Shown here: positions 1 through 64,000 of the stretch, piece by piece
Layout: each line of letters opens with the position of its first letter
Numbering within the stretch: position 1 is the stretch's first letter
Source of the DNA: Oikopleura dioica
Taxonomy: Eukaryota > Animalia > Chordata
Reading direction: 5' to 3'
NCBI GenBank assembly: GCA_907165135.1
Contig: OU015567.1
Location: 13,020,001 to 13,084,000 of the forward strand
DNA length: 64,000 bases
Program-made: the position numbers and the translations under genes
The notes under the pieces: model-generated
Told to the model about the DNA's origin: nothing
The model's input: the letters and a program-made list of their open reading frames with translations, nothing else
Database searches by the model: none

Positions 1-2205
1 TGTTAGCATCAATAACTTCTTTCGCTGGCTCAGGAAGGTTTCTGAAAATGAAGAGACTAAAACAAAGATGTTTGCTTACTTGAATGCTTCTCGGGAGGGA
101 TCGCGATTGAGAGTGTCGGTGGTTTTGTTCGTGGAGGCATGTGAGTGAGTATCAATATCCGAGTCGATGTCGTCGTCGTTGGGATCTCGCATTTGAAGAA
201 CAGAGCGTCGGACGTCTCGAACGCCTTCGTAGACCATTCGAGCGGCCTCTAAAAGATCACTTTAGACGGGAAAATGAGAGAAAAGCTTACCAATGAATTC
301 GTTCTCGTCAATTTCCTCTGGTGGGTCCTTGTCGAGAGCTTCGATAACAGCCGAAACCCGCTGGGTAAAGATTGGAGTGATCTCTTCCAAAAGCCTGTCT
401 GTTTCTTCACGCACTTTGTCGGTGTAAAAGTCTGGCTCGTAATTGTCCATTTCCGCCATGACAACTTGATGAACTCGTTGGACGCGTCCTTGAATCGCCC
501 CAGCAGTTCTATCGAGTTGATCGAGCTCTTTCGATTGTAACGCGGCGACGCATTGAGTGACGTCTTCCAAAACATGAGCTTCCGAAACCGCCAAAAAGTC
601 GCCGATCGTTACAATTTCATCAACAGCGTCGGTTAAGTTTTGCACTTCTCCTTCCCACTTTCGTCTGAAAGCTTCCATATTTTCCTGAGCAATCTCCGAA
701 TCCGTCCTTGCGGCGAGAGTGAGCGCTGCGTTGATGACTTGTGGACACAAAGTTTCGATTTGGTTGCACGCTAGTTTCACCATTCGTACGCCTTCCTCAT
801 TATTCGACATCGTCGTCGCCAGTTTCGCCACTTCTACGAGCTTCTCAGCGTGCTCTCGGAAGACCTGTGCGTATTCCTTGACTTCTTCTTCGTTTCCCTT
901 TTTCGCAGCTTCGATCAGGACGAGCAGAGGTACTGAGGTTTGAAGATAGGTGTCACTGACGTGATCTACGACGGCCTTTCGCAGTTGTCTCTTCAGGTCT
1001 TTATTTTTCATGACCATTGCGTCGATCGCATTCTCCAACATCGCTGATCTGTTTGGATTACCAGAGTTATTGATGTACTCGTTCAGCAGATCCTGAAGCG
1101 CCTGGCGAACATTATTGGCTTCTTCGACGATTCGTTCTCGTCTGTCCTCTCTCGTGCAATCGGCATCTGCCATCAACGCAGCTCCGGAAATAATTCTTTC
1201 CAGTTTTTCCTCCAGGCTTGGTCGGACAACGCTCTCTTCGAATTTCAACGGCGAAAAGTCGATCTGCTCCTCGAACTGGTCAAACGCATCGGCTAGGTTG
1301 TTGCCTGTGCCATCACGCGCCGACAATGGCCCAGTGCCAGTCACGGCTCGCTCGATTCGCTGCATGGCGTCCTGAACTTTTCGCAGGACAAAGTCACGGT
1401 TTTGCTTGGCGGCGGCGACTTCAGGATGTTCCAGCGCAGCTTTCGAAGCCGTGTAGAGCATCAATGAATTGTCTTTCAAGTCTCGTCGAGCAGCGGCGAG
1501 CTCGTCTCGTCGTGTTGGATCCTTCAAGTCTTTTTGTCGGAAGCCAGCGGCTGCTTGAAGCTTCGCCACGTCGGAGCCGAATTCTTTGAAAGTCGCGTTC
1601 AATTCGTCTTGGGTGCTCGCTTCTTTCACTTTTCCCAAGCTTCCCTTCGCGATTCTCAGCTTTTCCAAAAGTCGTTCCACATCAACCATATCGGCCAGAA
1701 CCAGCAATCGAGTAACAGCAGAAAGGACTGCCCGAGCATGGCGAACGACCTTCTCTCTCTTCTTAGTTTCGAATGGATCGCTGACGAATTCGCCAGCGGC
1801 GGATTTGAGGCTCGCGCCAGAAGTGGCAATTTCTTGAAGAATGCCGTTCATGTCATTTCCCAAGGTGCCGTACTTGGATGCAATTTGCGAGACTTCATGG
1901 CCCACTTGCATAAATCCGTCCAGCGCCCTGTCAACTGCCTAATCAGAAGATCGTCAGAACGGAGTTATTTTCAGCCTTAATTTTTACCTCAATCAAGACA
2001 GCGCCTGATTTTGATTGTCCCTTGCGGTAATTTGACGGTTTTCCAGACACGAGCGTCGTCACCTTAAAAAATAACACATCAGAAAATGAAATTATTAATT
2101 CAGTACCTGTTTAACAAGCTGTTCCAACTGTCGCTCAACGGACAAAGTCCTAATTTCAAAATTCTTCGGGTCCCACTGGGCATGGTGTTGCTGTCGCAGC
2201 GTCAT
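1..2205 (-). CDS. CTNNA: Alpha-catenin, 5' part (gene continues beyond window start)
   Basis: Spliced exons 2205-2107, 2062-1988, 1938-291 and further exons below 250 give MTLRQQHHAQWDPKNFEIRTLSVERQLEQLVKQ-VTTLVSGK...ARAVLSAVTRLLVLADMVDV...LRKAVVDHVSDT...EAARMVYEGVRDVRRSVL, matching alpha-catenin; GT-AG introns. Confidence 0.95.
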
Positions 2206-3650
2206 TTCAACTGTTTTCCTCTCAGACTGCCTCTAACTCAAGCGTGCCCGTCTAAAAAAGGGGATTTTAAACAAGACTGAACCGGTTAGTCAGCGCATCT
2301 TTCTTTTTCAAAAGAAACCGCCTCGAAGAAAATCGATTGCGTCTTTTGAATATTGCAGCGAAAATAGCTCAAAAATGACTCAGTAATAAACTCCACAGGG
2401 AACTGTACGTTATATTAGGAAAAGTAGTAATAACTCTTTCAATCAGGAAAAATATTCAATAATCAAGTTGAAGGGGTATTTTAAACACCGTATTTAGGAC
2501 CTCTTCGAAACAACAACGAGAAGGCTTTAGTATAAAAGGTAATTGGATACATAACTTTAGTCTTATGGAAACTTATACCCTCGGCACGAGCGTCATTCCC
2601 TTTGTTGTCTTAACGTTTTTTGACTTTTTTCTTTTGAGCTATTTTCCGTTTTTTGCATTTCTTTAAAAATTCTGTTTCAACGCGCCTGGAGCGGAAGTAC
2701 AAATTGCCCGCGCAACTCTCTTTCATCTTTCTACTTTTCAAAACCGCCAGTTTTTCTTTCTTTCGGGGCTGTGGCCATCTGTCGACCTGGAAAGCCCAGG
2801 AGAGAGGGGCTGAAAATTGCTAATTAAAAGTTCGCACTAGTGCTAATTCTCGGAGCCCGCGCCAAAATCCGATAACTAGCGCTGCTAAACCGTGTTTTTT
2901 ATAAATGTCAAAGCCCGTTTTAATAACGATAATGATTCCGCCTGATTCTCTGTGCCCTTGACTCTGTCAGCTCTTGGAAAATTCGAATGTTTAGCCAGTC
3001 ATTTTTGAAATAGCGCATTCACAAAAAGCAAATTTGCACAGCACCGCGCGTAAGAATTACTCTTATTCATCCTGTATGCCTAACTGTATGTCTTTTTAAC
3101 GACTGGAAGGAAAGGATAAACAGGGTTCTCTAGTTCTGGCAGCAGAAAACTCAAATAGTAAATTTAGCTTTGGCTCAGATGCTAATCCAAGATGAGCTGA
3201 AACACCTTGTAAAGCTAACACGGGTGTGAAAGACTGCTTTATGTAAAAAATCAATTTTTCATCAAATTTTCTTCTCAATAAGTAGAATTTATTGGGCCCC
3301 ACTCTCTTAAAACCATTATTTATCCTTTTGGGCAGTATCTTATTGGTCAAAAAACAAGGCTCTTGGTTCTTATTGGTCGAAGCACGCACTAACAAACGAT
3401 GTAAAGTTTTTATATCAAACACAATAATTTATAAATGCGCTTGGAATATAAATCATAAAGGTCTACTCTAAGGTCTTCTTCTCGCCGATAACCTCTAGTT
3501 CATTAAAAAATGCATGTTGTTGAAATTTCGGAAGTGATGAAAAATGGCGTGGTTTGAAAAGAAAATTCACTTGTCTTTTTGACGAGCGTGAATTGATGTT
3601 TGTATGAATCAAGCTGCTTCAGTTACCTACGCACTTACTACGCTCCTGTG

Positions 3651-3700
3651 CCTCTCTCTCTCTCTGAAGAGCTAATAACTCTCTCTCTTTCTCTCCTTTT
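3651..3700. repeat. Imperfect (CT)n microsatellite
   Basis: cctctctctctctctgaagagctaataactctctctctttctctcc. Confidence 0.6.
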
Positions 3701-5149
3701 CACTTTTTCCCTTATCGCTTTCAGCTTTGGTAGCTCCCCAGCTTCGTATCTCTTATCGCTTCATCCCAATCGCCAATCGTCAAATCAAAATTGATTTTTT
3801 CTTTCAAAGCGAAAATAAAAAAACATAAAGAAAACGCGAGAAAATAAGAAAAAGAGCGAAATCGAGGGCGAAAATTGTGGATTCGAAAAAAGGGTTGATT
3901 AGGATGATGAATGGCTATTAGCCCCGGGCAGAGGCGGCAAAGGGAGAAATTTCCGACCAATGATTCATACTTTTTGATAATTACAGATCTGAGGAAGAGA
4001 CATTTTCAGCAGAATCTGAAATAAGACATAAAAATTCGAATAGTGGAAGTCATAACTGCAATTTTGAAGTACTTTTAAGCACGGTAACAGTAACTGTTGA
4101 TCCGCTGGATCAAAGAGTCAATGTCGCCGGAATGCTTTACTACTACTTAATATTTAGAGGTTCTAAATTAGAACAATTTTCAGAGCGGAATTTTACTCTA
4201 TAACAAAATTTAATCGTAAAATGTTTGATTCTGTGATAAAATTGATCATCATTTAGAATCGAAGGATTTCACAATAATATTATCCAGATAATTATGATCA
4301 AATAGGTTCGATTTTTGGAAAAAATGTTCTGCAAGAAAAATTAGCCAATGAAAAGACGTCAAAATCGGTTGCCTCCGCGGTATCCGACATTTTTTGATCA
4401 ATGCAGAATGGAGAGTTTTGATATTTGACTTCTTATCATACCATTTATGTAGGTAATAATTTGATGAAGACAATTTATTGGGAATAGGAAGTGTTAGATT
4501 GGTAAAGTGGGTGGCGGGGAAGAAGAAGTGGCTGAAAAATGGCGGCGGATCAATATGGCGATGATTCATGCCGAATTACGTGCTGCTGCTGCACATTGCT
4601 GGCAGCGCGTGTACGCTCCAAGGTGTGAGCCGCACTCCCCTCGGGGCATTCATCCCTTCTCCGAGCCAGAAAGAGAACGCCTGATAACTCAATTACGACT
4701 TATCTACCTTTCTAACCGACTGTTTTCTTTTAGAATGAAACGAGAAGTGAAACCATGAGCCAAACCAATGAACATTTGGCTACCAAAGAAACAGAGGAGT
4801 TCGGGATGAAATTCTAACGAAAAAATGAAATAGGGAGGCCCTTTCTGTAGCAACATAGAAGGTCCTAAATCGGCTTCTTCGAGCCCATTTTCTTGTGAAA
4901 AATGTGAAAAATTGTTATCCCGAAGAACAGAAATCGTCGAAGCCTCCTCATTATTGGAAAAGAAGTGTTCAAGTGAAGACCATTTTCTCTCATCGAATGA
5001 TGAATACGAGCTCCCGCTGCGCCCTTTCAATCGCTACAAAGGGGTGATCCTAGACAAGGTACACCAGTTTTTTTAATTCCCGCCCTACTTGTAGAAAACT
5101 TTTTTACTTAATTTTGTGCCGCTATTTCGAATTTTAATGGCTGTTTTAA

Positions 5150-8100
5150 GAGAACTATATCTGGGCATGTGACGCATATCAACTACGAAAATGAATACTG
5201 CCTGGTGGACAATAGCGTGACAGGTGTGGGTATCGAAGAAGTACAGTATCTTTCTTGTGTCTATCTCGTTGTCGTCATCGCTCGGATATTTATCGACCCC
5301 ATCGACCAGTGATATTCTCAGAGTTTGGCGAAGACGTCGTCCCCGCCAAGGGTCTTCCGATCGATGTCGGCCAGCAGCGCTGGAGACAAGCCGCCCAACC
5401 CAAGTTCGTCCAAGGAAAGAGTCTATCCTCCTTTTTATTCAATTAAATCATATCGCCGCTATACAGCCGCGCCAAGGCCCAAATCGCGCAATTATCCTTA
5501 AATCTCCATCCTCATTAGCATTTTCAAGCGCTATGCATTTCCTTGCGTATTTAAAATAAAAACAGCGACGATAACTCTCAAAAAGGTTGGACAAACAGCT
5601 TTGTTCTCGCTCTTCCGGCGCCGATCCCCGAAGGAGTGGAAGCGATGGAGACTAAGAACATCAAATTCATCGATTTCGATCGCCAAATTGCCTTCCTTGA
5701 AGAATCAGACTTGATTTGCGACATTTCAAGAGTCCATTTCGAAGCTAATGGCCAGAAAGTGAATACTTACACACCCCGAGTCGGCGACAACATCATTGTT
5801 CCGCGGCAAGAAATCACAGAGAACAGAATGGTTAGCGGTATTCGACCGAGTCAGGTGACGAAGAAATCCGGGTCAATCACGTTCTGGGATCGGAAGCGCG
5901 AGACCGGCTGGTTGAATGGCAATATTGCGTTTAATATATCCGACTGCTTGACTTGGACGCCGCGAGTGAATGAAGAAGTCTTCTTTCTTCAGATTCCGAA
6001 TAGAAAGGGACCTAGAGCGATTGAGGTTGAAAAATTTCGAGGAACCGCGGCGGGGAGGGCGAGAATCGCTCCTGTCAGTAGGTAAACTGTCTATCCTATT
6101 CAACTACCAGTAACATTGACTTCCAGGAATGACCAACGACGATTTATCTTCAAAGGCCCTCGCCCTCAAGTGTTAAAGAGACGCGACGCTCCACCCCACT
6201 TTCTCCCAAATTTCGACGTGCCCACTGCCCTCGTCAACGGTATCCGCGGTGGAACAGATATCCTCAAGATCGTCCCTTCCCTCACTCTTGATCTCAACGA
6301 GAAAAACTACCAGGATAAAATGACGGCGCTACTGTTTTGTGAAGAAGTCGCACTTGGAATTGAAATGGAACAGTTTTCATTGAAAGACGTTGTTTTGGAA
6401 CACCTCAGTTGCAACCACTTCAGTCTCGAAATCCCAGGCTTGAAGAATGAAAGTCCTCCGCTTGGAATCGCAGATTTGCTGATTATAACCGTAAAAGAAA
6501 ACGATACGATGGAGTTTCACGCGTTTATCCACACCATTCGCTTTGCCGCAAGCACTGTTATTTTCGAAATGTCCGATGTTTTCACCGAAAAGCACAAAGC
6601 CTCTCCAGTGACGATCAAATTCACGCTGAACCGCTATCCTATCAGAACAATGCAGAACGCATTAAAAGGAATCGGCCGTGATCTATCGCTCGTGACGCTT
6701 TTCCCGACGCCGACGAACTTTTTCGGGCTGGAAGACAGGCGACGATTTGAGTATATTCAACCCTATCATGTTACAGCTTCCATGATCAGCGGATTGAATC
6801 AATTCCAAAACGACGCCGTGTTGAGTGTTCTCGAGGGCGCGGGGATGTTTCATCCAAAAATCATCTTTGGCCCTGCTGGCACGGGAAAAACCCGGACAAT
6901 GGTCGAGCTCGCTAGAATACTCATCACTTGCAGCACAGCTAGAGTACTGATAGTCGCTCCATCTAACGCAGCTGCGGATATTTTACTTTCCCGTTTGAGC
7001 AATGCCCTAGGAGAACGAGCGGAACAAATCATCTGCCGCTGGAACGCACTCAGAAGAAACAACGAAACACTTTCCGAAAACTGCAAAAAGTTCAGCAAAG
7101 ATGATTTCGCCAAAGAAGCAAGATGCGTCATTAGCACTTGTCTAGCGACATCGTCACTACCTCGAAGAAAATTCGACTTTCTTCTGGGTAAATTATTTTT
7201 TCATCATTTTATTCCGTTCAAGCGCGACGGTTTTTCTTCAATTCAAAGTCACCAAATTAGTAAAATGATATCGCCATTAGTGGGCTATTTTTGGAAAGCA
7301 CCGACACACCAGACATATTCTGGGCTTTCAATAAAATCAAATTTGTAGTCGATGAAGCGTCACAGTGTACAGAGCCGGAAACATTGGTGGCGATGCGATT
7401 CACCTTGCCGGGATCGCAGGTGATTCTTGCTGGCGATCCGGCGCAATTAGGAAAGAGCTAGAAACCAGTTTAAATATAGCCATGCGAAAGTGTCATGTTC
7501 GAGCTCCAATCAGGGCCTACAGTAAAAAGCCCGTACAGCTGTCATTTTGGATTGACTACATCATTGCTTATGCGACTTATGGGCAACAGCCTTTATGAAA
7601 AGCAATCAACAGGACAGTACGACCGGCTTTATCTAACAAAGCTTTTGATTAACTATCGCAGTCATCCAAGTCTGCTCGAAATAACATCCAATTTATTCTA
7701 CGAAAGGAACAGTCGAAAACGCCATTCTATTCTTGACTCAAGACTATTGAGAACACAATGTTTTCAACTTCCGAAGGGAGCTTATGCCTGCAGATAATGA
7801 GCACTTCGATGGGACACTTGATAAATACGCTGATTTCCTCCCGAAGCCGGGATTTCCCTTCGTTTTGGTGGATGTTGCCAGTGGAACTGAGGCCCGCCAG
7901 ACTGGCTCTTTCTCTTGGTTCAATGCTAGAGAGGCGGTTCAAGTGTTATCCTACTGTAAGAATGTGATCAAAGCTGGACTTGCGCAGAGCGATGTTGGCA
8001 TCATCAGTCCATATCGGCAGCAAGTGGTTGAAATTCGAAAAATTTTGAAACTTTCGAATTTGAATGACATTCGCGTCGGATCAACGGAAGAGTTTCAGGG

Positions 8101-8527
8101 AACCGAGTACAAGTGTATCATTATTAGCACAGTGAGGGCGAATGAGAGGCTGCTTGAATATGACGCAAGGAAAGGGATTTATTTTGATCACTGAAATCAT
8201 GGAAGATAATGTTTTCTGAGATTTCTATTTTAGTTTCGTTCTGATTTTGTTGACTTGATTATTATTTTTTGTTTAGCTAGTATGAAGTATTCCTAATTGA
8301 AAACATCTAGGAAACCTTGATGTTGAAATCGCGTGAGTGATCTTTACGAGCGAGCTCAATCGAGAGAGCACTTTGTTTTCGGAAAAAACGATCTCAAATA
8401 TCTTGGGGTTTCCCTTTTTCGACTTAGCTAGAGACTATTTTTAGTAAAGAGACAATCGAAATTCCTTGCTCAGAACTTGTATAGGCTTCGTCGCAAGCAA
8501 ACAAAGAACGTGTGTGGCTCTAACAAG
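5150..8527 (+). CDS. MOV10: MOV10/MOV10L1/Armitage-like SF1 (UPF1-family) RNA helicase; 5' end (possibly from 4555) and 3' end unresolved
   Basis: Motifs IIFGPAGTGKT, VAPSNAAAD, VDEASQCTEPE, LAGDPAQLGP, NYRSHP, IISPYRQQV, VGSTEEFQGTE, IIISTVR, IGFVASKQRTCVALTR; N-terminal S1/cold-shock-like repeats (YTPRVGDNI, WTPRVNEEV) resemble MOV10L1/Armitage. Confidence 0.85.
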
Positions 8528-8989
8528 GTAAATATTTTATTCGTGAAATAGAAAATGCGTTAGAGAAAGTTGGAGAATATATTTGTGAATTCGGTAAATA
8601 TTTTCCGGGTTCAAGGTGTTCTATAAAGGCAAGGCGGGCTCGCAAAACCGTGCGGGTATCTCATCAATCTAAAAGTTTTTAGTTTTATATATTTTCTTTG
8701 ATGATTCTTTTATTGAACGAGGATATCTCAAGAATTTTGATTATTGACTTACCTTCGCAAATAATCGTCTGCAGGTAATTTTATGATTTTCCAGCGTCGC
8801 TTTAGTGAGGTCTTAAAATTTATAAAGGCGAGCGTCGCAAAATAAAACGCAGAATTATATAAGCATTTATTGATTTTTATTTCGCACTATGTGCAACTCG
8901 CGCCCCGTCCATATGTAAACGAGAGTGCCACTCGCATGAAAATGAAAAATGTCATTTTAGATCGGTCTCAGTTTTTTTTTGTTTTTCCG

Positions 8990-9490
8990 CCTCGTTCCTG
9001 TCCACTCGAGCTGACCGTTGTCCAGGACTCGCCGTGTGGTCGTTATTGGGCCACAGCTTGGTTTGGGCTTTACAAAATATAGACTGAACTTCAGCAGGTT
9101 ATTTTAGAGCCATTCCTGTGTCCAACTGCGTACGAGACGATTGTCTCGTTATCCTCATCAAGAAGGACATTTTGTGTGATTGTCTTCATAGCTCCAGAAG
9201 TTTCGGTACTGCTGCTAGTACCAGCGGTCGAGGCTTTTGACCAGGACGCTAAAGATCACAATTTATTGACCAAACTTTAACTCCTTTTGTTCTTACGGCC
9301 TGTAGACATGGGACAATCGTGATCGTTAATTCCATTCAGGTCAAATGTTTGCGTTATTTTTTGACCTTGGAACCAGGACCAGCCCGTTTCGGTGATGATC
9401 CGCACGCGGAAACTCTCTTCATCCGGAAAATTATACTTTATGATCGGGGCGAAGAAATTCGAGGCCAGGCTCCAGAACAAATCGTGCCCT
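8990..9490 (-). CDS. Fragments of an uncharacterised gene, weakly FABP/lipocalin-like
   Basis: Exon-like pieces GHDLFWSLASNFFAPIIKYNFPDEESFRVRIITETGWSWFQGQKITQTFDLNGINDHDCPMSTGRK and KTITQNVLLDEDNETIVSYAVGHRNGSKIT; beta-rich pattern judged by eye only. Confidence 0.3.
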
Positions 9491-9835
9491 AAAAATGATG
9501 TGATTCATAACCTTCTCAAAAACTTCTATTGCTAAAGGTTATGAAAACAAAAGAAAGTACTACGTGATTCAGAAGTGGAATGAGGACTTCTGCGTAAAAT
9601 TTACATAAAAAAAGTAAATTCCAGAGTCTCATATTACCTCATTCGATTGGAAACGATCTCTACTTACTTTTATCTAAAGGAATCTAAAGAGAAATGCCGC
9701 GTAATTAGAATATTTTAGTAGAGGTTTTATTATCCAGTAGATAATGTTTTTCTGTATTTTATTGGTGCTTATTTACGCTTGGAAATAAGCTGTCAGCGAT
9801 GATGCATATCATTCATTCGTATCTTGCTTATTTAA

Positions 9836-10230
9836 GGGGGTAGAACTAGATTTTTCGAAAAACCTTGATTTTCGAAAGGCACTTTTAATAAGAAAAATCT
9901 GTTTTTACTTATGATTACGCAATTTCCTCAAAAATACTGCTAGATAAAGGGTTAAACTATCTTAAAATGAGATTGAAAAAATTTGGCTATTCACGTGACT
10001 CGAGAAATTTGAGGACGCGAATACGCTAAAATTGCGATTTTCGAAGAGATGGGTTGACGTTTCGCTCTCTAACGCCAAAATGTGTTGACTAAATAAAATT
10101 TTAAGAAAAATGTTGTTAGATCTAAGTTTGATCTATCTTCAGCCAAAGAGAGAATTTGAAAATCTAAGCTCTACTGGCTTTGAGCGCCGGTCTAGAATCA
10201 GCTATTTTTGAAAAACCTAGTTCTACCCCC
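9836..10230. mobile_element. 395-bp MITE with TTAA target duplication (Kolobok-like GG..CC termini)
   Basis: 26-bp TIR GGGGGTAGAACTAG(A/G)TTTTTC(G/A)AAAA (24/26 match); TTAA at 9832-9835 and 10231-10234; no ORF. Confidence 0.9.
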
Positions 10231-12314
10231 TTAAACCGCCATTTAAATATTATATCGATTCGTTTTTATTGAGTTTTCTTTTTTTTTTCTGCTGCGAATT
10301 CGACTTGAGCTCTCGCTTTCATTTTTTGAATAGTTTTTATAATGACAAGTAGGAAGATCCATCCGTGGAATGTTGTTTCGCTGTGTCGATCGTTTAGCCA
10401 AATTTATGGCATTGTTAAAGGACGGATCGTATTAGTATTGAAGGGCCAGAGTAGAGAAATTGACAGAAAAAAGCGCGTTGCTTCCCGATTTCCACTGGAA
10501 ATCCTTGTTGATTTCAGTGAAAGTACGGAACAAAAACCTTGGAAAACAATAGGCAAATTGACCCCAAATGGATCCATTTTTGTAATGGACGAGTGAAAAA
10601 ATGAGTTGTGCGCTGTTTTTTTGTGTGTCTGTGTACGTCTCCGAGTCCCAGGGGAACCTTTGACTCATTGAAAATAGAGAGTATATCGCCATTGGCATAT
10701 ATACATACGCCATCGTCGCTAACCTTTTCTGCTCGCCGCAGAGTCAGCCAGAGAGAATGGAACGTTGACTGGCCAGGGCCGCCTGGGCTCTCAGCTCGAC
10801 CTCGACTGATCTTGGAGCCCAGGCATTTGTACAGGGCCATTCGTAGTGTAAACAAATGCGAAAAAGAGAACAGGTCAAAAATGAAGACGATTTTGAAAGA
10901 GAGAAAGCGCGGAAAAAAGAGGAACAGAGAGATATTGGCCTGTCAGTAATTAACTGGGCTGTCATTGATCGCCGGATTAGAGCGGCCAAGTCGTTATCCT
11001 ACTCGAACGCGAGAAATTAAACTCGTCCAGCCAAAACGGTATTTTCAGTGTATTTTTCCTGACCACTTTATTTTTAGTTTTGTAGGAAGGAACTTGTGGA
11101 AAGTTTTTTTCTAATAATTAGCGCTTCGAGTATTAGACGCTCTATCTTACCTTAGTCGGTAATTCAGAGTTTAAAACGGGGATTTACTGAAATGGAATTC
11201 AGTTGAAACAACGCTTTTTATAAGTGGGGCTAGTTTTTGTTCGTTTCCAAATAAGACAAGTTGGTAGATTGTTAGGAGTAGAATAGATGGCCAAGCTGTC
11301 AATCAAATAAAGGGACAATAGAAGCGCAGAGGCCGAGCGCTTCATTGGCTATCGGATAAGCCCGTAGCGCAAGATCAAGGTCGACACCCTCTCTTACCTA
11401 TTGCTAGATTATAACGCCAGACGTTTTCACATTTTACTTGTTGCCACACGCCAGATAACAGCTTGATGTCTCGAGAAACTAGTGATACGGAACTGCCTGC
11501 TTTTTTCACCGGATCTTCACCTAAACAAATACGCTTTAATGTTAATTGCCCTTCTGATAAGACTAGCAATGTTTTAACGTAAATTGTGTACCACTTTTTC
11601 GTCATAAACAAAAGTGACTCGCCCATAAATTTTCTATTTTACGAGAACAAACTTTTAGAAAACTTACCGATTTTCAGTGGATATGTGGGATTTCCCCGGC
11701 CAAAGGATGGCATGAGGATTTCTTTGCCATAGACGACGATTTTACTTTCGGACTCTTTAGGGTTCATTCTCTCTGCCACGCGGTATAAGAGCCAGCTAAT
11801 TTTTCCAGCGTATAAACAGAGGTCCTATCTATTCTAGAGACCCCTCGTTAGATTCACTTATTGACTTGACTGTCTGACTGTATCTTTTAGAGCGAAAGAA
11901 TTGATCATTCTCATCGGAAAGTTGGAATTGCTAGAACTGGACTCAACTTGGAAGGAGTTCATCGCACACTGCCGCGCTCATTCTGCCATAATTACTGCCT
12001 GAGACTCTTATGAATCTTAGCCAGTCAGTAATCCTCAATTTTTTCAGAAAAAAGAGGGCTGCTCCCAGTCGGCTGTCGAGCAGTGTTGAAGAGCATCGTC
12101 GTCCTCGGGACTCTTTAGTCGGGGAGATCGTTCCTATCTTCTTTTTCGTTCACGCCAATTAGAAAAAGGTATTAAAACATGGCGCCAGCAATTTTAAATG
12201 TCTGCGCGAATATATTATTTCGCGCGTTTTTAAATAATTTTCGTTCAGGACAGTCTCAACGAATTGGTTTTGCAAGATCGTTGAGTTTTGATCAAGTATG
12301 CCGACATGTGTAGT

Positions 12315-13850
12315 ATGGGCTGTTTTAAAGTAAAATCGAACGACGACGACGAGCGCGAGCGGATTGAACAGAGCAAGCGCATCGACAAGGAGCTCGGAAA
12401 ATGCAAGCAAGAGTACCGATCGACGCATCGCCTCCTCCTCCTCGGCGCTGGAGAAAGCGGCAAGAGCACAGTCGTCAAACAAATGCGCATCCTCCACGTC
12501 AACGGCTTTAGCGACGACGAGAAGAGGCGAAAAATAGCCGATATCAAGAGGAATATAAGAGATGGAATCGTATCTATTATTTCAGGTTAGCAACAAACAA
12601 CTCACCCCTGAAAAACGACACTGTGGAGAAAGAACTTATTTGAGAGTTTGATAAATCAGAATTGTTTTAATCCTAATTTGATATATTCTCCTAGATCTAA
12701 GGCTGCACCAGCTTTGACCGTAACTGTCATCAGACACAGTCTCTCGCTCTGACGTCTATTTTCGACGCGTTCCAAACTTGACGTCACCCAAATTTGAGAT
12801 TCTCTCTCCCTCTCTTTCACTCAATTATGCATTTATAACAATCTCAGACCTCATTTTACGTCATTCTCCCTCTTCCATTTTGGATCGTCTCATAAACTAA
12901 CATTCTTTTTTATTCAGCGATGAGTGAAATAAATCCGCCTGTACAGTTACATAACCCCGAATCTCAAGCCTCTTTTGACTATTGTGTGAACAAAAAGAAC
13001 GAGCAGGAGTACGACGATGTCTTCTTCTCGCATGTGTCGCGGCTGTGGAAGGATCCGGGCGTTCAAGAGTGCTACGACCGCAGCCACGAATACCAACTCA
13101 TCGACTGCGCCAAGTACTTCCTCGACAAGGTTGACGATGTCCGCAAGCCCGACTACGCGCCCAGCAGTCAAGACATGCTCAGGTGTCGAGTCCTCACGCA
13201 GGGCATCTTCGAGACGAGATTCACCATCGAAAAGGTCAACTTTCATATGTTCGACGTTGGCGGTCAGCGTGATGAGCGGCGCAAGTGGATCCAGTGCTTT
13301 AACGATGTAACGGCGATTATCTTTGGTAAAGACCTAGAATCGCCATTCATCTGACTAACAATCTTTCTAGTTGTTGCATCGAGTTCGTATAACATGATGC
13401 TGCGCGAGGACAACAGTCAAAACCGACTTGAAGAAGCGGTCCACCTCTTCCAAACGATATGGAACAATCGCTGGCTCAAGACTATCTCCGTCATCCTCTT
13501 TCTGAACAAACAGGATCTGCTGAGGGAAAAAATATTACTAGGAAAATCAAAGCTTGAAGGTAGCTCTTTCTCTTCTTCTTGATATTCATTGTCTCTCCTT
13601 AGATTATTTCGAAGACTACAAGAGCTATGTATGTCCAGAGAAGATCAACGACGAGCCTGCAAGTGTAACCAGTGCCAAATATTTCATCCGCGATCTCTTC
13701 ATCCGAATCTCGACGGCGACGGGCGAGGGAAAACACTACTGCTACCCGCACTTCACCTGCGCCGTCGACACCGAAAACATCAAGAGAGTGTTCAACGACT
13801 GTCGCGACATCATCCAAAGAATGCACTTACGCCAATACGAACTGATCTAG
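12315..13850 (+). CDS. GNAS: G protein alpha subunit, Gs class
   Basis: Exons 12315-12585, 12918-13325, 13371-13559, 13603-13850; [69 protein letters not shown]-terminus [11 protein letters not shown]. Confidence 0.97.
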
Positions 13851-15730
13851 CGAGTCTCCTTTCCAAAATTTATTAAACAATTACAACAAAACGCAAACAG
13901 CAGCAACAATTTACTTTACTTTCCAATATCACCTCTCCAAAAAACTCGATCCTCGAGCTACTAGTTTCGTACGAGTCTAAATCTTATTTCGAAAAGAAAC
14001 TACATCCATTTAAAATTTAAATTTCTTTCCAAAATTCTTGGAAACACAAAAACTTGCCGACCGACTGGACATTTTTGGCGATTTTAGAGCAATTTTCAAA
14101 AACTGTTTCCAACCCAAAAAAAAATGAAGCTACTTGTAGCCCCATTCCAGTGCAACTTTACATACCCTCATGTTGGGTTCTCTTCCTTGTTTTCTTCCAC
14201 TTTCATCTTCCTTTTCTCCCTTCTGTACTTTCTTATGCTGTTTGTACCGGAAGGGTTGAACGATTTGAAGAAGCAACGAACCTCCACGGGCTCTGTACGA
14301 GTACTTTCTGCACTGTACATTGTAAATATCCTGTCGTTCCCTGAATATCTGGTTAAAACGAACACTCGAAGGCGCAAAAAGCGGCCTCTGTCTTGCGTGT
14401 TTCTTTCTTGCAGGTTGTTTTTCCCTATTTACAGTTACAGTAGCAATTACAGATACAGTCACAATCACAGAAACAGCGATTTATAAATTTCTGGGAGTGC
14501 TTACTATTATTTATTATCTACTAAACTAAAACAGGTCAAGAGAAAGGACATCCTAAATTTGTACCGTCGGTAGTACAGTTTTTAAGCACTAGAATAAGGT
14601 CGTCTCGGCATTTTCGTACATTTGACTTGACAAATTTGCATCTTGGAAATTCAGCTTTTTCAAATTACCACTCTCTCAAGTAATTTTTATTTCAGCCTGC
14701 CTTTCTTCACACAATTAAAAATCAATTTTACTAGCTTATTTTTTGACTATTTGGCTGCTTTTTTTCTCTCATATCGAAGTAGGAAGATATTTTCTTTGTC
14801 TCTTGAAAATCGCGTACCAGATTTTACTTTTCATCAATCAAAGTCAAAGCTCCCGTTTTTCCGCTTCATCAATAATTATTCACAATTAATCCCGGTTCGA
14901 GTTTTACTATTTTTTTTATCAAGAATTAAAAATGTTAATATCATTTAAAATTTCGTCTTCCTTTTTTTCAACTTTTCCATTTTCAACTTATCAAACAACA
15001 AAAACCAATAAAGTATTCTTATCTCTCCTTTACCTGAATAATATTCAAAGTAGTTTCAAAATTGGAACGCAAATGCAAATTCTAGCATTTTTCTTTTTCA
15101 ATCGCGGAATTTCCCGTAAAGGCTGCAATCGATCTTCCATATATATTATTTTTCTTTTTAACTCTTATGTTCATCTAACAATTTGACCACTAAAGAGGAG
15201 ATTTCATGAAGCATCATGATGTTACGACAAAATTTCGGTGGTGGCTTTTCAGCTTCTGATTGGCTTGCTGATCGATGAACAGCTTCTGATTGGCTAAAAT
15301 TTCAAAGCAAAATTTAGCTCGAAACTTTTAGTTTCTTCGTGAATTCACCCCTTTTTGACCTCTAAAACTACCCTAACTGTTTATATTACCCAACTTATAA
15401 AGAAACCTTCCTAACGATTTCCGATTTTAACTCTTAAGTTCCTCATCGTTCTTCTTCTCCTCGTCTTTATTATTTTGTTAAATATTCTTTTTAAACTAGG
15501 TTTACCTTTCATTTTTTGAAGAAAAAAATCCTTCTATCCTCGAAACTCTCCCTCAGATTTCGTTGTGTTAATCTTTGGAACATACACCTACCCGAAAATA
15601 TGCTGTTTTTAAAAAATAAAAAATGATTGTCAAAAAAATGATGAAATTTTTCGAATTTAGAAAAATGCTCAAATTGACCCGAAGGATTCTTTTTCAGAAA
15701 GCCGCTCGTTTTCGAACTTCAAACGCCAGA

Positions 15731-18700
15731 ATGGACCAAACCAGCCAGAAAATAGCGCAGATTGAAGAGTTGAGCAGAGAACTTGATGCTCTTCTTGAAC
15801 AAGCGACGGCCAGTGCCCCTGAAAGAGTTCAAGAAAGTGTCAAGGCTCTCCAGGCAGATAAACAGAAGCTAATCTACCAGGTAAGATGGAGTTTTTGAGA
15901 TTTTGTGATTTATTTTGAGCCAGGCGAATATTCTCAGAAGATCAGTTAATGCAGAGAAAATCGAGGCAGAGAAAAATAATGTTCTTTCGCAATTTGAAAG
16001 AGTCAAACCAACTACTTATCAAGGTAAATGATTTATTTTGAGCTTCGCAAGAAATGTATTCTATATGATGACAAGATTGAAGCGATTGTTGATTCATTTT
16101 AGATTCACGGTTATTATTGTGTTTTGATTTTTGTTTTGTACTGGGGAAATTTTAAGGAAAACCCTTTTCTCATTTTTGATTCATTTCGGGGCAAATTTTC
16201 TTGAAAGCGTTTGTTTTATCCTTTCGAATTTGGGTTTCTTATATGTGCTAGAGCATATGGACCATATGATATAGTTCTGAACATGGCAAGGTGCTACTGC
16301 CATATGTGCAGTTGCTCTCGCAGGTGATCCATTTTCCCCTTCAAAGCCATTATCCGACCTGACCATCAATTCTAGCTCCAAGTGGAACCGTCCTACCTAA
16401 ACCTGGCAAGCAAAATATCTTAATAACCTCTGCTCTTCCCTACGTCAACAACGTCCCTCACCTCGGCAACGTCGTCGGCTGTGTTCTCAGTGCCGACATC
16501 TTCGCCCGCTACTCCCGATTCAGTGGTAAGAAAGATTTGCTTTTTAAATATAAAAATATGTTATATTTACATTTTCTGTACAGAAGTGGGTTGATTTTTT
16601 CGTTATAAAGGACCTGCATCAGTTTTGCTTGAAGATTCACAGACAGATTCTACGCGCCGGCGGAGAATTGCTTGCATCACATTTGCTCCGTTTGTTTTCA
16701 ACTCTAAATTTATAAAAATAAGGGTTTATGCGTCGGAGAATCTTACCGTAAATTGCTGCTAGAATCGAGCGAATAGTTCCCAGGCGAAAGCCCATTCGTT
16801 CAAGATCATCTTGACGAAGTTGTTGAAAGGAATTGAAGGTTATGTCTTCGTCCAAGAATCGATAATGACAGTTCATCAGGTTAAAATATACAAGCAATTC
16901 AACCAGCTTCACTTCGCCATTGAAATTTTCGCGGGCTAGGAAACAGCTTTTATATTTCAATTTTTGATTTGAAACTTACATAAAAGAGCGCCGTTCTTGT
17001 TCACAAGTGAAGTCAAATCGCCATCAATATTGGCAGTTCTGAAGCCCAAAGTGCTCTTGAAGAAATTCGTGAGAAAATACGGCCCCTTTTGGGAAGTGCA
17101 AAACGTTTCGAGCTTTGGGAAAGCAATGCGGAATCGCCAGTCGTGTCGATTTAAATCCCCAGTTTCTTTCAAATGCTTGTAATCGTTTACAATCACGGAG
17201 CCTTAAACTTTTGTTTTTTTGTAGACTTCGATTAATTCTTACCTAGCTCGTAAGATTTATCAATACAGGCGAGTCCAACATCTCCCGACTGTCCCTGACT
17301 CATGAGCCAGTGATAGATCGGATTCTCCGGCTTCTTCTTGAGTAACATGTGATACATCTCATAATTATTCGTCTCGAAGGCTATTCTCAGCGCAGTGTGA
17401 CCATGAATGTTTTTCCTCTCTAACTCTTGAGGGTGATGCTCCAAGATAAGCTAAAAATGCATTTTGTGGTGCTTATCGCGCCAGGTGTTTGGTCTTACCT
17501 GAACAATTCTTATATAACCAAAGCGCACGGCAAAATGGAGAGCAGTATTTCCTCGGCGATCGACGTGATCGTTGGTTGCTCCTTCGTCCAACTTTCTGAT
17601 CACTGATGATGTATCGCCGATTCGATTGTGGCCATTTATCGCAGAACTAGAAATCCTTTATCAAATGAAAACTACCTCAAGTTACCTGTCTTCGCTCAAA
17701 TTAATATATCCGACCGCTTCCTTGAGGGCTAAATCGAGGGAAATCTGCTTTGCCGTCTTTCTGATTCTCCACTTTGCCTGCTCCCACCATTCTTCCTCCT
17801 TGTGCCGTCGCTCGAGACAGTCGAAGACGGTGCAAGATTCGCGGAAGGCTCTTTCTTGAATTTTCGTGCGCCCGGCCATTCGTGCTTTTTTCAACCGGTC
17901 GCAAAACTAACTAAATTCTTCAAAGCAAAACACCACTCGGTTCGTGGGCATTCTAGAAACATTCTTGAAAATTTTTTTTCTAGGAAAGAATACGCTCTAT
18001 ATTTGCGGAACTGATGAATATGGAACTGCTACCGAGACAAAAGCATTCCAAGACTTCAAAGAGCTCTATGATAAGGATGTTCGGCAAGCGTGCAAGGCAG
18101 TGTGCGATAAGTACCACGCTTTGCATAAAGAAGTTTACCAGTGGTTCCAAATTTCGACCGACCATTTTGGGCGAACATCGACCCAGTTTCAAGATGACGT
18201 CGTGCATGAAATTTTCAACGATTTGGACAAGCGAGGCATGTGGCTAGAAAAGGATGTTCAGCAGCTGTTCAGTCCAAAGTTGGACAAGTTCTTGGCTGAC
18301 AGATTCGTCGAGGGAACATGCCCTAAACCGGAGTGCGCGTACGAAGATGCCAGAGGAGATCAATGCGACAAATGCGGCGGTTTGCTCAACGCTATCGACT
18401 TGGTTAATCCTCGATGTAAATTCACTGGCTGTACTCCTGAAATCCGAACTTCAAAACATCTCTTCCTCAATCTGCCTAAAATTGAAAGCGAACTCAAAGT
18501 CTGGCTCAATGAAGTGACCAGCGAGTGGTCTAACAATGCTAAACAGATCTTTGATTCGTGGATCAAGAAGGGTTTGGAGCCAAGATGCATGACAAGAGAT
18601 TTGAAATGGGGAGTAAAAGTGCCAAAAGAAGGATTTGATCATAAGGTCTTTTACGTTTGGTTTGATGCGCCTATTGGATATCCTTCTATTACAGGTGAGA

Positions 18701-19753
18701 CTATCTCAAATTATCGTAAAGCCCTAGATCGAAATTTTCTTCAGCTGAGTATACTCCTAAATGGCGAGATTGGTGGCAAGGCAAAGATGTCAAATATTAC
18801 CAATTCATGGGCAAAGATAATGTTCCGTTCCATTCTGTTCTTTTCCCCTCCTATTTGCTCGGCACTGGCAAGCCCTGGAATTTGGTAGGCAGACCCTAGA
18901 ACTTTCGAGAAGAAAATTTGTTTACTTAGGTGAACGTTATAAACGCGACGGAATATTTAAATTATGAAAACGGTAAGTTTTCGAAGTCGAGAGGGGTCGG
19001 TGTTTTCGGCAATCAAGCGGCAGAAACGAATATTCCATCTGATGTTTGGAGGTTTTACTTGATTTACATGAGGCCTGAAGTGCAGGATACTGAGTTCCAG
19101 GTAAGCTATTGTAATCTCAAGAGCTTGGTAGCACATAAAATTATAGTGGAGCGATTTCCAGTTGAAGAACAACTCAGAATTGCTCAACAACTTGGGCAAC
19201 TTCATCAACAGAGGACTGTCCTTTGTGGTCAAGTTCTACGACCAGAAAGTGCCCAGCGCGGAGATAAACGGAAATATGCGAGCTTGGGTTGCTGAAGTCA
19301 ACGTTTTGCTCAAGGAGTACATTGAATGCATGGAAAGTAATCAACAAAGAGAGGGATTAAGAAGAGTGCTTGCCATCTCAAAACTTGGTAACAAATTGAT
19401 TCAAACATGGCAACCGTGGGTCAAGGTCAAATCAAAGGTAAGCTTTTTCGGGGAAAAAGCTGTCTGAAATCAGTTTTAAGGATCCAGCGTTGCGCAACGA
19501 AGCATCAGCATGTGTGATGCTTTCAGCTAACCTCGTCTTTTTATTGTCCTCATTGTTGGAGCCCTTCATGCCCATGACTTCATTCGAAATCGCGAGACAA
19601 CTTGGTGTCGCGCGCGCTCAGATTCCATCAAAGTTCGGCGCTTTCTTGGAAAAAGACCACAAAGTCTACGAGAGCAGGCCATTATTCAGAAAGATTGAAG
19701 ACGAAGAAGTGAAAGAGTATCGAGTACGATTCGCGGGCAAAGCGGATAAATGA
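15731..19753 (+). CDS. MARS1: Cytosolic methionyl-tRNA synthetase with N-terminal coiled coil and no C-terminal appended domain
   Basis: [19 protein letters not shown] (HIGH), [10 protein letters not shown], zinc knuckle CPKPEC...[49 protein letters not shown]; 1458-bp intron 16526-17983; ends at a normal TGA stop. Confidence 0.97.
16603..17879 (-). CDS. Ankyrin-repeat plus SAM-domain protein nested antisense in a MetRS intron
   Basis: [10 protein letters not shown]... coiled N-terminus; ankyrin motifs [10 protein letters not shown] and [11 protein letters not shown]; SAM-like [50 protein letters not shown]; multi-exon, wholly inside intron 16526-17983. Confidence 0.7.
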
Positions 19754-19886
19754 AGAAATTAAGGGCGTAAGATAGGAAAATTATAATATTGTGGCTGCTT
19801 CTTTTTTAATTTATTTCTGTCTGTCATTCAACGAGGTTCACTTACTTACGTAGCATTTGACAAACACTTTCATCTTCAGAAGAAAC

Positions 19887-20036
19887 ATGTGCTGAGTGTT
19901 AATTTCGTGCTGTTCGGAGGCCTTCAAGGCTATCGGCCGATGTTTTGGTTGTTACAAAGACGAGGAAGACAAGCCGCAAGCTTCTTGACAACGGCCCCCG
20001 CAGCAGCAACAGCGAACTCGAGGTGGATGAGGTTAA
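19887..20036 (+). CDS. Candidate 49-aa selenoprotein A with three in-frame UGA (codons 3, 34, 48)
   Basis: MCUVLISCCSEAFKAIGRCFGCYKDEEDKPQASUQRPPQQQQRTRGGUG*; TGA at 19893, 19986, 20028; acceptor at 19879; paralogous to the next ORF; SECIS-like element downstream. Confidence 0.75.
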
Positions 20037-20051
20037 GCCTCTTCGAGAGGC
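20037..20051 (+). promoter_or_regulatory. SRE-like stem-loop 6 nt after terminal UGA (gene A)
   Basis: TGA GGT TAA then GCCTC-TTCGA-GAGGC; same layout in genes B and PITH with compensatory changes. Confidence 0.7.
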
Positions 20052-20096
20052 GAACTAAATCCACCATGCTTTGAGTCAACTCACGACTCATCCTTC

Positions 20097-20163
20097 TGGA
20101 CGAGCCAATGAAGCTTCTTGTGAAACGATTCTGTCGACACATTTTGCAGAAACTCTTCGTCCA
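20097..20163 (+). promoter_or_regulatory. Type II SECIS-like element (gene A)
   Basis: Helix I TGGACGA/TCGTCCA; ATGA at 20108; helix II GCTTCTTGTG/CACATTTTGC (four central mismatches); AAA; mini-helix CGA/TCG; GA at 20149. Confidence 0.65.
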
Positions 20164-20319
20164 ATTCTCAAATCTACTATTTCGTAAAATAAACCATTCC
20201 CTCCCATTTGATCCAGCATTATTTAATATTCCTCCATAATTATTTTGATTTCTGAATAAATTTTTCGCATTCCAATTTCGAGTTCTTCCTTAATTTTGAC
20301 TTTTCAGACAACGAACACC

Positions 20320-20517
20320 ATGGTTTTGTGATTGATTGTTTCGGGCATCCGCTCCGCGAGTAATGCCATTTCTAAGGCCCTCAAGGGTGACGATAGCCAA
20401 AAGGTAGTCTTCTTTTAATTTTATTGGTTTGAGAATGTTTAGCCTATCGAATCCTCAGGTGGCTGACAGAAACCCCAAGCTGTCGAGAAATCGCAGCAGA
20501 AGTCCAAATGAGGCTAA
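20320..20517 (+). CDS. Candidate 52-aa selenoprotein B with three in-frame UGA (codons 4, 36, 51); two exons
   Basis: Exons 20320-20403 and 20443-20517 (39-bp GT-AG intron): MVLULIVSGIRSASNAISKALKGDDSQKPIESSGGUQKPQAVEKSQQKSKUG*; TGA at 20329, 20464, 20509; acceptor ttttcag at 20307. Confidence 0.75.
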
Positions 20518-20531
20518 GCCCCATTTGGGGC
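20518..20531 (+). promoter_or_regulatory. SRE-like stem-loop 6 nt after terminal UGA (gene B)
   Basis: TGA GGC TAA then GCCCC-ATTT-GGGGC. Confidence 0.7.
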
Positions 20532-20583
20532 CCTCAATGATTCTACTTATTCATACGTCTCAGTAAGCAAAGACTTTCTTCGT

Positions 20584-20657
20584 GCGAGCTCATGAAGCCT
20601 CAAGCTCAAAGGGTACCTGCCACGACTTTTGGTGGAAAATTTTCTTCTCGTCTAAGA
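20584..20657 (+). promoter_or_regulatory. Type II SECIS-like element (gene B)
   Basis: ATGA at 20592, GCCTCAAGCT/GACTTTTGGT helix (imperfect), AAA, mini-helix GGT/GCC, GGAA with GA at 20635; helix I GCGAG/CTCGT; near-identical to the PITH-gene element. Confidence 0.65.
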
Positions 20658-20883
20658 TTGTCTTTATCCTCTTGACATCAGCAGGATAAACGATTTTTGT
20701 TGTATCACTGCTTTTCACACTTACTGTTGATATATTCAATATAAATCCTAATAAGCGATTTCTCGTGCACTGCCTGTTGTTAAAGTATATCGGTATATAT
20801 TGACTGTTCTCGTTTAATAAAAAAATCAATTTTTGATTGAAGAAAAAAGTTGAAGAATGAACTGATAGAAAACACAAACAGAG

Positions 20884-21535
20884 ATGAGTGGTTGTGTGAA
20901 ACTTGTCGAATTAGATCCCCTCGTGGACAAGGTAAAATTGTCCGAAAATTGCCGGGTGGGTATTCATGAATTTCTTATCAGGGGAAGTCTGAGTGCTTGA
21001 ACGAAGACGATGATCACACGTGGTTGAACGTGATCGAAGAATCCGCAACCGGAGAGCTCAAATCCGACTGCGATGAGCAGCTTATCCTCAGAGTAGAGTT
21101 TACTCAGCCCGTTAAGCTTCATTCTCTCGTCATTGAAGCTGGGTGTGACGCGGAGCAAGCCCCCAAAGTAAGAGAGCTTCTCGGAGGTGCGAATTTCTCA
21201 AACCAGGGTGCTTTTCTAGGAAATTCGACTCTTTGCGAATGAAACGAGTCCGATTTCTTTTGATGATGCTGAGCAGAGAAAGTCGACGCAGGACTTTGAC
21301 TTGTCCTTCGAAGAGCTGTCGAAGCCGATTGAAGTTCGATTTGTCAAATTCCAAAAAGTCAATAATATCACAATTTTCTTCAAGGTACATCTTTTCCGGG
21401 ATCTTTTTTTTTGAGTTCGCTCTTTAGAACAACCAAGGTGATCAAGATGTGACCTCCATGTCCAAAGTGCAATTTATCGGTTCGCCCATTGCCACAACGA
21501 ACATGAGCGAGCTCAAGAAGGTCGGATGAGGCTAA
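20884..21535 (+). CDS. PITH-domain-only protein (TXNL1 C-terminal-like) with predicted C-terminal Sec-Gly (...KKVG-U-G)
   Basis: Exons 20884-20931, 20982-21167, 21220-21384, 21428-21535; ECLNEDDDH, LKSDCDEQLILRVEFTQPVKLHSL, VRFVKFQKVNNITIFFKNNQGDQDVT, FIGSPIATTNMSELKKVG then TGA(21527) GGC TAA. PITH identity is firm; Sec read-through is inferred. Confidence 0.85.
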
Positions 21536-21550
21536 GCCCCTTCGAGGGGC
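21536..21550 (+). promoter_or_regulatory. SRE-like stem-loop 6 nt after terminal UGA (PITH gene)
   Basis: TGA GGC TAA then GCCCC-TTCGA-GGGGC. Confidence 0.7.
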
Positions 21551-21592
21551 GCCGCTGAACACAGCGATAAACAACATGTTTCTTCTCCAAAA

Positions 21593-21691
21593 GAGGATCT
21601 TCAGCGAACTTATGAAGCCACAAGTTCAAAGGGCCACATGCCACGACTTATGGTGGAGCGCATTTTTAATGTCATCGCTGCCTGGATTCTC
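21593..21691 (+). promoter_or_regulatory. Type II SECIS-like element (PITH gene)
   Basis: ATGA at 21612; helix II GCCACAAGTT/GACTTATGGT (9 of 10 paired, counting G-U); AAA; mini-helix GGC/GCC; GA at 21656; basal helices CAGCGA/TCGCTG and GAGGATC/GATTCTC. Confidence 0.75.
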
Positions 21692-21786
21692 TTTAAATTT
21701 ACCCTTTCTTCTGTTATAAAAATGCTTCAAAGTCAAGCTGACACCCTTTGATTGAAGAATGTTAAATCGCTAGAACAAAGAATAAA

Positions 21787-23799
21787 ATGACAGACGAATT
21801 CATGGAGAACATGGGAGAGTACTCCTTCGATATGTTGGAGTTACTCGGCACTGGTTCTTATGGATCGGTTCACAGGGCGGTGACAAAAGACGGGCTCGGA
21901 AACGAATTCGCGATCAAGAAAGTTACTACAAGCGATTTGAGCGATATGATCCGCGAAATCTCCTTCATGAAGCAACTCGACTCCCAGTTCATTATCAAGT
22001 ACTACGGATCATTCTGCTTGGACAACAGGTTAGTTTTTGGAGCTTTTTTTTGGATCAGATTTCAGAAGATCAGTTTAGCGATCGTCATGGAGTACTGCAG
22101 CGGAGGAAGTATCAGCGATATTTACAGGTGTAGAAAGCAAACACTGACAGAAGAGGCTTGCGCCACGATTATTCGGGACACCCTGTTTGGACTCGACTAT
22201 CTTCATCAGCAAAGAAAGATTCATCGAGATGTCAAGTGTGGAAATATTCTGCTGACAGGTAGTACTGCTTTCGATTTTTCGAAGAAAATTTGATTGATGG
22301 CGTTCAGAGAAGGGCGTAGCCAAGCTAGCAGACTTCGGTGTCTCCGGGCAACTTACAGAAACGTTCAATAAACGCAATACCGTCATCGGAACGCCGGTAA
22401 AGTTGCCTCATAATCGAATTAGCGGCCCAATTAAGACTCTGTTAAGTATTGGATGGCGCCGGAAGTCATTCAGGAAATCGGATACGACTGCTTAGCCGAT
22501 ATATGGTCGCTGGGGATCACTGCCATTGAAATGATAGACGGAAAACCGCCGTATTCGGAAATGCAGGTTGCTCGCGCTATTTATACGATTCCGCAAAATA
22601 GCCCTCCGACATTCAAGGAGAGTAACAAAAATCTATCTCTTGATTCAATCTTAAAAACGCTCTTGCTTTAGTCTTTCAGTTTGTTCACTTGTAATTACAG
22701 GATCCAGCAAATGTGTCGAACATTTTCAACAATTTCGTCAAGCGTTGTCTTATCAAGAAACCCGAGAAACGGAGTTCTGCTGCCGAGCTGCTGGAAGAAG
22801 AGTTCATCAAAAATGCTCGTCGATCGAGGGAACACATTATTGAAATTATTGAAGAAGCTCATGAAATCAAGAGACGACTGAGTCAGACGAAAAACAAGCG
22901 TCAGGAATCTATTAATCGTAGCTCAGGTTGATCAAGGTTGAGTCAACATGCGTTTTTACTGACTTGTGTAGGATCTGAAGAGAATGAATACAGTACTGTC
23001 CTCAAAAGCGAAAACTCTCCAGCCGGAACAATGCTTGAAGGATCATCTACGATCGTAAAGTCATTCAACAGTATGTGTGTTTACGAAAACACAACCAAGC
23101 AGTCGTCAAATCAGCGCAATACGTTCATGAATTATATCCAAGATTTGCCACCACCGCCTCAAGCTGCCCAGATTAGGTAACGCGTATATATATTTACGTC
23201 TTTGAGATAAATAGCCCAGAACAGCGGTTGAAACTTTAGAAATAGAAACGTCTTGATAAAAAGAAGCGAAATACTGTTGTAAAGCTCATGTAACAAATGG
23301 AGAGATAAAAAAAAACTATTACATATGTAGTAATTAACCGCGTTTTAAAAAGTATGAACCCAGATGTAGAAGAAATACGCAATATTCTAAAGGGAACGCG
23401 AAACCTGAAAGATTACTCGAGCGATCAGCTACGCAGATTTTTGGATTTAATTGACCCCATGATGGAGCAAGAACTCGAAGAAACGCGCGAGGCCTATTTG
23501 CAAAAGCAAAAGCCTATTACTGACGTAAGTCTTACTGTATTTCTCCGCATTTATAAGACCATGCTCTTATTAAACTTGAGTCTTGGTCACCAAGATGGGA
23601 TTTTTTGGAACTAAAGTGGAAACACTCTTCAACAACCAATTTGTTTTTTTTTCATAATTTTTCTACGGGGCTCACACTCAAGAAAACTCTTGTCTTTTCT
23701 TCAGTGCTCACGTGATTGCTTATTTGCTAACAACACTTTTAGGCATTAGAAGCAAAAAGACTTGCGCGACGGAATATGCAAGAAAAATACAACAACTAA
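21787..23799 (+). CDS. STK3: Hippo/MST STE20 kinase with C-terminal SARAH domain
   Basis: [76 protein letters not shown]; SARAH-like [33 protein letters not shown]. Confidence 0.92.
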
Positions 23800-23953
23800 A
23801 AGTACTCTCTACCTTATTGACCTGCAATACCTTTTTCCTTAACATCTCTTCCTCTGTAAATTTTCTTCCTAACAACATTCTATGTCTCCCTGCCTTCATT
23901 AAAATTGATAAAAAATCTCTCTATTCAAGTAAAAAAAATTTTGATTTCTTCAG

Positions 23954-26448
23954 ATGGCCGACTTGTTCTGGCGGTCAACGAAAAAGCCAGGCAAGTCGGC
24001 AGGTTCGCAACCTGCTCCCGAAAGTTCCAAGTTCAAAAAGTACCAAAACGAGACGGCCGACGCTTGGGATGCAGCAGACGACGAGCTCGTCAAAGGATTT
24101 GGGGTTGATCCTGATGCCTCGCGTTCTGCTGCCCTTGCTGTTCTAGCTCGTTACAGGTTCGGGTGGCCACGTCACAAATGTAGCATATTCTCTATGGAAC
24201 TATGTCAAAGATGTCAAAGATGCTGATCGCTGCGGTATCTCAAGCCCTAAATTCTTGTAAACCAATGTTTTCATCCTTTTGAATCAGCTCGGTTGACCAC
24301 CCTTAATCACAGTAAATCGCCAAAATCACCGCCTCCCGCCCCTCAAGAATCAACCAGCAAATCTTCTAGCAATAATATTCCAAAGCAGAAATTGAATATT
24401 CCGCCTAAAGAAAACGCTGCAACAAACAGTAATACAGAAGAATCCAAAACGAAGCCGAAATCCCCAATAATCGTCTCGCCAGGTACCCAAGCATTTATTT
24501 TAGCTCTTGTATTTCCAACACAAGCACTGTTCAGGACCGCCAAATAAATCATTCACAGGACTGCCTCCGCTCACTGATGCCCAAATTGCCAGATCGGAAA
24601 AATTTTCAAGTGCAATAAACAGAGACCTGACAGATCTCGCCGATCTACGGGAATTAGCATGGAGAGGCTGTCCCCCTTGTTACAGGCCCATTTGCTGGCG
24701 GCTGATTACTGGACTTCTTCCCACGGCAAGGGAGCGGCGATTAGCGACGCTAGAAAAGAAAAGAAATGAATATTGGAAGCTTGTACGTATTTTTCAGCCG
24801 CGAATCGAATACTCCTAGTTTTAGTTTCTTTTTACTTGAGAATAACTTTTATTTTCAAAAAGGTTGATCGTTACTTCAAACTTTCAAAAGAACCGTCTCA
24901 CAAGGACACGTACCACCAGATAACAATCGACATCCCCAGAACCAATCCGTCGGTTCCGCTCTTTCAGCAAAAGCTAATCCAGGTGAGTCGCGATCCTTTA
25001 GAAATTCCATCTGAAAAATATGCCAAAAGGAATTAATGGAACGCATTTTATTTATTTGGGCGATTCGACATCCGGCGTCGGGCTATGTCCAAGGAATGAA
25101 CGACCTCGTCACCCCCTTTCTTCACGTTTTCCTTTCCGAGCATCTAAGAGCCGGTGAAAAGTTCGAAACGACCAACATGGACCTCATTCCTCAAGAAGCG
25201 CTAAGAGAGGTAATTTGTTACCAAGAAATACAAGTTTTGTTTACTGTTACGATTTTCTCGCTACACACGAATCTAATGTTCTTCGCCGTAGAAATAGTAT
25301 TACTCGTGGTAGAATAAACGGTTATATCCCGAGATAACAATATTACGATAAATTACGAGTTACGAGAAATTCTAAAAAACGATGCGTCCAGCACTTTTGC
25401 CGCGATTGTGAGCCTCAGAATCCGTCAGGTTAATTTCGGGTTGCGGGCAATTTTTTGGCACGTAATTCTATGCTCTTACTTCGTAATTTATGGAATGAAC
25501 TTTTTTCAGCGATAAATTCTTGGTTCAATCGAGGTTCAAATAATGCAACAAAGAAAAGTCAACTTCAAGCAACTTCGCAAAAATATTTGGCTGTTTATCG
25601 AGGAACATATGATAGCTATTTTTAGCGAGCATTTCGGAAATTCCTAGATTCTTGCTCGAAATTCTTTCGTCGGAGAAAATTTCTCTACGGCAAAAACGAG
25701 TCCCCTCAAAATTTACTCTGAAAAAACCTAACCCTTGCCAATCCTAGGCTTACAATTGTTTGGATCCCCTCGGTATCACTTTTTTCAGGTTGAAGCAGAT
25801 TGTTTCTGGTGCCTTGGATGGCTCTTAGACGGGATCCAAGACAACTACACATTCGCTCAGCCAGGCATTCAGCGCCAAGTTTCCCAGCTAGAAGATCTGA
25901 TAGAGCGAATTCAGCCTGATCTCTTCCAGCACTTGCAAGAAAACTCCGTTCAATTCCTTCAGTTCGCCTTCCGGTGGTTTAATAATTTATTGATGCGCGA
26001 GGTAACAATCAAGCTTTGAATTCAAGTCAAGATCTGATTTTAGCTGCCTCTATCTGCGATTGTACGCTTATGGGACTCGTACTTTTCTGAAGCAGGGGCT
26101 GATGAAAGGTCGAGCTTGCACTTGTTCGTCTGCGCGGCTTTTCTCATTCACTGGAAACGGCTGTTGCTTGATCAATGTGATTTCCAAGGTAATTCCAAAG
26201 TCTACGTAAGCTACTTCGAATAACAAAAGAGTTTCATCAATACGTGATTCAATCGTGATTGGTCGACCGTTTACTCGGCCAATCAGAGACTTGATGGTAG
26301 AAATATTGAAGTATAATCACGTAATTTAGGTTTGATGATGACAGTTCAAGGACTCCCCACGAACGGCTGGGGCGAATCTGAAATTTCCGAAATTCTAGCT
26401 AAAGCTTTCATGCTGCGATCGACTTACACCCTCAAGCAACTTTCGTAA
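23954..26448 (+). CDS. TBC1D22: Rab GAP TBC1D22-like
   Basis: LRELAWRGCP, QITIDIPRTNP, ERILFIWAIRHPASGYVQGMNDLVTPF, VEADCFWCL, LLDGIQDNYTFAQPGIQ, YLQF-like FLQFAFRWFNNLLMRE, RLWDSY. Confidence 0.93.
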
Positions 26449-28603
26449 TAATTTTTTGTTCCTAAATTTATATTTCTGTACTCATTTATCTTGTTTGGCA
26501 ACCTGTTTTGTTTTTTATCTATTCTACCGATTTCTACTGTTCTTATTGTTGTTTTCGATGACTTCCATCGCGCAACATGATTTCCGTTTCCGGACTTACG
26601 TCTCTCTTATGCATTTTTCGCCAAAAAATAAAAGACGTGCTCGATTCCATATTCAACAAGAAATCCCCTAAAATTCAACACTTATGAAATGTAATTGCTC
26701 GCTAGAAAAAGCGCGAATTGCATTTTTATATCGAAAAAGTGCGGTTCAAAAAGATTGTTTTGCAAGCAGCGCAAATCTCCGGCTGGAGATTAGAAAGAGC
26801 ACAAACACTACAAAATCCTGGGCATAGGCACATTCTACAAAGGAGCGTCTACAAATAATGATAAAGATAAATTCCGAAAATGTATGGTAACTCAAATACA
26901 GTAGTACACTTTTATGAGAAACGCCAAACGCGCCACGTGTTGAATCACCGTGTTCCAATTCATTCTAGCGCTGGATTTTTAATCATGCTCCAGAGTTATT
27001 GGAACACAGCAGGAAATTGACGCCTTCAGCCTCATTGTACTGTGAATTCTTCACTTTTAGTAGGCACCGAGATTTTGTTATTTACCTGTTTTGCAAAGCT
27101 CGTTTTTTCAAGTGTTGAGCGATAAAGAAATATTAAAATTAGCAGCCTCTGGTCTCCCGAAGATGACACCTGAGCCAACTAAGTTCCGCGGCTTTGGCTG
27201 GGAAATCCCAGTGAACCCTTTGAGAGCTTTCTTCCCCTCTAAACACTTTCTTTTTTTAAAGACTCTGAGAACCGAGAATGTTCTAAATGGTTTGGATTCA
27301 GAAAAAAACTTGGTAATTCAAATCTTACGCGTGAAAAACACGCATAGGCCGTGTAAATTTTTAGTAAAATCATGTTCGATTTCTGGAAGAAAACTTTACA
27401 GATGTAAAACGGGCAGGATTTTGATTTTTGAAAATTATGAAAGAAGTACGGTAATAAATCACTCGAATTGTGATTGAAATTGAACGTGTGGGCCCTTGAT
27501 TTTGTCGAAATATCAACTCGAAATAAGATAAACTCTTCTGCCCGCAATAAAACAGTCGTTTCAAGAGTGCGAAAGATACACGTGAGTCTCTCTTTGAAAT
27601 TCGCGCAGACCGAGAATTGAGGCCAAACTCGTCAAAAGCCATATGGATTTCCGCCGAGAAATGCAAATTGGCACTGCTTAATAACTTATTTTCCCGGAAG
27701 TGGTTTTTTCGCATTCAACTGTTTTCGAAAAGAGCGCTAAGTGGTATTTGTAAACCGATTAGATGCCTGGGAAAGGCCCCAATTACGTAAAATGAAATTA
27801 TGGGTTCTCCGCGTGTCTCTCTCTTTTCACACCTTCTTTGGGGGCAATTTTCAATCATGGTAGCCTGTCAAAACGTTCTGTTGCTAGAAAAATATTTCTT
27901 TCAAATACCGATCAATCACGTGATTATATTACCAGGTGATCGAGTTAGCGAGACACCACGTTCAGTGCCACTTATGCGAGGATTAACGGAACTTCGACGA
28001 GCAATTTCAAGGATTAGAGAATCACTGGATTACGGATTAGAATTTTTAGATCAAATTGAATTGGGCAAATCAAATTTTGGTAAAAGCTGAAAAACGTGGG
28101 TAAGGGTTGCGGCTGGATTAGAAACGACTACTCGTCCCTCTCATAGAGGAACTGATCCTTATCGCTGTGAGTGAGATTTCCTCAGTTATCCCTTCTCTGG
28201 GTTAGGTAACAGAAATCTACAACAGCCGGCTAATCACGCCAAGTTCGCGAACTCAGTCATTTTCTTCCACTTTCAGAAAGGGCTAAGGGTATATTCAGAA
28301 ATCGATTAAAAACCAAGCGAGCTTGTTCTTTAAATATTTATGCAACAGATTTTCACAATCTCAGAAATAATTGCACATGAACAAACTCAAAACTCAATTA
28401 TCTCGCTATTATCCCTCTTTTAGATTCTTTTAACAAGAACATCTGGCTCAGCTGATCTTGCGCCACATGGTCTTTGATGTTTGATAATTTTTAACATTGG
28501 TTTATCCTTCCTCGCTTCTGAGAATCCGAAAAACGAAAAATAGTTCCTCGAATCACTAGATTGATGAGCACTAGCATATCCTTGTCCAGCTCGTTTTGTG
28601 TTA

Positions 28604-28860
28604 CATTCTTAAGTGCCCCTTTGATAAATTAGAATTTTCGATCGTCAGAAATGGAACTCCTAAACGATGATTGATCGACCTTCCCGGAAATAAGGAGAGC
28701 AGCTCAAATATATAAAAGGCTCTCTGCTGGTTAATCTGGATTTTATTAAACCACCCATTGCGTTTATTGGATTCATTCTGAGTGCCCGTGGAGAAGCTCA
28801 ATGTGTGGGCCGACACATTATCACGGTATGAAATCAGCCGGTTATCGATAAACGCAGGCA
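28604..28860 (+). mobile_element. Decayed LTR-retrotransposon (Ty3/gypsy-type) RNase H fragment
   Basis: One frame with stops: ...LCWLIWILLNHPLRLLDSF*VPVEKLNVWADTLSRY, resembling the RNase H end motif (N-V-x-A-D-x-L-S-R). Confidence 0.4.
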
Positions 28861-31800
28861 ATCGAAAATGCTGAATTCTGGTTTTATTTGAAGTAGTTTT
28901 TTCCCACCGTTGAAGACATTTTTCAAATGTTCTTAGTAAGAACTTCTTACTGTAATTTGAGGATGCTGCTCTGAAGAATGAACTTTCGTATGTAGCTTTT
29001 TAAGAATTTGTGGCTTCTTTTTAGCCATGAAGAATTACAAGAGCTTCGAGACTTTTGAAAATATTAATTTTCTTAAGGAAAACAGATCTACGCTTCATAA
29101 AAACTGTTTGATGGTAAAATAGGACGTTTGAAAACGAAACACTGGTCATGTTTGAACGAGCAGACTGTGCATGTTTGGTTTGCCTTCAATTTTTCACGCA
29201 TTCAAGAAGCACTTCGTATTGTGAAAAATCACGATCCTGAATGCCCTCGAGCGAGTGCTTCACTTTTGCCGCCTCGAATGTGTTGATAGATTCTCGACGA
29301 CAGACTGAAGGAGGTATTTAGCGGCAAGCCCACGGAAAAATGGAGATTTTGTGCGCAATTGCGGCGGAAATTTCCGTGTTGTGTTGGTTCAGATTGACGA
29401 CCTGCTCGTTACGATTGATGTAAATCGTATAATGGCTCCATCTGTAATAACACTCGTCCTGTTTGAATATACTGTCTGTGGGAGACGAAATTTCGTTGAT
29501 TCATCAATCCTCTTTTTAACCAATTTTAAAAGATAAAGGTTAGAAAGTGGCGAATTATATCACAGATTAACGGATTCCAACAGCTTTTTCTCGTTATCAA
29601 AGTCGGCCTTGTTTCCAAATCAAAGAAAGCCATATTTTCATTTTCGAATTCGCTCAACCAAACAAAGCCCGGGCACGAGTGGGAGAGAAGCCCCGCCGCG
29701 GGACCGAATGATTCCGGGACAGGTCGGAGCAGCAGGTGGTCGCCCCGATCAATCCGCCATGAACCCCGTTTCTTTCTCAGCTACTCCTATCGATTATGTC
29801 TTGATATCTCGGTCATGGGAGAGGAGATTCCCCTACACGCGAGCTTGTAGAGTAAATTTGCACAGACTTCTCTGAGAGCACTTGAATCCATAATCACCTT
29901 TGGAATCTACTCGTATCTCGCTGAGTTCAAGTGTATCACAGACAAACAACTCCTATCTTCCACTAGTATTGATGTCTGACTGTATTATTCTTCTCAAAAC
30001 ACTGTAAAACCGGAAAAAGTCCAAAACAAGAGCAATTGCAAATTTGATATTTCCGAAAATAAAACCACTGCGTTTCCTTTTTTCGTCGATTGTACGTATA
30101 ATTTGTGTCCAAGTAGCCCCGTAAACATTATAATCATGTGGTCAGCGTATTATTTTTACGATTTCCGCGTGAACAGAAGACTAGTCATGCACCAATTTCG
30201 ACTCTTCGTTCAAGCAGGTCTTAATTCGGAGGTATTTGCGAGCCATTCATTGCGTGATCAAATGGAGGATGATTTTGGCCGCTGATCAAGCTAAAGGAAT
30301 GTTCCGTGGGACAATAAGGAGCTCCTGACGCCGAGTTACAGAATATCGTCGCGTGTAAAATCGGATAATCGCTCGTTCATGTTCACTCATTTTTTCATCT
30401 TCCCAGCATCCTTTTCTATCATATTTTTCTATCATCGCAAATTCTTCTTTGGTGATTTTCCTTGTGAACTAAACCAATTTAAGACACTAGAAAAGGTGAG
30501 ATTCGAGAGAATTATTAAACAAAGCAGCGATTTGTCCAATTATGCAACAAGCTCTATTGCTTCTGCCGGGTAGTTGCTCCTGCAAAGACAACTATCTACT
30601 CAAGTTGGTCTTCAACAAACTCGACACGGCCACTTGACCGTTTTGTAATGGCCAGCTTCGATGCTCTTTTCTTCTCGCTCTTCATTACGCACTCCTTGGA
30701 ATAACGTCGAAAATTAAATGACATTCGAAGGACAAACAACGCGCCTCTTGAATACGCCACAGGTTTTTTGAGGAAACCAAATTTCTCATTTGGCAGCTGT
30801 GTTCATTTCTAAGTACCAAAAAAGTACGAAATTTATTCTACAGAAATCTCGGTTTTCTTTTCAATGTCGATTTTCATGGCGAATTTTTCGAAACAATTTG
30901 TGGGATGTAATCAGTTTTTGTTTAGCTCAAAAGTGTTTTGATCCCTTCGTTCTGGCCTAGAAAATCTAATACTCAAGTAAAACTTCCGGTCCGTGAAATT
31001 ATTAAGGCTCTTATCCTCCTCGCTCATTTATAACCATTTCCGATCGAATTAAAGCCATCATGTCACGTGATCACTCAGAAGTCAAAGATCCGTGCCAGTG
31101 GCAAGAAGCTGCCAGGTGGACTTCTGGCGACAGGATTATTGGACCGAGCGGTCGTTAATGCCTTCGTAACTTCGCAAGTTTAGGAGTACTCGAGGTAGTT
31201 AACACACCTGGCCATGTGTTTTGAGGTCTATCGCTTCGACTTTCTTGGTGTTGTTGATTAGGCCTTGTGTTATTGAGAGGCGCTGACCATGCACCTGCCC
31301 TTGCGGTCGAAGATAGAATGCGTTGAAAATGCACATGCTGCCGAGAGTAACGAGAAAATTGATCACTGAGATTTTTCATGCTCATATTAATGGCAACAGC
31401 TTTGGCAATTATTCTGTTAAGTTCACTGAACAGTTTGATATGCATTTAATTGGACGACTGAACGGGTCAAACGGACCGCAGGAATCGAAAGCTGGCATAT
31501 TTGAAGTAAGATGCTTTTCTGGCCATGATTTCTGGGAGATGAATTCTTCGGAAATCGAGTAAACATCACAAAATTGATCTTTGAGTTATGAAAAAGAAAG
31601 CTGCGAAGTTTTTTGGGATTTCTCCAAACTCAACAACTCGAAAATAGATCGACCCCCGTTCGAACAAAACCGCATTGAACGAGCATTGGAGCTGTTTCAG
31701 TGGATTAGTGAGCTCTATTCAAACTTCGAATCTGGTAGCTCTCATTTTGCTTTTCAATAGCTAACAAATGTAAAAGCCTATTTTAGTATCGGTGGCATTA

Positions 31801-33327
31801 TTTAACAGCTTATAATCTCTCCTCTCTGGCCGAAGAAAAGAAAACCGAAATCGCCCCCGAAATTCCGGATTACCAAAAGACGACTCTCTAAATACCGCAT
31901 TCAACCGTCGCTACTAGCGCGAGGAATTAGATTTATCCGCCCCACATGGTCGTCTATTCAAAAGTGAGCTTTTCAAGAGGTAGCATTTAATTAACCCGAT
32001 TTGTAGAAAAACATCGACCCCTGTGTCCGTGTCAAAAATTTTGAGTGGTTCAAAATTAGTGGAACATTTGAACTGACTGCAGCTGTTTTACCGTTGAGGC
32101 TTCTTTTTGGAATGTCAAGGGGATGTATTTATGGGGATCGATATTTTTGCATGGCTTTTTATAGCAGCTGAAAGGGCAATTATACAAATAGAAGTGGGCT
32201 TATTCAATTCTCCAAGAAACCACGTGCCAAATGGCGATTTTATGATGACTTGGACATGATTTTTAAAATGTAAGCACTTGATTCAACTTTTGAACTGATG
32301 ATGATCACTTTGTTGTTGATTTTTCTTAGGCGGATATCGTAGCCTTTCTTGTTATTCGTCCTTGTATCCACTTTGACCTTGTTTTCAGCATCGTTGAGCA
32401 AATAAATATAACGCATAAAAAAGCTTGCCTCTTCAAAACTTGACAGCTGAGCAGATCCATTTCCGACAAAGCCGGAAAATGAACTCAATCCTATGCAAAT
32501 GAACCAAAAGTAGAGTTCAAAAAGTTTGACCCGCTTCAGTCTTCAACCAGCTCAATTTTCTTTCCCATCTCAAGTGCGGTTTGAGTCACAAGTTTTTTCG
32601 GTTTTCCTTTTTTGTTGGAATGTTTGAATTGGTGACGAATCGGGAAAAGGAAGTTCGCGAACAATAAAACAGGATGTGCGAAAAACACTGTTTTCGTTTC
32701 TAGCGATGATTTGATATTAAAAGATGGAAAATGAGTAAGCTTCTTAGTCAAGCTGTCACGCGGTCCAGTTACTACTGTAATTGCAGTTTTACGGGAGTGA
32801 TAAGCATAGTCCCGGCTCCCCTGTGTAAACAGCAATTATTGGGCATTTCTACCAGCATCCCAGCTTTGCGATAAAAGAAATTACCTTGTACTTTATCATA
32901 AAGTTCAATATCGGCCTACTGTAGAAAAATGGATTGTAATGAGCTAAGAAAAATACTAAAAACTGGTTCTTAGAATCAATGGATTCATTAGTCATTTATT
33001 AATTTAACTACGAAAGAACTTTATAAAAGTAAAGTCTTCAGTAAAGTTCAATCCTCAAATCTCGAAAAAAGGCAAAGACCTGGTTCGTATCGTAGAGGGC
33101 GCTTGTGAGTGCGTCCCGTTGGTCCTGGTGCGGGAAAGTGATGGCGCTGCGGGCGCGGGATAGCGCGCGGGGCGTCGTTGCGCGTATTTTTTCATTTTCT
33201 CGAGGCCGCGATCTCGATTTCGCGATTTCGCATCATTTTCTCAGATAAAATACGAACCATTGTTTTTACTCCTCGCAAAACTTGAAAGCAGCAATCGAAA
33301 CTCAGAAAAAAGCTTCAAATTCAGAGA

Positions 33328-36300
33328 TTGAAATACAGTAACGAAGAAGACTTGATACTGAGAGAGCTTCCTTTCTTGGCAGAAGAACAAAACCGAAACA
33401 TGAAAGCATTGAAAAAACGAAAATCGCGGCAACTGTCCGAGGATGAGTTCCGCGAGGCATTCGGATTCAAGCAGAATCCAATCGCCAGGGCGCAAGTCCC
33501 GTTGGTGATCCCTACTCGCCGCGTAATCCCGGCGAAATCGGTGCGTACTTAACAGCTGATCTTCTGGGCTAAAGACTTGAATACATCGCTCTATTCTTTA
33601 ATCAACCCATTTTCTAAATTTTCCTACCCAAACGAGCACGATAAAAGGGTCGTAATCGAGCTCAAACATGGATTAAGAATAAAATAAAGAAACAGGGATC
33701 TCGTGAGAGATCATTTCAAATAAAAAATGCGTGAATAATGGAGCAATTTGTAAAACAAAACGAGAATATCTGCTTATGAAATAATGAATAATCAGGTGAT
33801 TTTTTTCTTTCTGTCTTCCTACGAGAAATTGAAGAGGAATTTCTTTGTTGAGAAAGCGACCCTTTCAGAGTCACAGTTGCGGAAGTGTTTGTTCAATTCT
33901 GACTGATTGATTCGATTCTTGTTTGAATAATTTAACCCTGACTTTGAGGCTTTGAGCCGTTTTGATTTTTGCAAAATGCGCTCGTTTGAAAAGTGCGCGC
34001 ATATTGCGTGAGTACACAAGAAAAATGCGGGCCCGCATTGGCCCGTTGCCAGCGCGGCTCTGCATGTGCAAAACTGCGGCGGTATCATCCAATTTATAGA
34101 ATAACAAAAAACTGTCTTGATCCGCTTTTTGCTTCGCCAAGGAGCTCAATGAAACCACGAAAAGTCATAACTTTCCTTATCAACGGGGCCGGCTTCTTTC
34201 CCAGCACACTTAACATACAACGCATAAAGGGATCAAGATAAAATCTGGCATTTTTGGTTTTCAAGCACAGTGAATACCGTAGAGTCTTTCTAGCTTTTTT
34301 AAAACATATTTGTACATAGAACAAGTCATGAAAAACTGTCAAAATGATTGATCTCTTCGGTTTTCGCTCCAAAAAGTTCACTTTTGAAAGGGTTCGTTTT
34401 AACCTGTCTCAGAATTGCACCAAAACATGACCTCCTTAAAATTAAGTGTTCGAGTTTCTTTGAATTCCCGCCTAAGTGCTAGGTTACTTACCGGGCTACC
34501 GGTTGGGTAGTTAGGCGCAGTCAACCGTTTGCAAAAGTTTGCGCATGGCCGCACAGATTACCGAGAAATCGTCTGACTAAATAAGTGTGTATGTTCAGTT
34601 CGATAATGCTATCTTTCAACTGGGTCATCAAGATTGCATAATTTTTTTGACAAACAAAATAGAAGTTGACTTTTTCTATTGTTAGAAATCGGCAAAAGAA
34701 AAATTTTTCATCGATCATTTTTTCGGAGACTTTTGAAATTAATCCCTTTTTTAGGTTGCAGATTCGTCGAGTTGGGCATCAAAAGACGAGCTTGGATCCC
34801 GCGATGAGCTTTCCTCTCAAAGCCTGGACGAGCCCAGCGGGATGTCCGAAGATCCCTCACGTGGATCAGCTGATCGCCTTAACTTCAACTCTGTCGAAAC
34901 ATGCTCATCCGGCGTCGGCTCTGACTACTCCGAGCGCACCCAGTCGCAAGATGAGCTCGCCGTGCCAGACATTCCCCTCGAGGCTCAGGAAAGGGTTGAA
35001 CACAGACGACAATAAAAACTTGTAAGAAAAACAAAGGTTTAGACGGAAAATCCATACCCATTTACGGTTGCGTTTTTATTGCGATCGGAATCTTTACAGC
35101 CCTTGAAATCGTGTTTTACGAGTATGGCCCATATTTTTCCGAGAAGTGACTTACTAAAGCTGCTCTTTGAAAAAACAAAATGGGGAGTAAATATTTTATT
35201 ACTCGAGTCTCAAGCGGGATATGGATGAAAGCGTGTGTCCAACCCGTCGAAAAGTTGCAAATAAATAGAAGAGCATCTCGCTACCGCCCAATTAGGGTGA
35301 ACATTGAAGCAAGCAGCCATGTTCGACAGGAACATGCTGGATACATTCATCATAGAGTCGGGAGACGCAAATGGACCCAGATTTGGGCAGTCGGTAAGTG
35401 CTTATCTGACCATTATTACGACTAAGTGGAAGGCGGTGTTTTCACAACATCGAAGTCGCATCTTCGTCAAAATTGACATCACTCTCACACGAAATTCTAG
35501 CCGTCGAGCGACTGCTGTATCTGTACTCATCGGTCACATCGGATGTGACAATCGACGTCGTCAACCTGAACGACTACACCCTCGAAGGCGACCTGATTCA
35601 ACCAAGCCAACACAAGTTCCGATTGAAGATCACCCACCCACAAGCAGAAACACACGAGTTCTACACAACGAATGCAGACTCATTCTATCTTTGGTTCGCC
35701 ACCTTTGACCGGCTCTCGTCAAAGCGAACAACGCCCAAGACCATTGTGCAGGAGAAGATTCAGCAGCAAAATCAGCTCAGCATGAAACGCGAGGCGAAGA
35801 AATCGATCAAGGCACGGATTGTCTACTCTATAAAAGAAAAAAAAGGACACACGAAGCGCCTTTTTTGGCCGAAGCCATTCTCTTTGAAAAGTTTCAGGGA
35901 AAGAAGCACCTAAAGACGAGACTGTTTTGTACAAATAGAAATAACGTGCCCTTTTCTGGGTGTATACCCTTAACCCTTTTAGCTTTCTTGTTCCCTTTGT
36001 TGACTTATAGCGCGAACTTTGTTTATTAGGCCCTTCAAAGACAAAACTCTCGGGCGAGGGATCATCCCGCTTATCCAATGATGAATAGTATAAATTAAGA
36101 CACAAGTAAGAGCTGTAATCAGCTGGAAAAAAGGCGGGAGCAGAACCAGGCGCGAAGCTCTGCGCTGGCACTGGGCCCGGAAACCACTTTAGTTTTTCTC
36201 AATTTGATCTAATTCAGTAGACACAAGATCCTATAAAGATCTACGCTTTTGAGAAAATTGAGTGATCATCTACTCACGGTCTCGATACTTCTTTTTAGAA

Positions 36301-37244
36301 ATTTTGTTGAATAATTATCAAAAATAAAGACTTTTACAATCCATGAACAGCCATTCGATATTCTCGGAGACATGAAGAAACTCGATCTCTCCCCACGAAG
36401 CTTGGAGAAAGAAAAAATCCAAGAAGACCACCGCCGGCTCGAGATTGAAACAGCCATAGAGATCCAATGCAAACTAACACGCCTTACTCAACGTCGTCAC
36501 TCCATCTCGCAGAAGATTCAGTCGCTCAATCGCTCGGGTCTTGATCCGACGAAAAGCCGCCGCTTCCGGCTTCAGAATGATCTCGCCGCGGTCAATAAGG
36601 ACATTGAAAACACCGTGCTCAACTCGAAGTCGTCTATGAGCCAGATTGCAGCATCACGTGAGCGAGAGCTGACGCGAAAACGGCTCATCAGAACCCCTGG
36701 CGATTCTAGCATTGACGAGTCCAGCAGCGAGCTTGACAATCAGGAAGTGATCATTCCGACGGCAATCATGATGGAATCCAGACCACAATCGGCCACTCCC
36801 CAATCTCGTCGATCCAGTTTGCCGAAGACATTCCGAAAGATCCGCTCCTTCGCGCGATCTCTTTCTCGCTCAACATCGGTCAACAAGGAACGACCAACGA
36901 AAAGCTCTGCTTCTCTTCGAACCGCCAGTTCAACACGAACAGACAGCTACAAATCCATTGACTGTGGCTTGACGACTCCTAATCTCCAAAAGCAAAAGTC
37001 GAACACTTCGGTTCTGTCCGACAAAGAAAAGACGAAGCAAAAGAACATGGCGAAATTGGATCCAGACACACTCGAGGAAATCCGAAAATTCGAGGAGCTC
37101 GCAGCTGAGTTTGACTCCACCCCGAAAGCGAAAGCTCCCACGCTAGAATCAACCCTTCCCAGTCCCATGGACCCGCTCAATCTGTCTTCCACTGACACCG
37201 AGTCATCGTCTTCCGATCCTCCCTTCCGCGAAAATCTCATCTAA
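33328..37244 (+). CDS. PH-domain and coiled-coil protein, IPCEF1/CNKSR-like (linkage of first exon uncertain)
   Basis: HAGYIHHRVGRRKWTQIWAV-AVERLLYLYSS...DVVNLNDYTLE...FRLKITHPQAETHEFYTTNADSFYLWF resembles the CNKSR/IPCEF1 PH domain; Ser-rich coiled-coil last exon 36372-37244. Confidence 0.65.
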
Positions 37245-39931
37245 AACCGATTTTTCTTTCTGTTTGTAGAAACAAGCCGCTATCTTCAAAAATCGTATTT
37301 ATTGCCGCCTTTGTACAAAAAATAAAACACTCACATGATCAAATAAACTCCGATTAAAAACTAAAGTGATTTTAGAGTCGTGCAAACCCAAATTTATGCA
37401 AGGCATTATTTCAGGTGGCAAATATCGTTTTCACGAAGGGTAAACACTTCCGCCCGTCACGAGAATCGGGATCCGAGAATTTCTAATTTCTAAAGAAAAG
37501 AGCAAATTCGGGCTGTCCAAATAACCCCGTCTTTTCTATTTACATTTTTACATAAACTATGCGCAGATTCTTTCTCTTTCGATTCAAATCAAAGCCCATG
37601 TGGCTAATTCTTTCTTCTGAACTCACGTTTTTCTTCAGAAGCAAGAATGCACCTTTATTTCATTATTCTTTGATAAGGTGTATAAATTAACCCTTCAATA
37701 TTATTTGAAAACTCAGCCTTATTGTCTCAAACACCGTTTTGGTTTTCGGTAATCTTGGAAAGCGAACCTTCTAAATGCGGACAAGTGTCTTGGTGATCTG
37801 TCTCCGGCAGGTGGAAACTCTCCAATCGGGGAAAACAGTTTTCAGCCCATTGCGGAAAGGTAATTACCGTGGGATCGCAAACGTGAGGCTCAATGAACAA
37901 CTGGCTCAATCTGTTCTTATGCAGTTTACGTAAAGGCTAACCAGTGAAGCTGTATCTACTCAACATAGAGCTCTTTAAAATGCATATATAGAATGGTAAT
38001 GGTATAAGTTATGGGGTTTGCCGCTTTCTGTAGGGGGTACTCTGCACATGGCCAGGTGTGAAGCCAGGGCAAATAACAGCTCTTTTAGTCGGATAGATGA
38101 TCTTTGTTTCAATAAGCTGTTTCTGGAAGTTTGGGAATTTAAAATAGTTTTTTCTGTCCAGCAGTCGAGTTTTTACCGCGACTTACGGTACGGAACTTGT
38201 AAAGATATATTTTGAATACGCGATCGAAAACGAAATCCTTCTAAATCCAGAAAGAACAACAAAGGCCCTTTTTGTGTATCTTTTCTAATCCTCTCATTGA
38301 GGAACGGTACACCGGAAGAGTACAACAAGAAACTGCGCAAATACGCACACACAAATCCGGCACAAATCTCGTCTTTAGGCTTTCTTCTTTCTTTTCGTTG
38401 AAGTCAGCTTTGTTTTTGGTACTTGCTCTTTTTGAGAAGAGACCCTAAGCATAAGTCGTTGTTTTTTCTTCTTTGTTGGGGTCAACCTTTGATCCTCGCC
38501 GTTTTTGAAACCGTTTTTATTTTATTGAAATGACTCAAGCATCGTTTTTGATTTCCCCAGAAAGTTCTTGCGATTTGCGCAAAAGGCAAATTTGATAATC
38601 CGTTCGTCCAAATCTCATCTCGTTCCCATTGTCTGCGATTGGGAATTCCACGACAGGAAGTGCGTCCGGTCAGGATCGCGAATTCGCCGTCTCCTCCGAT
38701 TGACTTTGAAATATCGCTAGGACTTCTCGTCGCATACCGGTAATTAACAAACTGGCAGGGAAGGGGGGTTTTGTAAATTGGCTTGTGACAGGCGATTATG
38801 AAGCTTTATCTGTGATTGTTGGTCTGCTAACCTCATCGCAGGCTTGATAAGCAAACATTTACTTCACGTGGCGACCACAGTGACTGGATAAGGGCACGTT
38901 GATCAGCACTTTGCCGTAAATTTACGTCAACAACATTCCAAAACGTCTAGTACTTGTCAGACCCATTAAATAAGTCCATAAGTAGCTTATTCTTTTAAAA
39001 AAGCTTGAAAGATACTTCCGCCAAATCTAACTGTAAATGACCAAGCTTATTGTTGAAAAACTGGCACGTCTTTTGTTTCGTTTTTGGGATGAATGTTTGC
39101 TCCTAATGTATATTGTTTAGCGGCTCGAATTAAAACAATTCGGCGAAGGGACTGGGCTCTGTTTGACCAACTCGTAAACTTTTAATTTTTTTTTTTCACT
39201 TTCGACATGTAAAAGTCGTGTTCTGCGGTGAATTTTTTGGACAGAGCCAAAATTTAATCCTTAGAAAGGTTTTTAATATAAATTGTTTTGTACTTTTACA
39301 CGAAAAAGAACGCATGTTCGCATTTTTAAGCAGGAGGTTATTTGAGATTAACATTTTTCTTTGAGCTAATCGTATTTTCCCCTTCAACAGTCTAAAAAGT
39401 AAACTGACCTAGATTTCGGTAGTGTTTACTTTTCTGTCAAATTAGCCTTGTTAACAAAAATTTAAGACTTAGCCGAAGGTGCAAAACAATCTAAAAAACA
39501 CAGAGCGATTCTGATTGTCTGAGACTGATTATCTCAAATGCATTGATTTCCTTTCTTCAGACATTTTCGGAAATAACACTAATCGATCGCCACTCTTGTG
39601 ATGTGAAATCGGTGTATGTCAAGATAGATTTATTATTATTGAAAACGCATGAACTAGTAGTAATTATTCTGAATACTTATTTCTTGTCAGTAGCGCGCTA
39701 CTAATTAATTTTTATTAATTTTGAGGGCAAGGACTAAACATGACTATGTAACAAACGGTCTGGTTTATGTTGAGTATACTACATTTGAACATTTTCATTT
39801 AATTGGAAGAGCAACATTGCATTCAATTAAAATTGTGAGATATAAATGATGTCATGAAGTTTGGGATAAAATAAAGCTGCTGAATGTATCGAAGTTTTTA
39901 GCTTCTAAGAAGTTGAAGAACAACCTTTTTC

Positions 39932-40482
39932 GGAAGGGTTCCTCTCGTGGTCATTTCGAGAAATGTTCCTCTCGTGGTCATGCACCTCTCGTGGTCATAT
40001 TCCTCTCGTGGTCATGACGTAGAGACTTGCGATCACGGAGCATTTTGATGATAAGTTGGGTCTCCAAGCATTTTTTCAAGGATACTATGAGAAGGTCCAT
40101 TTGATTGAGTTCAATTTTCAATAATTTCAAATAGGAATAAGTTTATTTATTTGCACAAACCAGAAGAAATTCTCTTTAGAATAAGAGGCAAACGTATGAG
40201 GCAAACTATATTAAATGTAATTATCTTTCTCAGGTTTTTCGATTTAAAAAAATTGTTTTCATCAATTCATCTCGATTTTTATTCATCTAAAAACTTAATT
40301 TATGACCTCTTATTATAAATATATAAAGCGTGTAAGCACTATCTTTGAGGAAATTCGGGGGAAATTGGGAGACCCTAACTTTCATAAGCCGGTGAGTAAT
40401 GACCACGAGAGGAATATGACCACGAGAGGAACATGACCACGAGAGGAACATTTCTCGAAATGACCACGAGAGGAACCCTTCC
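39932..40482. mobile_element. 551-bp Mutator/Foldback-like MITE with modular TIRs
   Basis: About 84-bp TIRs beginning GGAAGGGTTCC, each holding four copies of CCTCTCGTGGTCAT; 9-bp TSD ACCTTTTTC at 39923-39931 and 40483-40491. Confidence 0.93.
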
Positions 40483-43400
40483 ACCTTTTTCATCAACAAT
40501 AACCGTTTAGAAATAGTATGATGAAGACAGTTCGTATTCACGTGTTCGGAGCTTGATAATAAGATTAAAGCAGATTCACCTTTGTGACCCAGCACGGAGC
40601 GGGCCAGCCAGGTAATATTGTCATACGCGGTGATGCGCAAAAACAAGCGGCTAACCTCGAAGGTCAGAGGGGATGAAATTCGTGTGAATTATTTAATTGG
40701 AGCAGTGAAACGGGATTAACTACGAGCTATTTTGAAATATTGGAAAGGATGCAAGTTGCAACATCCTGAATGTAAATCGATCAACGGAAGGGAGCAACGT
40801 CTTTTTACGATTGATTTGGCGAGCCGGCACGATAGTGACAGGAAACTGACACGCAGTCGACGGGAAGCGTTTTTTCCTGAAGTTTGTCGAAATTCTCGAT
40901 CGTCAGCGAAATTAACGAGCAATTTCACTACACAAATCGCCGCTTTCTCCCGAAAATCAAAGAAGATAATAATTTTGTTATCCGAATTTTCGACTTCTCG
41001 GCAATTATTTCATTTTCCGCTGATAAATTGTCAAGTCCGTCACTATTTGCCACATTATCACGGCTTCATCCGTAAATATTTGTTGTTAGCGCTACTGCTC
41101 TGGCGCCCGACCGGTTGACCACGACGCTTCACTGCTCATTTCCGCTCACTTTCAATTCCATTTCCGAGGGCGTTTAAAGCTCAAACAAGCCTCGGTTCAT
41201 TTTTTATGGAACGGGCTTGCCGTGAAATGAGATTATGCAAGTTTTTGGACATTTGTGGGGACATCAACTTCCAGATTTTTCGTTAGACCAGCCCTAAAGA
41301 CCGGTTAGAGACTAATTACTATTGAAATTAAGGCCTTTCAATTTTTTAAATCTATTACGGTAATACAGTCCGTTGAAGCCCCCTAAAGTCCACTAAATGA
41401 GTCAGAATACGATAAGGGAATGAATTCATTTCAGAATGTTATCTTGAACGCATCTTCAAGAGCCAGGCCGAAAAATAGAATAGCTGGAAGTTCCATACTC
41501 CCCGCGAGCTTGAAAGAAAACGTGATCTCCCTCGGAATGCTGGAATAGAAATTCCACTGCAATTGGCACTGGTAAACTCGTGGTTGACTCTGGCATGTGT
41601 TTTTTTCAGGGCGAGTGTGTTTAGAATCGAGTGGAGACGTATTTTGTGGCTTCCGAGTTTGAGGGTTGATATAAAAAAGGGCCTCCTCTCAAGGGGCGGG
41701 GGCGATAATATTATTCTTGTGGTTTTTAAAAGAGCTTTCGGATCTGATTCTTACAATTCTTGACTCATCTCTTCTTAGCCTTGAAAATTGAAAATTCAAG
41801 GAGGGAAATTTCGATTTTGATGAACTTGACGAGCCGTTAGAAAAAATCAAAAAGAACTGCATAAGATGCGGATCGCGCCAGTACCGAGATTGAAGATCTC
41901 CATTTTCGAAAATAAACAGTCTCCGCTCGAGTTTGTTTTCAACGTGCTGAAGATTACTCGTTTTAGGCGGATTTGAAGTTCGTAAATGTTGGGATCTGGA
42001 ACGCACGAGCACTGAAACAGCTTTCGCGAGTTTTGGTTCATTTTTCCGTTCAAAGAGCAGCTATTTCTTACAGAAGTAACTGTATAAGACGCTTTCGCAA
42101 ATTAAATTAGAATATTTGAATCAACACGAGCAATTAATTAAAAAACTCCAAGAAGCAAAAACTTCCGCATCGGAAGTTTCCCTCCACGAATTTAATCAAG
42201 TGCAATTTCCTCCCTTCTTTCTACAAGAAAATCCGGTACATCCCCCGTGCTGAGAAATCTGGGAAGAACATCGACATGGCATTTTGAACTAAAATTTCGC
42301 CGCGAACTTTAGCTAGAAAATTTTGCTTTGTTCCGCTTCGTCGCCCCGATTTAACAGAATTATTACTGTTTCTAGGCACGTGTGCGGCTCTCTTTTTTAT
42401 TCAAGAGTTCATACAGTCGTTGCGAAAATTTGACGTCAAATGCATAATCATGATGGAAAGCGCGAAAAAGCAGCATTGAGAGGCTTACAAATGGTCCCTT
42501 GCCAGATCACTGCTTGCTGGTCTAAAACAATGTCAGATTCTAGAGCTTTATGGAGCAGCGATGCTACGGGAGGCGTTTTTACTGTAGCCGGTCGATCAAT
42601 CAAGCCTGCCTAGATACAATGATAGCTATTGTATTTGACGTAGCCACTTTCAATATCACCGAGACTATCATCCGAATAACCACACAAAAGAAGCTCTGAA
42701 ACACTTTGTTACTGTATATAACTGGAACGGCTCTCATCGTATTTGACAGCGCGTCACTTGGCCAGGCTTTTGTGAAGCTTCCAGTCGGATTTTCCACCGC
42801 CAAGACGCCAAACAGCAAATACTTTACCCTTGTACTCAAACGCGTCTTTTTAGAAAAGGAAGTTACAGTAACGCTTCGATCTAAAAACTCCAGTACTTGA
42901 GAACACTGGCTATTCTGATCCAAAAATGCAGGGACAGAGTCACTTAGCTCGAGTGCTCCTACTCTCCAAAGCCCGATAAAAGCTGCCCCTGTCGCTTATG
43001 CTGGTTATCGAAAAAAAGTACGCGCCACACGCTTATCGCAAAATCCGTTACTTGCGCCACAAGTGCCCCTTATTCTCGTTTTATAATCCGTTTAGCTGAT
43101 AAACAGGAGCTGGTCTGAACTCTATGCCGTTGCGTTATTCTTATCGGAACAGTACAGCGGGAGATATTGCCCTCTAAAAATTACCGTAATGAAAGAAATT
43201 CAGCTTCTAAAGGAAAAACCTTCCCTTAGAAAGGATTTCGGGCCCTTCCTTATGAAATTCCGGCTAGCGGGAAGAAAACACGCCTTGGAGCCCCATAATG
43301 AAGGGCTGATAAAACCAAATTGTCAAATACTGATTCCATCATTCGCCATTTTTTCAGAAAACAACGTCCTTCCGGCATAACTTGGATTCCAATTCAGAGC

Positions 43401-44749
43401 TCACCCGGTGCTTATTTACCCAGACCTACCGCTTATGAACGAGAAACAATGAGAAAAAGGCTGTATCAATAACTTGAGAGGAAGGAAATCTGCTTCATGG
43501 TAACTTAGCTTCTAAAAAGTTTGATTTCCTGATTATAAATAGCCCGGTTTACTACTCATCATCGAAAAATTTCCTCTGGTGATCTTTCATGTGACAAAGC
43601 GAGAAAGCATGGATAGAGATTCCATGGAACCACATGAAAAAGGCGTTAGAAGGCTTCTTCGTGGTTGTCGTGGTGTCGAAAGTGCTCTTTTGTAGGGGCC
43701 CGTTCTATGCTCGAGGAACATGTGTAAAAATACCGTGAGCGCACGGGTTGAAACGCCAAAATATTTGAACAGATTTGAGCCCACTCGATGGAGCTTACCC
43801 AACGAAGATCCTAACAGTTTGTCAGCCAGTGTTACTGTTGTTTCAACTGTTGTCCTCTGTGATCTGCTGATAACAGCCCTGAAAAAAGCGCGTAAGCTTC
43901 TTCTAAAATTGCTCTGAATTTGATTCAAGTGGAACTTACGCAAAGCGCCGCTTGGTCAGATCACATAAACCATCATATTTGACGAAAATTGATTGCGTTC
44001 TCGAGGGCATAATTCTACCCCGAAATATATATGTCCATTCTATAATGGCCAGCTCGCGATTCCGGCTGTCGACTTGCTCAGATTCTTTCGTTACTTGCCA
44101 GGAATTTCGTTCCGTCGCGCATTGTTTCAGTATATTTGCGCAGCTAAAGCTCAGAAAGGAATTCCTGAGTTTGAACAGTCTTTCGCACTGTAACCGTCTT
44201 TATTGTCTCAAATTGGCAATGTAAAAGACGTTGATAGGGAGGTATAAAGCTTTGTGTCGTTCAAAATGATTACGAGTTAAATTCGATGAACAGGTGGTGG
44301 TTCGAACATTCTATCATTTGGTTCTTTTGAAAATGGGACGTTCTTGGTTCGATTTTTATCGGGAGTTCCATAATCAGCATATAAATAGGGGAGATTTCAG
44401 CTTTATCCGAAAGTTTTGATGACTTGTTTTTTCAAAATTATCAAATGAGTCCCTTGTAATTCCAATAGCTTCTACTGGCATATTGCTTGCAATTAATTTA
44501 GGAAATCAAATACTTAAAATTGAATAAATAAAAAAAATTAAATAAACTTGTTCTTCTGAAATTCAGAAGTTCTGAATAATAAAAATGTTGACAGAAACGT
44601 AGATTTTGCAACAAGAGTAATTATTGCTTTGAAAGAAAAATACGCGGTTGGTAATTTTCCAGCGGAAGTTTTGCACACAAGTAAATTTGAAAAGAAAACG
44701 AGCTGATTATAGTCCGCTTTTGACGATAAAGGGCAGTGCTTGGGATCAA

Positions 44750-44924
44750 TAGGCTTATTAGATGAAAATTCGGCCCATCTTTATAAGTTAGTGTAGGGGT
44801 CATATGACACAGTTTTGGAAAGCTCAGAAGCTGAGCTTTCATTTGGGCACCATATCAAGGGGTCTGGTTTATGACCCCTAAACTAAGCTAGAAAAATGGG
44901 CCAAGTTTTCATCTAATAAGCCTA
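44750..44924. mobile_element. 175-bp hAT-type MITE
   Basis: About 55-bp TIRs starting TAGGCTTATTAGATGAAAA (first 19 identical); 8-bp TSD GGGATCAA at 44742-44749 and 44925-44932. Confidence 0.9.
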
Positions 44925-45208
44925 GGGATCAAACGAAGTCGGTAAATGGGAACGACCTTACACAACGATTACGCCCGTTTTCATACACAGCTGGTTTGGC
45001 TAAAATCTACTGTTTTAGCGTTTGTTTAAAAATTTTGAAGGGACACGCGAGAAAGGGGATTTTTCGGAAATCTTGTTCAAATATTTTTCTCCCTTTCTTG
45101 GGGCGACAAGTGACATTACACGTCTGCTAGTGTTTGCGCCGATGTCTGCAAATGTCAGTAAGTTCAAGCCACGTAACATGCGTCCAGCAATTTTTGAGTC
45201 ATGCTTAA

Positions 45209-45949
45209 GGGACCCCGCCGACCGAGCTCCGCGCGCTTCTCGCTCTTTTACTCTCACTCTTCAGTTGGTTTAATTCTTTCGATTATCGTGATTTTTGTAC
45301 ACAAACTAATCTTTTATGCTCTTTCATCTCCATTTCTTAAAATTTTCATAGCATTTTGCTACGCTGAGTTAGGGCGAAAACATTGGCGCTCGATTTCAAG
45401 TGTACATAAGTACTCGAATTATTCGGATTGACACTTCGAGACTACCCTCATTGAAAAGCCCGTGCCTTCTTGCATAAGGCCTACTTATTGAGATTAAATT
45501 ATAATTTATGCAGCTCTCGTAATCGAGCGGTAAATAAAGGTTCTTCTGACCAGCGCAGCGGAATCCCGCGCCAACAGTGTAAAATGCCCGTATTTCACGC
45601 CGAGCGCTCCAGGTGACCCGCATTAATCCCACGATAATCGGATGAGTAAACTCTTCCGGGAAATCTCAATAAGTAAGCCTTATGCAAGAAGGCACGGGCT
45701 TTTCAATGAGGGTAGTCTCGAAGTGTCAATCCGAATAATTCGAGTACTTATGTACACTTGAAATCGAGCGCCAATGTTTTCGCCCTAACTCAGCGTAGCA
45801 ATAAGCTATGAAAATTTTAAGAAATGGAGATGAAAGAGCATAAAAGATTAGTTATTGTACAAAAATCACGATAATTGAAAAATTAAACCAGGTGAATAGT
45901 GAGAGTGAAAAAGAGCGAGAAGCGCGCGGAGCTCGGTCGGCGGGGTCCC
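45209..45949. mobile_element. 741-bp foldback MITE with very long TIRs and TTAA TSD
   Basis: Arms 45209-45495 and 45662-45949 are near-identical reverse complements (GGGACCCCGCCGACC...); TTAA at 45205-45208 and 45950-45953. Confidence 0.93.
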
Positions 45950-46059
45950 TTAATTAATCAACACAATTTATTAACATTACTTTTAAAGGCCACCATAAGT
46001 TTTCTTTTACGAAAAAGCTATTATTAGAACGACTGCGAAAAATGTCAAGATATTCAAAA

Positions 46060-49000
46060 AGGGATGAAGTATCGAATGATCCCTGTAATTAGCGAGGCCT
46101 TTTCCTCAAGTGGCCAATTTGATTCAGCCCCAGGCGCAATCTCCCAAATCGCCTGGAGGGTGTGATTGAACTAGATTTTCCGCCTTGACCACCCGTGGAC
46201 GAGGCACTTCCTTTGAACTTTTACTGCTCCGAATTTCATTTTTTGAAAAGTACTTTTTGAAGCAGATGCGATTTTACGCGAAAGAGAGTTGATGAAGCTT
46301 TGAAAAACTGCTCTGAGAAGGATGAAAGCAAATTTTGCGAAAGTGCTGCTTTTGCTTTTGGGTGAGATTTATATTCGAGCGTGTATAATTGTAGAAACAA
46401 GAAGGATGTAAGAACGAAATTACGGTACTTCTATTGCCACAATAGTGAATGTATAAATATGATAATTAACTCACGTTCTTGTCGAAACGCTCTATTTACT
46501 AAACTGTACTTCCAAGGAGGAATGCTCGTGAGCTAATTTGATCTTTAGGGCCAATTTTAGCAGAAGACGCCAGTTTCGCATCCGGTGATTACGAACTTTT
46601 TCCGGATCTGGAGTTTTCCGGCGATGATTATGAAATTCTAACGTACGAGACGAACCACGGCATTCTTCAGGAAACTACACAACTTGGGAAAGAAAGCCTG
46701 GAAAGTTTTACTCCCGTTGAGTTTTCCCATAAGTCGACGCAAGGTTTAATGAGCAATAAAAGCGAAAGTAAAGAACATTTTTAATAGAACGCGACTGCGG
46801 GGGCTTGGGAATCGTGTTCAATGACGAGGGCGACAAATTCTGGGTGAACGAGGGCATCGAGCAGCTGCGAACTTTGCTCAAGGCATGCTCGTTCTTTTAG
46901 AGGTCGATTTTAATTCTGAATTCAAGGCGATCGAACGCTATAAATCGCTTCACCTGACGATCGTGCGCGTTTCTTGGAACAAGCCAGACGGGAAAAGGTG
47001 CGAGAAAAGAATGAGACTTTATAGAATCAGCGAAATAATCGATCGATTCAAAATTAAAATTTGGCGATTTGAATTGATATTGCTCGACCTTTTTAATGAC
47101 TAAGAATCTTCGATGGGCTCATAAGAACTGCTCCTCAGCTTTTTGATCATGTGATTGGCAAGATTGACTTGAATATTGCAATAGGTAGGGATTCAACATC
47201 TTTTCCTTGGTAATTGATCTCAAGGCTCTCCGTTCGGATACAGCAGCGAGCTCTTCGACTCTTTGAAAGAGAGCAACAACTTGTACGATAGTCCAATTAT
47301 CATCTCAAAGACGCACTCGCCGTTTCGAAAGAAGACCGAAGTGGCAATCGAGAAGTACACTCGCGAGCTGGTTCCACTCAAGTGCAAGAATTTTCACGAA
47401 TGCGACGTTGGCCTTGAGCAGCTGCATATTATCATCTCGGGTAAAGTTATCATCATTTTTACGTGACATTTTCTGCTTTACTCTTTCCTCTTATTAATCT
47501 AGGACCACCAGGGGATTACCTCGAAAATACCGCGCATTCTTCAATCTGGCGAGAATCAATTCGCACCGTGCAAAAACTCCTCCATGATCTCAGCTCTTTA
47601 CGGACCATCGTCAGCGTTTGGATCCCTTCATCTAAAAGCGTTTCAGGATTTGCTAGAGAGTTCAGAAAGCAAGGCGAAGATGTGATTTTGTTCGGAAAAC
47701 TTTGCGAAAAAGCTCCCAGCTAATTTGGAACCTGGACTTTTTGCCAGCGGTTCCGAGGCTAACCAAGGTCAGGGGATCAAAAAACAAAAATTGTCAATTT
47801 TTTAGGAGGTAGAGACGCTTGTTGGCTTCATCGAGCGAGATATGAAAGATTCAACGGGAGTTATTGGAATTATCTCTTTTGAAACATCGCCTTCTCTAAA
47901 TCTTCCCGGAAGTATTCCTGTCTTTGTCTCAATAACTTCCAATGACGTTGTTCAAATTCCCTCTGTCAACGTCGATAAAGAGTTTTTCAACGACAGAGAC
48001 GGTTTCATTGCTGCCATTTCTGACTTAGGTTAGTTTTGCTGAAAAAATATTTTATGAAAAGTTTAAGTTCGAAAGGACCCTGGCACCTTATTTCAAGAAG
48101 AGAAGACTACCACGCCGACAGTGATTGAAGACAGGAAAATAATTCAATGGAGCTTGTGGACGCAAAATTTCAGCAGAGGAGACAAGACAAATTGTTTTAC
48201 CCACCAAAACGACCTTTTCTTCCGACAAAATATCAGAAACGCGAGGGATGGAACTGAAACACCTCTTGAAACAGCTTTGCATCCGATAAAAATGGGAGAG
48301 TTCGGTCTTGAAAACATCCATATTTACTTCAAAATGAAGCCTTATTTTTATTTGTGAGTTTTCCGACCTCAAATAAGAATGCAAAAGTGTTGAAAGCAGA
48401 AGTAGATGGAGAATACGAGATAAAAATGGTGATTCAAAATGAAAAACACGCATCGAAGCAAAGAGCCGAGTTGAAAAACTGTTTTTCCGTGAGGCCTGAT
48501 CCAGAGATACTGGCACTCAAAAAAGAGCGCAATCGATGTTGCGATACAGAAATAACTTGCCAAGGTACTTGAGCTTCGATTCTCGTATTTAATTTTTAAG
48601 CCGTCAATCATGATCCAGATAGTCGTATAATTTACGAATTCGACATGAAGATTTCCCGAGCGACGGTGACCAAACCTTGCCCAAACTGCTCAGAGCCATC
48701 GATGATTTTAACTCAGTGGCACGGGACCCCAAACCGTCGTCGCTTCCGTGACAGCAATCAGTGCGTTGGAGACTTGTCTTTCGAAGACTACAGCACTATT
48801 TGCTGTGAAAATACAGAATGGTACTCGTGCAAAAATGGACTTGTGATGGAAAAGATTCAATCAGCGAGAAAGGATCTTTGGTCTTTTATTGGAATCGAGC
48901 AGGAGCAAGGAGGCAAACCACCTCTTATTTTTGGAGTAAAAAAGGGAAGTTTTATATTTCGGCTCGATCGGACTCGAATTTCTTCAAAAATAAAGGACTG

Positions 49001-50223
49001 GATTTAAAATTTTCTTTTTTATATAAAAGAGCATTTTTATCTGAGAAAAGGGGGCTGTGCTCTGAAGCCTGAAGACATAGACGAGTACAAAGTATGCGAC
49101 GAAAATGGAGAGCAAGTGTATGTTCTCTGGCGGCAAAATGTTACTGAAAGTGAGGAACTGATAGACAAGTGGGTGCGCTGGCGATATGAGATCAAGGTTA
49201 GCGATTTTGTTGTCCTCAAATGACTATTTTTAGTGGTCAAAATATCACAAGACAAAAAGGACTTACCACCCAACACCGGCCTTTTTAAAAATTTCAATGA
49301 ATGACAAAATTATCATCGATTCTGCTTCTCTGAGTCCAGATCTGTTTATGGGCAGAAACGACGAAGTCTTACCGTATTTCAAAGTCGGAATTTATAACTC
49401 AGACGGATCTGCTGAAGGAGGAGAAAATGCAGAAGTGACCATTCGAAAGTACAGAGAAAGCTTATTGAAGATGGAAGCCGAAGAAATTATAGAAGAAAAA
49501 GTGGAAGTCCAAATTCAAGAAGAAACCAACGAGGTGTACATTGTTGATTTAGAAGCTGGATCAGGAGAGCGAGACGAAATGTTAGCGGAAAAGTAAGATT
49601 TCCTAAAAATGCTCATATCTCGACTTTTTAGTGTGACAACGACGAAAACGGTTACATCTACTACAGAAGCTCCTATTCCGGTTGATCTTGTTGCCGCACC
49701 AAGCAAATCAAGAAAGAGAGACAAAGAAAAATGTAGAAATGGCAAGAAAAAACTGGGTCCCGACGGAGAATGCGTCAAACTCTCAAAAGAAGAGCGCAGA
49801 AGACTTCGAAAAGAAGGCAAAATTCGAAAGCCAAGAGAGGCAGAGGAAATTGCGAAGCCAAAACTGCCACGTTCGAAGGCGACAAATATGCTCCGCTTCA
49901 AAGATTTAACGCATGTGAATTCTACTTTCGAGTTCTTACCCACTGAATACGGGAGAGAGAACGAAAGATGTGTGTTGCAGCCTTTTGGAACTTCGATATC
50001 GCATAATTTGAACAGGGAGCTCTCAGCGGGCTTTCGAGATATGGGCTACGGTAAATAATGAGCGACACTTGAATAGTCATATTAATGATCATTTTCAGAA
50101 AGAAAAGAAACTAAGGCGATAGTTAATGCGCTCGTGAATGCCTTGACTGCCAATGATAGAAGAATTCAGCGCCTCGAAGACTTGCTTGTCCGGCTTCAAA
50201 GTGACGATGCGGACGACTTTTGA
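46060..50223 (+). CDS. Multi-exon orphan gene(s) of unknown function
   Basis: Series of exon-like ORFs separated by short GT-AG introns (47263, 47842, 48121, 48645, 49297, 49609), ending in coiled coil ...RRIQRLEDLLVRLQSDDADDF*; may be more than one gene; no family recognised. Confidence 0.45.
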
Positions 50224-50611
50224 TAGAACTTCAATTATTTATTTCTGTTTATCGGTGTAGCAGTAAAATATTTTCATACGATCATAAAAAGCATTCGATC
50301 CACTCTTTATTTGAACTACCAATTTTATATTGATGCGCAAGTTTAGTTTTGAAGCATTGTTACTTATTTACATTTGTGAAATCATGGACGTCAGGGTTGC
50401 TGATTTTCGGCAGTTCAGTCAACTATCGGTTGGTAAGTTTAACGGTAAGAATAGCCAGTTGCAGCGCCGCGAGTCTTAGTCTTCGCTTGAGCATATGTCG
50501 GCAGAATTTCAGACGCTGATGATTCTCTCTTTTTCATAAAAAGAACAACAATCGTTATCACAATCCCAATAGCCAAAACGATTCCACCAGCGGCTAAAGT
50601 TTATTGTCAAA

Positions 50612-51590
50612 AAGATGCCTTAGGCGGAAGCTTTGTAACAAGCTCCTTTACTTCTGTACGAGTTAGAAAGAATCTTTACCTGATCCGGCAATTTTAGGGT
50701 CAACCTTTGGCCGTGGACAGTTGACTCCTTCTTCTTCGCATCCGTTGATAGCTCCTTTACAAGTAGCTTTCGAGCCGTTTATGACACAACTTCCAGGTTT
50801 GACTACTTCTGGACAGGCTACTGGATTTATGTCGTTTATGTCATCGTCATAATAATCGACCGATTTGAGATCATTCAGGTTCGTATTTACTTGCGTCTTT
50901 TTCTTCAGAACTGGTTCTCTCCATTTCAATATCGGGCTATTTTCAGATGTACTGAACACAGTGATGCAGAGGTTTGTGCTCTCAATGGATTCGCCACACC
51001 AGTTCAGCGTTAACGGAACGTTCGATGTTGAGTTAACAGCAACAAAATTGTCTCTGAATTTAAATTTGTTTCGTGAGCGTGCTGACAAAGAAGCGATTCT
51101 CTACCTGCTTCCCCAGCCGTTTTTCCCGAAGCAATTTTGAGCAACAGAATATTCAATCAAAAATTCGTCTGCGTTAGAAACACTTTCAAAGTGAAAGGCC
51201 ATTTCGTAATCGTTATCGATAATTTCAAGTTTTTCGAATGGAAATTGAATTTTGGTTTTTCCAACGAGGCCCTGTTCAAATTCGGGGTACATTTCTACTC
51301 CGACGCAGGGGTCACGCAGCTCGAGAACAGAACTAATGAAACAGTTGTCTTCGACTTTGGGAAATTCTTGGTTTTCAGTGATGTATTGTTGCATGGCGAG
51401 CATCAGAGCCAAATCGACGTGGATGTCATCGAAGCTGGCAATGTCGTCAAGTGCATTCCATTCAATGTTGAACTCGTTTTTTATTCTTTCATGAAAAACC
51501 GCAAGTTCTTTCCTCTGCGTTCTTTTAAGCAAACTGTCGTTGATGATGTCAAGTGGACCAAGATGTTCTTTTTTTGTGGTAAGTTTCCCT
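50612..51590 (-). CDS. Orphan Cys-containing protein, probably extracellular (5' end unresolved)
   Basis: ORFs 51101-51532 and 50663-51088 joined by short introns; last exon EVKELVTKLPPKASF*. Confidence 0.5.
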
Positions 51591-52309
51591 CAAGTACGGC
51601 CTCACTCTATTGATATTTCCGACATCGGAATATTCCCACTCTATTCTGTAGATTTCGTTCATCATTTTGTCTCTTTATTTTTCCGTTTTTTTTATTTGAG
51701 AAATTGATTATTTGCCGCTTTTTATATTTTCTAGCTCTGATTCATCTAATGGATAAGTACGGAAACTAAGCCCACTCAACTCGTGAGAATCTTCCTTTGC
51801 CTTTTTATTGTAAAAATAGTGTAGCCCGAAGTTACCGAAGAAATATTTTTTGGTAGTATTTAAATTTTAACTTCTCAATTGGAACAATTATCTAAATAAA
51901 TGATACATAATGCATCTTTACTCAAGGAGAGAGGGAAATTTTAGTCAGAATTGAAAATTCTTTGTCGATGAGTTTAGCTGAAATGAGGTCGGCTCATAAT
52001 TTTTTACAACCTTTTTAACAATTACTTGGTTTTTTTGTATTAGTGTATTGAGATTCTCAATTCGAGACCTTTTCTCATAAGAAGACGTTGCCGGGATAAT
52101 GCGTCAAGCACTCAAAAGAAGATCAGAGGAGACTTCGAAAAGTAGATTATTATTTATTTTGTTTGGTCAAATCAACTTTTTTCCAGGTCTGATTATTTTT
52201 CCTTCGTTTTCCGGTTTGACACCTATACCGACATAAAAAGAAGACTCACTTTCATTTCCTCATCATTTGCTTTTTACAAGATTTTCTTTCATCGAAATTT
52301 TTTTCAAAA

Positions 52310-52568
52310 ATGTCCGGCTCTGTAGAAATGAAGACTGCTGAAGCCTTGAAGCTGCAGAAACAAATCGTCCTGAACGCCTGTTCAACTAAAATGCTCTGGA
52401 TTTTTGGATGGTTCCTTCTCTTGTCGATTCTTTTTGTCTTCTGTGTTCTCGTGGTTAGTGTCAAGATGAAGCATGTAAATTTTCTATGACTATTTTAAGG
52501 ACATCGACATTCAGCAACAAGTGGAAATTCAACGCCTCCAGCAAGCATTCGAGACTTTCCGGGAATGA
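52310..52568 (+). CDS. Small single-pass membrane orphan, tandem copy 1
   Basis: MSGSVEMKTAEALKLQKQIVLNACSTKMLWIFGWFLLLSILFVFCVLV-(intron)-DIDIQQQVEIQRLQQAFETFRE*. Confidence 0.55.
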
Positions 52569-52985
52569 TTTTTATCTTTTCTTTGCTCTCATGTGTACTG
52601 AAACAGAATTCTAGTTGACTATGCTTAGCACATACGTTTCTTTCAATAAAAAAATCGAAAAAAATATCACTGAATCTTACTGACGAGTCTTACTGATAAA
52701 TTGAAGGGTTAATGAAAAGATAGACTGATTTGATGGTGAAAGTTAGAGTTGATCTTAAAGTTTAGTTATTATTTTTTGTTGACGACTTGCTTTATCGAGT
52801 TCGCTTTCGAAACTCCCGCTTCAGAAAAATCCGGATCGACCGAGATAGACTCGGCGCCGCAGAGATTTCAATTCTCGAAAGACAAAACTTTGCTCCGATA
52901 CGACGCACTTACTCATTTCATTCCGCACTTTCACGGAATCGAAGCAAGTCGAAAGTCGAGAAATCTTTTTTTTTGAAGAGAAACG

Positions 52986-53262
52986 ATGCAATCTGCCGAA
53001 GCAATCAGGCTACAAAAACAGATCTCCAAGAACGAGTGTCGCATTTGCACTCTCGGACTAATCGGGCTCATCATCTTGGCATGCGTTGGTTTTGCGATCT
53101 ACGTCCTTATCGTAATAATTAAAGAATTGAATCGGTCTTAATTGTTTTATTTAGATATCGGAGATGCAGCAACAGCAGGAGATTCAAGACCTCAAGGATG
53201 AGGCATTCAAACTCGAAGGAGCATGGGGACGGATGAAACTCCGCTACAATATTCGTAACTGA
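52986..53262 (+). CDS. Small single-pass membrane orphan, tandem copy 2
   Basis: MQSAEAIRLQKQISKNECRICTLGLIGLIILACVGFAIYVLI-(intron)-ISEMQQQQEIQDLKDEAFKLEGAWGRMKLRYNIRN*; same intron position and motifs as copy 1. Confidence 0.55.
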
Positions 53263-53384
53263 GTGATTCTCTCATTCATTCTTTGCCTGTTTTCGACTCA
53301 AATTTTCCTTTTGTCTCTTGAAATCGGCATTCTCGAGATAATTTCTTCTAATAGACGCCTTTTTCAGACGGTAATTCGGGCAAC

Positions 53385-53939
53385 ATGAACAGAAACAAAC
53401 CTTACGAGCAGCAACTACGAGAGAGGCAATATGAAGAGCATCTTCTCAAAATTCCGGCGATTTTAGCTGGAAAGCATAAAATCAAATTTTTTGATGACTC
53501 TGACGAGGAGGACGAGTGTGATTCGGACTGGTCTTCTTCAGACTCTGGCTCGGACGTGCCCGACTATGAAAAGTACTTTGGTCCGTTCCCAAGCTCTCCT
53601 GGAGAACCTTCATCATCAAAGACAACCCATGAGAAGCCTTCCGTGAAAAATGAGCCGCCAAAACCCACTCTACCAACAGAGGTCGCTTCCGAAGCAGATA
53701 AACGTCCTCCTCCTCCAGCAAAAATGGTCTTGCGATCATCTACAAAACGTAATCACAATCAGACAGCTGGGAGCGAAAAGAATGAAAGTAAAAAGAAGTG
53801 CAAGATGCTCTTCTCCACCGATCCACAGGTGATTTTCAGTTCTCATAACCTTTGTTTACTTTTTTTTTCTCAGAAAAAGAAACGCAAAACAACAACAAAA
53901 AGACAACAACGAGCCAACAACACCGATCGCTTCCTCTAA
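53385..53939 (+). CDS. Orphan low-complexity acidic/basic protein (3' end uncertain)
   Basis: 184-aa ORF with acidic Ser-rich tract and basic NLS-like KKRK; probable intron near 53829-53873. Confidence 0.4.
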   Translation: MNRNKPYEQQLRERQYEEHLLKIPAILAGKHKIKFFDDSDEEDECDSDWSSSDSGSDVPDYEKYFGPFPSSPGEPSSSKTTHEKPSVKNEPPKPTLPTEVASEADKRPPPPAKMVLRSSTKRNHNQTAGSEKNESKKKCKMLFSTDPQVIFSSHNLCLLFFSQKKKRKTTTKRQQRANNTDRFL

Positions 53940-54146
53940 TTGCAAGGAATGTTCAAAAGCAACCATCTTCTTTATTGGAGGCTCTATTAAATTTTATTCC
54001 AATTTATATAACTCGATGATGATGACACCGTTTACGATATTTTCGAGCGCGCATATAAAAAATTATATAAATTGGAGTAACAATCGACATAAAAGGAGGA
54101 GTAAGGAGTGCTTTCGAATCAAATTAGAAATAGAACAACCGTCAAA

Positions 54147-54419
54147 ATGAAGATCTTCTTTCTTTTTATCTCCCTGTGCTTTGCTCGAGGAATCAAGTCT
54201 GCTGGCTTCTCCCGCTACCACCTCGACGACCAAACCAGTTCCATGTCCGACTACAGTTCGATACCGATTGAAGCAACCCGTATCAACCGGATGGTCCTCC
54301 GATACGCTACAATGCAGGAGCAGTTTCAAAACAAAAACCTCATCTCTTCTCGTTTCGGCCAACAACAATTCAACCGCTACTTTTCAAAATATATACTGGA
54401 CAATAATCACGCACAATAA
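54147..54419 (+). CDS. Small putative secreted protein (90 aa)
   Basis: MKIFFLFISLCFARG signal-peptide-like N-terminus; single exon; AATAAA straight after stop. Confidence 0.45.
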   Translation: MKIFFLFISLCFARGIKSAGFSRYHLDDQTSSMSDYSSIPIEATRINRMVLRYATMQEQFQNKNLISSRFGQQQFNRYFSKYILDNNHAQ

Positions 54420-54571
54420 AATCTGCTTCCAATAAAAAATCTCTTCAAATTGACTCTGAATCATCCTTTTCAAGCTGCATTTGCCAAACCTTGCTCTTGG
54501 CAAATCCAGTGCGCAGAATTTTAACAATGAGTAAATAAATTCTTGAAAAAAATATAGGCCAAAAATGCAAA

Positions 54572-56539
54572 ATGTTTTTTCTAGCGACAATCTATTTTCT
54601 TAGCTTTGCCTATTCTTTCGGTCTCACTTATGAAGAGTTTATCGCACAGAAAGAGAAGGGAAACGCGTATTTACGAAAGCCAAAGTACAGAAATGGAATC
54701 TTGCAGCCGCCTAATTATGGAAAAAAGTCAGACTATGTCGAATTCGATCCCGAGAACATGTTCCACATGCACACAATTTTAGACGACTATCCCCTAGAAA
54801 CGGTTCCGTTCGAAATAATCATTTTCCTCCTTGATTCCTTACTTTTCTTTTGAAACCGTGAAAAGCAAAAATATATCAGACAAAATGACAGGCCCGAAGA
54901 ATAGCAGAGATGGGTTCAGTTGCACTTTTAAAAAGGCTTTTGTAAGGAATGGGGAAAAGCAGAAGATTTGGAATTGAAAGAAGTCCTTCCATTGACCATT
55001 CGGAACAAAAAGTTCTACGATATGGATGTTCAGGGCGGGGCTAGTGGATCCCTACGCACTGGACCAGCAATTGATCATACAACACTAAGCAAAGGTGGTA
55101 TTCTAAAATCGTTATTTTTCTGAACACTGTAATAAAGGTGGTGATGTTTTATACGCTCGAATGGCTCTTATAAGCTCAAAAGATGCTCTAATTGCGATAA
55201 CACCCACAATCGACTCGTCCAATATCCCGAATATGTGTCTATCTTTTTGGTACCTCGCATTCGGCAATAATGTTGGAGAGTTTTACGTCCTGATAAAAGA
55301 CATCAGCCAAAGCATGATGAACCTCGGCTCAACCATCTGGAGTCCTCTTTTCACCCTACGAACTGGAATATCTCGATCGAAAACAGACTGGCGGTACTCG
55401 CAGCACAACATCAAAACTGCCAATATCGAAATCTACAAAAGATGAACTTTCTTTTCGTCGCTGTCAAAGGAAGTGGATACGACGGAGACATTGCGATAGA
55501 CGATGTTTACCTGCGTCCTGGAAAATGTCAGCAAATCCCAACACCTAGAGAGCGGCCTAAATCCTCACTGGAAATTGAGAGGCAACGCGCATGGAAACCG
55601 ATTGGAACAACTCAAAAATCGAAAGTCACTAATCCCCCACTCCTTCCCTTTGCCACTCCCCCTTCAATGAAGTCAACAGCCATTCCTCGTTTGAGAGGAA
55701 GAAAAACTTGCACAAAAACAACTCTTCTTTATGATATTTTTAGGTATAAAATAGCTCATTATTTACATCATTTTTAAAATGTTTTAGCGATCGAAAATCA
55801 CTTTGCTGCGATGGCTTTCTTTTCTATCGAAGTGCAGGGAATGCCTGCTGCGCGAAAAGTGCATATAATACTAGAAAACAGATTTGCTGCGGGGAGGAAA
55901 TCTACGACAAGCGTAAATTCATCTGCTGCAACAACATGGCTTTCGACAAGAGCGAGTTCCACTGCTGTGATATCACAGCGTTGAAGAGAAAAGACAGCCC
56001 AGAGCGATGCTGCAGCGAGGAATTCGGAAAAGTTGTGACTTTTGATCCCACAAAAGGAGACAAGTGCTGCCGGGGAAAGACGCATTCCAAAACTCTCATC
56101 GCTGCAGAAGCTGGTAAAGATGCCGTCTGCTGCGGAGACGATTTCATAAAGAGCTCGGAGAAATCGCAACAATGTTGTGGAAAGAAAATCTTTGGCATAA
56201 AATATGACAAGCGTTTTCAAGCCTGCTGTGCGTCTCAGTAAGTCTGAAAGTCAAAATAATTTTTTTCAAATTTGATTTAGGACTGAGTCAAGTTTGTATA
56301 GTGCTCTTGCAGAGTCGTGCTGTGGCGGAAAAGTCATTTCAAAGTCCTCAACGAAATGTGTTCAAGACGAACAGGGCCTCGAATCCCCAGCACCGATGGA
56401 TATCCTAGACTATCTATCAAAAGGAAAACTTCCTCCGTGGCTTGCATGCACAGAATCTCGAATGGGAGATCGAGTAATGATGCCTGCTTCGTGCAGAAAA
56501 CCGCCCTTTAGATGGGAAGAAGTCTACGAAGATGACTAG
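54572..56539 (+). CDS. Secreted MAM-domain plus galaxin-like Cys-Cys repeat protein (two apparent 1-nt frameshifts)
   Basis: Signal-like N-terminus; MAM motifs CTF.KGFCKEW, TGPAIDHT, CLSFWY, GYDGDIAIDDV; repeats CCDG.., CCAKSAYNTRKQICCGEEIYDKRKFICCNN..FD...CC; frame breaks at 54930-54934 and 55437-55440. Confidence 0.8.
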
Positions 56540-56832
56540 AGAAATAATCATATAGTACCTCCTCTTCTCTCTTAAAAATAAATCTATACCTGTCGTTGTG
56601 CATTTCTCGTTTTCCATTCCATTAGAATCGTGATCCCGAAAAAATCATTAATTTGGTTTGAAGTTTGAGATTTCACGGCGCGATGAGGCTGCTTAGAGTT
56701 GTCGCAAAGGCTCATCCCTTTCTATCAAAAACAAATCCTTTTAGCGCGCTCCAAATCGTTAATTATGCGAGCATCACTTGTCAACTTGCTTTTTATTCAA
56801 TCATAAATATATACAGATAGATGACAGTTACT

Positions 56833-57400
56833 TTAAAAAGGAGGGAATACAACTAACACTCCAACGAAAAAACCAACCATAAACCCGAATCCTTTTGTTA
56901 CCAAAATGTTGTAACGATAGGCTTTGAACCATTGCTGTTTAGCAGAACCAATGCTTGTATAAAAAGGATTGCCAGAAGGACTGAGTCCTCTCTTGAAAAG
57001 AATATTCTTACTCTGAGTCTTCGTAACCATAGATGAAATTCTAGAGTAGATAAATACCCAAAGTACGGAATATAAAAGACACATTAGGATCGGTAATCGA
57101 AGTTGCTCAAAATTTTGAGTGTCCAGAAATCGCTCCTTTGTCAGCATTTCCATTCGCCAGCGGAACTTTTTCTCCATGTCTCTGGTCTCTTGGTTGTAGT
57201 ATTCGATGGCGTATGCGCGCTTGAAATTTCGCTCGAATTCTTTTCTCTTGCTTTCTTTGTTTGAGAAATAATCAGACATTGTTGGAATGATCGTATGCGA
57301 AATGGGACCGGCAGCTGTTTGGATCTGTTCCCGAGGATAAGAACTTACTGGAGCAAAAGCCCTTGTGTAAAAGGGTGCTGTAATAACTGAAACAAAAATA
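56833..57400 (-). CDS. Uncharacterised membrane protein, 3' exon (upstream exons probably to about 58140)
   Basis: 148-aa ORF with two hydrophobic segments (LPILMCLLYSVLWVFIY; GFMVGFFVGVLVVF). Confidence 0.45.
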
Positions 57401-59720
57401 GGATGTAAATCATATGTTGAACTTACTGGCTCCAGGCATCCCGAAAATTATTCCGGCCCAGAGTTTCTGTAAAACTGTTAATCTGGATCTTCTGTTCGAA
57501 TCTTCGTCTCCCATTTTCTATTTTCTCTTTTTCGTGGATATTCCTGAAAAAAATCAATTTACTGGATGGAAAATTCAAATTACTGGATTTTTTCTTTATT
57601 AGATAGAAATCTGATCTCTCTCTCTTTTCACTCTTTATTCCTACAGTTATCCTATCATATCTTTTACATTCGTTACCTTCTTAATTTGATAAAACTTTCA
57701 AACTAGCTTTGTTCCTGTGCTTCTAAGATATCTTTCTTTCGTGAGGTAAAAATATTTTATTGTCGCTCGAAGTAGTTTGAAATGTCAAAAAGCTCTACCG
57801 AAATGGTAAAGGTTGACATCATTCAGAATGATTAGAACAGACTGTTCTAAGTCAGAACTTTTTTGCTTTCAGCAACTGAGTTTCAAAAAAGTAAGGCCAA
57901 GTTGAATGTATAACTCTGAGAACCAGTTATCGTTCGTGTATCGCGCACAAATCCGAAGAAGTAATTTACAAAGGACTGATGGAAATTATGAGCTTTGGCT
58001 TCCCTTTCTGGGCGTGCTGGTGAGATTGCGGCGGCGACAGTGCGCTCGGCGAGTTTGAAAAAGCGCCGCAAAATCTGAAAATTAGCGCCGACTCTGAATT
58101 GAAAATATACATTTAATAGAGCCGGATTACGAAAAATCACACTTCATTCACACGCTCTATAATCGACTGTAATTACTCATGAGAGCCGAAAAGTTGAAAA
58201 GTACTGCTTTTATTTCTCTACTTAAAAGTAAACAAAAAACTGCTAGATGAATAAATTTAGATGAATTTCGGTTAAAGCGTGGAAATCGGCGCATGTTCCC
58301 GTGTGGATGGAACATGTCACCGGGACGAATCGTTGGGCAAATGATAAACAAGAATTCTAGCGCCCAAAATGTATCTTCGAAGATTTGAAGAAGCTCCACG
58401 AAATCCCCAGACAATGTTGTTTTGAAGATTATTTGAAGCAAGAAAAAGCGGGCCCAGATTAAACACGCACTTCATCAAAGTTGTCAGCATTCCTCAAGAT
58501 TATCAGAGTTATAAAAATGTTCTACGCTCAGAAAGCGGAATTAATATTATCGTAAATAACTACACTAACGTGCAATTCGCATTGTAAAGCATCACCATTT
58601 CGCATCGTCCATCATAATTTGCGCGAAAGCGGTAGTGGATATGAGACCTACAGACTCGCTGGAAAGCTTCTTTTTTGGATATTTTTTGGTCTTGAATTTA
58701 TAATTATGATTATCGAAGTATCCGAGGAAATTCACTAGTTGACAACATTGTATATCTTGGATTGGTAATCTCAATGTTTCCTACATAGAAAAGTATTAAT
58801 TTTCTCAAGAATTCGTAAGATTACGGTCTTCAATTTCTGCTCAAAATCTCATATATAAATGAGTGTTTTTCGTATTCCGAAATCGCAGAAGTATATTCAA
58901 GTGTTTTTGCGACGCTTATTCCTCATTTTCCTCCTCCAAATCTGACACGATAATTTGCTCAACACCGGTCGTCATCAAGTTTTTTCACACTCTGAAGAAA
59001 ACAAGTTTCCAGAGAACAAAAACCAGTGATCTTTCGTATCCAGCGAAGATAAGCTGCTCGAGTCCCCAATCCGATATTATAAAAAGGAAATTATCGAGGT
59101 GGATAATTTGCTTGACTTTTGGTGCATGGTGGCGCTGTTTTCGTCCTCGCGCAATAAGAAATCGCAACGGAGGAGATCAGAAAGAGATCATCCGCAGATT
59201 ATTGAAAAACAGTAAAGAACGATAAACTGGCTTCTTCATAAATTTCGGTAAGAATGAGGAAAGTCACCGATAAACACAATGATCATGATAACATTCTAAA
59301 ATTCCCTTCCTAACCCTTCCAAAATCAGTTTTATCGAGCTATTGATAATACTGCTGTTAAAAGAAATTGAACAATTTTTACCAAAATCATCAATATTTGC
59401 TTATTTAAAAAATACATGAGATCAGTAAAAGAGTGTTTGTTACTCAGCATGTCGGCTAAATTGTTCAGTTTAAAACTCGTTTGAGGCTCTTTAAATGCTC
59501 AATTTCCGGAGTCATGAAATTTGTCCACACAACAAAATCAGAATACAACTTGAAATCGGCGTTTTTAATCTGCCACTCGCGCCCGGTGACAGCCAAATGG
59601 CTACTTCCGGAAATCGCCATGCTTGATCCGTCTTATTTCGGACAAGTAGCGAGATGGACTTGTTAATGGGCCTCATTAACAATTTACTTTTTCAGAAGCG
59701 AAGTTACCTTGATCTCAAAA

Positions 59721-62147
59721 ATGGAACACGTTCCAGCGCAAATGCATCAGAAAATCACTTTTAGTCGGAAATACCGGTGAGTCAACATTCCCTTCTTTTC
59801 CTTATTTGAGCTTTTAGCCGATTAGATAAGCCGCCGTTCACATATGTGGCCCTAACCGCGCTCGCGATCCAGTCATCGCCCCAGAAACGCCTGAGACTTT
59901 CTGAGATCCTCAAGCGCATCTGCGAGATGTTTCCGTTCTTCAAAACAAGTTACGCTGGCTGGAAAGATTCCATCCGCCACAATCTAAGCAACAACAACTG
60001 TTTCGTGCTAGACCTGAAAGATCCTCGGAGAACGAATACAAAAGGTACTAAGACTCATCAAGATCAAGTCTCAATTAATGTCTAGGAAACTATTGGAGAG
60101 TGGATGTAGACAAAATATTGGAAGACAAACTTCGCCGGCAAAATACTTCAGTGTCGAGAAATGTTCAAGCTGGATTCACATACGCTTCCGATTTGCAAGA
60201 TGTTTTCTTCTTGCGAACTGGAAAAATTCGCCGAAAAACATCGGTGGAACTAACCGTCTCCACGGGAATAACGCCGCTCCTGCTGCAGCAAATAACAGAC
60301 ATACCTGGAGAGTCGATGGAGTTCTTTACAGAAGACGAAGCGCCATCGATTCAAGAAGTGATTGAAACACTCAAAAATGATGAAAACTTGGCGAGCTCTA
60401 ACTTTGCTGTGTCGCCATATCGAAAGAGAAAATCGCCATTTTCCCCGGATATTCCGTCGATGCCGCCTCAGTCGCTGTTTACACAATATTTTCCGACATG
60501 TATGCCGCAAAATCTGATATCGCCATCTCTTTTCCAACACTACATTTCGCAGCCTAAGCACGAGATTTCTCCTAGCTTGAATCATAAGCCTCCTTTCACT
60601 ACAGCTGCATTGACTATTTTCGCCTTTGTCGCTTTGAAACAGGATTCGGTGACCGGCTGGCAAATAGCGGAAAAGGTAAGCCACATCTGTATTAACGAAT
60701 GTCCAAAAATCTTTCATAGATTCGTAACTGTTTTCCATATTGGAATGAGCGAACAAAACTCTGCTCTCTACTACTTCAAATTACTGCGGCACTGACAAAT
60801 TTACCGGTAAAGATCTTTGCAAATCTAAACTTCTTACTATTTCCTAGGCATTGTTCTCACAAGATCGATTAAAAGTGGCACACTGGACTCTTAATCGCAG
60901 CGCCCTCGACGCGAACTCGATTTTTATGAACAAGATTCGTCTTGAAGACTTAGAAGACCTGTTCGTTGACAATCTTCTCGGTGTTATTCACGAATTTGAG
61001 TCCACACTTTCTTCCTTGTCTTCAAATGAGGTCTTCTCAGTTCTTTTGAGAAGAAAGAACGTCGATCATAGCAACTCTGATGATGAAAACTCAGCTTCAA
61101 CGGAAGGAAGCCCGAGTAAGATTCAACGAATAGCGTCTGACAGTCTTTCATCAATTTCTGGCTCTCAACTAGACTTTGCCATTCCTCGTGTTCAACAAAA
61201 TCAACAAATGCCTCTGTTCCGACCGAACATTTTACAGAACTCGTTGTACTTCAACTACTACCCGCCGTACCAGTCACTCCTTCCGCTTATGGCATCTCGA
61301 TTCGGTAATTTTTGATATTCTTTCTATGTTTAATCTCGACTTCAAGGCGTTGTACAGAAACAGGCTCAACAGTTACCCCTATCAGTAACCCAGCCGGAAT
61401 CGAAAGAAGAGGATAAAAGTACACGCGGCATGCAAAGCCTCCCTACTCATACTCTTCTATCGTCATGATTGCCTTGCTGACGGAGCCCTCAAGAGCACTA
61501 CCCCTGAGAGAAATCGTCCGTAGAATTTCAACGCTTTTTCCATTTTTTCGAGGGCCCTATCTTGGCTGGAAAGACTCCATTCGACATAACTTGAGCAGCT
61601 GTAGAAGCTTTGTCAAAAGGCCGAATAATAACAAGGGCGGATCGCTGTGGAGCTTTTTGCCTGAAACGGTTGAAACTGATAGACTTTTACGACAAAATAC
61701 TTATGTCGGTAAGATTTTGCTAATTTAACATGACTTGGCAGAGTTGCGTCGGTACTCAGAGTAATTTTCCTTGAAGCCAGCTGAATTCTGGCAAATTTGC
61801 GAGTATAAAAATGACAACAAAAAGATCGAAGAGATTTTAAATTGTTGTTTATAGCGCGTACCAGCTTGGATAATGGCCTGAGATTCGTCCGGGATTTGCG
61901 ACAAAGGATCGACTTTGCAACTGGAAATCTAACTGAGGAGGCCGTTGATTATCTTGAAAAGGTAAAGGTCAACGTCATTTAGTTTCATGGCCATTTTTAG
62001 CTGAACTTTCAAACTGGATTGGAAGGCATTCTTTTTGAAGACGCCATAGGCACAGAAACAGATGTAGAAGTAGAAGACAAAGATTGGAAAACCTCGACAA
62101 CGAGTCTGTCAGAAGTATTTGAAACGATTGCAACTCGCTTGACGTAG
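59721..62147 (+). CDS. FOXH: FoxH-like transcription factor, predicted with three forkhead domains in one ORF
   Basis: FH1 [19 protein letters not shown]...[25 protein letters not shown]...[15 protein letters not shown] (FoxH1-like); FH2 degenerate [10 protein letters not shown]...IRNCFPYW...HWTL; FH3 AKPPYSY...[21 protein letters not shown]...LLRQNT; joined in frame by 41-44 bp introns plus one A-run frameshift at 61415-61418. Confidence 0.75.
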
Positions 62148-62470
62148 TCGCTGTCCATTTGATAATTATATATGTAGTAACTTATTATGTACACATCTTT
62201 TGTTGTCAAATAAATATGTAAGATAGTCTAAAAGAGTGGCTGCGCGAAAATATGTGGGAAAGCATTTCCCGAAGGTTGAAGAGGCAATAAATGCTTACTT
62301 CGTATGAACGCTAATTGATTAACCTTGGGAAAGTGGATTCTGAGAAAACCCAGAATTGGATAGTTCAATTAAATAATTTTACAACCATGTTTATTCATTA
62401 TTCCCGAGGAAGCTAAAATGTCATTTTATTTATTTATTAGAAAAATAGAACTCTTTATTATAAAAATTTA

Positions 62471-64000
62471 CTAGAATGATTCTTCTTGAATAGAGTTTGA
62501 TGGAGATAGTTTGTTCGCTTTTGTAGATTTGGTTTTCTGATTGTGCTCGCATTCCGGGTCCGAGTCATGGTTTGTCATTGAGCTCTTGAAAGGTTATTTT
62601 CATGTGAAAATCAAAGCACAGACTTACCTCAGTTGACATCGAGTCTTCAGGAGCAGTGTCTTCAAGTGTATACGGACACTGAGATTGAGTATCGAACTGA
62701 CACTCTTTCAATGGATTGTCTGTTTCTTGTGGCAGTTCAGTCAAATCTGAATAAGTTCTAATTCGAATGAACTGTTGATCTCTTTACCGTCAAAATTCCC
62801 GTTCTGAATGCATTTCAGTCTGAATTTCGTTCGCAATCTTGACGCGTATACTTTAACAAATACAATCGCAAAAACCCATGAAACAAGGATCATCCCAGAT
62901 AGGACCCAGATTGTCGTCCAAAGAGTTTGCAGATTTTGCTCTTGCGCGACCTATAAATGAACCAAGTGATGATCAACTCAATCGAACATGCTCGTTAAAC
63001 CTGAGATTGTTCAAGGACAAGTCCAAAAACTCGAATATTTTCTCGAAAGTCGATTGATGAAAGATCATTGAAGATCGCTTTGACTCCGACCTTTTCCTTC
63101 AAGACCATGTCTTCCATGTGAAATCTTATTGTCCCAGTGCTTGTCATCTCACCTGTAGCTGAAATACGTCTGGAGCTTTTATGAAAATAGATTTTTGCGC
63201 CTTGAATCTTTGCTTCGATAGCGTTTCGAAACGCGCTTTCGTTGAATGTAGCGATATTCAGGCATTGAACTTCGAAAATGTCTTCTTCAGCTGCTGGAAA
63301 GAAGGTGATGTTTTTTAACGAACATGGTCCCGCCGCCAGATTTTCGCACTTGATTGTCGTTATTATCGAATCGGTCGACCTTAGAGGATTCTGAAGCCGC
63401 ATGATTCCGTTTCGATCTGAAAAATGCTCAATACCCAGTGCTCTTATGATTTTATACCTATTGAGAATGGGCTCTGGGAAGAATTAACGATACTGAATAT
63501 CGGAACAGTGTTTTCATAAGTTGTGTCTTTATCGGAAATCTAAAATGCATAATTAACTTTGTAAAATATATAACCATACTTGGAAAGAGAATAAACTTGA
63601 ACCAACAGCTGGATCTTCTGAAAGACTAATCCCGCGTTCGAGGACTCCGGCATCAAGAAAGAGTGGAGCATTATCGTTTATGTCTTCAATTAAGATTTTC
63701 AAATGAGCTTGCTGGTCTTCTTTAAATTGATTTGTTTCAGATCTTCTGGTGCCGATCTTGATGTTTCCAACGGGTGATTTTTCAAAGTCAAACTGTTCCG
63801 ATATCTCTGCTGAGGTTTAAAATCATGATCGCACCGAATAAATAATACTTTATTTTTAGAAAAACTATAACCCTTTCCCAATGGCCAGGTAGAATTTACC
63901 TTTGCGAAGCAATTCGAAGAATTATCCTGTTCAATAATGCATAATAAGTTGTCCTCGTTTCCAACAGTATCAACATCAATGATCGAATCTGCAGGAATAT
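62471..64000 (-). CDS. Cadherin-related type I membrane protein, 3' part
   Basis: QFDFEKS...ILIEDINDNAPLF cadherin motifs; TM segment TIWVLSGMILVSWVFAIVFV; short acidic cytoplasmic tail ending EESF*. Confidence 0.75.

What the first reader, a model, noticed from the sequence alone, without database searches (positions are those of the whole stretch)
19887..21691. Cryptic cluster of three candidate selenoprotein genes sharing a UGA-GGY-UAA / hairpin / SECIS cassette
Seen: three consecutive + strand genes end in TGA-GG(T/C)-TAA. Each is followed at once by a 5-6 bp GC stem-loop, and 78, 81 and 83 nt after the UGA by an ATGA...AAA...GA element with SECIS type II geometry. Established: eukaryotic Sec insertion needs a 3'UTR SECIS, and penultimate Sec-Gly termini occur in thioredoxin reductases. 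Inference: all three encode Sec, forming a co-transcribed selenoprotein unit between MetRS and Hippo that ordinary annotation would miss (two genes) or truncate (PITH). I do not recognise these families as known selenoproteins.
Basis: partly seen in the sequence, partly recalled or inferred. Interest (0 to 1): 0.95.

Follow-up and report, generated by a model that had tools for sequence, protein, structure and literature searches.

The report
Three clustered hidden selenoprotein genes
Three neighbouring Oikopleura genes (two ~50-residue microproteins with three in-frame UGAs each, and a thioredoxin-less TXNL1/PITH protein) very probably end in selenocysteine-glycine and share one 3' recoding module, so they are likely unannotated selenoproteins and show a stop-codon-recoding tail being copied between unrelated genes.

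Summary
TGAGGYTAA occurs only three times in the 64 kb (20028, 20509, 21527, all on +). Each copy is followed at once by a 5-6 bp GC hairpin, and 80-85 nt later by an AUGA...AAA...GA stem-loop.

The SECIS reading is supported. Rfam SECIS_1 is the top or only family hit on cassettes 2 and 3, but below threshold (16-17 bits against a gathering score of 35). It gives nothing for cassette 1.

Two other Oikopleura dioica lineages (L006, L007) keep the whole MetRS-g1-g2-PITH-Hippo cluster. All seven in-frame UGAs are conserved. pN/pS in the UGA frame is 0.10-0.33, against 0.08 for PITH and 1 or more in the other frames. The codon after the terminal UGA varies only synonymously (GGC/GGG/GGA/GGU), and the next stop changes from UAA to UAG.

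RNA shows each gene is trans-spliced to the O. dioica spliced leader. For g1 and g2 the mRNA is colinear with the genome across the UGAs, so no intron removes them.

Best reading (about 0.8): three selenoproteins with a SelS/SelK/TR1-like 3' architecture, namely a C-terminal Sec, a proximal stem-loop and a form-2 SECIS. The microprotein family is new, and so is a Sec-tailed TXNL1 orthologue that lost its Trx domain and its zinc-binding His tail.

Sec itself, as opposed to another amino acid, is not shown. The scan's first readers had noted this same stretch in four other notes.

The parts
19887..20036 (+). g1: intronless 49-codon micro-ORF, MCU...ASU...GGUG-stop. In-frame UGAs at 19893-19895, 19986-19988 and 20028-20030, then GGU UAA.
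   Evidence: Translation. An SL-bearing metatranscriptome contig is colinear over 19877-20275. pN/pS is 0.19-0.33 in this frame and 1 or more in the others; all UGAs are kept in L006 and L007.
20037..20051 (+). Proximal stem-loop 1 (GCCUCU-UCG-AGAGGC), starting at the first base after the stop.
   Evidence: L006 has a U.G wobble at the pair that is C-G in cassettes 2 and 3.
20096..20161 (+). SECIS-like element 1 (AUGA 20108-20111, AAA 20123-20125, 3' GA 20149-20150, 7-bp helix I).
   Evidence: The minimum-free-energy fold gives the SECIS shape. Model R1 scores it at E 0.017. Compensatory changes in the mini-stem (CGA/UCG to CAA/UUG) and in helix I (G-C to U-A) are seen in L006/L007. There is no Rfam hit.
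20320..20403 (+). g2 exon 1 (MVLU LIVSG...SQK), UGA at 20329-20331. The SL acceptor is about 20307/20308.
   Evidence: The SL appears as a loose end before 20320 in 31-45 reads per run. Translation.
20443..20517 (+). g2 exon 2 (PIESSGGU QKPQAVEKSQQKSKUG-stop), UGAs at 20464-20466 and 20509-20511. The intron 20404-20442 is 39 nt and keeps the frame.
   Evidence: The joint 20397>20441 is seen in 35-53 reads per run. pN/pS is 0.10-0.13; variable columns by codon position are 3/1/19.
20518..20531 (+). Proximal stem-loop 2 (GCCCC-AUUU-GGGGC).
   Evidence: The stem is invariant. The loop reads AUUU / AAUU / GGUA in the three lineages.
20580..20651 (+). SECIS-like element 2 (AUGA 20592-20595, AAA 20608-20610, GA 20635-20636).
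   Evidence: Rfam SECIS_1 is the only hit: 17.0 bits, E 0.45, full-length alignment. It is a conserved island in the other lineage's mRNA, 20585-20633.
20884..21535 (+). g3: PITH-only TXNL1 orthologue. Exons 20884-20931, 20982-21167, 21220-21384 and 21428-21535; it ends ...KKVG-UGA(21527-21529)-GGC-UAA.
   Evidence: Two introns are confirmed by read joints, and the SL is seen as a loose end before 20884. PF06201 PITH is recorded for the 95%-identical ORF product. The best PDB matches are TXNL1. pN/pS is 0.08.
21536..21550 (+). Proximal stem-loop 3 (GCCCCU-UCG-AGGGGC).
   Evidence: It is identical in L006 and L007, although the stop just before it changed from UAA to UAG.
21600..21668 (+). SECIS-like element 3 (AUGA 21612-21615, AAA 21628-21630, GA 21655-21656).
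   Evidence: Rfam SECIS_1 is the top hit: 16.1 bits, E 0.82, full-length. G.U to A-U and G-C to G.U changes keep the pairing in L006/L007. Reads of the other lineage map to 21574-21647 and hardly at all to its flanks.

Best explanation
Three consecutive SL-trans-spliced Oikopleura dioica genes encode selenoproteins that end in Sec-Gly. g1 and g2 are paralogous microproteins of about 50 residues. Each has three Sec codons: at residue 3 or 4, at about residue 35, and at the penultimate residue. g3 is the TXNL1 orthologue. It has lost its thioredoxin domain, and its His-terminated tail is replaced by ...KKVG-Sec-Gly.

Each mRNA carries its own recoding module. This consists of UGA-GGN-stop, a 5-6 bp GC stem-loop starting at the first 3'UTR base, and a form-2 SECIS (AUGA / AAA / GA) 75-113 nt after the terminal UGA.

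Inferred mechanism: SBP2/eEFSec bound to the SECIS delivers Sec-tRNA to every in-frame UGA of the short mRNA. The stem-loop, which sits at the ribosome's entry channel when the last UGA is in the A site, is the counterpart of the proximal stem-loop of SelS/SelK/TR1. It may slow termination or position the SECIS.

Shown here: the sequence anatomy, the transcript structure, translation-type selection across the UGAs, and conservation and covariation of the RNA elements. Inferred: that the inserted residue is Sec, what the stem-loop does, and what the proteins do.
For: (1) Motif and geometry.

(2) Transcripts. The O. dioica SL (sequence given in PMC6883708) is joined just upstream of each ATG. 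A contig (g1) and reads (g2) run colinear through the UGAs, hairpin, spacer and SECIS.

(3) Three lineages (window, L006, L007) keep the cluster. All 7 UGAs are conserved.

(4) Coding selection in the UGA frame. pN/pS is 0.19-0.33 for g1 and 0.10-0.13 for g2, against 0.08 for PITH, and 1 or more in the other two frames. Third-position excess gives P=0.004 (g1) and 2e-6 (g2). The signal is present both before and after the middle UGA. Indels in g1 are multiples of 3. The ATG of the rival ORF (19940) is lost in the other lineages.

(5) After the terminal UGA, the Gly codon is GGC/GGG/GGA (g2) and GGC/GGU (g3), and the stop is UAA or UAG.

(6) SECIS. Rfam SECIS_1 is the best or only family for elements 2 and 3, aligned end to end. 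AUGA, AAA and GA are invariant in 9 of 9 copies. 79% of cells are paired, against 23-47% in slid controls, and the covariation score exceeds 500 of 500 shuffles. Compensatory changes occur in the mini-stem and helix I of element 1. Spacer length varies from 75 to 113 nt while the elements stay fixed.

(7) The species has an SPS2-Sec gene (PMC4561486).

(8) The same architecture is known for SelS (ends GGUG), SelK and TR1 (PMC6844570).
Against: - SECIS_1 scores of 16-17 bits are far below Rfam's gathering score of 35, and element 1 gets no Rfam hit.
- Helix II has 1-4 non-Watson-Crick positions in its middle in every copy.
- Within cassettes 2 and 3 alone there is no double-sided compensatory change.
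- Helix I of element 3 is only about 3 bp.
- To my knowledge Sec at residue 3 or 4 is unprecedented.
- No Cys-containing homologues of g1/g2 were found.
- Related TXNL1 genes end in His and not Cys (L003/L004).
- For PITH, translation past the UGA rests on only two codons.
- No ribosome, mass-spectrometry or 75Se data were available.
- tRNA-Sec, SBP2 and eEFSec were not checked in this genome.
Confidence: 0.8

Rival explanations
1. The UGAs are translated, but by Sec-independent readthrough (a near-cognate tRNA inserting Trp, Cys or Arg). The stem-loop next to the stop stimulates this, and the downstream AUGA element has another role.
For: Selection across the UGAs shows decoding but not which residue is inserted. 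3' stem-loops can stimulate UGA readthrough without a SECIS (SRE/HRE, PMC4561486; PMC3159437 by title and abstract). SECIS scores are below threshold.
Against: The internal UGAs of g1 and g2 have no adjacent hairpin, yet they are equally conserved. The downstream element has the invariant AUGA/AAA/GA signature and its best Rfam family is SECIS. It is the most conserved part of each 3'UTR. Seven UGAs are kept with none replaced by a sense codon in three lineages, at pS 0.2-0.5.
Confidence: 0.08
2. The UGAs are ordinary stops. PITH ends at ...KKVG, g1 and g2 are non-coding or encode only 2-3 residue peptides, and the shared cassette is a 3'UTR regulatory or processing element of an operon.
For: UGA is used as a normal stop nearby (MetRS, 19751-19753). 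For PITH only two codons lie beyond the UGA. A default annotation would read it this way.
Against: pN/pS of 0.1-0.3 and strong third-position bias extend through and beyond the UGAs of g1 and g2, while the other frames look neutral. The changes after the terminal UGAs (three Gly codon variants in g2, GGC>GGU in g3, UAA>UAG in g3) all keep Gly-stop. My own estimate is about 0.28 per random substitution, or roughly 0.006 if these are at least four independent changes.
Confidence: 0.06
3. Each 'UGA' is the TG of a Cys codon followed by the first base of a non-canonical hairpin-bearing intron, as another note of this scan concluded for a different Oikopleura gene family.
For: Note s1-331774 reports such introns in this genome. 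A conserved hairpin follows the terminal UGAs.
Against: No joints occur at any UGA. The only joints are the g2 intron, two PITH introns and one minor alternative at a PITH intron. The g1 contig and the g2 reads continue colinear with the genome (with L006 for the diverged lineage) through the UGA, hairpin, spacer and SECIS. The cassette-3 spacer has a 23-nt indel between lineages, so no ORF continues there.
Confidence: 0.02
4. The (G/A)AUGAGG at the recoding site, together with a downstream partner, forms a k-turn or box C/D-like small RNA embedded in the transcripts.
For: AUGA overlaps the UGA in the window's three copies. A CUGA follows in cassette 3.
Against: The base before UGA is G in L006 cassette 2 (AAG UGA), so that AUGA is not conserved. 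No snoRNA family scores better than SECIS. No partner box is conserved across the cassettes.
Confidence: 0.01

Closest known systems
Selenoprotein S / selenoprotein K (SELENOS, SELENOK) mRNA 3' architecture
   Same: Sec lies at the penultimate (SelS ...GGUG, identical to the g1 ending) or antepenultimate residue. A conserved proximal stem-loop sits at the very start of the 3'UTR, and a SECIS lies downstream (PMC6844570).
   Different: g1 and g2 are about 50 residues long. They have no predicted transmembrane segment (maximum Kyte-Doolittle mean 1.2-1.3 over 19 residues) and two further Sec residues, one at residue 3 or 4. The SECIS lies only 75-113 nt from the UGA. No SPUR-like element was looked for.
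Thioredoxin reductase C-terminal GCUG motif
   Same: Sec-Gly-stop, with the SECIS serving a UGA at the very end of the ORF. TR1 also has a proximal stem-loop (PMC6844570).
   Different: No Cys precedes the C-terminal Sec (the endings are GGUG, SKUG, VGUG). There is no flavoprotein domain. g1 has a Cys-Sec pair, but at its N-terminus (MCU).
TXNL1 (thioredoxin-like protein 1, Trx + PITH)
   Same: g3's PITH domain and tail align to human TXNL1 residues 135-192 and 250-281. A related metagenomic larvacean-like gene (L003/L004) aligns to the same exons and is a full Trx+PITH gene.
   Different: g3 mRNA starts with the SL 34 nt before a start codon at the Trx-PITH linker, so there is no Trx domain. 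The tail is 5 residues shorter and ends GUG in place of ...GKKGESH. The terminal His289 of that tail binds the Rpn11 zinc in human TXNL1 (PMC12700798).
Multi-Sec selenoproteins (SelP, SelL)
   Same: Several UGAs in one ORF are served by a 3'UTR SECIS.
   Different: There are three Sec in about 50 residues with a single SECIS. No thioredoxin-like fold or His-rich domain is present, and there is no detectable similarity to the Trx part of the related TXNL1 (z about 0).
SRE / HRE stem-loops next to Sec-UGA (SEPN1, SPS genes)
   Same: A stable stem-loop lies a few nucleotides 3' of the recoded UGA and is reported to promote decoding (PMC4561486).
   Different: Here the stem-loop lies wholly in the 3'UTR, after a two-codon tail. 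It is shared by unrelated genes as part of a duplicated module.

Membership tests
Eukaryotic SECIS element (form 2) | AUGA core on the 5' arm and GA on the 3' arm facing it | tested here: met
   Invariant in all 9 copies (3 cassettes x 3 lineages) and placed opposite each other by the fold and by the Rfam alignment.
Eukaryotic SECIS element (form 2) | Unpaired AA(A) about 10-13 nt after AUGA, followed by a mini-stem and apical loop | tested here: met
   AAA lies 11-12 nt after AUGA. The 3-bp mini-stem is 100% paired, with G-C/G.U and C-G/U.G variants, and CGA/UCG changes to CAA/UUG in element 1.
Eukaryotic SECIS element (form 2) | Continuous helix II of about 9-12 bp between the core and the AAA | tested here: inconclusive
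   Ten positions, 74-82% of cells paired, but 1-4 non-standard pairs in the middle of every copy. Three pairs change on both sides once element 1 is included.
Eukaryotic SECIS element (form 2) | Score at or above Rfam SECIS_1 gathering threshold (35 bits) | tested here: not met
   17.0 and 16.1 bits for elements 2 and 3 (best or only family, E 0.45 and 0.82 for 111 nt against 4227 families). No hit for element 1.
Eukaryotic SECIS element (form 2) | Lies in the 3'UTR of an mRNA with an in-frame UGA, at least about 51-111 nt downstream of it (PMC8659212) | tested here: met
   The mRNAs are colinear through the element. Terminal UGA to AUGA is 75-113 nt.
Eukaryotic SECIS element (form 2) | Binds SBP2 and supports Sec insertion | not testable with these tools
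   Needs a reporter or binding assay.
Selenoprotein gene | Protein-coding conservation across the in-frame UGA | tested here: met
   pN/pS is 0.10-0.33 in the UGA frame, on both sides of the internal UGAs. Changes beyond the terminal UGA are silent.
Selenoprotein gene | Cys (or Sec) homologues aligned at the UGA in other taxa | tested here: not met
   None found for g1/g2. The related TXNL1 genes end in His. The relative L008 lacks the cluster at the syntenic site. Searches were limited.
Selenoprotein gene | Sec machinery present in the organism | not tested
   Literature only: O. dioica has an SPS2-Sec gene (PMC4561486). Unchecked notes of this scan list GPx, SelW and deiodinase genes with SECIS in this genome.
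SelS/SelK family | N-terminal transmembrane helix plus a Gly-rich, basic C-terminus with Sec near the end | tested here: not met
   There is no hydrophobic stretch of TM strength. Only the C-terminal ...GGUG / ...KUG resembles the family.
TXNL1 | PITH domain | tested here: met
   PF06201 is recorded for the ORF product P0002. TXNL1 chains are the best PDB matches, E 4e-11 and 5e-4.
TXNL1 | N-terminal thioredoxin domain | tested here: not met
   The SL is joined about 34 nt upstream of the ATG at 20884 in 57-67 reads per run. The related genes L002 and L003 do carry Trx coding sequence upstream on the same contig.
TXNL1 | C-terminal His that coordinates the Rpn11/PSMD14 zinc (PMC12700798) | tested here: not met
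   The tail ends ...KKVG-UGA-Gly. The alignment stops at human V281, so the Sec falls at about position 283. L003/L004 end ...GKAGESH.

The most novel reading that the evidence does not exclude
The UGA-Gly-stop / stem-loop / SECIS unit is a portable 'Sec-tail' module that was copied between neighbouring, unrelated genes. Cassettes 2 and 3 are 78% identical column by column across the SECIS region, while the proteins are unrelated. On this reading the copy turned a TXNL1 orthologue into a selenoprotein whose C-terminal selenolate replaces the His that plugs the Rpn11 zinc site. The two Sec-rich microproteins, with Sec already at residue 3 or 4, would use the same tail as small proteasome-directed or redox cofactors.
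Probability: 0.2. Interest if true: 0.95.

Novelty: new variant of a known kind. Interest (0 to 1): 0.85.

Why it matters
If confirmed, the finding adds three things.

1. A new micro-selenoprotein family with the highest Sec density outside SelP, and with Sec at residue 3 or 4. That would test how soon after initiation the Sec machinery can act.
2. The first Sec-containing member of the TXNL1/PITH family. It arose together with loss of the Trx domain and of the zinc-binding His tail, just as Rpn11 has been reported to recognise exposed thiols (PMC13648738).
3. A concrete example of how selenoproteins may be born: by capturing a ready-made 3' recoding module from a neighbouring gene, without evolving a SECIS de novo.

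It also shows that ORF-based annotation of this compact chordate genome misses or truncates such genes.

Tried and rejected
- **Rfam over the whole 2.5-kb region:** no SECIS at E up to 10. This was a search-space effect. Searches of 111 nt recover SECIS_1 for elements 2 and 3 but not element 1.
- **k-turn / box C/D reading of the AUGA that overlaps the UGA:** rejected, because the A is not conserved.
- **TG|A non-canonical intron (lead from note s1-331774):** rejected by colinear RNA.
- **Alternative-frame ORF in g1 (19889-20074):** its ATG at 19940 is lost in the other lineages, and that frame has pN/pS of about 1.
- **g1/g2 as remnants of the lost Trx domain:** no similarity to the Trx part of L003 (z 0.0 and -0.5). 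g1 against g2 gives z 4.05 (2 of 300 shuffles reach it), so they are paralogues.
- **SelS/SelK membership:** no TM segment.
- **Metagenome scan for the cassette pattern:** over 120 mostly bacterial chance hits. Only L064, 99% identical to L006, carries the cluster.
- **Protein search with PITH exon 3:** no candidates.
- **Window-wide tRNA scan:** no tRNA, hence no tRNA-Sec here.
- **His-to-Sec zinc-ligand idea:** kept only as speculation, because the tail is 5 residues shorter than in human TXNL1.
Full report
**Organism and transcripts.** The window is a compact, intron-poor animal genome. RNA reads and a metatranscriptome contig laid on 19650-21850 carry, as unaligned 5' ends, the sequence ...GTCCGATTTCGATTGTCTAACAG just upstream of the three start codons. 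The loose ends lie before 19877, 20320 and 20884. This is the 3' part of the 40-nt Oikopleura dioica spliced leader as printed in PMC6883708.

All three genes are therefore SL-trans-spliced mRNAs. g1 starts at about 19879, g2 at about 20308 and g3 at about 20850. Gaps between one gene's AATAAA and the next acceptor are a few tens of bases. That matches the criterion used to call O. dioica operons, intercistronic distance of 60 bp or less (PMC7986045). Co-transcription is not shown directly.

**Observation.** TGAGG[CT]TAA occurs three times in 64 kb, at 20028, 20509 and 21527, all on +.
- Each copy is followed at once by a GC hairpin of -9 to -11 kcal/mol.
- ATGAAGC...AAA...GA elements start 80, 83 and 85 nt after the first base of the UGA.
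- The three cassettes align to one another, so they are duplicates.

**Gene models.** g1 (19887-20036) has no intron. g2 has a 39-nt intron (20404-20442), defined by a read joint seen in 35-53 reads per run, and this intron keeps the frame. The products read MCU...ASU...GGUG-stop and MVLU...GGU...KSKUG-stop, with UGAs at codons 3/34/48 and 4/36/51. With U scored as C the two align at z=4.05, so they are paralogues.

g3 has four exons; two of its introns are confirmed by joints. It encodes a 166-residue PITH protein ending ...KKVG-UGA-GGC-UAA.

**Comparative evidence.** I used the Hippo-kinase ORF downstream as a handle and fetched three syntenic contigs.
- L006 (an NCBI assembly) is the lineage of RNA runs X17-X19.
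- L007 is a metagenome contig.
- L008 is a more distant species, with 74% identity in the kinase.

L006 and L007 both hold MetRS-g1-g2-PITH-Hippo with all three cassettes. In L008, MetRS (with a WHEP exon) runs straight into the kinase, so the cluster is absent there.

Across the three O. dioica lineages all seven UGAs are unchanged.

| Gene | pN/pS in the UGA frame | pN/pS in the other two frames | Variable columns by codon position |
|---|---|---|---|
| g1 | 0.19-0.33 | 1.0-4.9 | 4/3/13 (P=0.004) |
| g2 | 0.10-0.13 | 1.3 or more where defined | 3/1/19 (P=2e-6) |
| PITH (control) | 0.08 | 1.2 or more where defined | 11/2/62 |

The third-position bias holds both between UGA1 and UGA2 and between UGA2 and UGA3. 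Indels in the Gln-rich part of g1 are multiples of three. The ATG of the only rival ORF in g1 (19940) is CTG in the other lineages.

Beyond the terminal UGA the next codon is GGC/GGG/GGA in g2, GGC/GGU/GGU in g3 and GGU in g1. The stop is UAA everywhere except g3 of L006 and L007, where it is UAG. The only changes seen in these six bases are therefore the ones that keep 'Gly-stop'.

**No splicing or editing at the UGAs.** A note elsewhere in this genome (s1-331774) explained a conserved in-frame TGA as TG|A followed by a hairpin-bearing non-canonical intron. I tested that reading here.
- The only joints in 19650-21850 are the g2 intron, two PITH introns and one minor alternative at a PITH intron.
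- The g1 contig is colinear from the SL to about 20275.
- The g2 reads run on past the hairpin and into the SECIS with exactly the L006 genomic sequence.
- No base differences at the UGAs are among the listed variants.

For g3, coverage of the last exon was too low in the diverged runs to show this directly. A 23-nt indel in its spacer excludes a conserved downstream ORF.

**RNA elements.** The hairpin starts at the first base after the stop in 9 of 9 copies.
- Its stem is invariant within each cassette apart from one U.G wobble.
- Loops differ: AUUU, AAUU and GGUA in cassette 2.
- Between cassettes one pair covaries, U-A against C-G.

The downstream element keeps AUGA, AAA (11-12 nt later) and a facing GA in 9 of 9 copies, while the spacer between the UGA and the element varies from 75 to 113 nt.

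Rfam search results depend on how much sequence is searched:
- Over the whole region nothing is found.
- On 111-nt stretches SECIS_1 is the only hit for element 2 (17.0 bits, E 0.45) and the top hit for element 3 (16.1 bits, E 0.82). Both align end to end in the expected form-2 structure.
- Element 1 gets no hit, although its minimum-free-energy fold is the best SECIS shape, with a 7-8 bp helix I.
- All scores are below the gathering score of 35.

A covariance model built from elements 2 and 3 finds the three element-1 copies (E 0.017-0.69) and nothing else in 86 kb.

On the nine-sequence alignment 79% of cells pair, against 23-47% when partners are slid. Three pairs change on both sides, and the covariation score exceeds all 500 shuffles. 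Within elements 2 and 3 alone only one-sided, pairing-preserving changes occur. In element 1, L006 changes the mini-stem from CGA/UCG to CAA/UUG, and helix I changes a G-C pair to U-A. The middle of helix II holds 1-4 non-standard pairs in every copy; this is the main structural oddity.

**What g3 is.** Its exons match TXNL1 best: PDB chains of TXNL1 at E 4e-11, and the last exon aligns to human residues 250-281.

Metagenomic relatives L003/L004 (65% identity in exon 2) are full Trx+PITH genes that align to the same PITH exons and end ...FKRVAGKAGESH-stop. L002 (78% identity) also has Trx coding sequence upstream.

[quoted passage not shown] The O. dioica protein lacks the Trx domain, because the SL is joined just before its ATG. 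It also lacks the His tail, which is replaced five residues earlier by Sec-Gly. A 2026 preprint reports that Rpn11 directly recognises exposed cysteines (PMC13648738). A selenolate ligand for that site is therefore an attractive idea, but it is untested and the tail is shorter than in human TXNL1.

**Closest known architecture.** SelS ends ...GGUG and has a conserved proximal stem-loop at the start of its 3'UTR. SelK and TR1 have one too (PMC6844570). The way recoding works here is therefore of a known kind.

What I could not find in the held literature is any PITH/TXNL1 selenoprotein or any account of these microproteins. O. dioica is reported to have SPS2-Sec (PMC4561486). Unchecked notes of this scan list GPx, SelW and deiodinase genes with SECIS elements elsewhere in this genome.

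**Verdict.** I put about 0.9 on the UGAs being decoded and about 0.8 on the full selenoprotein reading. The identity of the inserted residue, the role of the stem-loop, the functions of the proteins and the operon status remain inferences.

The near-identity of cassettes 2 and 3 on unrelated genes points to copying of the whole 3' module between neighbours. The direction of that copying is not resolved.

Noticed in passing
window 19751-19753; L008 2088-2865: MetRS of the window stops right after the anticodon-binding exon (..FAGKADK-TGA). The relative L008 continues with a WHEP-TRS exon and then abuts the Hippo kinase. The three-gene cluster sits where L008 has the WHEP exon, so the O. dioica MetRS may have lost WHEP when the cluster arose.
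   Followed up: partly
window 20857-20865: A three-codon uORF (ATG AAC TGA) lies in the PITH 5'UTR, between the SL acceptor and the start codon. It is also present in the diverged lineage's mRNA (loose end before 20884).
   Followed up: no
window 21553-21566: A second small hairpin (CGCUG-AACA-CAGCG) lies directly after the PITH proximal stem-loop. In L006 and L007 the stem is kept while loop length and sequence change.
   Followed up: partly
window 21781-21789: AATAAA abuts the Hippo-kinase start codon (AATAAAATG), so the PITH poly(A) signal or site and the Hippo 5' end must be tightly packed or overlapping.
   Followed up: no
L052 (JGI metagenome contig), - strand around 1176: This contig holds AAATGAGGGTAAGCCCCGGTAGGGGC, nearly the same as cassette 2 of L007, but model R1 finds no SECIS in it. 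It is probably a chance or bacterial terminator-like match.
   Followed up: partly
L003 / L004 (Tara-type metagenome contigs): These hold a full Trx+PITH TXNL1 gene, apparently from another larvacean-like organism. It aligns to the same PITH exons as g3 and has a His-terminated tail, so it is a useful outgroup for dating the Sec tail.
   Followed up: partly

Follow-up and report, generated by a model that had tools for sequence, protein, structure and literature searches.

Two neighboring genes of Oikopleura dioica, here called A and B, give rise to separate mRNAs that carry a trans-spliced leader (SL), and each contains a short frame interrupted by three in-frame TGA codons. We consider it likely that these paralogous genes encode micro-proteins of about 50 residues with three selenocysteine (Sec) residues each, a reading for which there are no ribosome, 75Se, or mass spectrometry data. 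The best reading of the evidence is that the three-Sec micro-proteins form a new selenoprotein family of an undescribed type with an unusual recoding geometry, in which Sec insertion itself is inferred. The first-pass annotation of this DNA, made from the sequence alone, had proposed a new multi-Sec micro-protein family, and this proposal gains support from SL addition and splicing, from selection on the frame that runs through the TGA codons (the Sec frame), and from conserved SECIS-like elements, with the presence of selenium not demonstrated.

Gene structure, paralogy, and transcripts of A and B

The window that we analyzed is the whole stretch of 64,000 nt from O. dioica (OU015567.1:13020001-13084000), with a G+C content of ~41%. 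On its plus strand, ORF A (19887-20036) translates as MC*VLISCCSEAFKAIGRCFGCYKDEEDKPQAS*QRPPQQQQRTRGG*G*, in which every internal stop is a TGA (19893-95, 19986-88, and 20028-30) and the terminal stop is TAA. ORF B, on the same strand, joins 20320-20403 to 20443-20517, starts with the ATG at 20320, and ends with the TAA at 20515-17. In both genes, the first ATG is the only one in frame. The coding features and their 5' boundaries are as follows.

19878-19886, plus strand: trans-splice acceptor AG (19878-79) and 7-nt 5'UTR of gene A, placed by SL loose ends
19887-20036, plus strand: coding sequence of gene A, 49 codons and TAA, with TGA (Sec) as codons 3, 34, and 48
20306-20319, plus strand: trans-splice acceptor AG (20306-07) and 12-nt 5'UTR of gene B, placed by SL loose ends
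20320-20403, plus strand: exon 1 of gene B, 28 codons, with TGA (Sec) at 20329-31 as codon 4
20404-20442, plus strand: intron of gene B, 39 nt, GT..AG, with an in-frame TAA inside
20443-20517, plus strand: exon 2 of gene B, 24 codons and TAA, with TGA (Sec) at 20464-66 (codon 36) and 20509-11 (codon 51)

A frame of ~50 codons free of TAA and TAG is unremarkable by itself, with an estimated chance of ~11% at the base composition of the window. The significance of the two frames therefore rests on the retention of the TGAs, on the codon phase at which substitutions fall, and on a common 3' cassette, not on the bare open frame. A global alignment of the A and B proteins in which Sec (U) is masked as X scores 26, compared with -20 +/- 8.8 for shuffled sequences (0 of 2000 as high), and all three Sec of A align with those of B when U is scored as C. 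As judged from this alignment, A and B are paralogous proteins whose similarity is significant without any credit for Sec. The sequences and coordinates that the first-pass annotation gave for both genes are correct on retranslation, as is its observation of three in-frame TGAs per gene at aligned places, and the 39-bp intron that it predicted to keep the frame of B has GT..AG ends and is precisely removed in RNA.

Reads and contigs from four data sets were aligned to 19400-20950: X24, the raw reads of a poly(A) RNA run labeled as the same organism and representing a divergent lineage (88-95% alike); X6 and X8, which are marine metatranscriptome assemblies; and X9, a DNA assembly. At the acceptor AG of A and at that of B, ..TGAGTCCGATTTCGATTGTCTAACAG is attached in reads as well as in contigs, and the ends TGAGTCCGATTTCGATTGTCTAACAG and CCGATTTCGATTGTCTAA correspond to the 3' portion of the O. 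dioica spliced leader (40 nt), whose sequence appears in PMC6883708. For gene A, loose ends reading ..CCGATTTCGATTGTCTAA(CAG) are found at 19877/19885 in X6, in X8, and in 47 X24 reads; those of gene B are found in one X6 contig and 149 X24 reads. The distance from SL to ATG, 7 nt in A and 12 nt in B across the three RNA data sets, identifies these ATGs as the first AUGs of the mature mRNAs. The intron of B is absent from the X6 and X8 contigs, and the same junction occurs in 195 X24 reads, where the exon end reads AAT-AAG as opposed to CAA-AAG here (Gln to Asn). Read depth in X24, which is a rough guide only, is ~50 over A, 200-245 over B, and 20-45 over the last exons of the MetRS gene. A and B are real, separate, SL-trans-spliced mRNAs, and the absence of spliced, SL-bearing transcripts, which the first-pass annotation had named as grounds for abandoning its proposal, does not apply to either gene. 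A single X8 contig spans the SL, A, the intergenic stretch, and spliced B, so an unprocessed bicistronic form may exist; this contig fits an Oikopleura operon-like array composed of MetRS, A, B, and a third gene, C, described below.

Orthologous DNA was obtained by following MetRS exon ORFs to their matches in a large protein collection and from these to their contigs. Contig L121 corresponds to window positions 17790-20553 at 93% identity and contig L122 to 19113-20296; the lineages compared are close relatives only, 7-15% divergent.

The position of the first UGA, at codon 3 or 4, admits a reading in which recoding is limited to the second and third UGAs and AUG-x(-x)-UGA is a terminating mini-uORF of 2-3 codons. 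The frame would then be entered downstream by non-AUG initiation or reinitiation (at GUG, codon 4, in A and at UUG, codon 5, in B) to give a two-Sec product. We regard this as unlikely, while acknowledging that Sec insertion 2-3 codons past initiation is, to our knowledge, unprecedented and that in each gene a near-cognate start codon comes right after the first UGA. In both paralogues and in L121, the AUG shares the frame of the ORF downstream, and no earlier AUG lies between it and the SL. The first Sec of A aligns with the first Sec of B (U scored as C), and the codon preceding the first UGA of B has undergone a synonymous change in X24 (TTG>TTA). Non-AUG reinitiation after a 3-codon uORF is, moreover, inefficient, whereas expression of B is high.

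A shared 3' cassette and the neighboring gene C

Three copies of the sequence TGA-GGY-TAA-GCC are present in the 64 kb, one ending A, one ending B, and one at 21527, and CGA(G/A)C-NN-ATGAAGC is found 68-73 nt 3' of each copy. The copy at 21527 lies at the end of gene C, a TXNL1-type PITH-domain gene. The order of elements in the cassette is the same in A, B, and C: UGA-GGY-UAA, a GC hairpin that starts at the first base of the 3'UTR, and a SECIS-like stem-loop.

20037-20051, plus strand: post-stop hairpin of gene A, GCCUCU/AGAGGC, -9.1 kcal/mol, unchanged in L121 and L122
20097-20163, plus strand: SECIS-like stem-loop of gene A, helix I pairing 20097-104 with 20156-163, AUGA at 20108-11, AAA at 20123-25, mini-stem of 4 bp, GA at 20149-50
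20518-20531, plus strand: post-stop hairpin of gene B, GCCCC/GGGGC, -10.0 kcal/mol
20584-20651, plus strand: SECIS-like stem-loop of gene B, AUGA at 20592-95, AAA at 20608-10, GA at 20635-36
20884-21535, plus strand: gene C, TXNL1-type PITH-domain gene, exons 20884-20931, 20982-21167, 21220-21384, and 21428-21535
21536-21677, plus strand: cassette of gene C (hairpin and SECIS-like element), from folding and a sub-threshold Rfam match; hairpin GCCCCU/AGGGGC at 21536-50, AUGA at 21612-15, AAA at 21628-30, GA at 21656-57

Gene C ends in ..KKVG-U-G-stop, with its TGA at 21527-29. The PITH model (PF06201) was matched on relatives, the last exon of gene C aligns to residues 250-281 of the 289 residues of human TXNL1, and its first intron is spliced in X6. 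The cassette is modular, the same end composed of U-G-stop, hairpin, and SECIS-like element being found on this neighboring PITH gene. Our literature search found no paper that ties PITH or TXNL1 to a Sec form.

The gene order in the window is MetRS, A, B, C, and then an MST-type kinase. In L126 (a 41.6-kb contig) and L128, which derive from more distant relatives (MetRS exons 72-78% identical; those of L128, 72% and 78%), MetRS adjoins the MST-type kinase, and A, B, and C are all missing from the interval. The empty slot in these two contigs indicates that the A-B-C block is lineage-specific at the MetRS-kinase position; L127, L129, and L130 are too short to inform on synteny.

The three hairpins have stems of 5-6 bp, begin 6 nt past the last UGA, and range from -9.1 to -11.2 kcal/mol. 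At the fourth pair, A has U-A where B and C have C-G, a double change, and variation within lineages is confined to the loop (in B, two substitutions for L121 and the loss of 1 nt in X6/X9). The cassettes are mosaic in that the SECIS core is near-identical in B and C, the hairpin loop is common to A and C, and the coding part is common to A and B.

The elements of A, B, and C are SECIS-like and are predicted to share the form-2 layout of AUGA, 11-12 nt, AAA, mini-stem, and GA. The element of A is drawn by an unconstrained minimum-free-energy fold, with an 8-bp helix I, AUGA opposite AGAA in an internal loop, a helix II of 10 positions, and an unpaired AAA 11 nt past the AUGA; the corresponding spacing is 12 nt in B and C. 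All three elements lie 80-85 nt from the last UGA. In searches with 101-nt pieces, the Rfam model SECIS_1 (RF00031) matched over its full length both B, at 20584-20651 (17.0 bits, E 0.41), and C, at 21604-21667 (16.1 bits, E 0.75). These scores fall well short of the 35 bits set as the gathering score, and no SECIS match was returned for the element of A alone or for a 3-kb query. Our own loose SECIS pattern matches the window seven times, compared with 6.1 expected from Markov simulations, and the layout alone is thus weak evidence; the other matches of this pattern (1464, 16065, and 63057 on the plus strand and 30250 on the minus strand) look like chance.

The strongest point in favor of a SECIS is the conservation of the elements. 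In the X24 lineage, only the SECIS core of the 3'UTR of B (20585-20633) still aligns, and in L123, the sequence of that lineage, the AUGA, AAA, and GA of this element are kept, with changes at the central mismatched positions of helix II and a G-U to A-U change in helix I. On these comparisons, the element of B is an island of conservation in a diverged 3'UTR. In the element of A, the only parts to change in L121 are the apical loop and the 3' internal loop. Helix II carries 2-4 central mismatches; in an alignment of five copies, 70% of it is paired, a figure that drops to 24-42% on shifting the 3' strand by 1-3 columns, and at two of its pairs both partners differ between copies (U-A to A-U; G-C to U-G). 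A scan of metagenome DNA for further copies with the pattern TGAGGYTAAGCC followed after 55-85 nt by ATGAAGC was too loose: none of its 120 loci has the hairpin or SECIS layout, and no family members were obtained from metagenome DNA in this way.

The sub-threshold Rfam scores, the absence of a match for A, and the frequency of the SECIS pattern alone in the window are what one would cite in support of ordinary readthrough, in which a near-cognate tRNA (Trp, Cys, or Arg) decodes the UGAs, or of proteins that simply end at the last UGA, with the stem-loops being ordinary conserved 3'UTR structures. Such an explanation seems to us very unlikely. It does not account for three genes with in-frame UGAs that share an element bearing all SECIS hallmarks at a fixed 80-85 nt, for a SECIS-like element that is the only conserved island in the 3'UTR of B, or for a Gly codon in UGA-GGY-UAA that is retained through GGC/GGT changes. 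An efficient triple readthrough event is also implausible without a dedicated mechanism, and machinery for Sec does exist in this organism: O. dioica has a single SPS2-Sec gene (PMC4561486), from which we conclude, on this literature basis only, that the Sec machinery is present. No tRNA-Sec is encoded in this window, and in the literature that we searched Oikopleura and selenoproteins co-occur only for SPS2.

Selection on the Sec frame

Differences between the window and L121 are distributed over the A-B region as follows.

Coding sequence of gene A: 1 of 150 positions (the same count against L122; flanks differ by 11-18%)
3'UTR of gene A 5' of the SECIS: 5 of 45 positions
A-B intergenic stretch: 26 of 144 positions (18%)
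Coding sequence of gene B: 8 of 159 positions
Intron of gene B: 10 of 39 positions (26%)

Of the nine coding changes, eight affect the third codon position (binomial P = 0.001). In B, five of the changes are synonymous; these include all four changes in exon 2, which are synonymous third positions, one of them (GGC>GGT) in the Gly codon that separates the last TGA from the TAA. Gene A shows no synonymous change relative to L121, and some constraint at the RNA level is therefore possible. For X24, only the differences listed up to 20355 enter the counts; when the ten coding changes so listed are added to those in L121, 16 of 19 are at position 3 and none is at position 2 (P = 7e-6), and addition of the CAA>AAT change from the X24 splice junction brings the count at position 3 to 17 of 21, a total for which no P value was computed. 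The X24 changes in A, among those listed, are mostly synonymous third positions. The Nei-Gojobori dN/dS for A and B together against L121 is 0.13 in the Sec frame, compared with 1.9 in one shifted frame and an undefined value (dS = 0) in the other.

Synonymous changes are found 3' of the first, the second, and the third TGA. All six TGAs are intact in L121, and no TGA is altered among the X24 differences listed. Exchange of Sec and Cys between orthologues, with TGY in place of TGA, is the classic signature of Sec; no Cys codon replacing a TGA was seen in the orthologues compared, all of which are from close lineages. The substitution pattern implies that the Sec frame is under purifying selection through and past the TGAs. 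The first-pass annotation had called for dN/dS estimates and had made conservation of the TGA positions in orthologues a condition of its proposal, and within the close lineages available both come out in its favor.

The idea that the TGA frames are untranslated, with the RNAs either noncoding or encoding alternative ORFs (the longest being 44 aa in A and 54 aa in B), is scarcely credible and these ORFs were rejected, for although they exist in both mRNAs and the A RNA folds better than its shuffles (z = -2.66), their frames relative to the shared frame differ between A and B, the ATG of the 44-aa ORF is lost in X24 through a change (19940 A>C) that is synonymous in the Sec frame, and both the dN/dS of the shifted frames and the excess of substitutions at position 3 of the Sec frame run counter to them.

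Proposed recoding mechanism and relation to known selenoproteins

The predicted proteins contain 3 Sec in 49-52 residues, a density of ~6%. Their N-terminal ~22 residues are amphipathic and bear Sec3 (A) or Sec4 (B); this segment contains five Cys in A and none in B, with one in the B protein of L121 (Ser to Cys). Charged residues (E11, K14, and R18 in A; R11, K19, and K22 in B) leave no membrane-spanning stretch. The segment is followed by an acidic linker, K/G-D-(E/D)..KP, and by a tail composed of U-Q-(R/K)-P, a stretch rich in Gln, Lys, and Arg, and the final U-G. The Sec spacing of the tail is labeled U-x14-U-G in A (Sec34/Sec48) and U-x15-U-G in B (Sec36/Sec51).

A and B have no Pfam family. 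The first-pass annotation had offered a highly derived SELENOK/SELENOS-like family as an alternative to a new one, and hmmscan against Pfam at E values up to 10 matched neither SELENOS (PF06936) nor SELENOK (PF10961) for A or B. Weak matches of A to CoV_S2_C (E 0.0087), SVIP (E 0.03), and Pep1_7 (E 0.077) were not taken as homology; these sub-threshold matches may reflect the Cys-rich, CFGC-type segment. A search of 1.84 billion representatives with the 30-residue stop-free piece of A returned one match only, P0016, a protein of 351 aa with six ..ELGRRAGCYDDEID.. repeats that we rejected as a repeat-driven chance similarity. The likeness to SELENOS and SELENOK thus holds as an analogy (the GGUG end, the 14-residue spacing, and the post-stop stem-loop), and a family relationship is opposed by the Pfam models and the lack of a transmembrane segment.

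We propose that all three in-frame UGAs of A and B are read as Sec. A single form-2 SECIS in each 3'UTR, 80-85 nt past the last UGA, would recruit SBP2 and eEFSec-Sec-tRNA, and the post-stop GC hairpin would act like the SL1/PSL of SELENOS or the SRE of SELENON, tipping the UGA at the penultimate codon toward Sec insertion over termination; the roles of both RNA elements are inferred. We know of no precedent for Sec insertion at codon 3 or 4. The product would consist of an amphipathic N-terminal head with Sec3 or Sec4 (plus five Cys in A), an acidic linker, and a disordered tail that is basic and Gln-rich. The Sec pairs of the tails are spaced like Cys174-Sec188 of SELENOS, on which basis we suggest that the tail cycles between diselenide and diselenol, a chemistry that is likewise inferred. 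We envisage a small redox-active or selenium- or metal-binding protein, possibly a redox module resembling the SELENOS tail, with a diselenide, placed on a short amphipathic head that may be lipid-anchored.

Regarding the origin of this arrangement, we advance as a tentative hypothesis, for which the case is at present slightly short of balanced, that a "Sec-tail cassette" of ~150 nt (U-G-stop, SRE-like hairpin, and compact SECIS) has been copied onto unrelated Oikopleura coding sequences, creating both a Sec version of a TXNL1-type PITH protein and the three-Sec family, in which one Sec would enter the chain only 2-3 codons past initiation. If this were true, a single SECIS ~80 nt from the stop would be shown to suffice for processive recoding as soon as elongation begins.

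If they are made as read here, no eukaryotic selenoprotein known to us is smaller or denser in Sec than A and B. They would provide a naturally occurring example of Sec inserted at codon 3-4 and would bear on how early SECIS, SBP2, and eEFSec act in elongation and on the way in which several UGAs share one SECIS. The module of ~150 nt composed of UGA-Gly-UAA, hairpin, and SECIS would be a compact system for the study of recoding near a stop codon, a question raised by work on SL1 and SPUR of SELENOS, and its presence on three neighboring genes suggests a simple route to new selenoproteins. Genes of this type would be missed by homology-based selenoprotein finders, and the selenoproteomes of compact marine genomes may consequently be under-counted.

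Human SELENOS ends in ACSWRPGRRGPSSGGUG, with the final codons UGA-Gly-UAA and a selenosulfide bond between Cys174 and Sec188, and has a stem-loop 3 nt into its 3'UTR that promotes Sec insertion when it is near the UGA. Protein A shares the GGUG end and both A and B share UGA-Gly-UAA, a disordered, basic tail rich in Gly, Pro, and Gln, and a conserved stem-loop at the start of the 3'UTR, which in A and B begins at base 1. The Cys174-Sec188 spacing of 14 equals that of Sec34 and Sec48 in A and compares with 15 in B, although the partner in A and B is Sec and not Cys. SELENOS is also much longer (189 residues compared with ~50), and A and B lack its transmembrane helix, coiled coil, and VCP-interacting motif; they add a Sec at residue 3 or 4, and their SECIS-like element lies only ~80 nt past the UGA. 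SELENOK resembles A and B in its small size, its disordered Gly-rich tail, the position of Sec near the C-terminus, and a proximal 3'UTR stem-loop, which is able to replace that of SELENOS, but differs from them in having an N-terminal transmembrane helix and one Sec.

SELENOP is generally described as the only characterised multi-Sec selenoprotein (PMC8230778). Like A and B, it has several UGAs in one mRNA, and its Sec decoding is processive; unlike them, it is large and secreted, begins with a thioredoxin-like UxxC domain, and has His-rich stretches as well as two SECIS, whereas A and B have one SECIS-like element each and a higher Sec density. The closest parallels for the hairpins of A, B, and C, which start 6 nt past the UGA, are the stable SRE of SELENON, which starts 6 nt past its UGA, and SL1 of SELENOS, which starts 9 nt past. 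In comparison with SRE and SL1, the hairpins described here, whose function is inferred, have stems of only 5-6 bp, are located entirely within the 3'UTR behind a tail of one codon, and are common to three coding regions.

A PITH-domain neighbor ending in a predicted selenocysteine

Downstream of the paralogous mini-genes A and B lies gene C, which, like its flanking genes, is encoded on the forward strand.

Genes surrounding A and B (window positions)
17944–19753, + strand: methionyl-tRNA synthetase (MetRS), flanking gene; intron 19435–19477 spliced in X6 (a marine metatranscriptome assembly) and X24 (raw poly(A) RNA reads from a divergent lineage)
20884–21677, + strand: gene C, TXNL1-type PITH-domain protein with 3′ cassette; four exons, 168 residues
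21787 onward, + strand: MST/STE20-like kinase, flanking gene; SARAH domain in relatives

The 168-residue TXNL1-type PITH product of gene C lacks a thioredoxin domain and terminates in ..KKVG-U-G-stop, where U is an in-frame TGA, and the gene ends with the same hairpin and SECIS-like cassette as A and B. In an alignment, the last exon matches residues 250–281 of human TXNL1 (289 residues), so selenocysteine would, judging from sequence, stand in place of the TXNL1 C-terminal tail. We found no mention of the TXNL1/PITH family as selenoproteins in the literature searched.

RNA structure and transcripts of A and B

The A mRNA (19880–20055, + strand) is predicted to fold into a long irregular hairpin (−61.1 kcal/mol) that juxtaposes the regions of the first and last UGA; relative to shuffled sequences its z-score is −2.66, with an equally good fold in 2 of 200. 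There are no synonymous changes in A relative to the orthologous contig L121, and the A coding sequence may be under RNA-level constraint. A single 889-nt contig from the metatranscriptome assembly X8 begins with the spliced leader and continues through A, the intergenic stretch, and spliced B (19877–20750). This contig may represent an unprocessed bicistronic RNA, in which case the B SECIS would also lie downstream of the A UGAs.

At 20360–20441, 38 X24 reads placed on B exon 2 carry an upstream part, ..AATGCCATGAAAGGCGACGATAGCAATA, which translates as N-A-M-K-G-D-D-S-N-K and is four codons shorter than B exon 1; it may derive from an additional paralogue or from an allele.

Gene order

Two relatives at a greater evolutionary distance, with 72–78% identity in the MetRS exon, have an MST/STE20-type kinase directly after MetRS (L126:6332–6976 and L128:722–1697), and the predicted A-B-C selenoprotein block is absent from that MetRS–kinase slot. 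In the window, MetRS, the kinase, and the genes between them share the + strand throughout and are separated by short spacers, as in an operon.

Follow-up and report, generated by a model that had tools for sequence, protein, structure and literature searches.

Stem-loops directly after the stop codon of three neighbouring Oikopleura genes with a probable penultimate selenocysteine codon

The Sec redefinition element (SRE) of SELENON (SEPN1; Howard 2005, 2007) is found 6 nt past the UGA, and both its stem and its spacer matter for the block to termination and for the stimulation of Sec insertion (PMC8704476, PMC3628699); the initial annotation of the locus studied here had cited this precedent correctly. 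In SelS, a proximal stem-loop (PSL) past the stop codon was described in 2013 by Bubenik and was first named a second SRE (PMC3628699). Cockman in 2019 observed no active part of the SelS stem-loop in a V5-tag assay: deletion of the stem-loop from the V5 reporter caused recoding to go up, not down, and an unrelated sequence could substitute for it (PMC6844570). In the mammalian tests of the SelS and SelK stem-loops the tags displaced the UGA from the stem, and the V5 reporter, which shifted the UGA in this way, was hence no test of the native spacing (PMC6844570). Among the mammalian precedents, the SELENON SRE is a positive case (PMC8704476), and the evidence on the SelS PSL is equivocal (PMC3628699 versus PMC6844570). 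Given the SelS precedent of 2013 (PMC3628699) and the post-stop stem-loops that were predicted in 2019 in 6 of 8 human C-terminal-Sec mRNAs (PMC6844570), the idea of a recoding hairpin past the stop is not new. The question at stake is whether stem-loops just past the stop codon aid C-terminal Sec decoding.

We analysed a window of 64,000 nt from Oikopleura dioica (contig OU015567.1, positions 13,020,001 to 13,084,000; all positions below are those of the window), the + strand of which carries three neighbouring Oikopleura selenoprotein genes, all with a TGA-GGN-TAA tail. RNA reads showed that the three genes are expressed and that two of them are carried on spliced-leader mRNAs. Gene 1 (20 kb into the window, 19887 to 20036, + strand) is a single-exon micro-ORF of 49 codons (MCU...RGGUG-stop) with the tail TGA GGT TAA and in-frame TGAs at 19893, 19986 and 20028; the frame and all three TGAs are kept across four lineages, and the RNA evidence consists of a spliced-leader loose end at 19885 and of read depth. 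Gene 2, a paralogous micro-ORF (20320 to 20517, + strand), has two exons (20320-20403 and 20443-20517) around an intron at 20404-20442, in-frame TGAs at 20329, 20464 and 20509 and the tail TGA GGC TAA. Its splice joint was seen in RNA reads together with a spliced-leader loose end at 20320, and orthologues were found in diverged lineages. Gene 3 (20884 to 21535, + strand) encodes a PITH-domain protein and ends in ...KKVG-TGA-GGC-TAA; its four exons (20884-20931, 20982-21167, 21220-21384 and 21428-21535) are defined by splice joints in RNA reads. The Pfam PITH domain was matched with E values of 2.8e-16, 1.5e-13 and 0.0066 in searches that took this gene exon by exon, and the micro-ORFs with their in-frame stops as pieces, in place of a joined spliced protein. 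A homologue search with PITH exon 3, within a length range that leaves out full-length proteins, gave no match. Reads from mRNA span both the hairpin described below and the SECIS in genes 2 and 3; those aligned to gene 1 end inside the SECIS (at about 20131), because the RNA run comes from a diverged lineage.

The UGAs of the three genes are very probably Sec codons. Across lineages, changes in the Gly codon GGN are confined to the third base (C/G/A/T) and the stop codon shows TAA/TAG swaps only, a pattern that argues for read-through of the UGA. A SECIS-like element was located behind each gene on the + strand: at 20098 to 20162 for gene 1 (ATGA at 20108, 80 nt past the UGA) and at 21603 to 21680 for gene 3 (ATGA at 21612, 85 nt past the UGA), both by alignment and covariation, and at 20584 to 20651 for gene 2 (ATGA at 20592, 83 nt past the UGA), where Rfam SECIS_1 gave a weak match of 17 bits and the element forms a conserved island among the RNA reads of the diverged lineage. 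The gene 1 element scored 70 bits against our R1 SECIS model, by construction. All three show the pattern ATGA..AAA..GA and a helix II in which 7 of 8 pairs covary, a value matched by 0 of 500 shuffles; the window has GGA as the 3' quartet, and the diverged lineage UGA. They thus have the features of a eukaryotic SECIS, namely the AUGA/GA quartet, the unpaired AA(A) of the apical region and a helix II of about 9-12 bp. Rfam SECIS_1 returned nothing at the gathering score in the window and nothing at E of at most 10 genome-wide, a blank which is uninformative because the SelS, SelK and Rdx SECIS of the same genome are missed too. The organism has SPS2-Sec (PMC4561486), and its genome holds further UGA-containing genes (GPx, DIO, Rdx and thioredoxin reductase, TR).

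Directly 3' of the stop codon, each of the three genes carries a GC stem of 5-6 bp. Hairpin 1, GCCTC(T) TCG (A)GAGGC, lies at 20037 to 20051 on the + strand behind the TGA at 20028 and the spacer GGT TAA; hairpin 2, GCCCC ATTT GGGGC, at 20518 to 20531 (+) behind the TGA at 20509 and GGC TAA; and hairpin 3, GCCCC(T) TCG (A)GGGGC, at 21536 to 21550 (+) behind the TGA at 21527 and GGC TAA. Since no nucleotide separates the stem from the stop in UGA-GGN-UAA, its first base pair falls 6 nt past the UGA. Folding with ViennaRNA reproduced the three predicted hairpins (-11 to -16 kcal/mol in 36-nt contexts), and at sites 1 and 3 an extra T-A pair closes a 3-nt loop. The initial annotation had reported these hairpins and had assigned the UGA-proximal hairpin to the 3'UTR, with the last codon plus UAA as its 6-nt spacer, and our coordinates and folds agree with it on each point. 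In stability, site 3 showed no excess over shuffles of its own GC-rich context (z -0.95). The background frequency of a perfect hairpin of at least 5 bp with one exact start is 1.1% over window positions and 1.45% behind TAA triplets; the background for a 9-bp stem at a single exact position is about 1e-4.

The three genes share more than the stem. The 12-mer TGAGGNTAAGCC has 3 exact matches on the + strand, and 4 matches when one mismatch is allowed, where shuffles give an expectation of 0.66; all three cassettes have TGAGGYTAAGCC and the SECIS core in common. As genes 1-3 are thus related 3' cassettes, the three hairpin copies probably do not have independent origins and cannot be counted as three separate events. 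Moreover, gene 1 matches the SelS tail both in its own tail (..PSRGGUG in L013) and at the beginning of its SECIS (GAGCCAATGAAGC), and by this sequence likeness the gene 1 cassette may be derived from SelS. A genome scan with the R1 model, a narrow one that did not recover SelK and TR, returned genes 1-3, SelS and one CxxU Rdx gene and no further cassette copies. Both the kinship of the cassettes and the SelS resemblance would fit a history in which neighbouring genes received copies of one 3' cassette (tail, 3'UTR and SECIS) and the hairpin is a functionless relic of it, an account that we regard as very improbable in view of the conservation pattern.

Conservation was investigated in diverged Oikopleura lineages. 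The orthologue contigs of sites 1 and 3 were picked by a pattern that requires the hairpin; unbiased hairpin orthologues are those of site 2 in two lineages (L009 and L012) and that of site 1 in L009. In the gene 2 orthologues, varying columns number 0 of 10 in the stem, 3 of 4 in the loop, 37 of 58 in the linker and 8 of 60 in the SECIS, with the loop of hairpin 2 reading AATT in L009 and GGTA in L012 around a constant stem. Hairpin 1 is identical in L012 and L013, and hairpin 3 in L009 and L010, all of these being pattern-selected contigs; in the latter two lineages the gene 3 spacer has changed from GGC to GGT and from TAA to TAG. Hairpin 1 of L009, which was not pattern-selected, reads ACCTC..GGGGC, in which one pair is a U.G wobble and the basal one an A.C. 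This A.C weakens the stem, and a GAGGU/ACCUC hairpin becomes the minimum-energy fold. Across 3-4 diverged lineages, partly selected by the hairpin-containing pattern, stems are invariant while loops and linkers vary. The stem columns stay constant while the adjoining linker is 43-67% identical between diverged lineages and has indels, and the loops vary where the stems do not. The relic account is already disfavoured by this pattern; hairpins of unrelated sequence at the same place in other genes (below) also speak against it. The initial annotation had named absence of the hairpin from orthologues as one of two observations that would refute it, and we found the hairpin kept. It had also described a compensatory T-A/C-G change between copies. 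The change at stem position 4 is real, with U-A and C-G as states and U.G as an intermediate in gene 1 of L009; as statistical evidence it is weak, since one pair only covaries and 135 of 500 shuffles reach the same value. Formal covariation of the hairpin is weak and not significant because the three copies are probably not independent, and the relic account draws on this point. That the hairpins are above chance rests on their conservation between lineages and on the recurrence of such hairpins, with unrelated sequence, in TR, SelS and SelK.

Indeed, the tie between hairpin and C-terminal Sec that had been proposed from the window extends to these three genes of the same genome. TR reads GC-UGA-GGA-UAA followed directly by GCCCGUUAG(C)..(G)CUAACGGGC, a stem of 9-10 bp (-17 kcal/mol, z -4.1) that starts exactly 6 nt past the UGA, as in genes 1-3. 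SelS has a stem of 8-9 bp at 11 nt and SelK one of 8-10 bp at 10 nt past the UGA. The three sequences are unrelated to the stems of genes 1-3. A post-stop hairpin was thus present in 6 of 6 C-terminal-Sec genes examined (genes 1-3, TR, SelS and SelK), a set without SelO and SELENOI, whose C-termini are not resolved without gene models. Fold strength at the six sites exceeded that at 2625 random TGA sites (Mann-Whitney p 4e-5), and a comparable hairpin was seen at 0 of 54 ordinary long-ORF ends of the window. Among genes with internal UGAs, SelT (..CGGUGY..) has a 12-bp stem 9 nt past the UGA, and four GPx genes have no nearby hairpin. The genome-wide pattern TGAGGNTAAGCCNC gave eight matches, 5 of which have neither hairpin nor SECIS; it was set aside as too narrow, as it missed TR (GCCCG).

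Sequence-specific recognition would be compatible with the conservation of the stem sequence GCCCC/GGGGC itself. On that view the hairpin would act after transcription and have nothing to do with recoding, either as a protein-binding or stability stem-loop or as a mask of a cryptic splice or processing site in operon-encoded trans-spliced mRNAs; genes 1 and 2 are indeed trans-spliced members of a tight same-strand cluster, splice-site masking has been proposed for the primate SelS stem-loop, and a splicing role is discussed for this structure (PMC6844570, PMC3628699). We consider such a role distinctly unlikely. The hairpins of TR, SelS and SelK at the equivalent place differ widely in sequence, so that the common denominator is the position at a C-terminal UGA and not a motif; the ordinary ORF ends of the window lack such hairpins, and the short stems of hairpins 1-3 bury no GT or AG.

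The distance from UGA to SECIS bears on another explanation. The UGA-to-ATGA interval is strikingly uniform (80, 83 and 85 nt for genes 1, 2 and 3, 82 nt for SelS and 83 nt for SelK), as might be expected if the hairpin were a passive architectural element that compacts or insulates a short 3'UTR, so that the SECIS folds properly at a workable distance and the purine-rich UGAGG is kept from pairing with it; any stable stem would suffice, with no direct effect on the ribosome. In genes 1 and 3 a second hairpin lies between the first one and the SECIS and could contribute to this, again with a conserved stem and a variable loop: TGAGTC-loop-GACTCA at 20072 to 20090 (+) in gene 1, the stem of which is invariant and the loop variable in four lineages, and (C)GCTG-loop-CAGC(G) at 21553 to 21566 (+) in gene 3, where GCTG/CAGC is kept while the loop differs in sequence and length (L009, L010). 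The mammalian SelS stem-loop worked via spacing, independently of sequence (PMC6844570). RNAalifold predicts competing long-range GAGG pairings with SECIS-flanking sequence, which lack covariation support and on which we did not rely. Against this explanation, which we think unlikely, TR has the strongest hairpin at 6 nt and a best SECIS candidate that is weak (8.7 bits) and about 196 nt from the UGA, so that what these genes have in common is not tight spacing. Gene 3 orthologues keep the hairpin despite a 23-nt linker insertion that places the ATGA 111-113 nt past the UGA, and a mere spacer would need no identical start nucleotide in four genes.

Two further structures were rejected. Folding had suggested a lower-stem extension, in which pairing of GGN, or of the GA within UGA, with sequence just 3' of the hairpin leaves the stop in a bulge; it was dropped, its complementarity being at chance level against random 8-mers in all but one case (P 0.16-0.8). 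The alternative gene 1 fold GAGGU-UAA-[G/A]CCUC has minimum energy in L009 only; it is not general, since an A.C mismatch stands at this place in genes 2 and 3, and TR has no match.

Hairpins 1-3 group with the SELENON SRE and the SelS PSL, their function being predicted. Stem-loops of this class lie about 6-11 nt 3' of the UGA, and those observed here start at 6 nt (genes 1-3 and TR), 10 nt (SelK) and 11 nt (SelS); in genes 1-3 the adjacent UGA is a probable Sec codon served by a SECIS. As in SELENON, the first pair of hairpins 1-3 is 6 nt 3' of the Sec UGA; the SELENON SRE is longer and coding and follows an internal UGA, whereas the stem of genes 1-3 is untranslated and its spacer is a Gly codon plus the stop. 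Oikopleura SelS has a hairpin of its own, similar to the mammalian SL1/PSL. Compared with the latter, the stems of genes 1-3 are shorter (5-6 bp, versus a human stem-loop of nt 3-36 of the 3'UTR) and start at 6 instead of 9 nt past the UGA, and their hosts, two micro-ORFs and a PITH protein, are lineage-specific genes. The SelT stem corresponds to the SELENOT structure of the SRE class, so that the organism makes use of UGA-proximal structures; that structure follows an internal UGA within coding sequence and is much longer than the stems of genes 1-3. Stimulators of read-through and frameshifting such as the MuLV gag-pol pseudoknot likewise place a structure 5-9 nt downstream of the recoded codon. 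Unlike hairpins 1-3, these are usually pseudoknots or long stems, and they work with near-cognate tRNAs or slippage and no SECIS.

We give about an even chance to the reading that hairpins 1-3 are selected 3'UTR stem-loops of real selenoprotein mRNAs, of the SRE/SelS PSL class, which most likely favour Sec insertion. The geometry makes an enhancer role plausible. With the UGA in the A site, the stem would stand at the mRNA entrance of the ribosome, a placement based on ribosome geometry and on the spacers of known recoding stimulators. There it could favour Sec insertion over release-factor termination at the penultimate UGA, possibly by holding the ribosome at the UGA or by setting the geometry of a SECIS only about 80 nt away. 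If Sec insertion failed at a penultimate UGA, the product would be a stable protein that lacks two residues, and the mRNA would be spared by nonsense-mediated decay.

A bolder proposal, which is possible and no better than doubtful, is that in this compact genome UGA-GGN-UAA, the entrance hairpin and a SECIS about 80 nt on form a self-sufficient Sec-tail cassette of ~150 nt, with the hairpin as an obligatory second signal, that was probably derived from the 3' end of SelS or TR and grafted onto unrelated genes, the PITH gene and the two micro-ORFs. If so, new selenoproteins would arise by such grafting, penultimate UGAs would in general need the hairpin for their decoding, and mammalian V5-tag assays, by destroying the native spacing, would have been blind to it. 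The genome offers a natural series, with the stem at exactly 6 nt in four genes and at 10-11 nt in two; the SECIS is about 80 nt away in 5 of the 6 genes, and the whole unit fits a reporter of ~150 nt. Annotation pipelines routinely truncate C-terminal Sec genes at the UGA. Should the hairpin prove necessary, it would allow better prediction of such genes and would account for the conversion of an ordinary protein, the PITH protein for example, to a selenoprotein by a short 3' cassette.

The three hairpins were located by direct reading of the sequence, and their coordinates in the initial annotation proved correct. They follow the stop codons of three neighboring plus-strand genes (genes 1 to 3), each ending in TGA-GGN-TAA. 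At site 1, the TGA (20028) is followed by GGT TAA and the hairpin GCCTC TTCGA GAGGC (20037-20051); at site 2, TGA (20509) precedes GGC TAA and GCCCC ATTT GGGGC (20518-20531); and at site 3, TGA (21527) precedes GGC TAA and GCCCC TTCGA GGGGC (21536-21550). Folding of all three sites returned the predicted structure, and at sites 1 and 3 a sixth pair, T-A, closes a UCG triloop. Genes 1 and 3 each have a second small hairpin (20072-20090 and 21553-21566, respectively), placed past the post-stop hairpin and ahead of the SECIS; among lineages, the stems of these second hairpins are kept and their loops differ in sequence and length.

The window (G000:C5:13020001-13084000) belongs to an assembly of 64.3 Mb and 19 contigs. 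The region is a tight same-strand gene cluster with introns of about 40 to 55 nt. Gene structures were set from RNA splice joints and spliced-leader ends. RNA reads over 19700-21850 showed loose 5' ends ..GAGTCCGATTTCGATTGTCTAACAG, the Oikopleura dioica spliced leader, directly upstream of 19885 and 20320. Gene 1 (19887-20036) is one exon of 49 codons with three in-frame TGAs; gene 2 (exons 20320-20403 and 20443-20517), of 52 codons, likewise has three, at places matching those of gene 1. The exons of gene 3, placed by RNA splice joints, are 20884-20931, 20982-21167, 21220-21384 and 21428-21535. Searched exon by exon, they matched the Pfam PITH domain (E values of 2.8e-16, 1.5e-13 and 0.0066). 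The domain profile runs out at ..KKVG, beyond which Sec-Gly is added. Gene 3 is a stand-alone PITH-domain protein with a 3' cassette (UGA-GGN-UAA tail, hairpin, 3'UTR linker and SECIS) like that of its unrelated neighbor gene 2, which suggests that its Sec tail was acquired by capture.

Each gene carries an ATGA..AAA..GA element, with ATGA 80, 83 and 85 nt past the terminal UGA (20108, 20592 and 21612, respectively). When these elements were aligned with their orthologues and with the SelS SECIS of this genome, 95% of helix II cells were paired and seven of eight pairs showed both-sided changes; this covariation was equaled by 0 of 500 shuffles and collapsed in slid controls. The Rfam SECIS_1 model gave only 17 bits, at the gene 2 element, but it also failed to recover the SECIS of this genome's SelS, SelK and Rdx genes. 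Among the lineages compared, the Gly codon after the UGA differs at its third base only (GGC/GGG/GGA in gene 2, GGC/GGT in gene 3) and the following stop changes solely from TAA to TAG, a signature of translation past the UGA. The sequence evidence thus indicates that the terminal UGAs of genes 1 to 3 are decoded as Sec. An SPS2-Sec gene is recorded in O. dioica (PMC4561486), and in-frame TGAs also occur in the GPx, deiodinase, Rdx and TR (thioredoxin reductase) genes of this genome. The distance from terminal UGA to ATGA is nearly constant, at 82 nt in SelS, 83 nt in SelK and 75 to 89 nt in orthologues of genes 1 and 2; in gene 3 orthologues it reaches 111 to 113 nt because of a linker insertion. 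That the hairpin is a passive spacing or insulating element is unlikely in our estimate.

The hairpin is kept in orthologues. A single run of the pattern TGAGGNTARGCCNCTTCGAGNGGC over JGI metagenome contigs retrieved five, from diverged relatives (overall identity, about 75 to 80%): L009 and L011 hold all three genes, L010 a spliced copy of gene 3, L012 genes 1 and 2, and L013 gene 1. The pattern required the site 1 or site 3 hairpin, which biases the orthologue sites that it matched; free of this bias are site 1 in L009 and site 2 in both L009 and L012. At site 2, the GCCCC/GGGGC stem is invariant around loops of ATTT, AATT and GGTA (window, L009 and L012). The L009 copy of site 1, ACCTC TTCGA GGGGC, has a weakened stem, in which pair 4 is a U.G wobble and the foot of the stem an A.C. 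In a comparison of only three to four lineages, variable columns in the hairpin, linker, SECIS and downstream of the SECIS numbered 2/15, 25/48, 18/60 and 76/83 for gene 1; 3/14 (all three in the loop), 37/58, 8/60 and 37/67 for gene 2; and 0/15, 46/81, 12/61 and 34/60 for gene 3. RNA reads from a diverged lineage aligned to gene 2 as far as 20532, were lost right past the hairpin and were regained at the SECIS (20585-20633). By these counts and this alignment pattern, the stem is about as conserved as the SECIS. The T-A/C-G change at stem pair 4, initially described as compensatory, is a real difference, but formal covariation is weak (one covarying pair, equaled by 135 of 500 shuffles). A hairpin without function is, in our judgment, quite improbable. 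An RNA run sharing its species label with the DNA data that best match the window was mostly <90% identical to the window and matched L009, so that label spans deeply diverged lineages.

Among classical C-terminal-Sec genes of this genome, we examined TR, SelS and SelK, leaving out SelO and SELENOI. TR (L015) ends in ..SGC-TGA-GGA-TAA, directly followed by GCCCGTTAG(C) TTTA (G)CTAACGGGC, a hairpin of 9 to 10 bp (-17 kcal/mol, z -4.1) starting exactly 6 nt past the UGA. SelS (L017) ends in ..RGG-TGA-GGA-TAA, then 5 nt and GCTGGTTG(11 nt)CAACCAGC, and SelK (L016) in ..GGG-TGA-GGT-CGG-TAA, then 1 nt and TGGTAGGG(5 nt)CCCTGCCA. Over window positions, the chance of a perfect stem at one exact position is 1.1% for at least 5 bp and 0.01% for at least 9 bp, and a post-stop hairpin was found at 0 of 54 long-ORF ends with AATAAA downstream. 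Compared with 2625 random TGA sites, the six C-terminal sites have stronger folding in the 42 nt past the UGA (Mann-Whitney p 4e-5, genes 1 to 3 being mutually non-independent). Internal Sec codons were mixed: SelT and one deiodinase (L038, strongly so) are structured after the UGA, and four GPx genes are not. In the SelT-type gene (..CGGUGY.., L034, G000:C4:11963553-11963741, minus strand), a 12-bp stem, with G.U allowed, starts 9 nt past the internal UGA, consistent with the SRE-class (selenocysteine redefinition element) structure reported for vertebrate SELENOT. The Pfam SelS match in L017 (G000:C1:14528954-14529451, minus strand) contains three TGAs, which fall in ..RRNRR*ES*A*KT.., resembling an unspliced intron. 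For TR (G000:C2, minus strand, TGA at oriented position 1828), neither Rfam nor our own model found a SECIS; the best candidate, ATGACGAAATTATGTTAAACC.., about 196 nt past the UGA, scored only 8.7 bits.

The gene 1 tail, ..PSRGGUG* in L013 and ..TRGGUG* in the window, matches the SelS tail ..PSRGGUG*, and the 13-mer that opens its SECIS, GAGCCAATGAAGC, recurs in SelS. At the 3' end, genes 2 and 3 share the stem of the hairpin and have almost the same SECIS core, but their linkers differ. These matches argue that the three cassettes are related, with the 3' end of SelS as their probable source; the hairpin may have arisen from the SelS proximal stem-loop by shortening. Directly after TAA stands GCCC in TR and genes 2 and 3, and GCCT in gene 1.

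Stem-loops past the stop codon of C-terminal-Sec mRNAs have been reported before: SL1/PSL has been described in SelS, and such structures are predicted in six of eight human mRNAs of this type (PMC6844570). The three hairpins therefore do not form a class of their own. New features are the register of exactly 6 nt in four genes (genes 1 to 3 and TR), the hairpin in six of six genes examined in a single genome, the very short UGA-SECIS distance and the presence of the hairpin in selenoprotein genes that are lineage-specific. The mammalian evidence on the SelS stem-loop cuts both ways: in native context it was first reported as promoting insertion (PMC3628699), and in a V5 reporter separating the UGA from the stem it was dispensable, even inhibitory (PMC6844570). 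Another post-transcriptional role for the hairpin appears doubtful, somewhat more so than passive spacing. For enhanced Sec insertion, geometry would place the mRNA about 9 to 12 nt past a UGA in the A site at the channel entrance, so that a stem starting 6 nt past the UGA would abut it. This position is common to frameshift and read-through stimulators and to the SELENON SRE (PMC3628699, PMC8704476). From this geometry, we hold at about even confidence that the hairpin enhances Sec insertion, as initially proposed. A selective rationale can also be given: when insertion fails at a penultimate UGA, the product is stable but lacks its last two residues, mRNA surveillance does not remove it, and in the case of TR such a product is known to do harm. 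UGA-G is, in addition, an efficient termination context.

Genes 1 and 2 are paralogous, spliced-leader trans-spliced micro-ORFs. Their TGAs stand at codons 3 or 4 and 34 or 36 and at the next-to-last codon, and all of them persist in the four lineages. With its CU, CC and CxxC motifs, gene 1 is Cys-rich; a 30-residue piece of it gave only a sub-threshold Pfam match (E 0.0044), to a cysteine-rich coronavirus spike endodomain, which probably reflects composition. If all of these TGAs are Sec codons, genes 1 and 2 encode very small multi-Sec proteins.

What the first reader, a model, noticed from the sequence alone, without database searches (positions are those of the whole stretch)
20884..21535. 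PITH-only protein with a predicted C-terminal selenocysteine
Seen: a stand-alone PITH domain with no thioredoxin domain, ending NMSELKKVG-TGA-GGC-TAA, with the best-formed SECIS of the three. Established: PITH domains (TXNL1, PITHD1) bind the 26S proteasome. From recall of recent cryo-EM work, the TXNL1 C-terminal tail inserts into the Rpn11 active site near its zinc. Inference: a Sec-Gly tail could ligate the Rpn11 Zn or replace the redox centre of the missing Trx domain, which would be a selenium-dependent proteasome regulator.
Basis: partly seen in the sequence, partly recalled or inferred. Interest (0 to 1): 0.85.

Follow-up and report, generated by a model that had tools for sequence, protein, structure and literature searches.

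The report
Selenocysteine-tailed proteasome-binding PITH protein, Oikopleura
The tunicate Oikopleura dioica has turned its proteasome cofactor TXNL1 into a short PITH-only protein that almost certainly ends in Gly-selenocysteine-Gly. This is an animal member of a selenoprotein family so far listed only for algae, and the selenium atom sits where relatives carry a zinc-binding histidine.

Summary
The window is O. dioica OKI2018_I69 chr2.

- **Gene:** a four-exon gene at 20884-21535 encodes a 168-codon PITH-only protein ending KKVG-UGA-GGC-UAA. After the UAA come a hairpin and then a SECIS-type stem-loop (AUGA / AAA / GA).
- **Conservation:** in every O. dioica lineage recovered, UGA is invariant. 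The next two codons change only synonymously (GGC/GGT, TAA/TAG). The hairpin is identical and the SECIS shows compensatory changes, while four-fold sites differ by 24-37% and the spacer is scrambled.
- **Transcript:** RNA reads confirm the three introns. Transcript contigs carry the spliced leader 15-28 nt before the ATG, so there is no thioredoxin exon.
- **Origin:** the protein nests inside Trx+PITH TXNL1s. Its closest relative ends ...FKRVAGEAGEAH with an ordinary stop.
- **Wider pattern:** copepod-like and protist PITH genes also end G-UGA-(Gly/His/Cys)-stop, and plant homologues often have His at that position.
- **Prior knowledge:** "PITH" is already listed as an algal selenoprotein family (Jiang 2020). 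No animal case, and no link to the Rpn11 zinc, was found in the literature searched.
- **Function:** a role at the Rpn11 zinc or as a redox centre is inferred, not shown.

The scan had already noted this three-gene cassette cluster on the same DNA.

The parts
20850..20883 (+). 5' UTR. The predicted spliced-leader acceptor is at 20849/20850 or 20855/20856, placed by homology.
   Evidence: In contigs L007 and L021-23 the SL joins at ...AACAG|TTCAAGAATGAACTG, and in L025 at ...AACAG|AATGAACTG. The window has the same AGAATGAACTG block. This was not observed directly in the Okinawa lineage.
20884..20931 (+). Exon 1: Met1 to Lys16. It begins about 8 residues before the PITH domain.
   Evidence: The joint 20930>20982 is seen in 89 RNA reads of run X42.
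20982..21167 (+). Exon 2: PITH profile positions 19-83. It contains the E20 and D47 equivalents of TXNL1 E136 and D162.
   Evidence: Pfam E 2.8e-16; alignment to PDB TXNL1 chains.
21220..21384 (+). Exon 3: PITH profile positions 84-140. It contains the R118 equivalent of TXNL1 R234.
   Evidence: Pfam E 1.5e-13. The joint 21167>21220 (GT..AG) is seen in 146 reads.
21428..21526 (+). Exon 4 coding part: the end of the PITH domain and the tail ...TTNMSELKKVG. M159 and L162 are the equivalents of TXNL1 M275 and F278.
   Evidence: Pfam E 0.0066 on profile positions 141-173. The joint 21384>21428 is seen in 55 reads.
21527..21529 (+). UGA, read here as selenocysteine 167.
   Evidence: Invariant in the window, L007, L009/10, L019 (Bergen genome) and L020-25. 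No difference is listed there in run X42.
21530..21535 (+). GGC (Gly168) followed by the UAA stop.
   Evidence: All other lineages have GGT TAG, and runs X6 and X8 have GGT TAA. The only changes are synonymous or stop-to-stop.
21536..21550 (+). Hairpin GCCCCU-UCG-AGGGGC. It starts 6 nt after the UGA, directly after the true stop.
   Evidence: Fold -14.4 kcal/mol, z -1.6. It is 15/15 identical in all lineages although four-fold sites differ by 0.24-0.37. The mini-gene 1 copy carries a compensatory C>U / G>A pair.
21551..21601 (+). Spacer between the hairpin and the SECIS. It is not conserved.
   Evidence: Length is 52 nt here and 78-80 nt in other lineages. It cannot be aligned across most of its length.
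21602..21687 (+). SECIS-type element, form 2. AUGA is at 21612-15. Helix II is 21617-26 paired with 21645-54. The AAA is at 21628-30. Helix III is 21632-34 paired with 21640-42. The GA is at 21656-57. Candidate helix I strands are 21602-07 with 21681-86, or 21604-06 with 21659-61.
   Evidence: Alignment A1 and pair counts: helices II and III are 83% paired, and 4 pairs carry double changes. Helix III follows the series G-C > G-U > A-U across lineages. The element is present in mature transcript contigs.

Best explanation
This is a real selenoprotein gene.

**What it is.** O. dioica's TXNL1 orthologue has lost its N-terminal thioredoxin domain and the last five residues of the TXNL1 tail, including the zinc-binding terminal His. 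It now ends ...NMSELKKV-Gly-Sec-Gly.

**How the UGA is decoded.**
- Shown: UGA 21527 is followed by one Gly codon and the true stop. A perfectly conserved hairpin starts 6 nt after the UGA, and a form-2 SECIS lies about 85 nt downstream in the same 3' UTR. The same three-part cassette serves the two neighbouring mini-genes of the same operon.
- Inferred: the hairpin and the SECIS together recode the UGA as Sec. If termination wins instead, the product is only two residues shorter.

**What it does (inferred).** The PITH domain still docks on the 19S lid through the conserved Rpn2, Rpn10 and Rpn11 contacts. The short tail L-K-K-V-G-U-G lies in the Rpn11 catalytic groove. There the selenolate takes over the role of TXNL1's terminal His as a ligand of, or reactive group next to, the catalytic zinc. 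Occupancy of the proteasome by this cofactor would then depend on selenium supply. The Sec is more likely a tail function than a stand-in for the lost Trx domain.
For: **Gene model, domain and organism.**
-. The window is identical to GCA_907165135.1 OU015567.1.

**Splicing and expression.**
- 1026 raw oligo-dT RNA reads of a diverged lineage were laid, with 89, 146 and 55 reads across the three introns.
- SL-capped transcript contigs exist.

**Coding signature beyond the UGA.**
- PITH shows GGC>GGT and TAA>TAG.
- Mini-gene 2 shows GGC, GGA and GGG.
- Four of four changes are synonymous or stop-to-stop. By my own rough count the chance probability is about 0.006, since 5 of the 18 possible single changes qualify.

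**Selection on the RNA elements.**
- The hairpin is 15/15 identical, the SECIS core is conserved with compensatory pairs, and the spacer is scrambled.
- Four-fold site divergence is 0.24-0.37. Codon positions 1+2 show 10 differences out of 332, against 46 out of 166 at position 3.
- The invariant columns of A1 include the SECIS-defining AUGA, AA and GA.

**Sec machinery.**
- O. dioica has SPS2-Sec (PMC4561486).

**Descent from TXNL1.**
- The protein is 64% identical to a 285-aa Trx+PITH protein.
- It sits in a clade with 100/99 support.
- The genomic relative L018 ends ...GEAH-TAG without a cassette.

**Proteasome contacts.**
- The residues contacting the proteasome are conserved.

**Same site elsewhere.**
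- KKMG-U-H, KKGG-U-C and KQKG-U-C occur in protists, each with a post-stop hairpin and a SECIS.
- KKAG-U-G occurs in a copepod-like contig.
- Riccia and two unnamed plant-like homologues have His at that position.
Against: - There is no protein-level evidence (mass spectrometry or 75Se labelling) that Sec is inserted.
- Rfam's SECIS models give no hit even at E<=10. They also miss the textbook-like protist SECIS, so this negative result says little.
- The predicted folding energy of the PITH SECIS is no better than that of shuffled sequence (z +0.15), and its helix I is ambiguous.
- The tail is five residues shorter than TXNL1's, so reaching the zinc needs a more direct path than in the human structures.
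- Marchantia has Asn and another plant-like homologue has Glu at the Sec position, so a ligand there is not universal.
Run X7 gave no contigs.
Confidence: 0.65

Rival explanations
1. Sec is inserted, but it works as a redox centre rather than a zinc ligand. In this reading it is a flexible TrxR-like C-terminal selenol or selenenylsulfide that reduces or traps disulfides of substrates at the proteasome entrance. It would be recycled by thioredoxin reductase or glutathione, and so partly replace the lost Trx domain.
For: - The tail Gly-Sec-Gly resembles the Gly-Cys-Sec-Gly end of thioredoxin reductase (established knowledge).
- Two protist homologues end in Sec-Cys, a dyad able to form a selenenylsulfide.
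- TXNL1 is thought to reduce substrates at the entrance to the ATPase (PMC12700798).
- O. dioica lacks the Trx domain.
Against: - O. dioica has no Cys next to the Sec.
- A copepod-like protein keeps an intact WCGPC Trx domain together with the short tail (P0241). The tail is therefore not simply a Trx substitute.
- Plant homologues have His at that position, and His is not redox-active.
Confidence: 0.25
2. UGA 21527 is simply the stop codon and the protein ends ...KKVG, as in the public annotation. The downstream cassette would be conserved for another reason. It could serve 3'-end or operon processing, or it could be an element that serves the neighbouring multi-UGA mini-genes and was copied along.
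For: - Public annotations stop at the TGA.
- Rfam finds no SECIS.
- The three genes lie in one operon, so shared RNA-processing signals are conceivable.
Against: - The two codons after the UGA evolve like codons: only synonymous and stop-to-stop changes, in two genes.
- The first stop never switches to TAA or TAG in any lineage, while the second stop does.
- The element has the AUGA / AA / GA invariants at SECIS spacing.
- Unrelated protist and copepod-like PITH genes show the same UGA-one codon-stop arrangement at the same residue.
- Long-tail TXNL1 genes end with ordinary stops and carry no such element.
Confidence: 0.1

Closest known systems
TXNL1 (thioredoxin-like protein 1, TRP32), the Trx+PITH proteasome cofactor
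   Same: - The PITH domain matches strongly by sequence (PDB TXNL1 chains, E 4.7e-36).
- It is nested within TXNL1s in the tree.
- The Rpn2/Rpn10/Rpn11 contact residues E136, D162, R234 and M275 are conserved.
   Different: - It has no thioredoxin domain.
- The tail is five residues shorter and lacks the terminal zinc-binding His289.
- It ends Gly-Sec-Gly, with a SECIS in the 3' UTR.
Algal 'PITH' selenoprotein family (Jiang et al. 2020, BMC Genomics 21:699, PMC7539508)
   Same: - It is a PITH-domain protein without a Trx-like domain that contains Sec.
- The protist genes I recovered have the Sec at the same tail position, followed by one residue, a stop, a hairpin and a SECIS.
   Different: - This is an animal gene that arose from TXNL1 inside a TXNL1 clade of unnamed, probably tunicate, marine sequences. 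It does not group with the protist forms.
- The residue after the Sec is Gly, not His or Cys.
- The paper's text does not give the Sec position or any mechanism.
Thioredoxin reductase C-terminus (Gly-Cys-Sec-Gly-stop)
   Same: A penultimate Sec followed by Gly and the stop, decoded by a 3' UTR SECIS. A truncated product two residues shorter is possible when selenium is scarce (established knowledge).
   Different: - There is no adjacent Cys and no flavoprotein body.
- Whether the O. dioica cassette derives from the TXNRD 3' end was not tested.
PITHD1 and the plant At3g04780-type PITH-only proteins
   Same: They are stand-alone PITH domains. The plant forms share the short tail ...NMSELKKVG-x-x, and At3g04780 is a PDB match (1xoy, E 1.9e-20).
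   Different: - They have no Sec. His, Asn or Glu occupies that position.
- The O. dioica protein is only about 40% identical to them, against 64% to TXNL1 of its nearest relative.

Membership tests
PITH domain (PF06201) | A match to the Pfam PITH profile above the gathering score, across the whole domain | tested here: met
   Exons 2 and 3 score 60.1 and 51.2 bits against a cut-off of 23.7. Exon 4 scores 16.5 bits on the last profile segment. The three hits are contiguous, covering positions 19-173 of 176.
TXNL1 | PITH domain orthologous to that of TXNL1 | tested here: met
   E 4.7e-36 to human TXNL1 chains. In the tree it sits in a clade of Trx+PITH proteins with 100/99 support.
TXNL1 | N-terminal thioredoxin domain with a CxxC active site | tested here: not met
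   The spliced leader joins 15-28 nt upstream of the ATG in five transcript contigs. The protein starts about 8 residues before the PITH domain.
TXNL1 | C-terminal tail ending in the zinc-coordinating His (H289) | tested here: not met
   The tail is KKVG-U-G, against KRVAGKKGESH in 126 of 184 tails of standard length.
TXNL1 | Binding to the 26S proteasome (Rpn2, Rpn10, Rpn11) | not testable with these tools
   Only the conservation of E136, D162, R234 and M275 was checked.
Eukaryotic selenoprotein | In-frame UGA with a conserved coding frame downstream | tested here: met
   UGA is invariant. GGC/GGT and TAA/TAG are the only changes across the lineages.
Eukaryotic selenoprotein | [quoted passage not shown] AA ... 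GA on a stem-loop) | tested here: met
   The invariant AUGA, AA and GA sit at canonical spacing, and helices II and III show covariation. The Rfam models do not score it, and they also miss the control SECIS elements.
Eukaryotic selenoprotein | Sec actually incorporated into the protein | not testable with these tools
   This needs mass spectrometry or 75Se labelling.
Eukaryotic selenoprotein | The organism has Sec-decoding machinery | not tested
   Taken from the literature only: O. dioica has SPS2-Sec (PMC4561486).
Algal PITH selenoprotein family | PITH-only protein with Sec; common descent with the algal members | tested here: inconclusive
   The architecture and the Sec position match the protist genes. 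However, the tree places the O. dioica protein within animal TXNL1s and not with them.

The most novel reading that the evidence does not exclude
The tail L-K-K-V-G-Sec mimics the ubiquitin C-terminus L-R-L-R-G-G in the Rpn11 groove, and its selenolate directly ligates the catalytic zinc of this JAMM deubiquitinase. That would be a natural Sec-zinc bond, and it would make occupancy of the proteasome lid by this cofactor depend on selenium. The same solution would have arisen independently from TXNL1 in a tunicate and in copepod-like crustaceans, and would also exist in protists.
Probability: 0.2. Interest if true: 0.85.

Novelty: new member of a known kind. Interest (0 to 1): 0.6.

Why it matters
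- **TXNL1 and the Rpn11 zinc.** Only in 2025 was TXNL1 shown to plug the Rpn11 active site with its terminal His, and its physiological role is still open. Nature has repeatedly replaced that tail by a shorter one carrying Sec, His or Sec-Cys at a fixed position. That points to this position as the functional contact, and it gives ready-made variants (U, C, H, stop) for testing what the tail does.
- **Selenoprotein families.** This would be the first animal PITH/TXNL1 selenoprotein in the literature I could search. The public annotation (166 aa) misses it.
- **How a selenoprotein can be born.** The gene shares a portable module, UGA-Gly-stop plus hairpin plus SECIS, with two neighbouring genes of the same operon.
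- **The post-stop hairpin.** A hairpin at +6 recurs in unrelated PITH-Sec genes. It may be a general aid for decoding a penultimate UGA.

Tried and rejected
- **Rfam.** The gathering-threshold and E<=10 scans of the window, of the region and of six related loci found no SECIS family hit. I set this negative aside because the same models also miss the protist SECIS elements, including the well-folded one in L036 (z -2.8).
- **Run X7.** This RNA run holds 0.53 of the sampled words, but no contigs could be laid.
- **Short ORF-fragment contigs.** L001, L002 and L005 did not reach the 3' end.
- **Descent from the algal or plant short-tail family, or horizontal transfer.** I considered this because the tail ELKKVG is identical to Marchantia's. 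I rejected it because overall identity is 40% against 64%, and because of the tree.
- **'Best-formed SECIS of the three'.** Folding energies do not support this.
- **A second, full-length TXNL1 in O. dioica.** The P0152 search covered candidates of 91-290 aa and returned only this gene's cluster from O. dioica. That is weak evidence of absence. PITHD1 was not searched.
- **Structure prediction.** I did not run it. A monomer model cannot place the tail on Rpn11, and the fold is already settled by sequence.
- **Full spliced protein as a query.** The full spliced protein read through the UGA has no reference. I therefore used exon references and the stored 166-aa protein P0152.

Full report
**1. 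What is there**

The window is identical to Oikopleura dioica OKI2018_I69 chromosome 2 (GCA_907165135.1, OU015567.1; the whole of L006 matches at window 17884).

The finding's coordinates span exactly one gene of four exons: 20884-20931, 20982-21167, 21220-21384 and 21428-21535, with GT..AG introns of 50, 52 and 43 nt. Each of exons 2 to 4 matches consecutive parts of Pfam PITH.

The reading frame ends AAG AAG GTC GGA TGA GGC TAA. The public annotation stops at the TGA and gives 166 aa (CAG5113573 for Okinawa, CBY22487 for Bergen).

**2. Transcript evidence**

Raw oligo-dT RNA-seq reads from a run with the same species label, but of a diverged lineage, were laid on the stretch. They cross all three introns, with 89, 146 and 55 reads.

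Metatranscriptome and Logan contigs of several lineages begin with the 40-nt spliced leader. It is joined 15-28 nt upstream of the ATG, and the leader is absent from the genomic copies. The mRNA therefore has no upstream thioredoxin exon, and 'PITH-only' is correct.

One contig carries the leader, mini-gene 2 and PITH together. Others carry PITH and the downstream MST/Hippo-type kinase. The genes therefore form an operon.

**3. The recoding cassette**

- Directly after the UAA lies a six-base-pair hairpin, GCCCCU-UCG-AGGGGC (21536-21550).
- About 85 nt after the UGA lies a stem-loop with AUGA (21612), an AAA bulge 12 nt later, a three-base-pair apical helix and a 3' GA (21656-57).
- The same arrangement follows the two upstream mini-genes, at 20028 and 20509.
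- In an alignment of eight such elements the invariant columns include AUGA, AA and GA. Helices II and III are 83% paired. Four pairs change on both sides, and no shuffle reaches the observed covariation score.
- Rfam's SECIS models do not score these elements. They also fail on three canonical-looking protist SECIS elements, so that negative is uninformative.

**4. Comparative test inside the O. dioica species complex**

I recovered the 3' end from the Bergen genome (L019), two metagenomic genomic contigs (L009, L010) and seven transcript contigs (L007, L020-L025).

- All have KKVG-TGA. The next codon is GGT rather than GGC, and the stop is TAG rather than TAA.
- Runs X6 and X8 show GGT TAA.
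- For mini-gene 2 the codon after the UGA is GGC, GGA or GGG in three lineages.
- So four of four changes in these six positions are synonymous or stop-to-stop. My rough estimate of the chance probability is 0.006.
- The hairpin is identical in every copy.
- The SECIS core is conserved, with a G-C > G-U > A-U series in helix III and G-U > A-U at the first pair of helix II.
- In contrast, the spacer differs in length (52 against 78-80 nt) and cannot be aligned. Four-fold degenerate sites differ by 24-37%.
- The protein itself is under purifying selection. Between the window and L025, codon positions 1+2 show 10 differences out of 332, against 46 out of 166 at position 3.

This is the pattern expected if the UGA is decoded and the two RNA elements are functional. 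O. dioica is known to have SPS2-Sec (PMC4561486).

**5. Origin**

The closest full-length relatives (56-64% identity) are 283-285-aa proteins with a WCGPC thioredoxin domain plus PITH. Their tails end ...FKRVAG-x-AGE-x-H or -E.

The genomic copy of the nearest one (L018) has small introns and a normal TAG after ...GEAH, with no cassette.

A maximum-likelihood tree places the O. dioica protein inside this clade (100/99), as sister to that relative (90/66). O. dioica therefore converted its TXNL1. It lost the Trx domain and the last five tail residues, and it acquired the Sec-Gly-stop cassette that it shares with its operon neighbours. The species behind L018 is unnamed; that it is another appendicularian is my inference.

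**6. The same tail elsewhere**

Scanning the C-termini of 332 retrieved PITH proteins showed two tail classes.

- The long class is ...[DE]FKRVAGKKGE-x-[HE], with 126 tails of the standard 17-residue length.
- The short class stops at ...[DE]LKK-x-G.

The DNA of four short-class genes reads as follows.

| Source | Reading | Downstream elements |
|---|---|---|
| Protist gene 1 | KKMG-TGA-CAC-TAA (Sec-His) | Strong hairpin starting right after the second stop (z -5.0), then an AUGA...AA...GA stem-loop |
| Protist gene 2 | KKGG-TGA-TGC-TAA (Sec-Cys) | Hairpin right after the second stop (z -3.3), then an AUGA...AA...GA stem-loop |
| Protist gene 3 | KQKG-TGA-TGT-TAG (Sec-Cys) | Hairpin a few nt after the second stop (z -2.1), then an AUGA...AA...GA stem-loop |
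| Copepod-like Tara contig (L037) | KKAG-TGA-GGC-TAG | Not seen: the contig ends 12 nt after the stop |

The relatives of the copepod-like sequence are arthropod TXNL1s (Eurytemora, 68%). One of them, P0241, is full-length with an intact Trx domain and the short tail, although its DNA was not seen.

Plant PITH-only homologues carry KKVG-H-S, KKVD-H-KE, KKVE-H-SH, KKVG-N-S or KKVN-E-NQG.

In the tree the short-tail forms of O. dioica, of the copepod-like group and of the protists each sit with their own relatives. The Sec tail was therefore gained, or kept, at least three times.

Long-tail genes used as controls end with ordinary stops.

**7. What is known**

'PITH' is one of the 42 algal selenoprotein families listed by Jiang et al. 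2020, described only as containing the proteasome-interacting thioredoxin domain (PMC7539508).

My searches found no paper on an animal PITH or TXNL1 selenoprotein, and none on a Sec-Rpn11 connection.

**8. Mechanism**

Two 2025 cryo-EM papers establish the following.

- TXNL1's PITH domain sits on Rpn11 through E136 and D162 (Rpn10/PSMD4) and R234 (Rpn2/PSMD1).
- M275 and F278 lie in the Rpn11 groove, and the terminal H289 coordinates the catalytic zinc.
- Zinc chelation weakens binding.
- A tail peptide inhibits isolated Rpn11 (PMC12700817 and PMC12700798).

In O. dioica, E20, D47, R118 and M159 are conserved at the corresponding positions, and F278 is Leu162. Proteasome docking is therefore likely, but this is inferred.

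The Sec lies five residues after Leu162, whereas H289 lies eleven after F278. It can only reach the zinc by a more direct path. The tail L-K-K-V-G-U has the same length and pattern as ubiquitin's L-R-L-R-G-G, whose last Gly sits at that zinc. This parallel is my inference and is untested.

Homologues carry His at the Sec position and His or Cys right after it. That fits a metal-ligand site, and the Sec-Cys forms also fit a redox dyad. Because a Trx-containing copepod-like protein has the same tail, the Sec is more likely a tail function than a substitute for the Trx domain.

If termination competes at the UGA, the product lacks only Sec-Gly. The ratio of the two forms would then follow selenium supply, as is known for thioredoxin reductase.

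**9. Verdict**

- The gene is a new, independently evolved animal member of a family already listed for algae.
- The proteasome and zinc mechanism is plausible, has comparative support, and is unproven.

Noticed in passing
window 19887-20517: Two upstream mini-genes each carry three in-frame UGA codons and the same UGA-GGY-UAA, hairpin and SECIS cassette. In other lineages the codon after the last UGA of mini-gene 2 is GGA (L008) or GGG (L009/L010), which is Gly in every case. The scan has already reported this cluster separately.
   Followed up: partly
L024:1-965; L007 and L025 whole: One transcript contig runs from the spliced leader through mini-gene 2 into the PITH gene. Others run from PITH into the downstream kinase. 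The mini-genes, PITH and the MST/Hippo-type kinase therefore look like one operon, with several SECIS elements on the precursor RNA.
   Followed up: partly
L037:559-612; proteins P0241, P0239, P0240, P0315, P0329: A copepod-like TXNL1 (68% identical to Eurytemora's) ends KKAG-TGA-GGC-TAG. A 279-aa relative has an intact WCGPC thioredoxin domain and the same short tail. This may be a second, independent animal TXNL1 selenoprotein. The contig ends 12 nt after the stop, so no SECIS was seen.
   Followed up: partly
L026:586-780, L031:599-790, L036:2152-2440: Three protist PITH-only genes end G-Sec-His or G-Sec-Cys. In each, a strong hairpin begins at or just after the second stop codon, that is 6-10 nt after the UGA, and a clear SECIS follows. 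Together with O. dioica, these are four lineages with the same hairpin spacing, which suggests a general helper for decoding a penultimate UGA.
   Followed up: partly
L026, L031, L036, L007, L021, L025: The Rfam release 15 SECIS models gave no hit at E<=10 on any of these SECIS-bearing transcripts. A blank from Rfam should therefore not count against a SECIS in such organisms.
   Followed up: yes
L019:678-839: The Bergen reference annotation calls a 53-aa gene between MetRS and PITH, where mini-gene 1 lies. The Okinawa annotation calls nothing there.
   Followed up: no
window 21527-21540: From recall only: thioredoxin reductase genes also end Sec-Gly-stop, and the bases around the stop may resemble this cassette. 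The O. dioica TXNRD 3' end could be the source of the module. I could not fetch that gene.
   Followed up: no
L018:2034-3220: The closest non-dioica relative is an unnamed marine metagenome contig. It keeps a complete Trx+PITH TXNL1 with mostly short introns (one about 170 nt) and an ordinary ...GEAH-TAG end. Within the 5.7 kb held, it is not flanked by MetRS or the kinase.
   Followed up: partly
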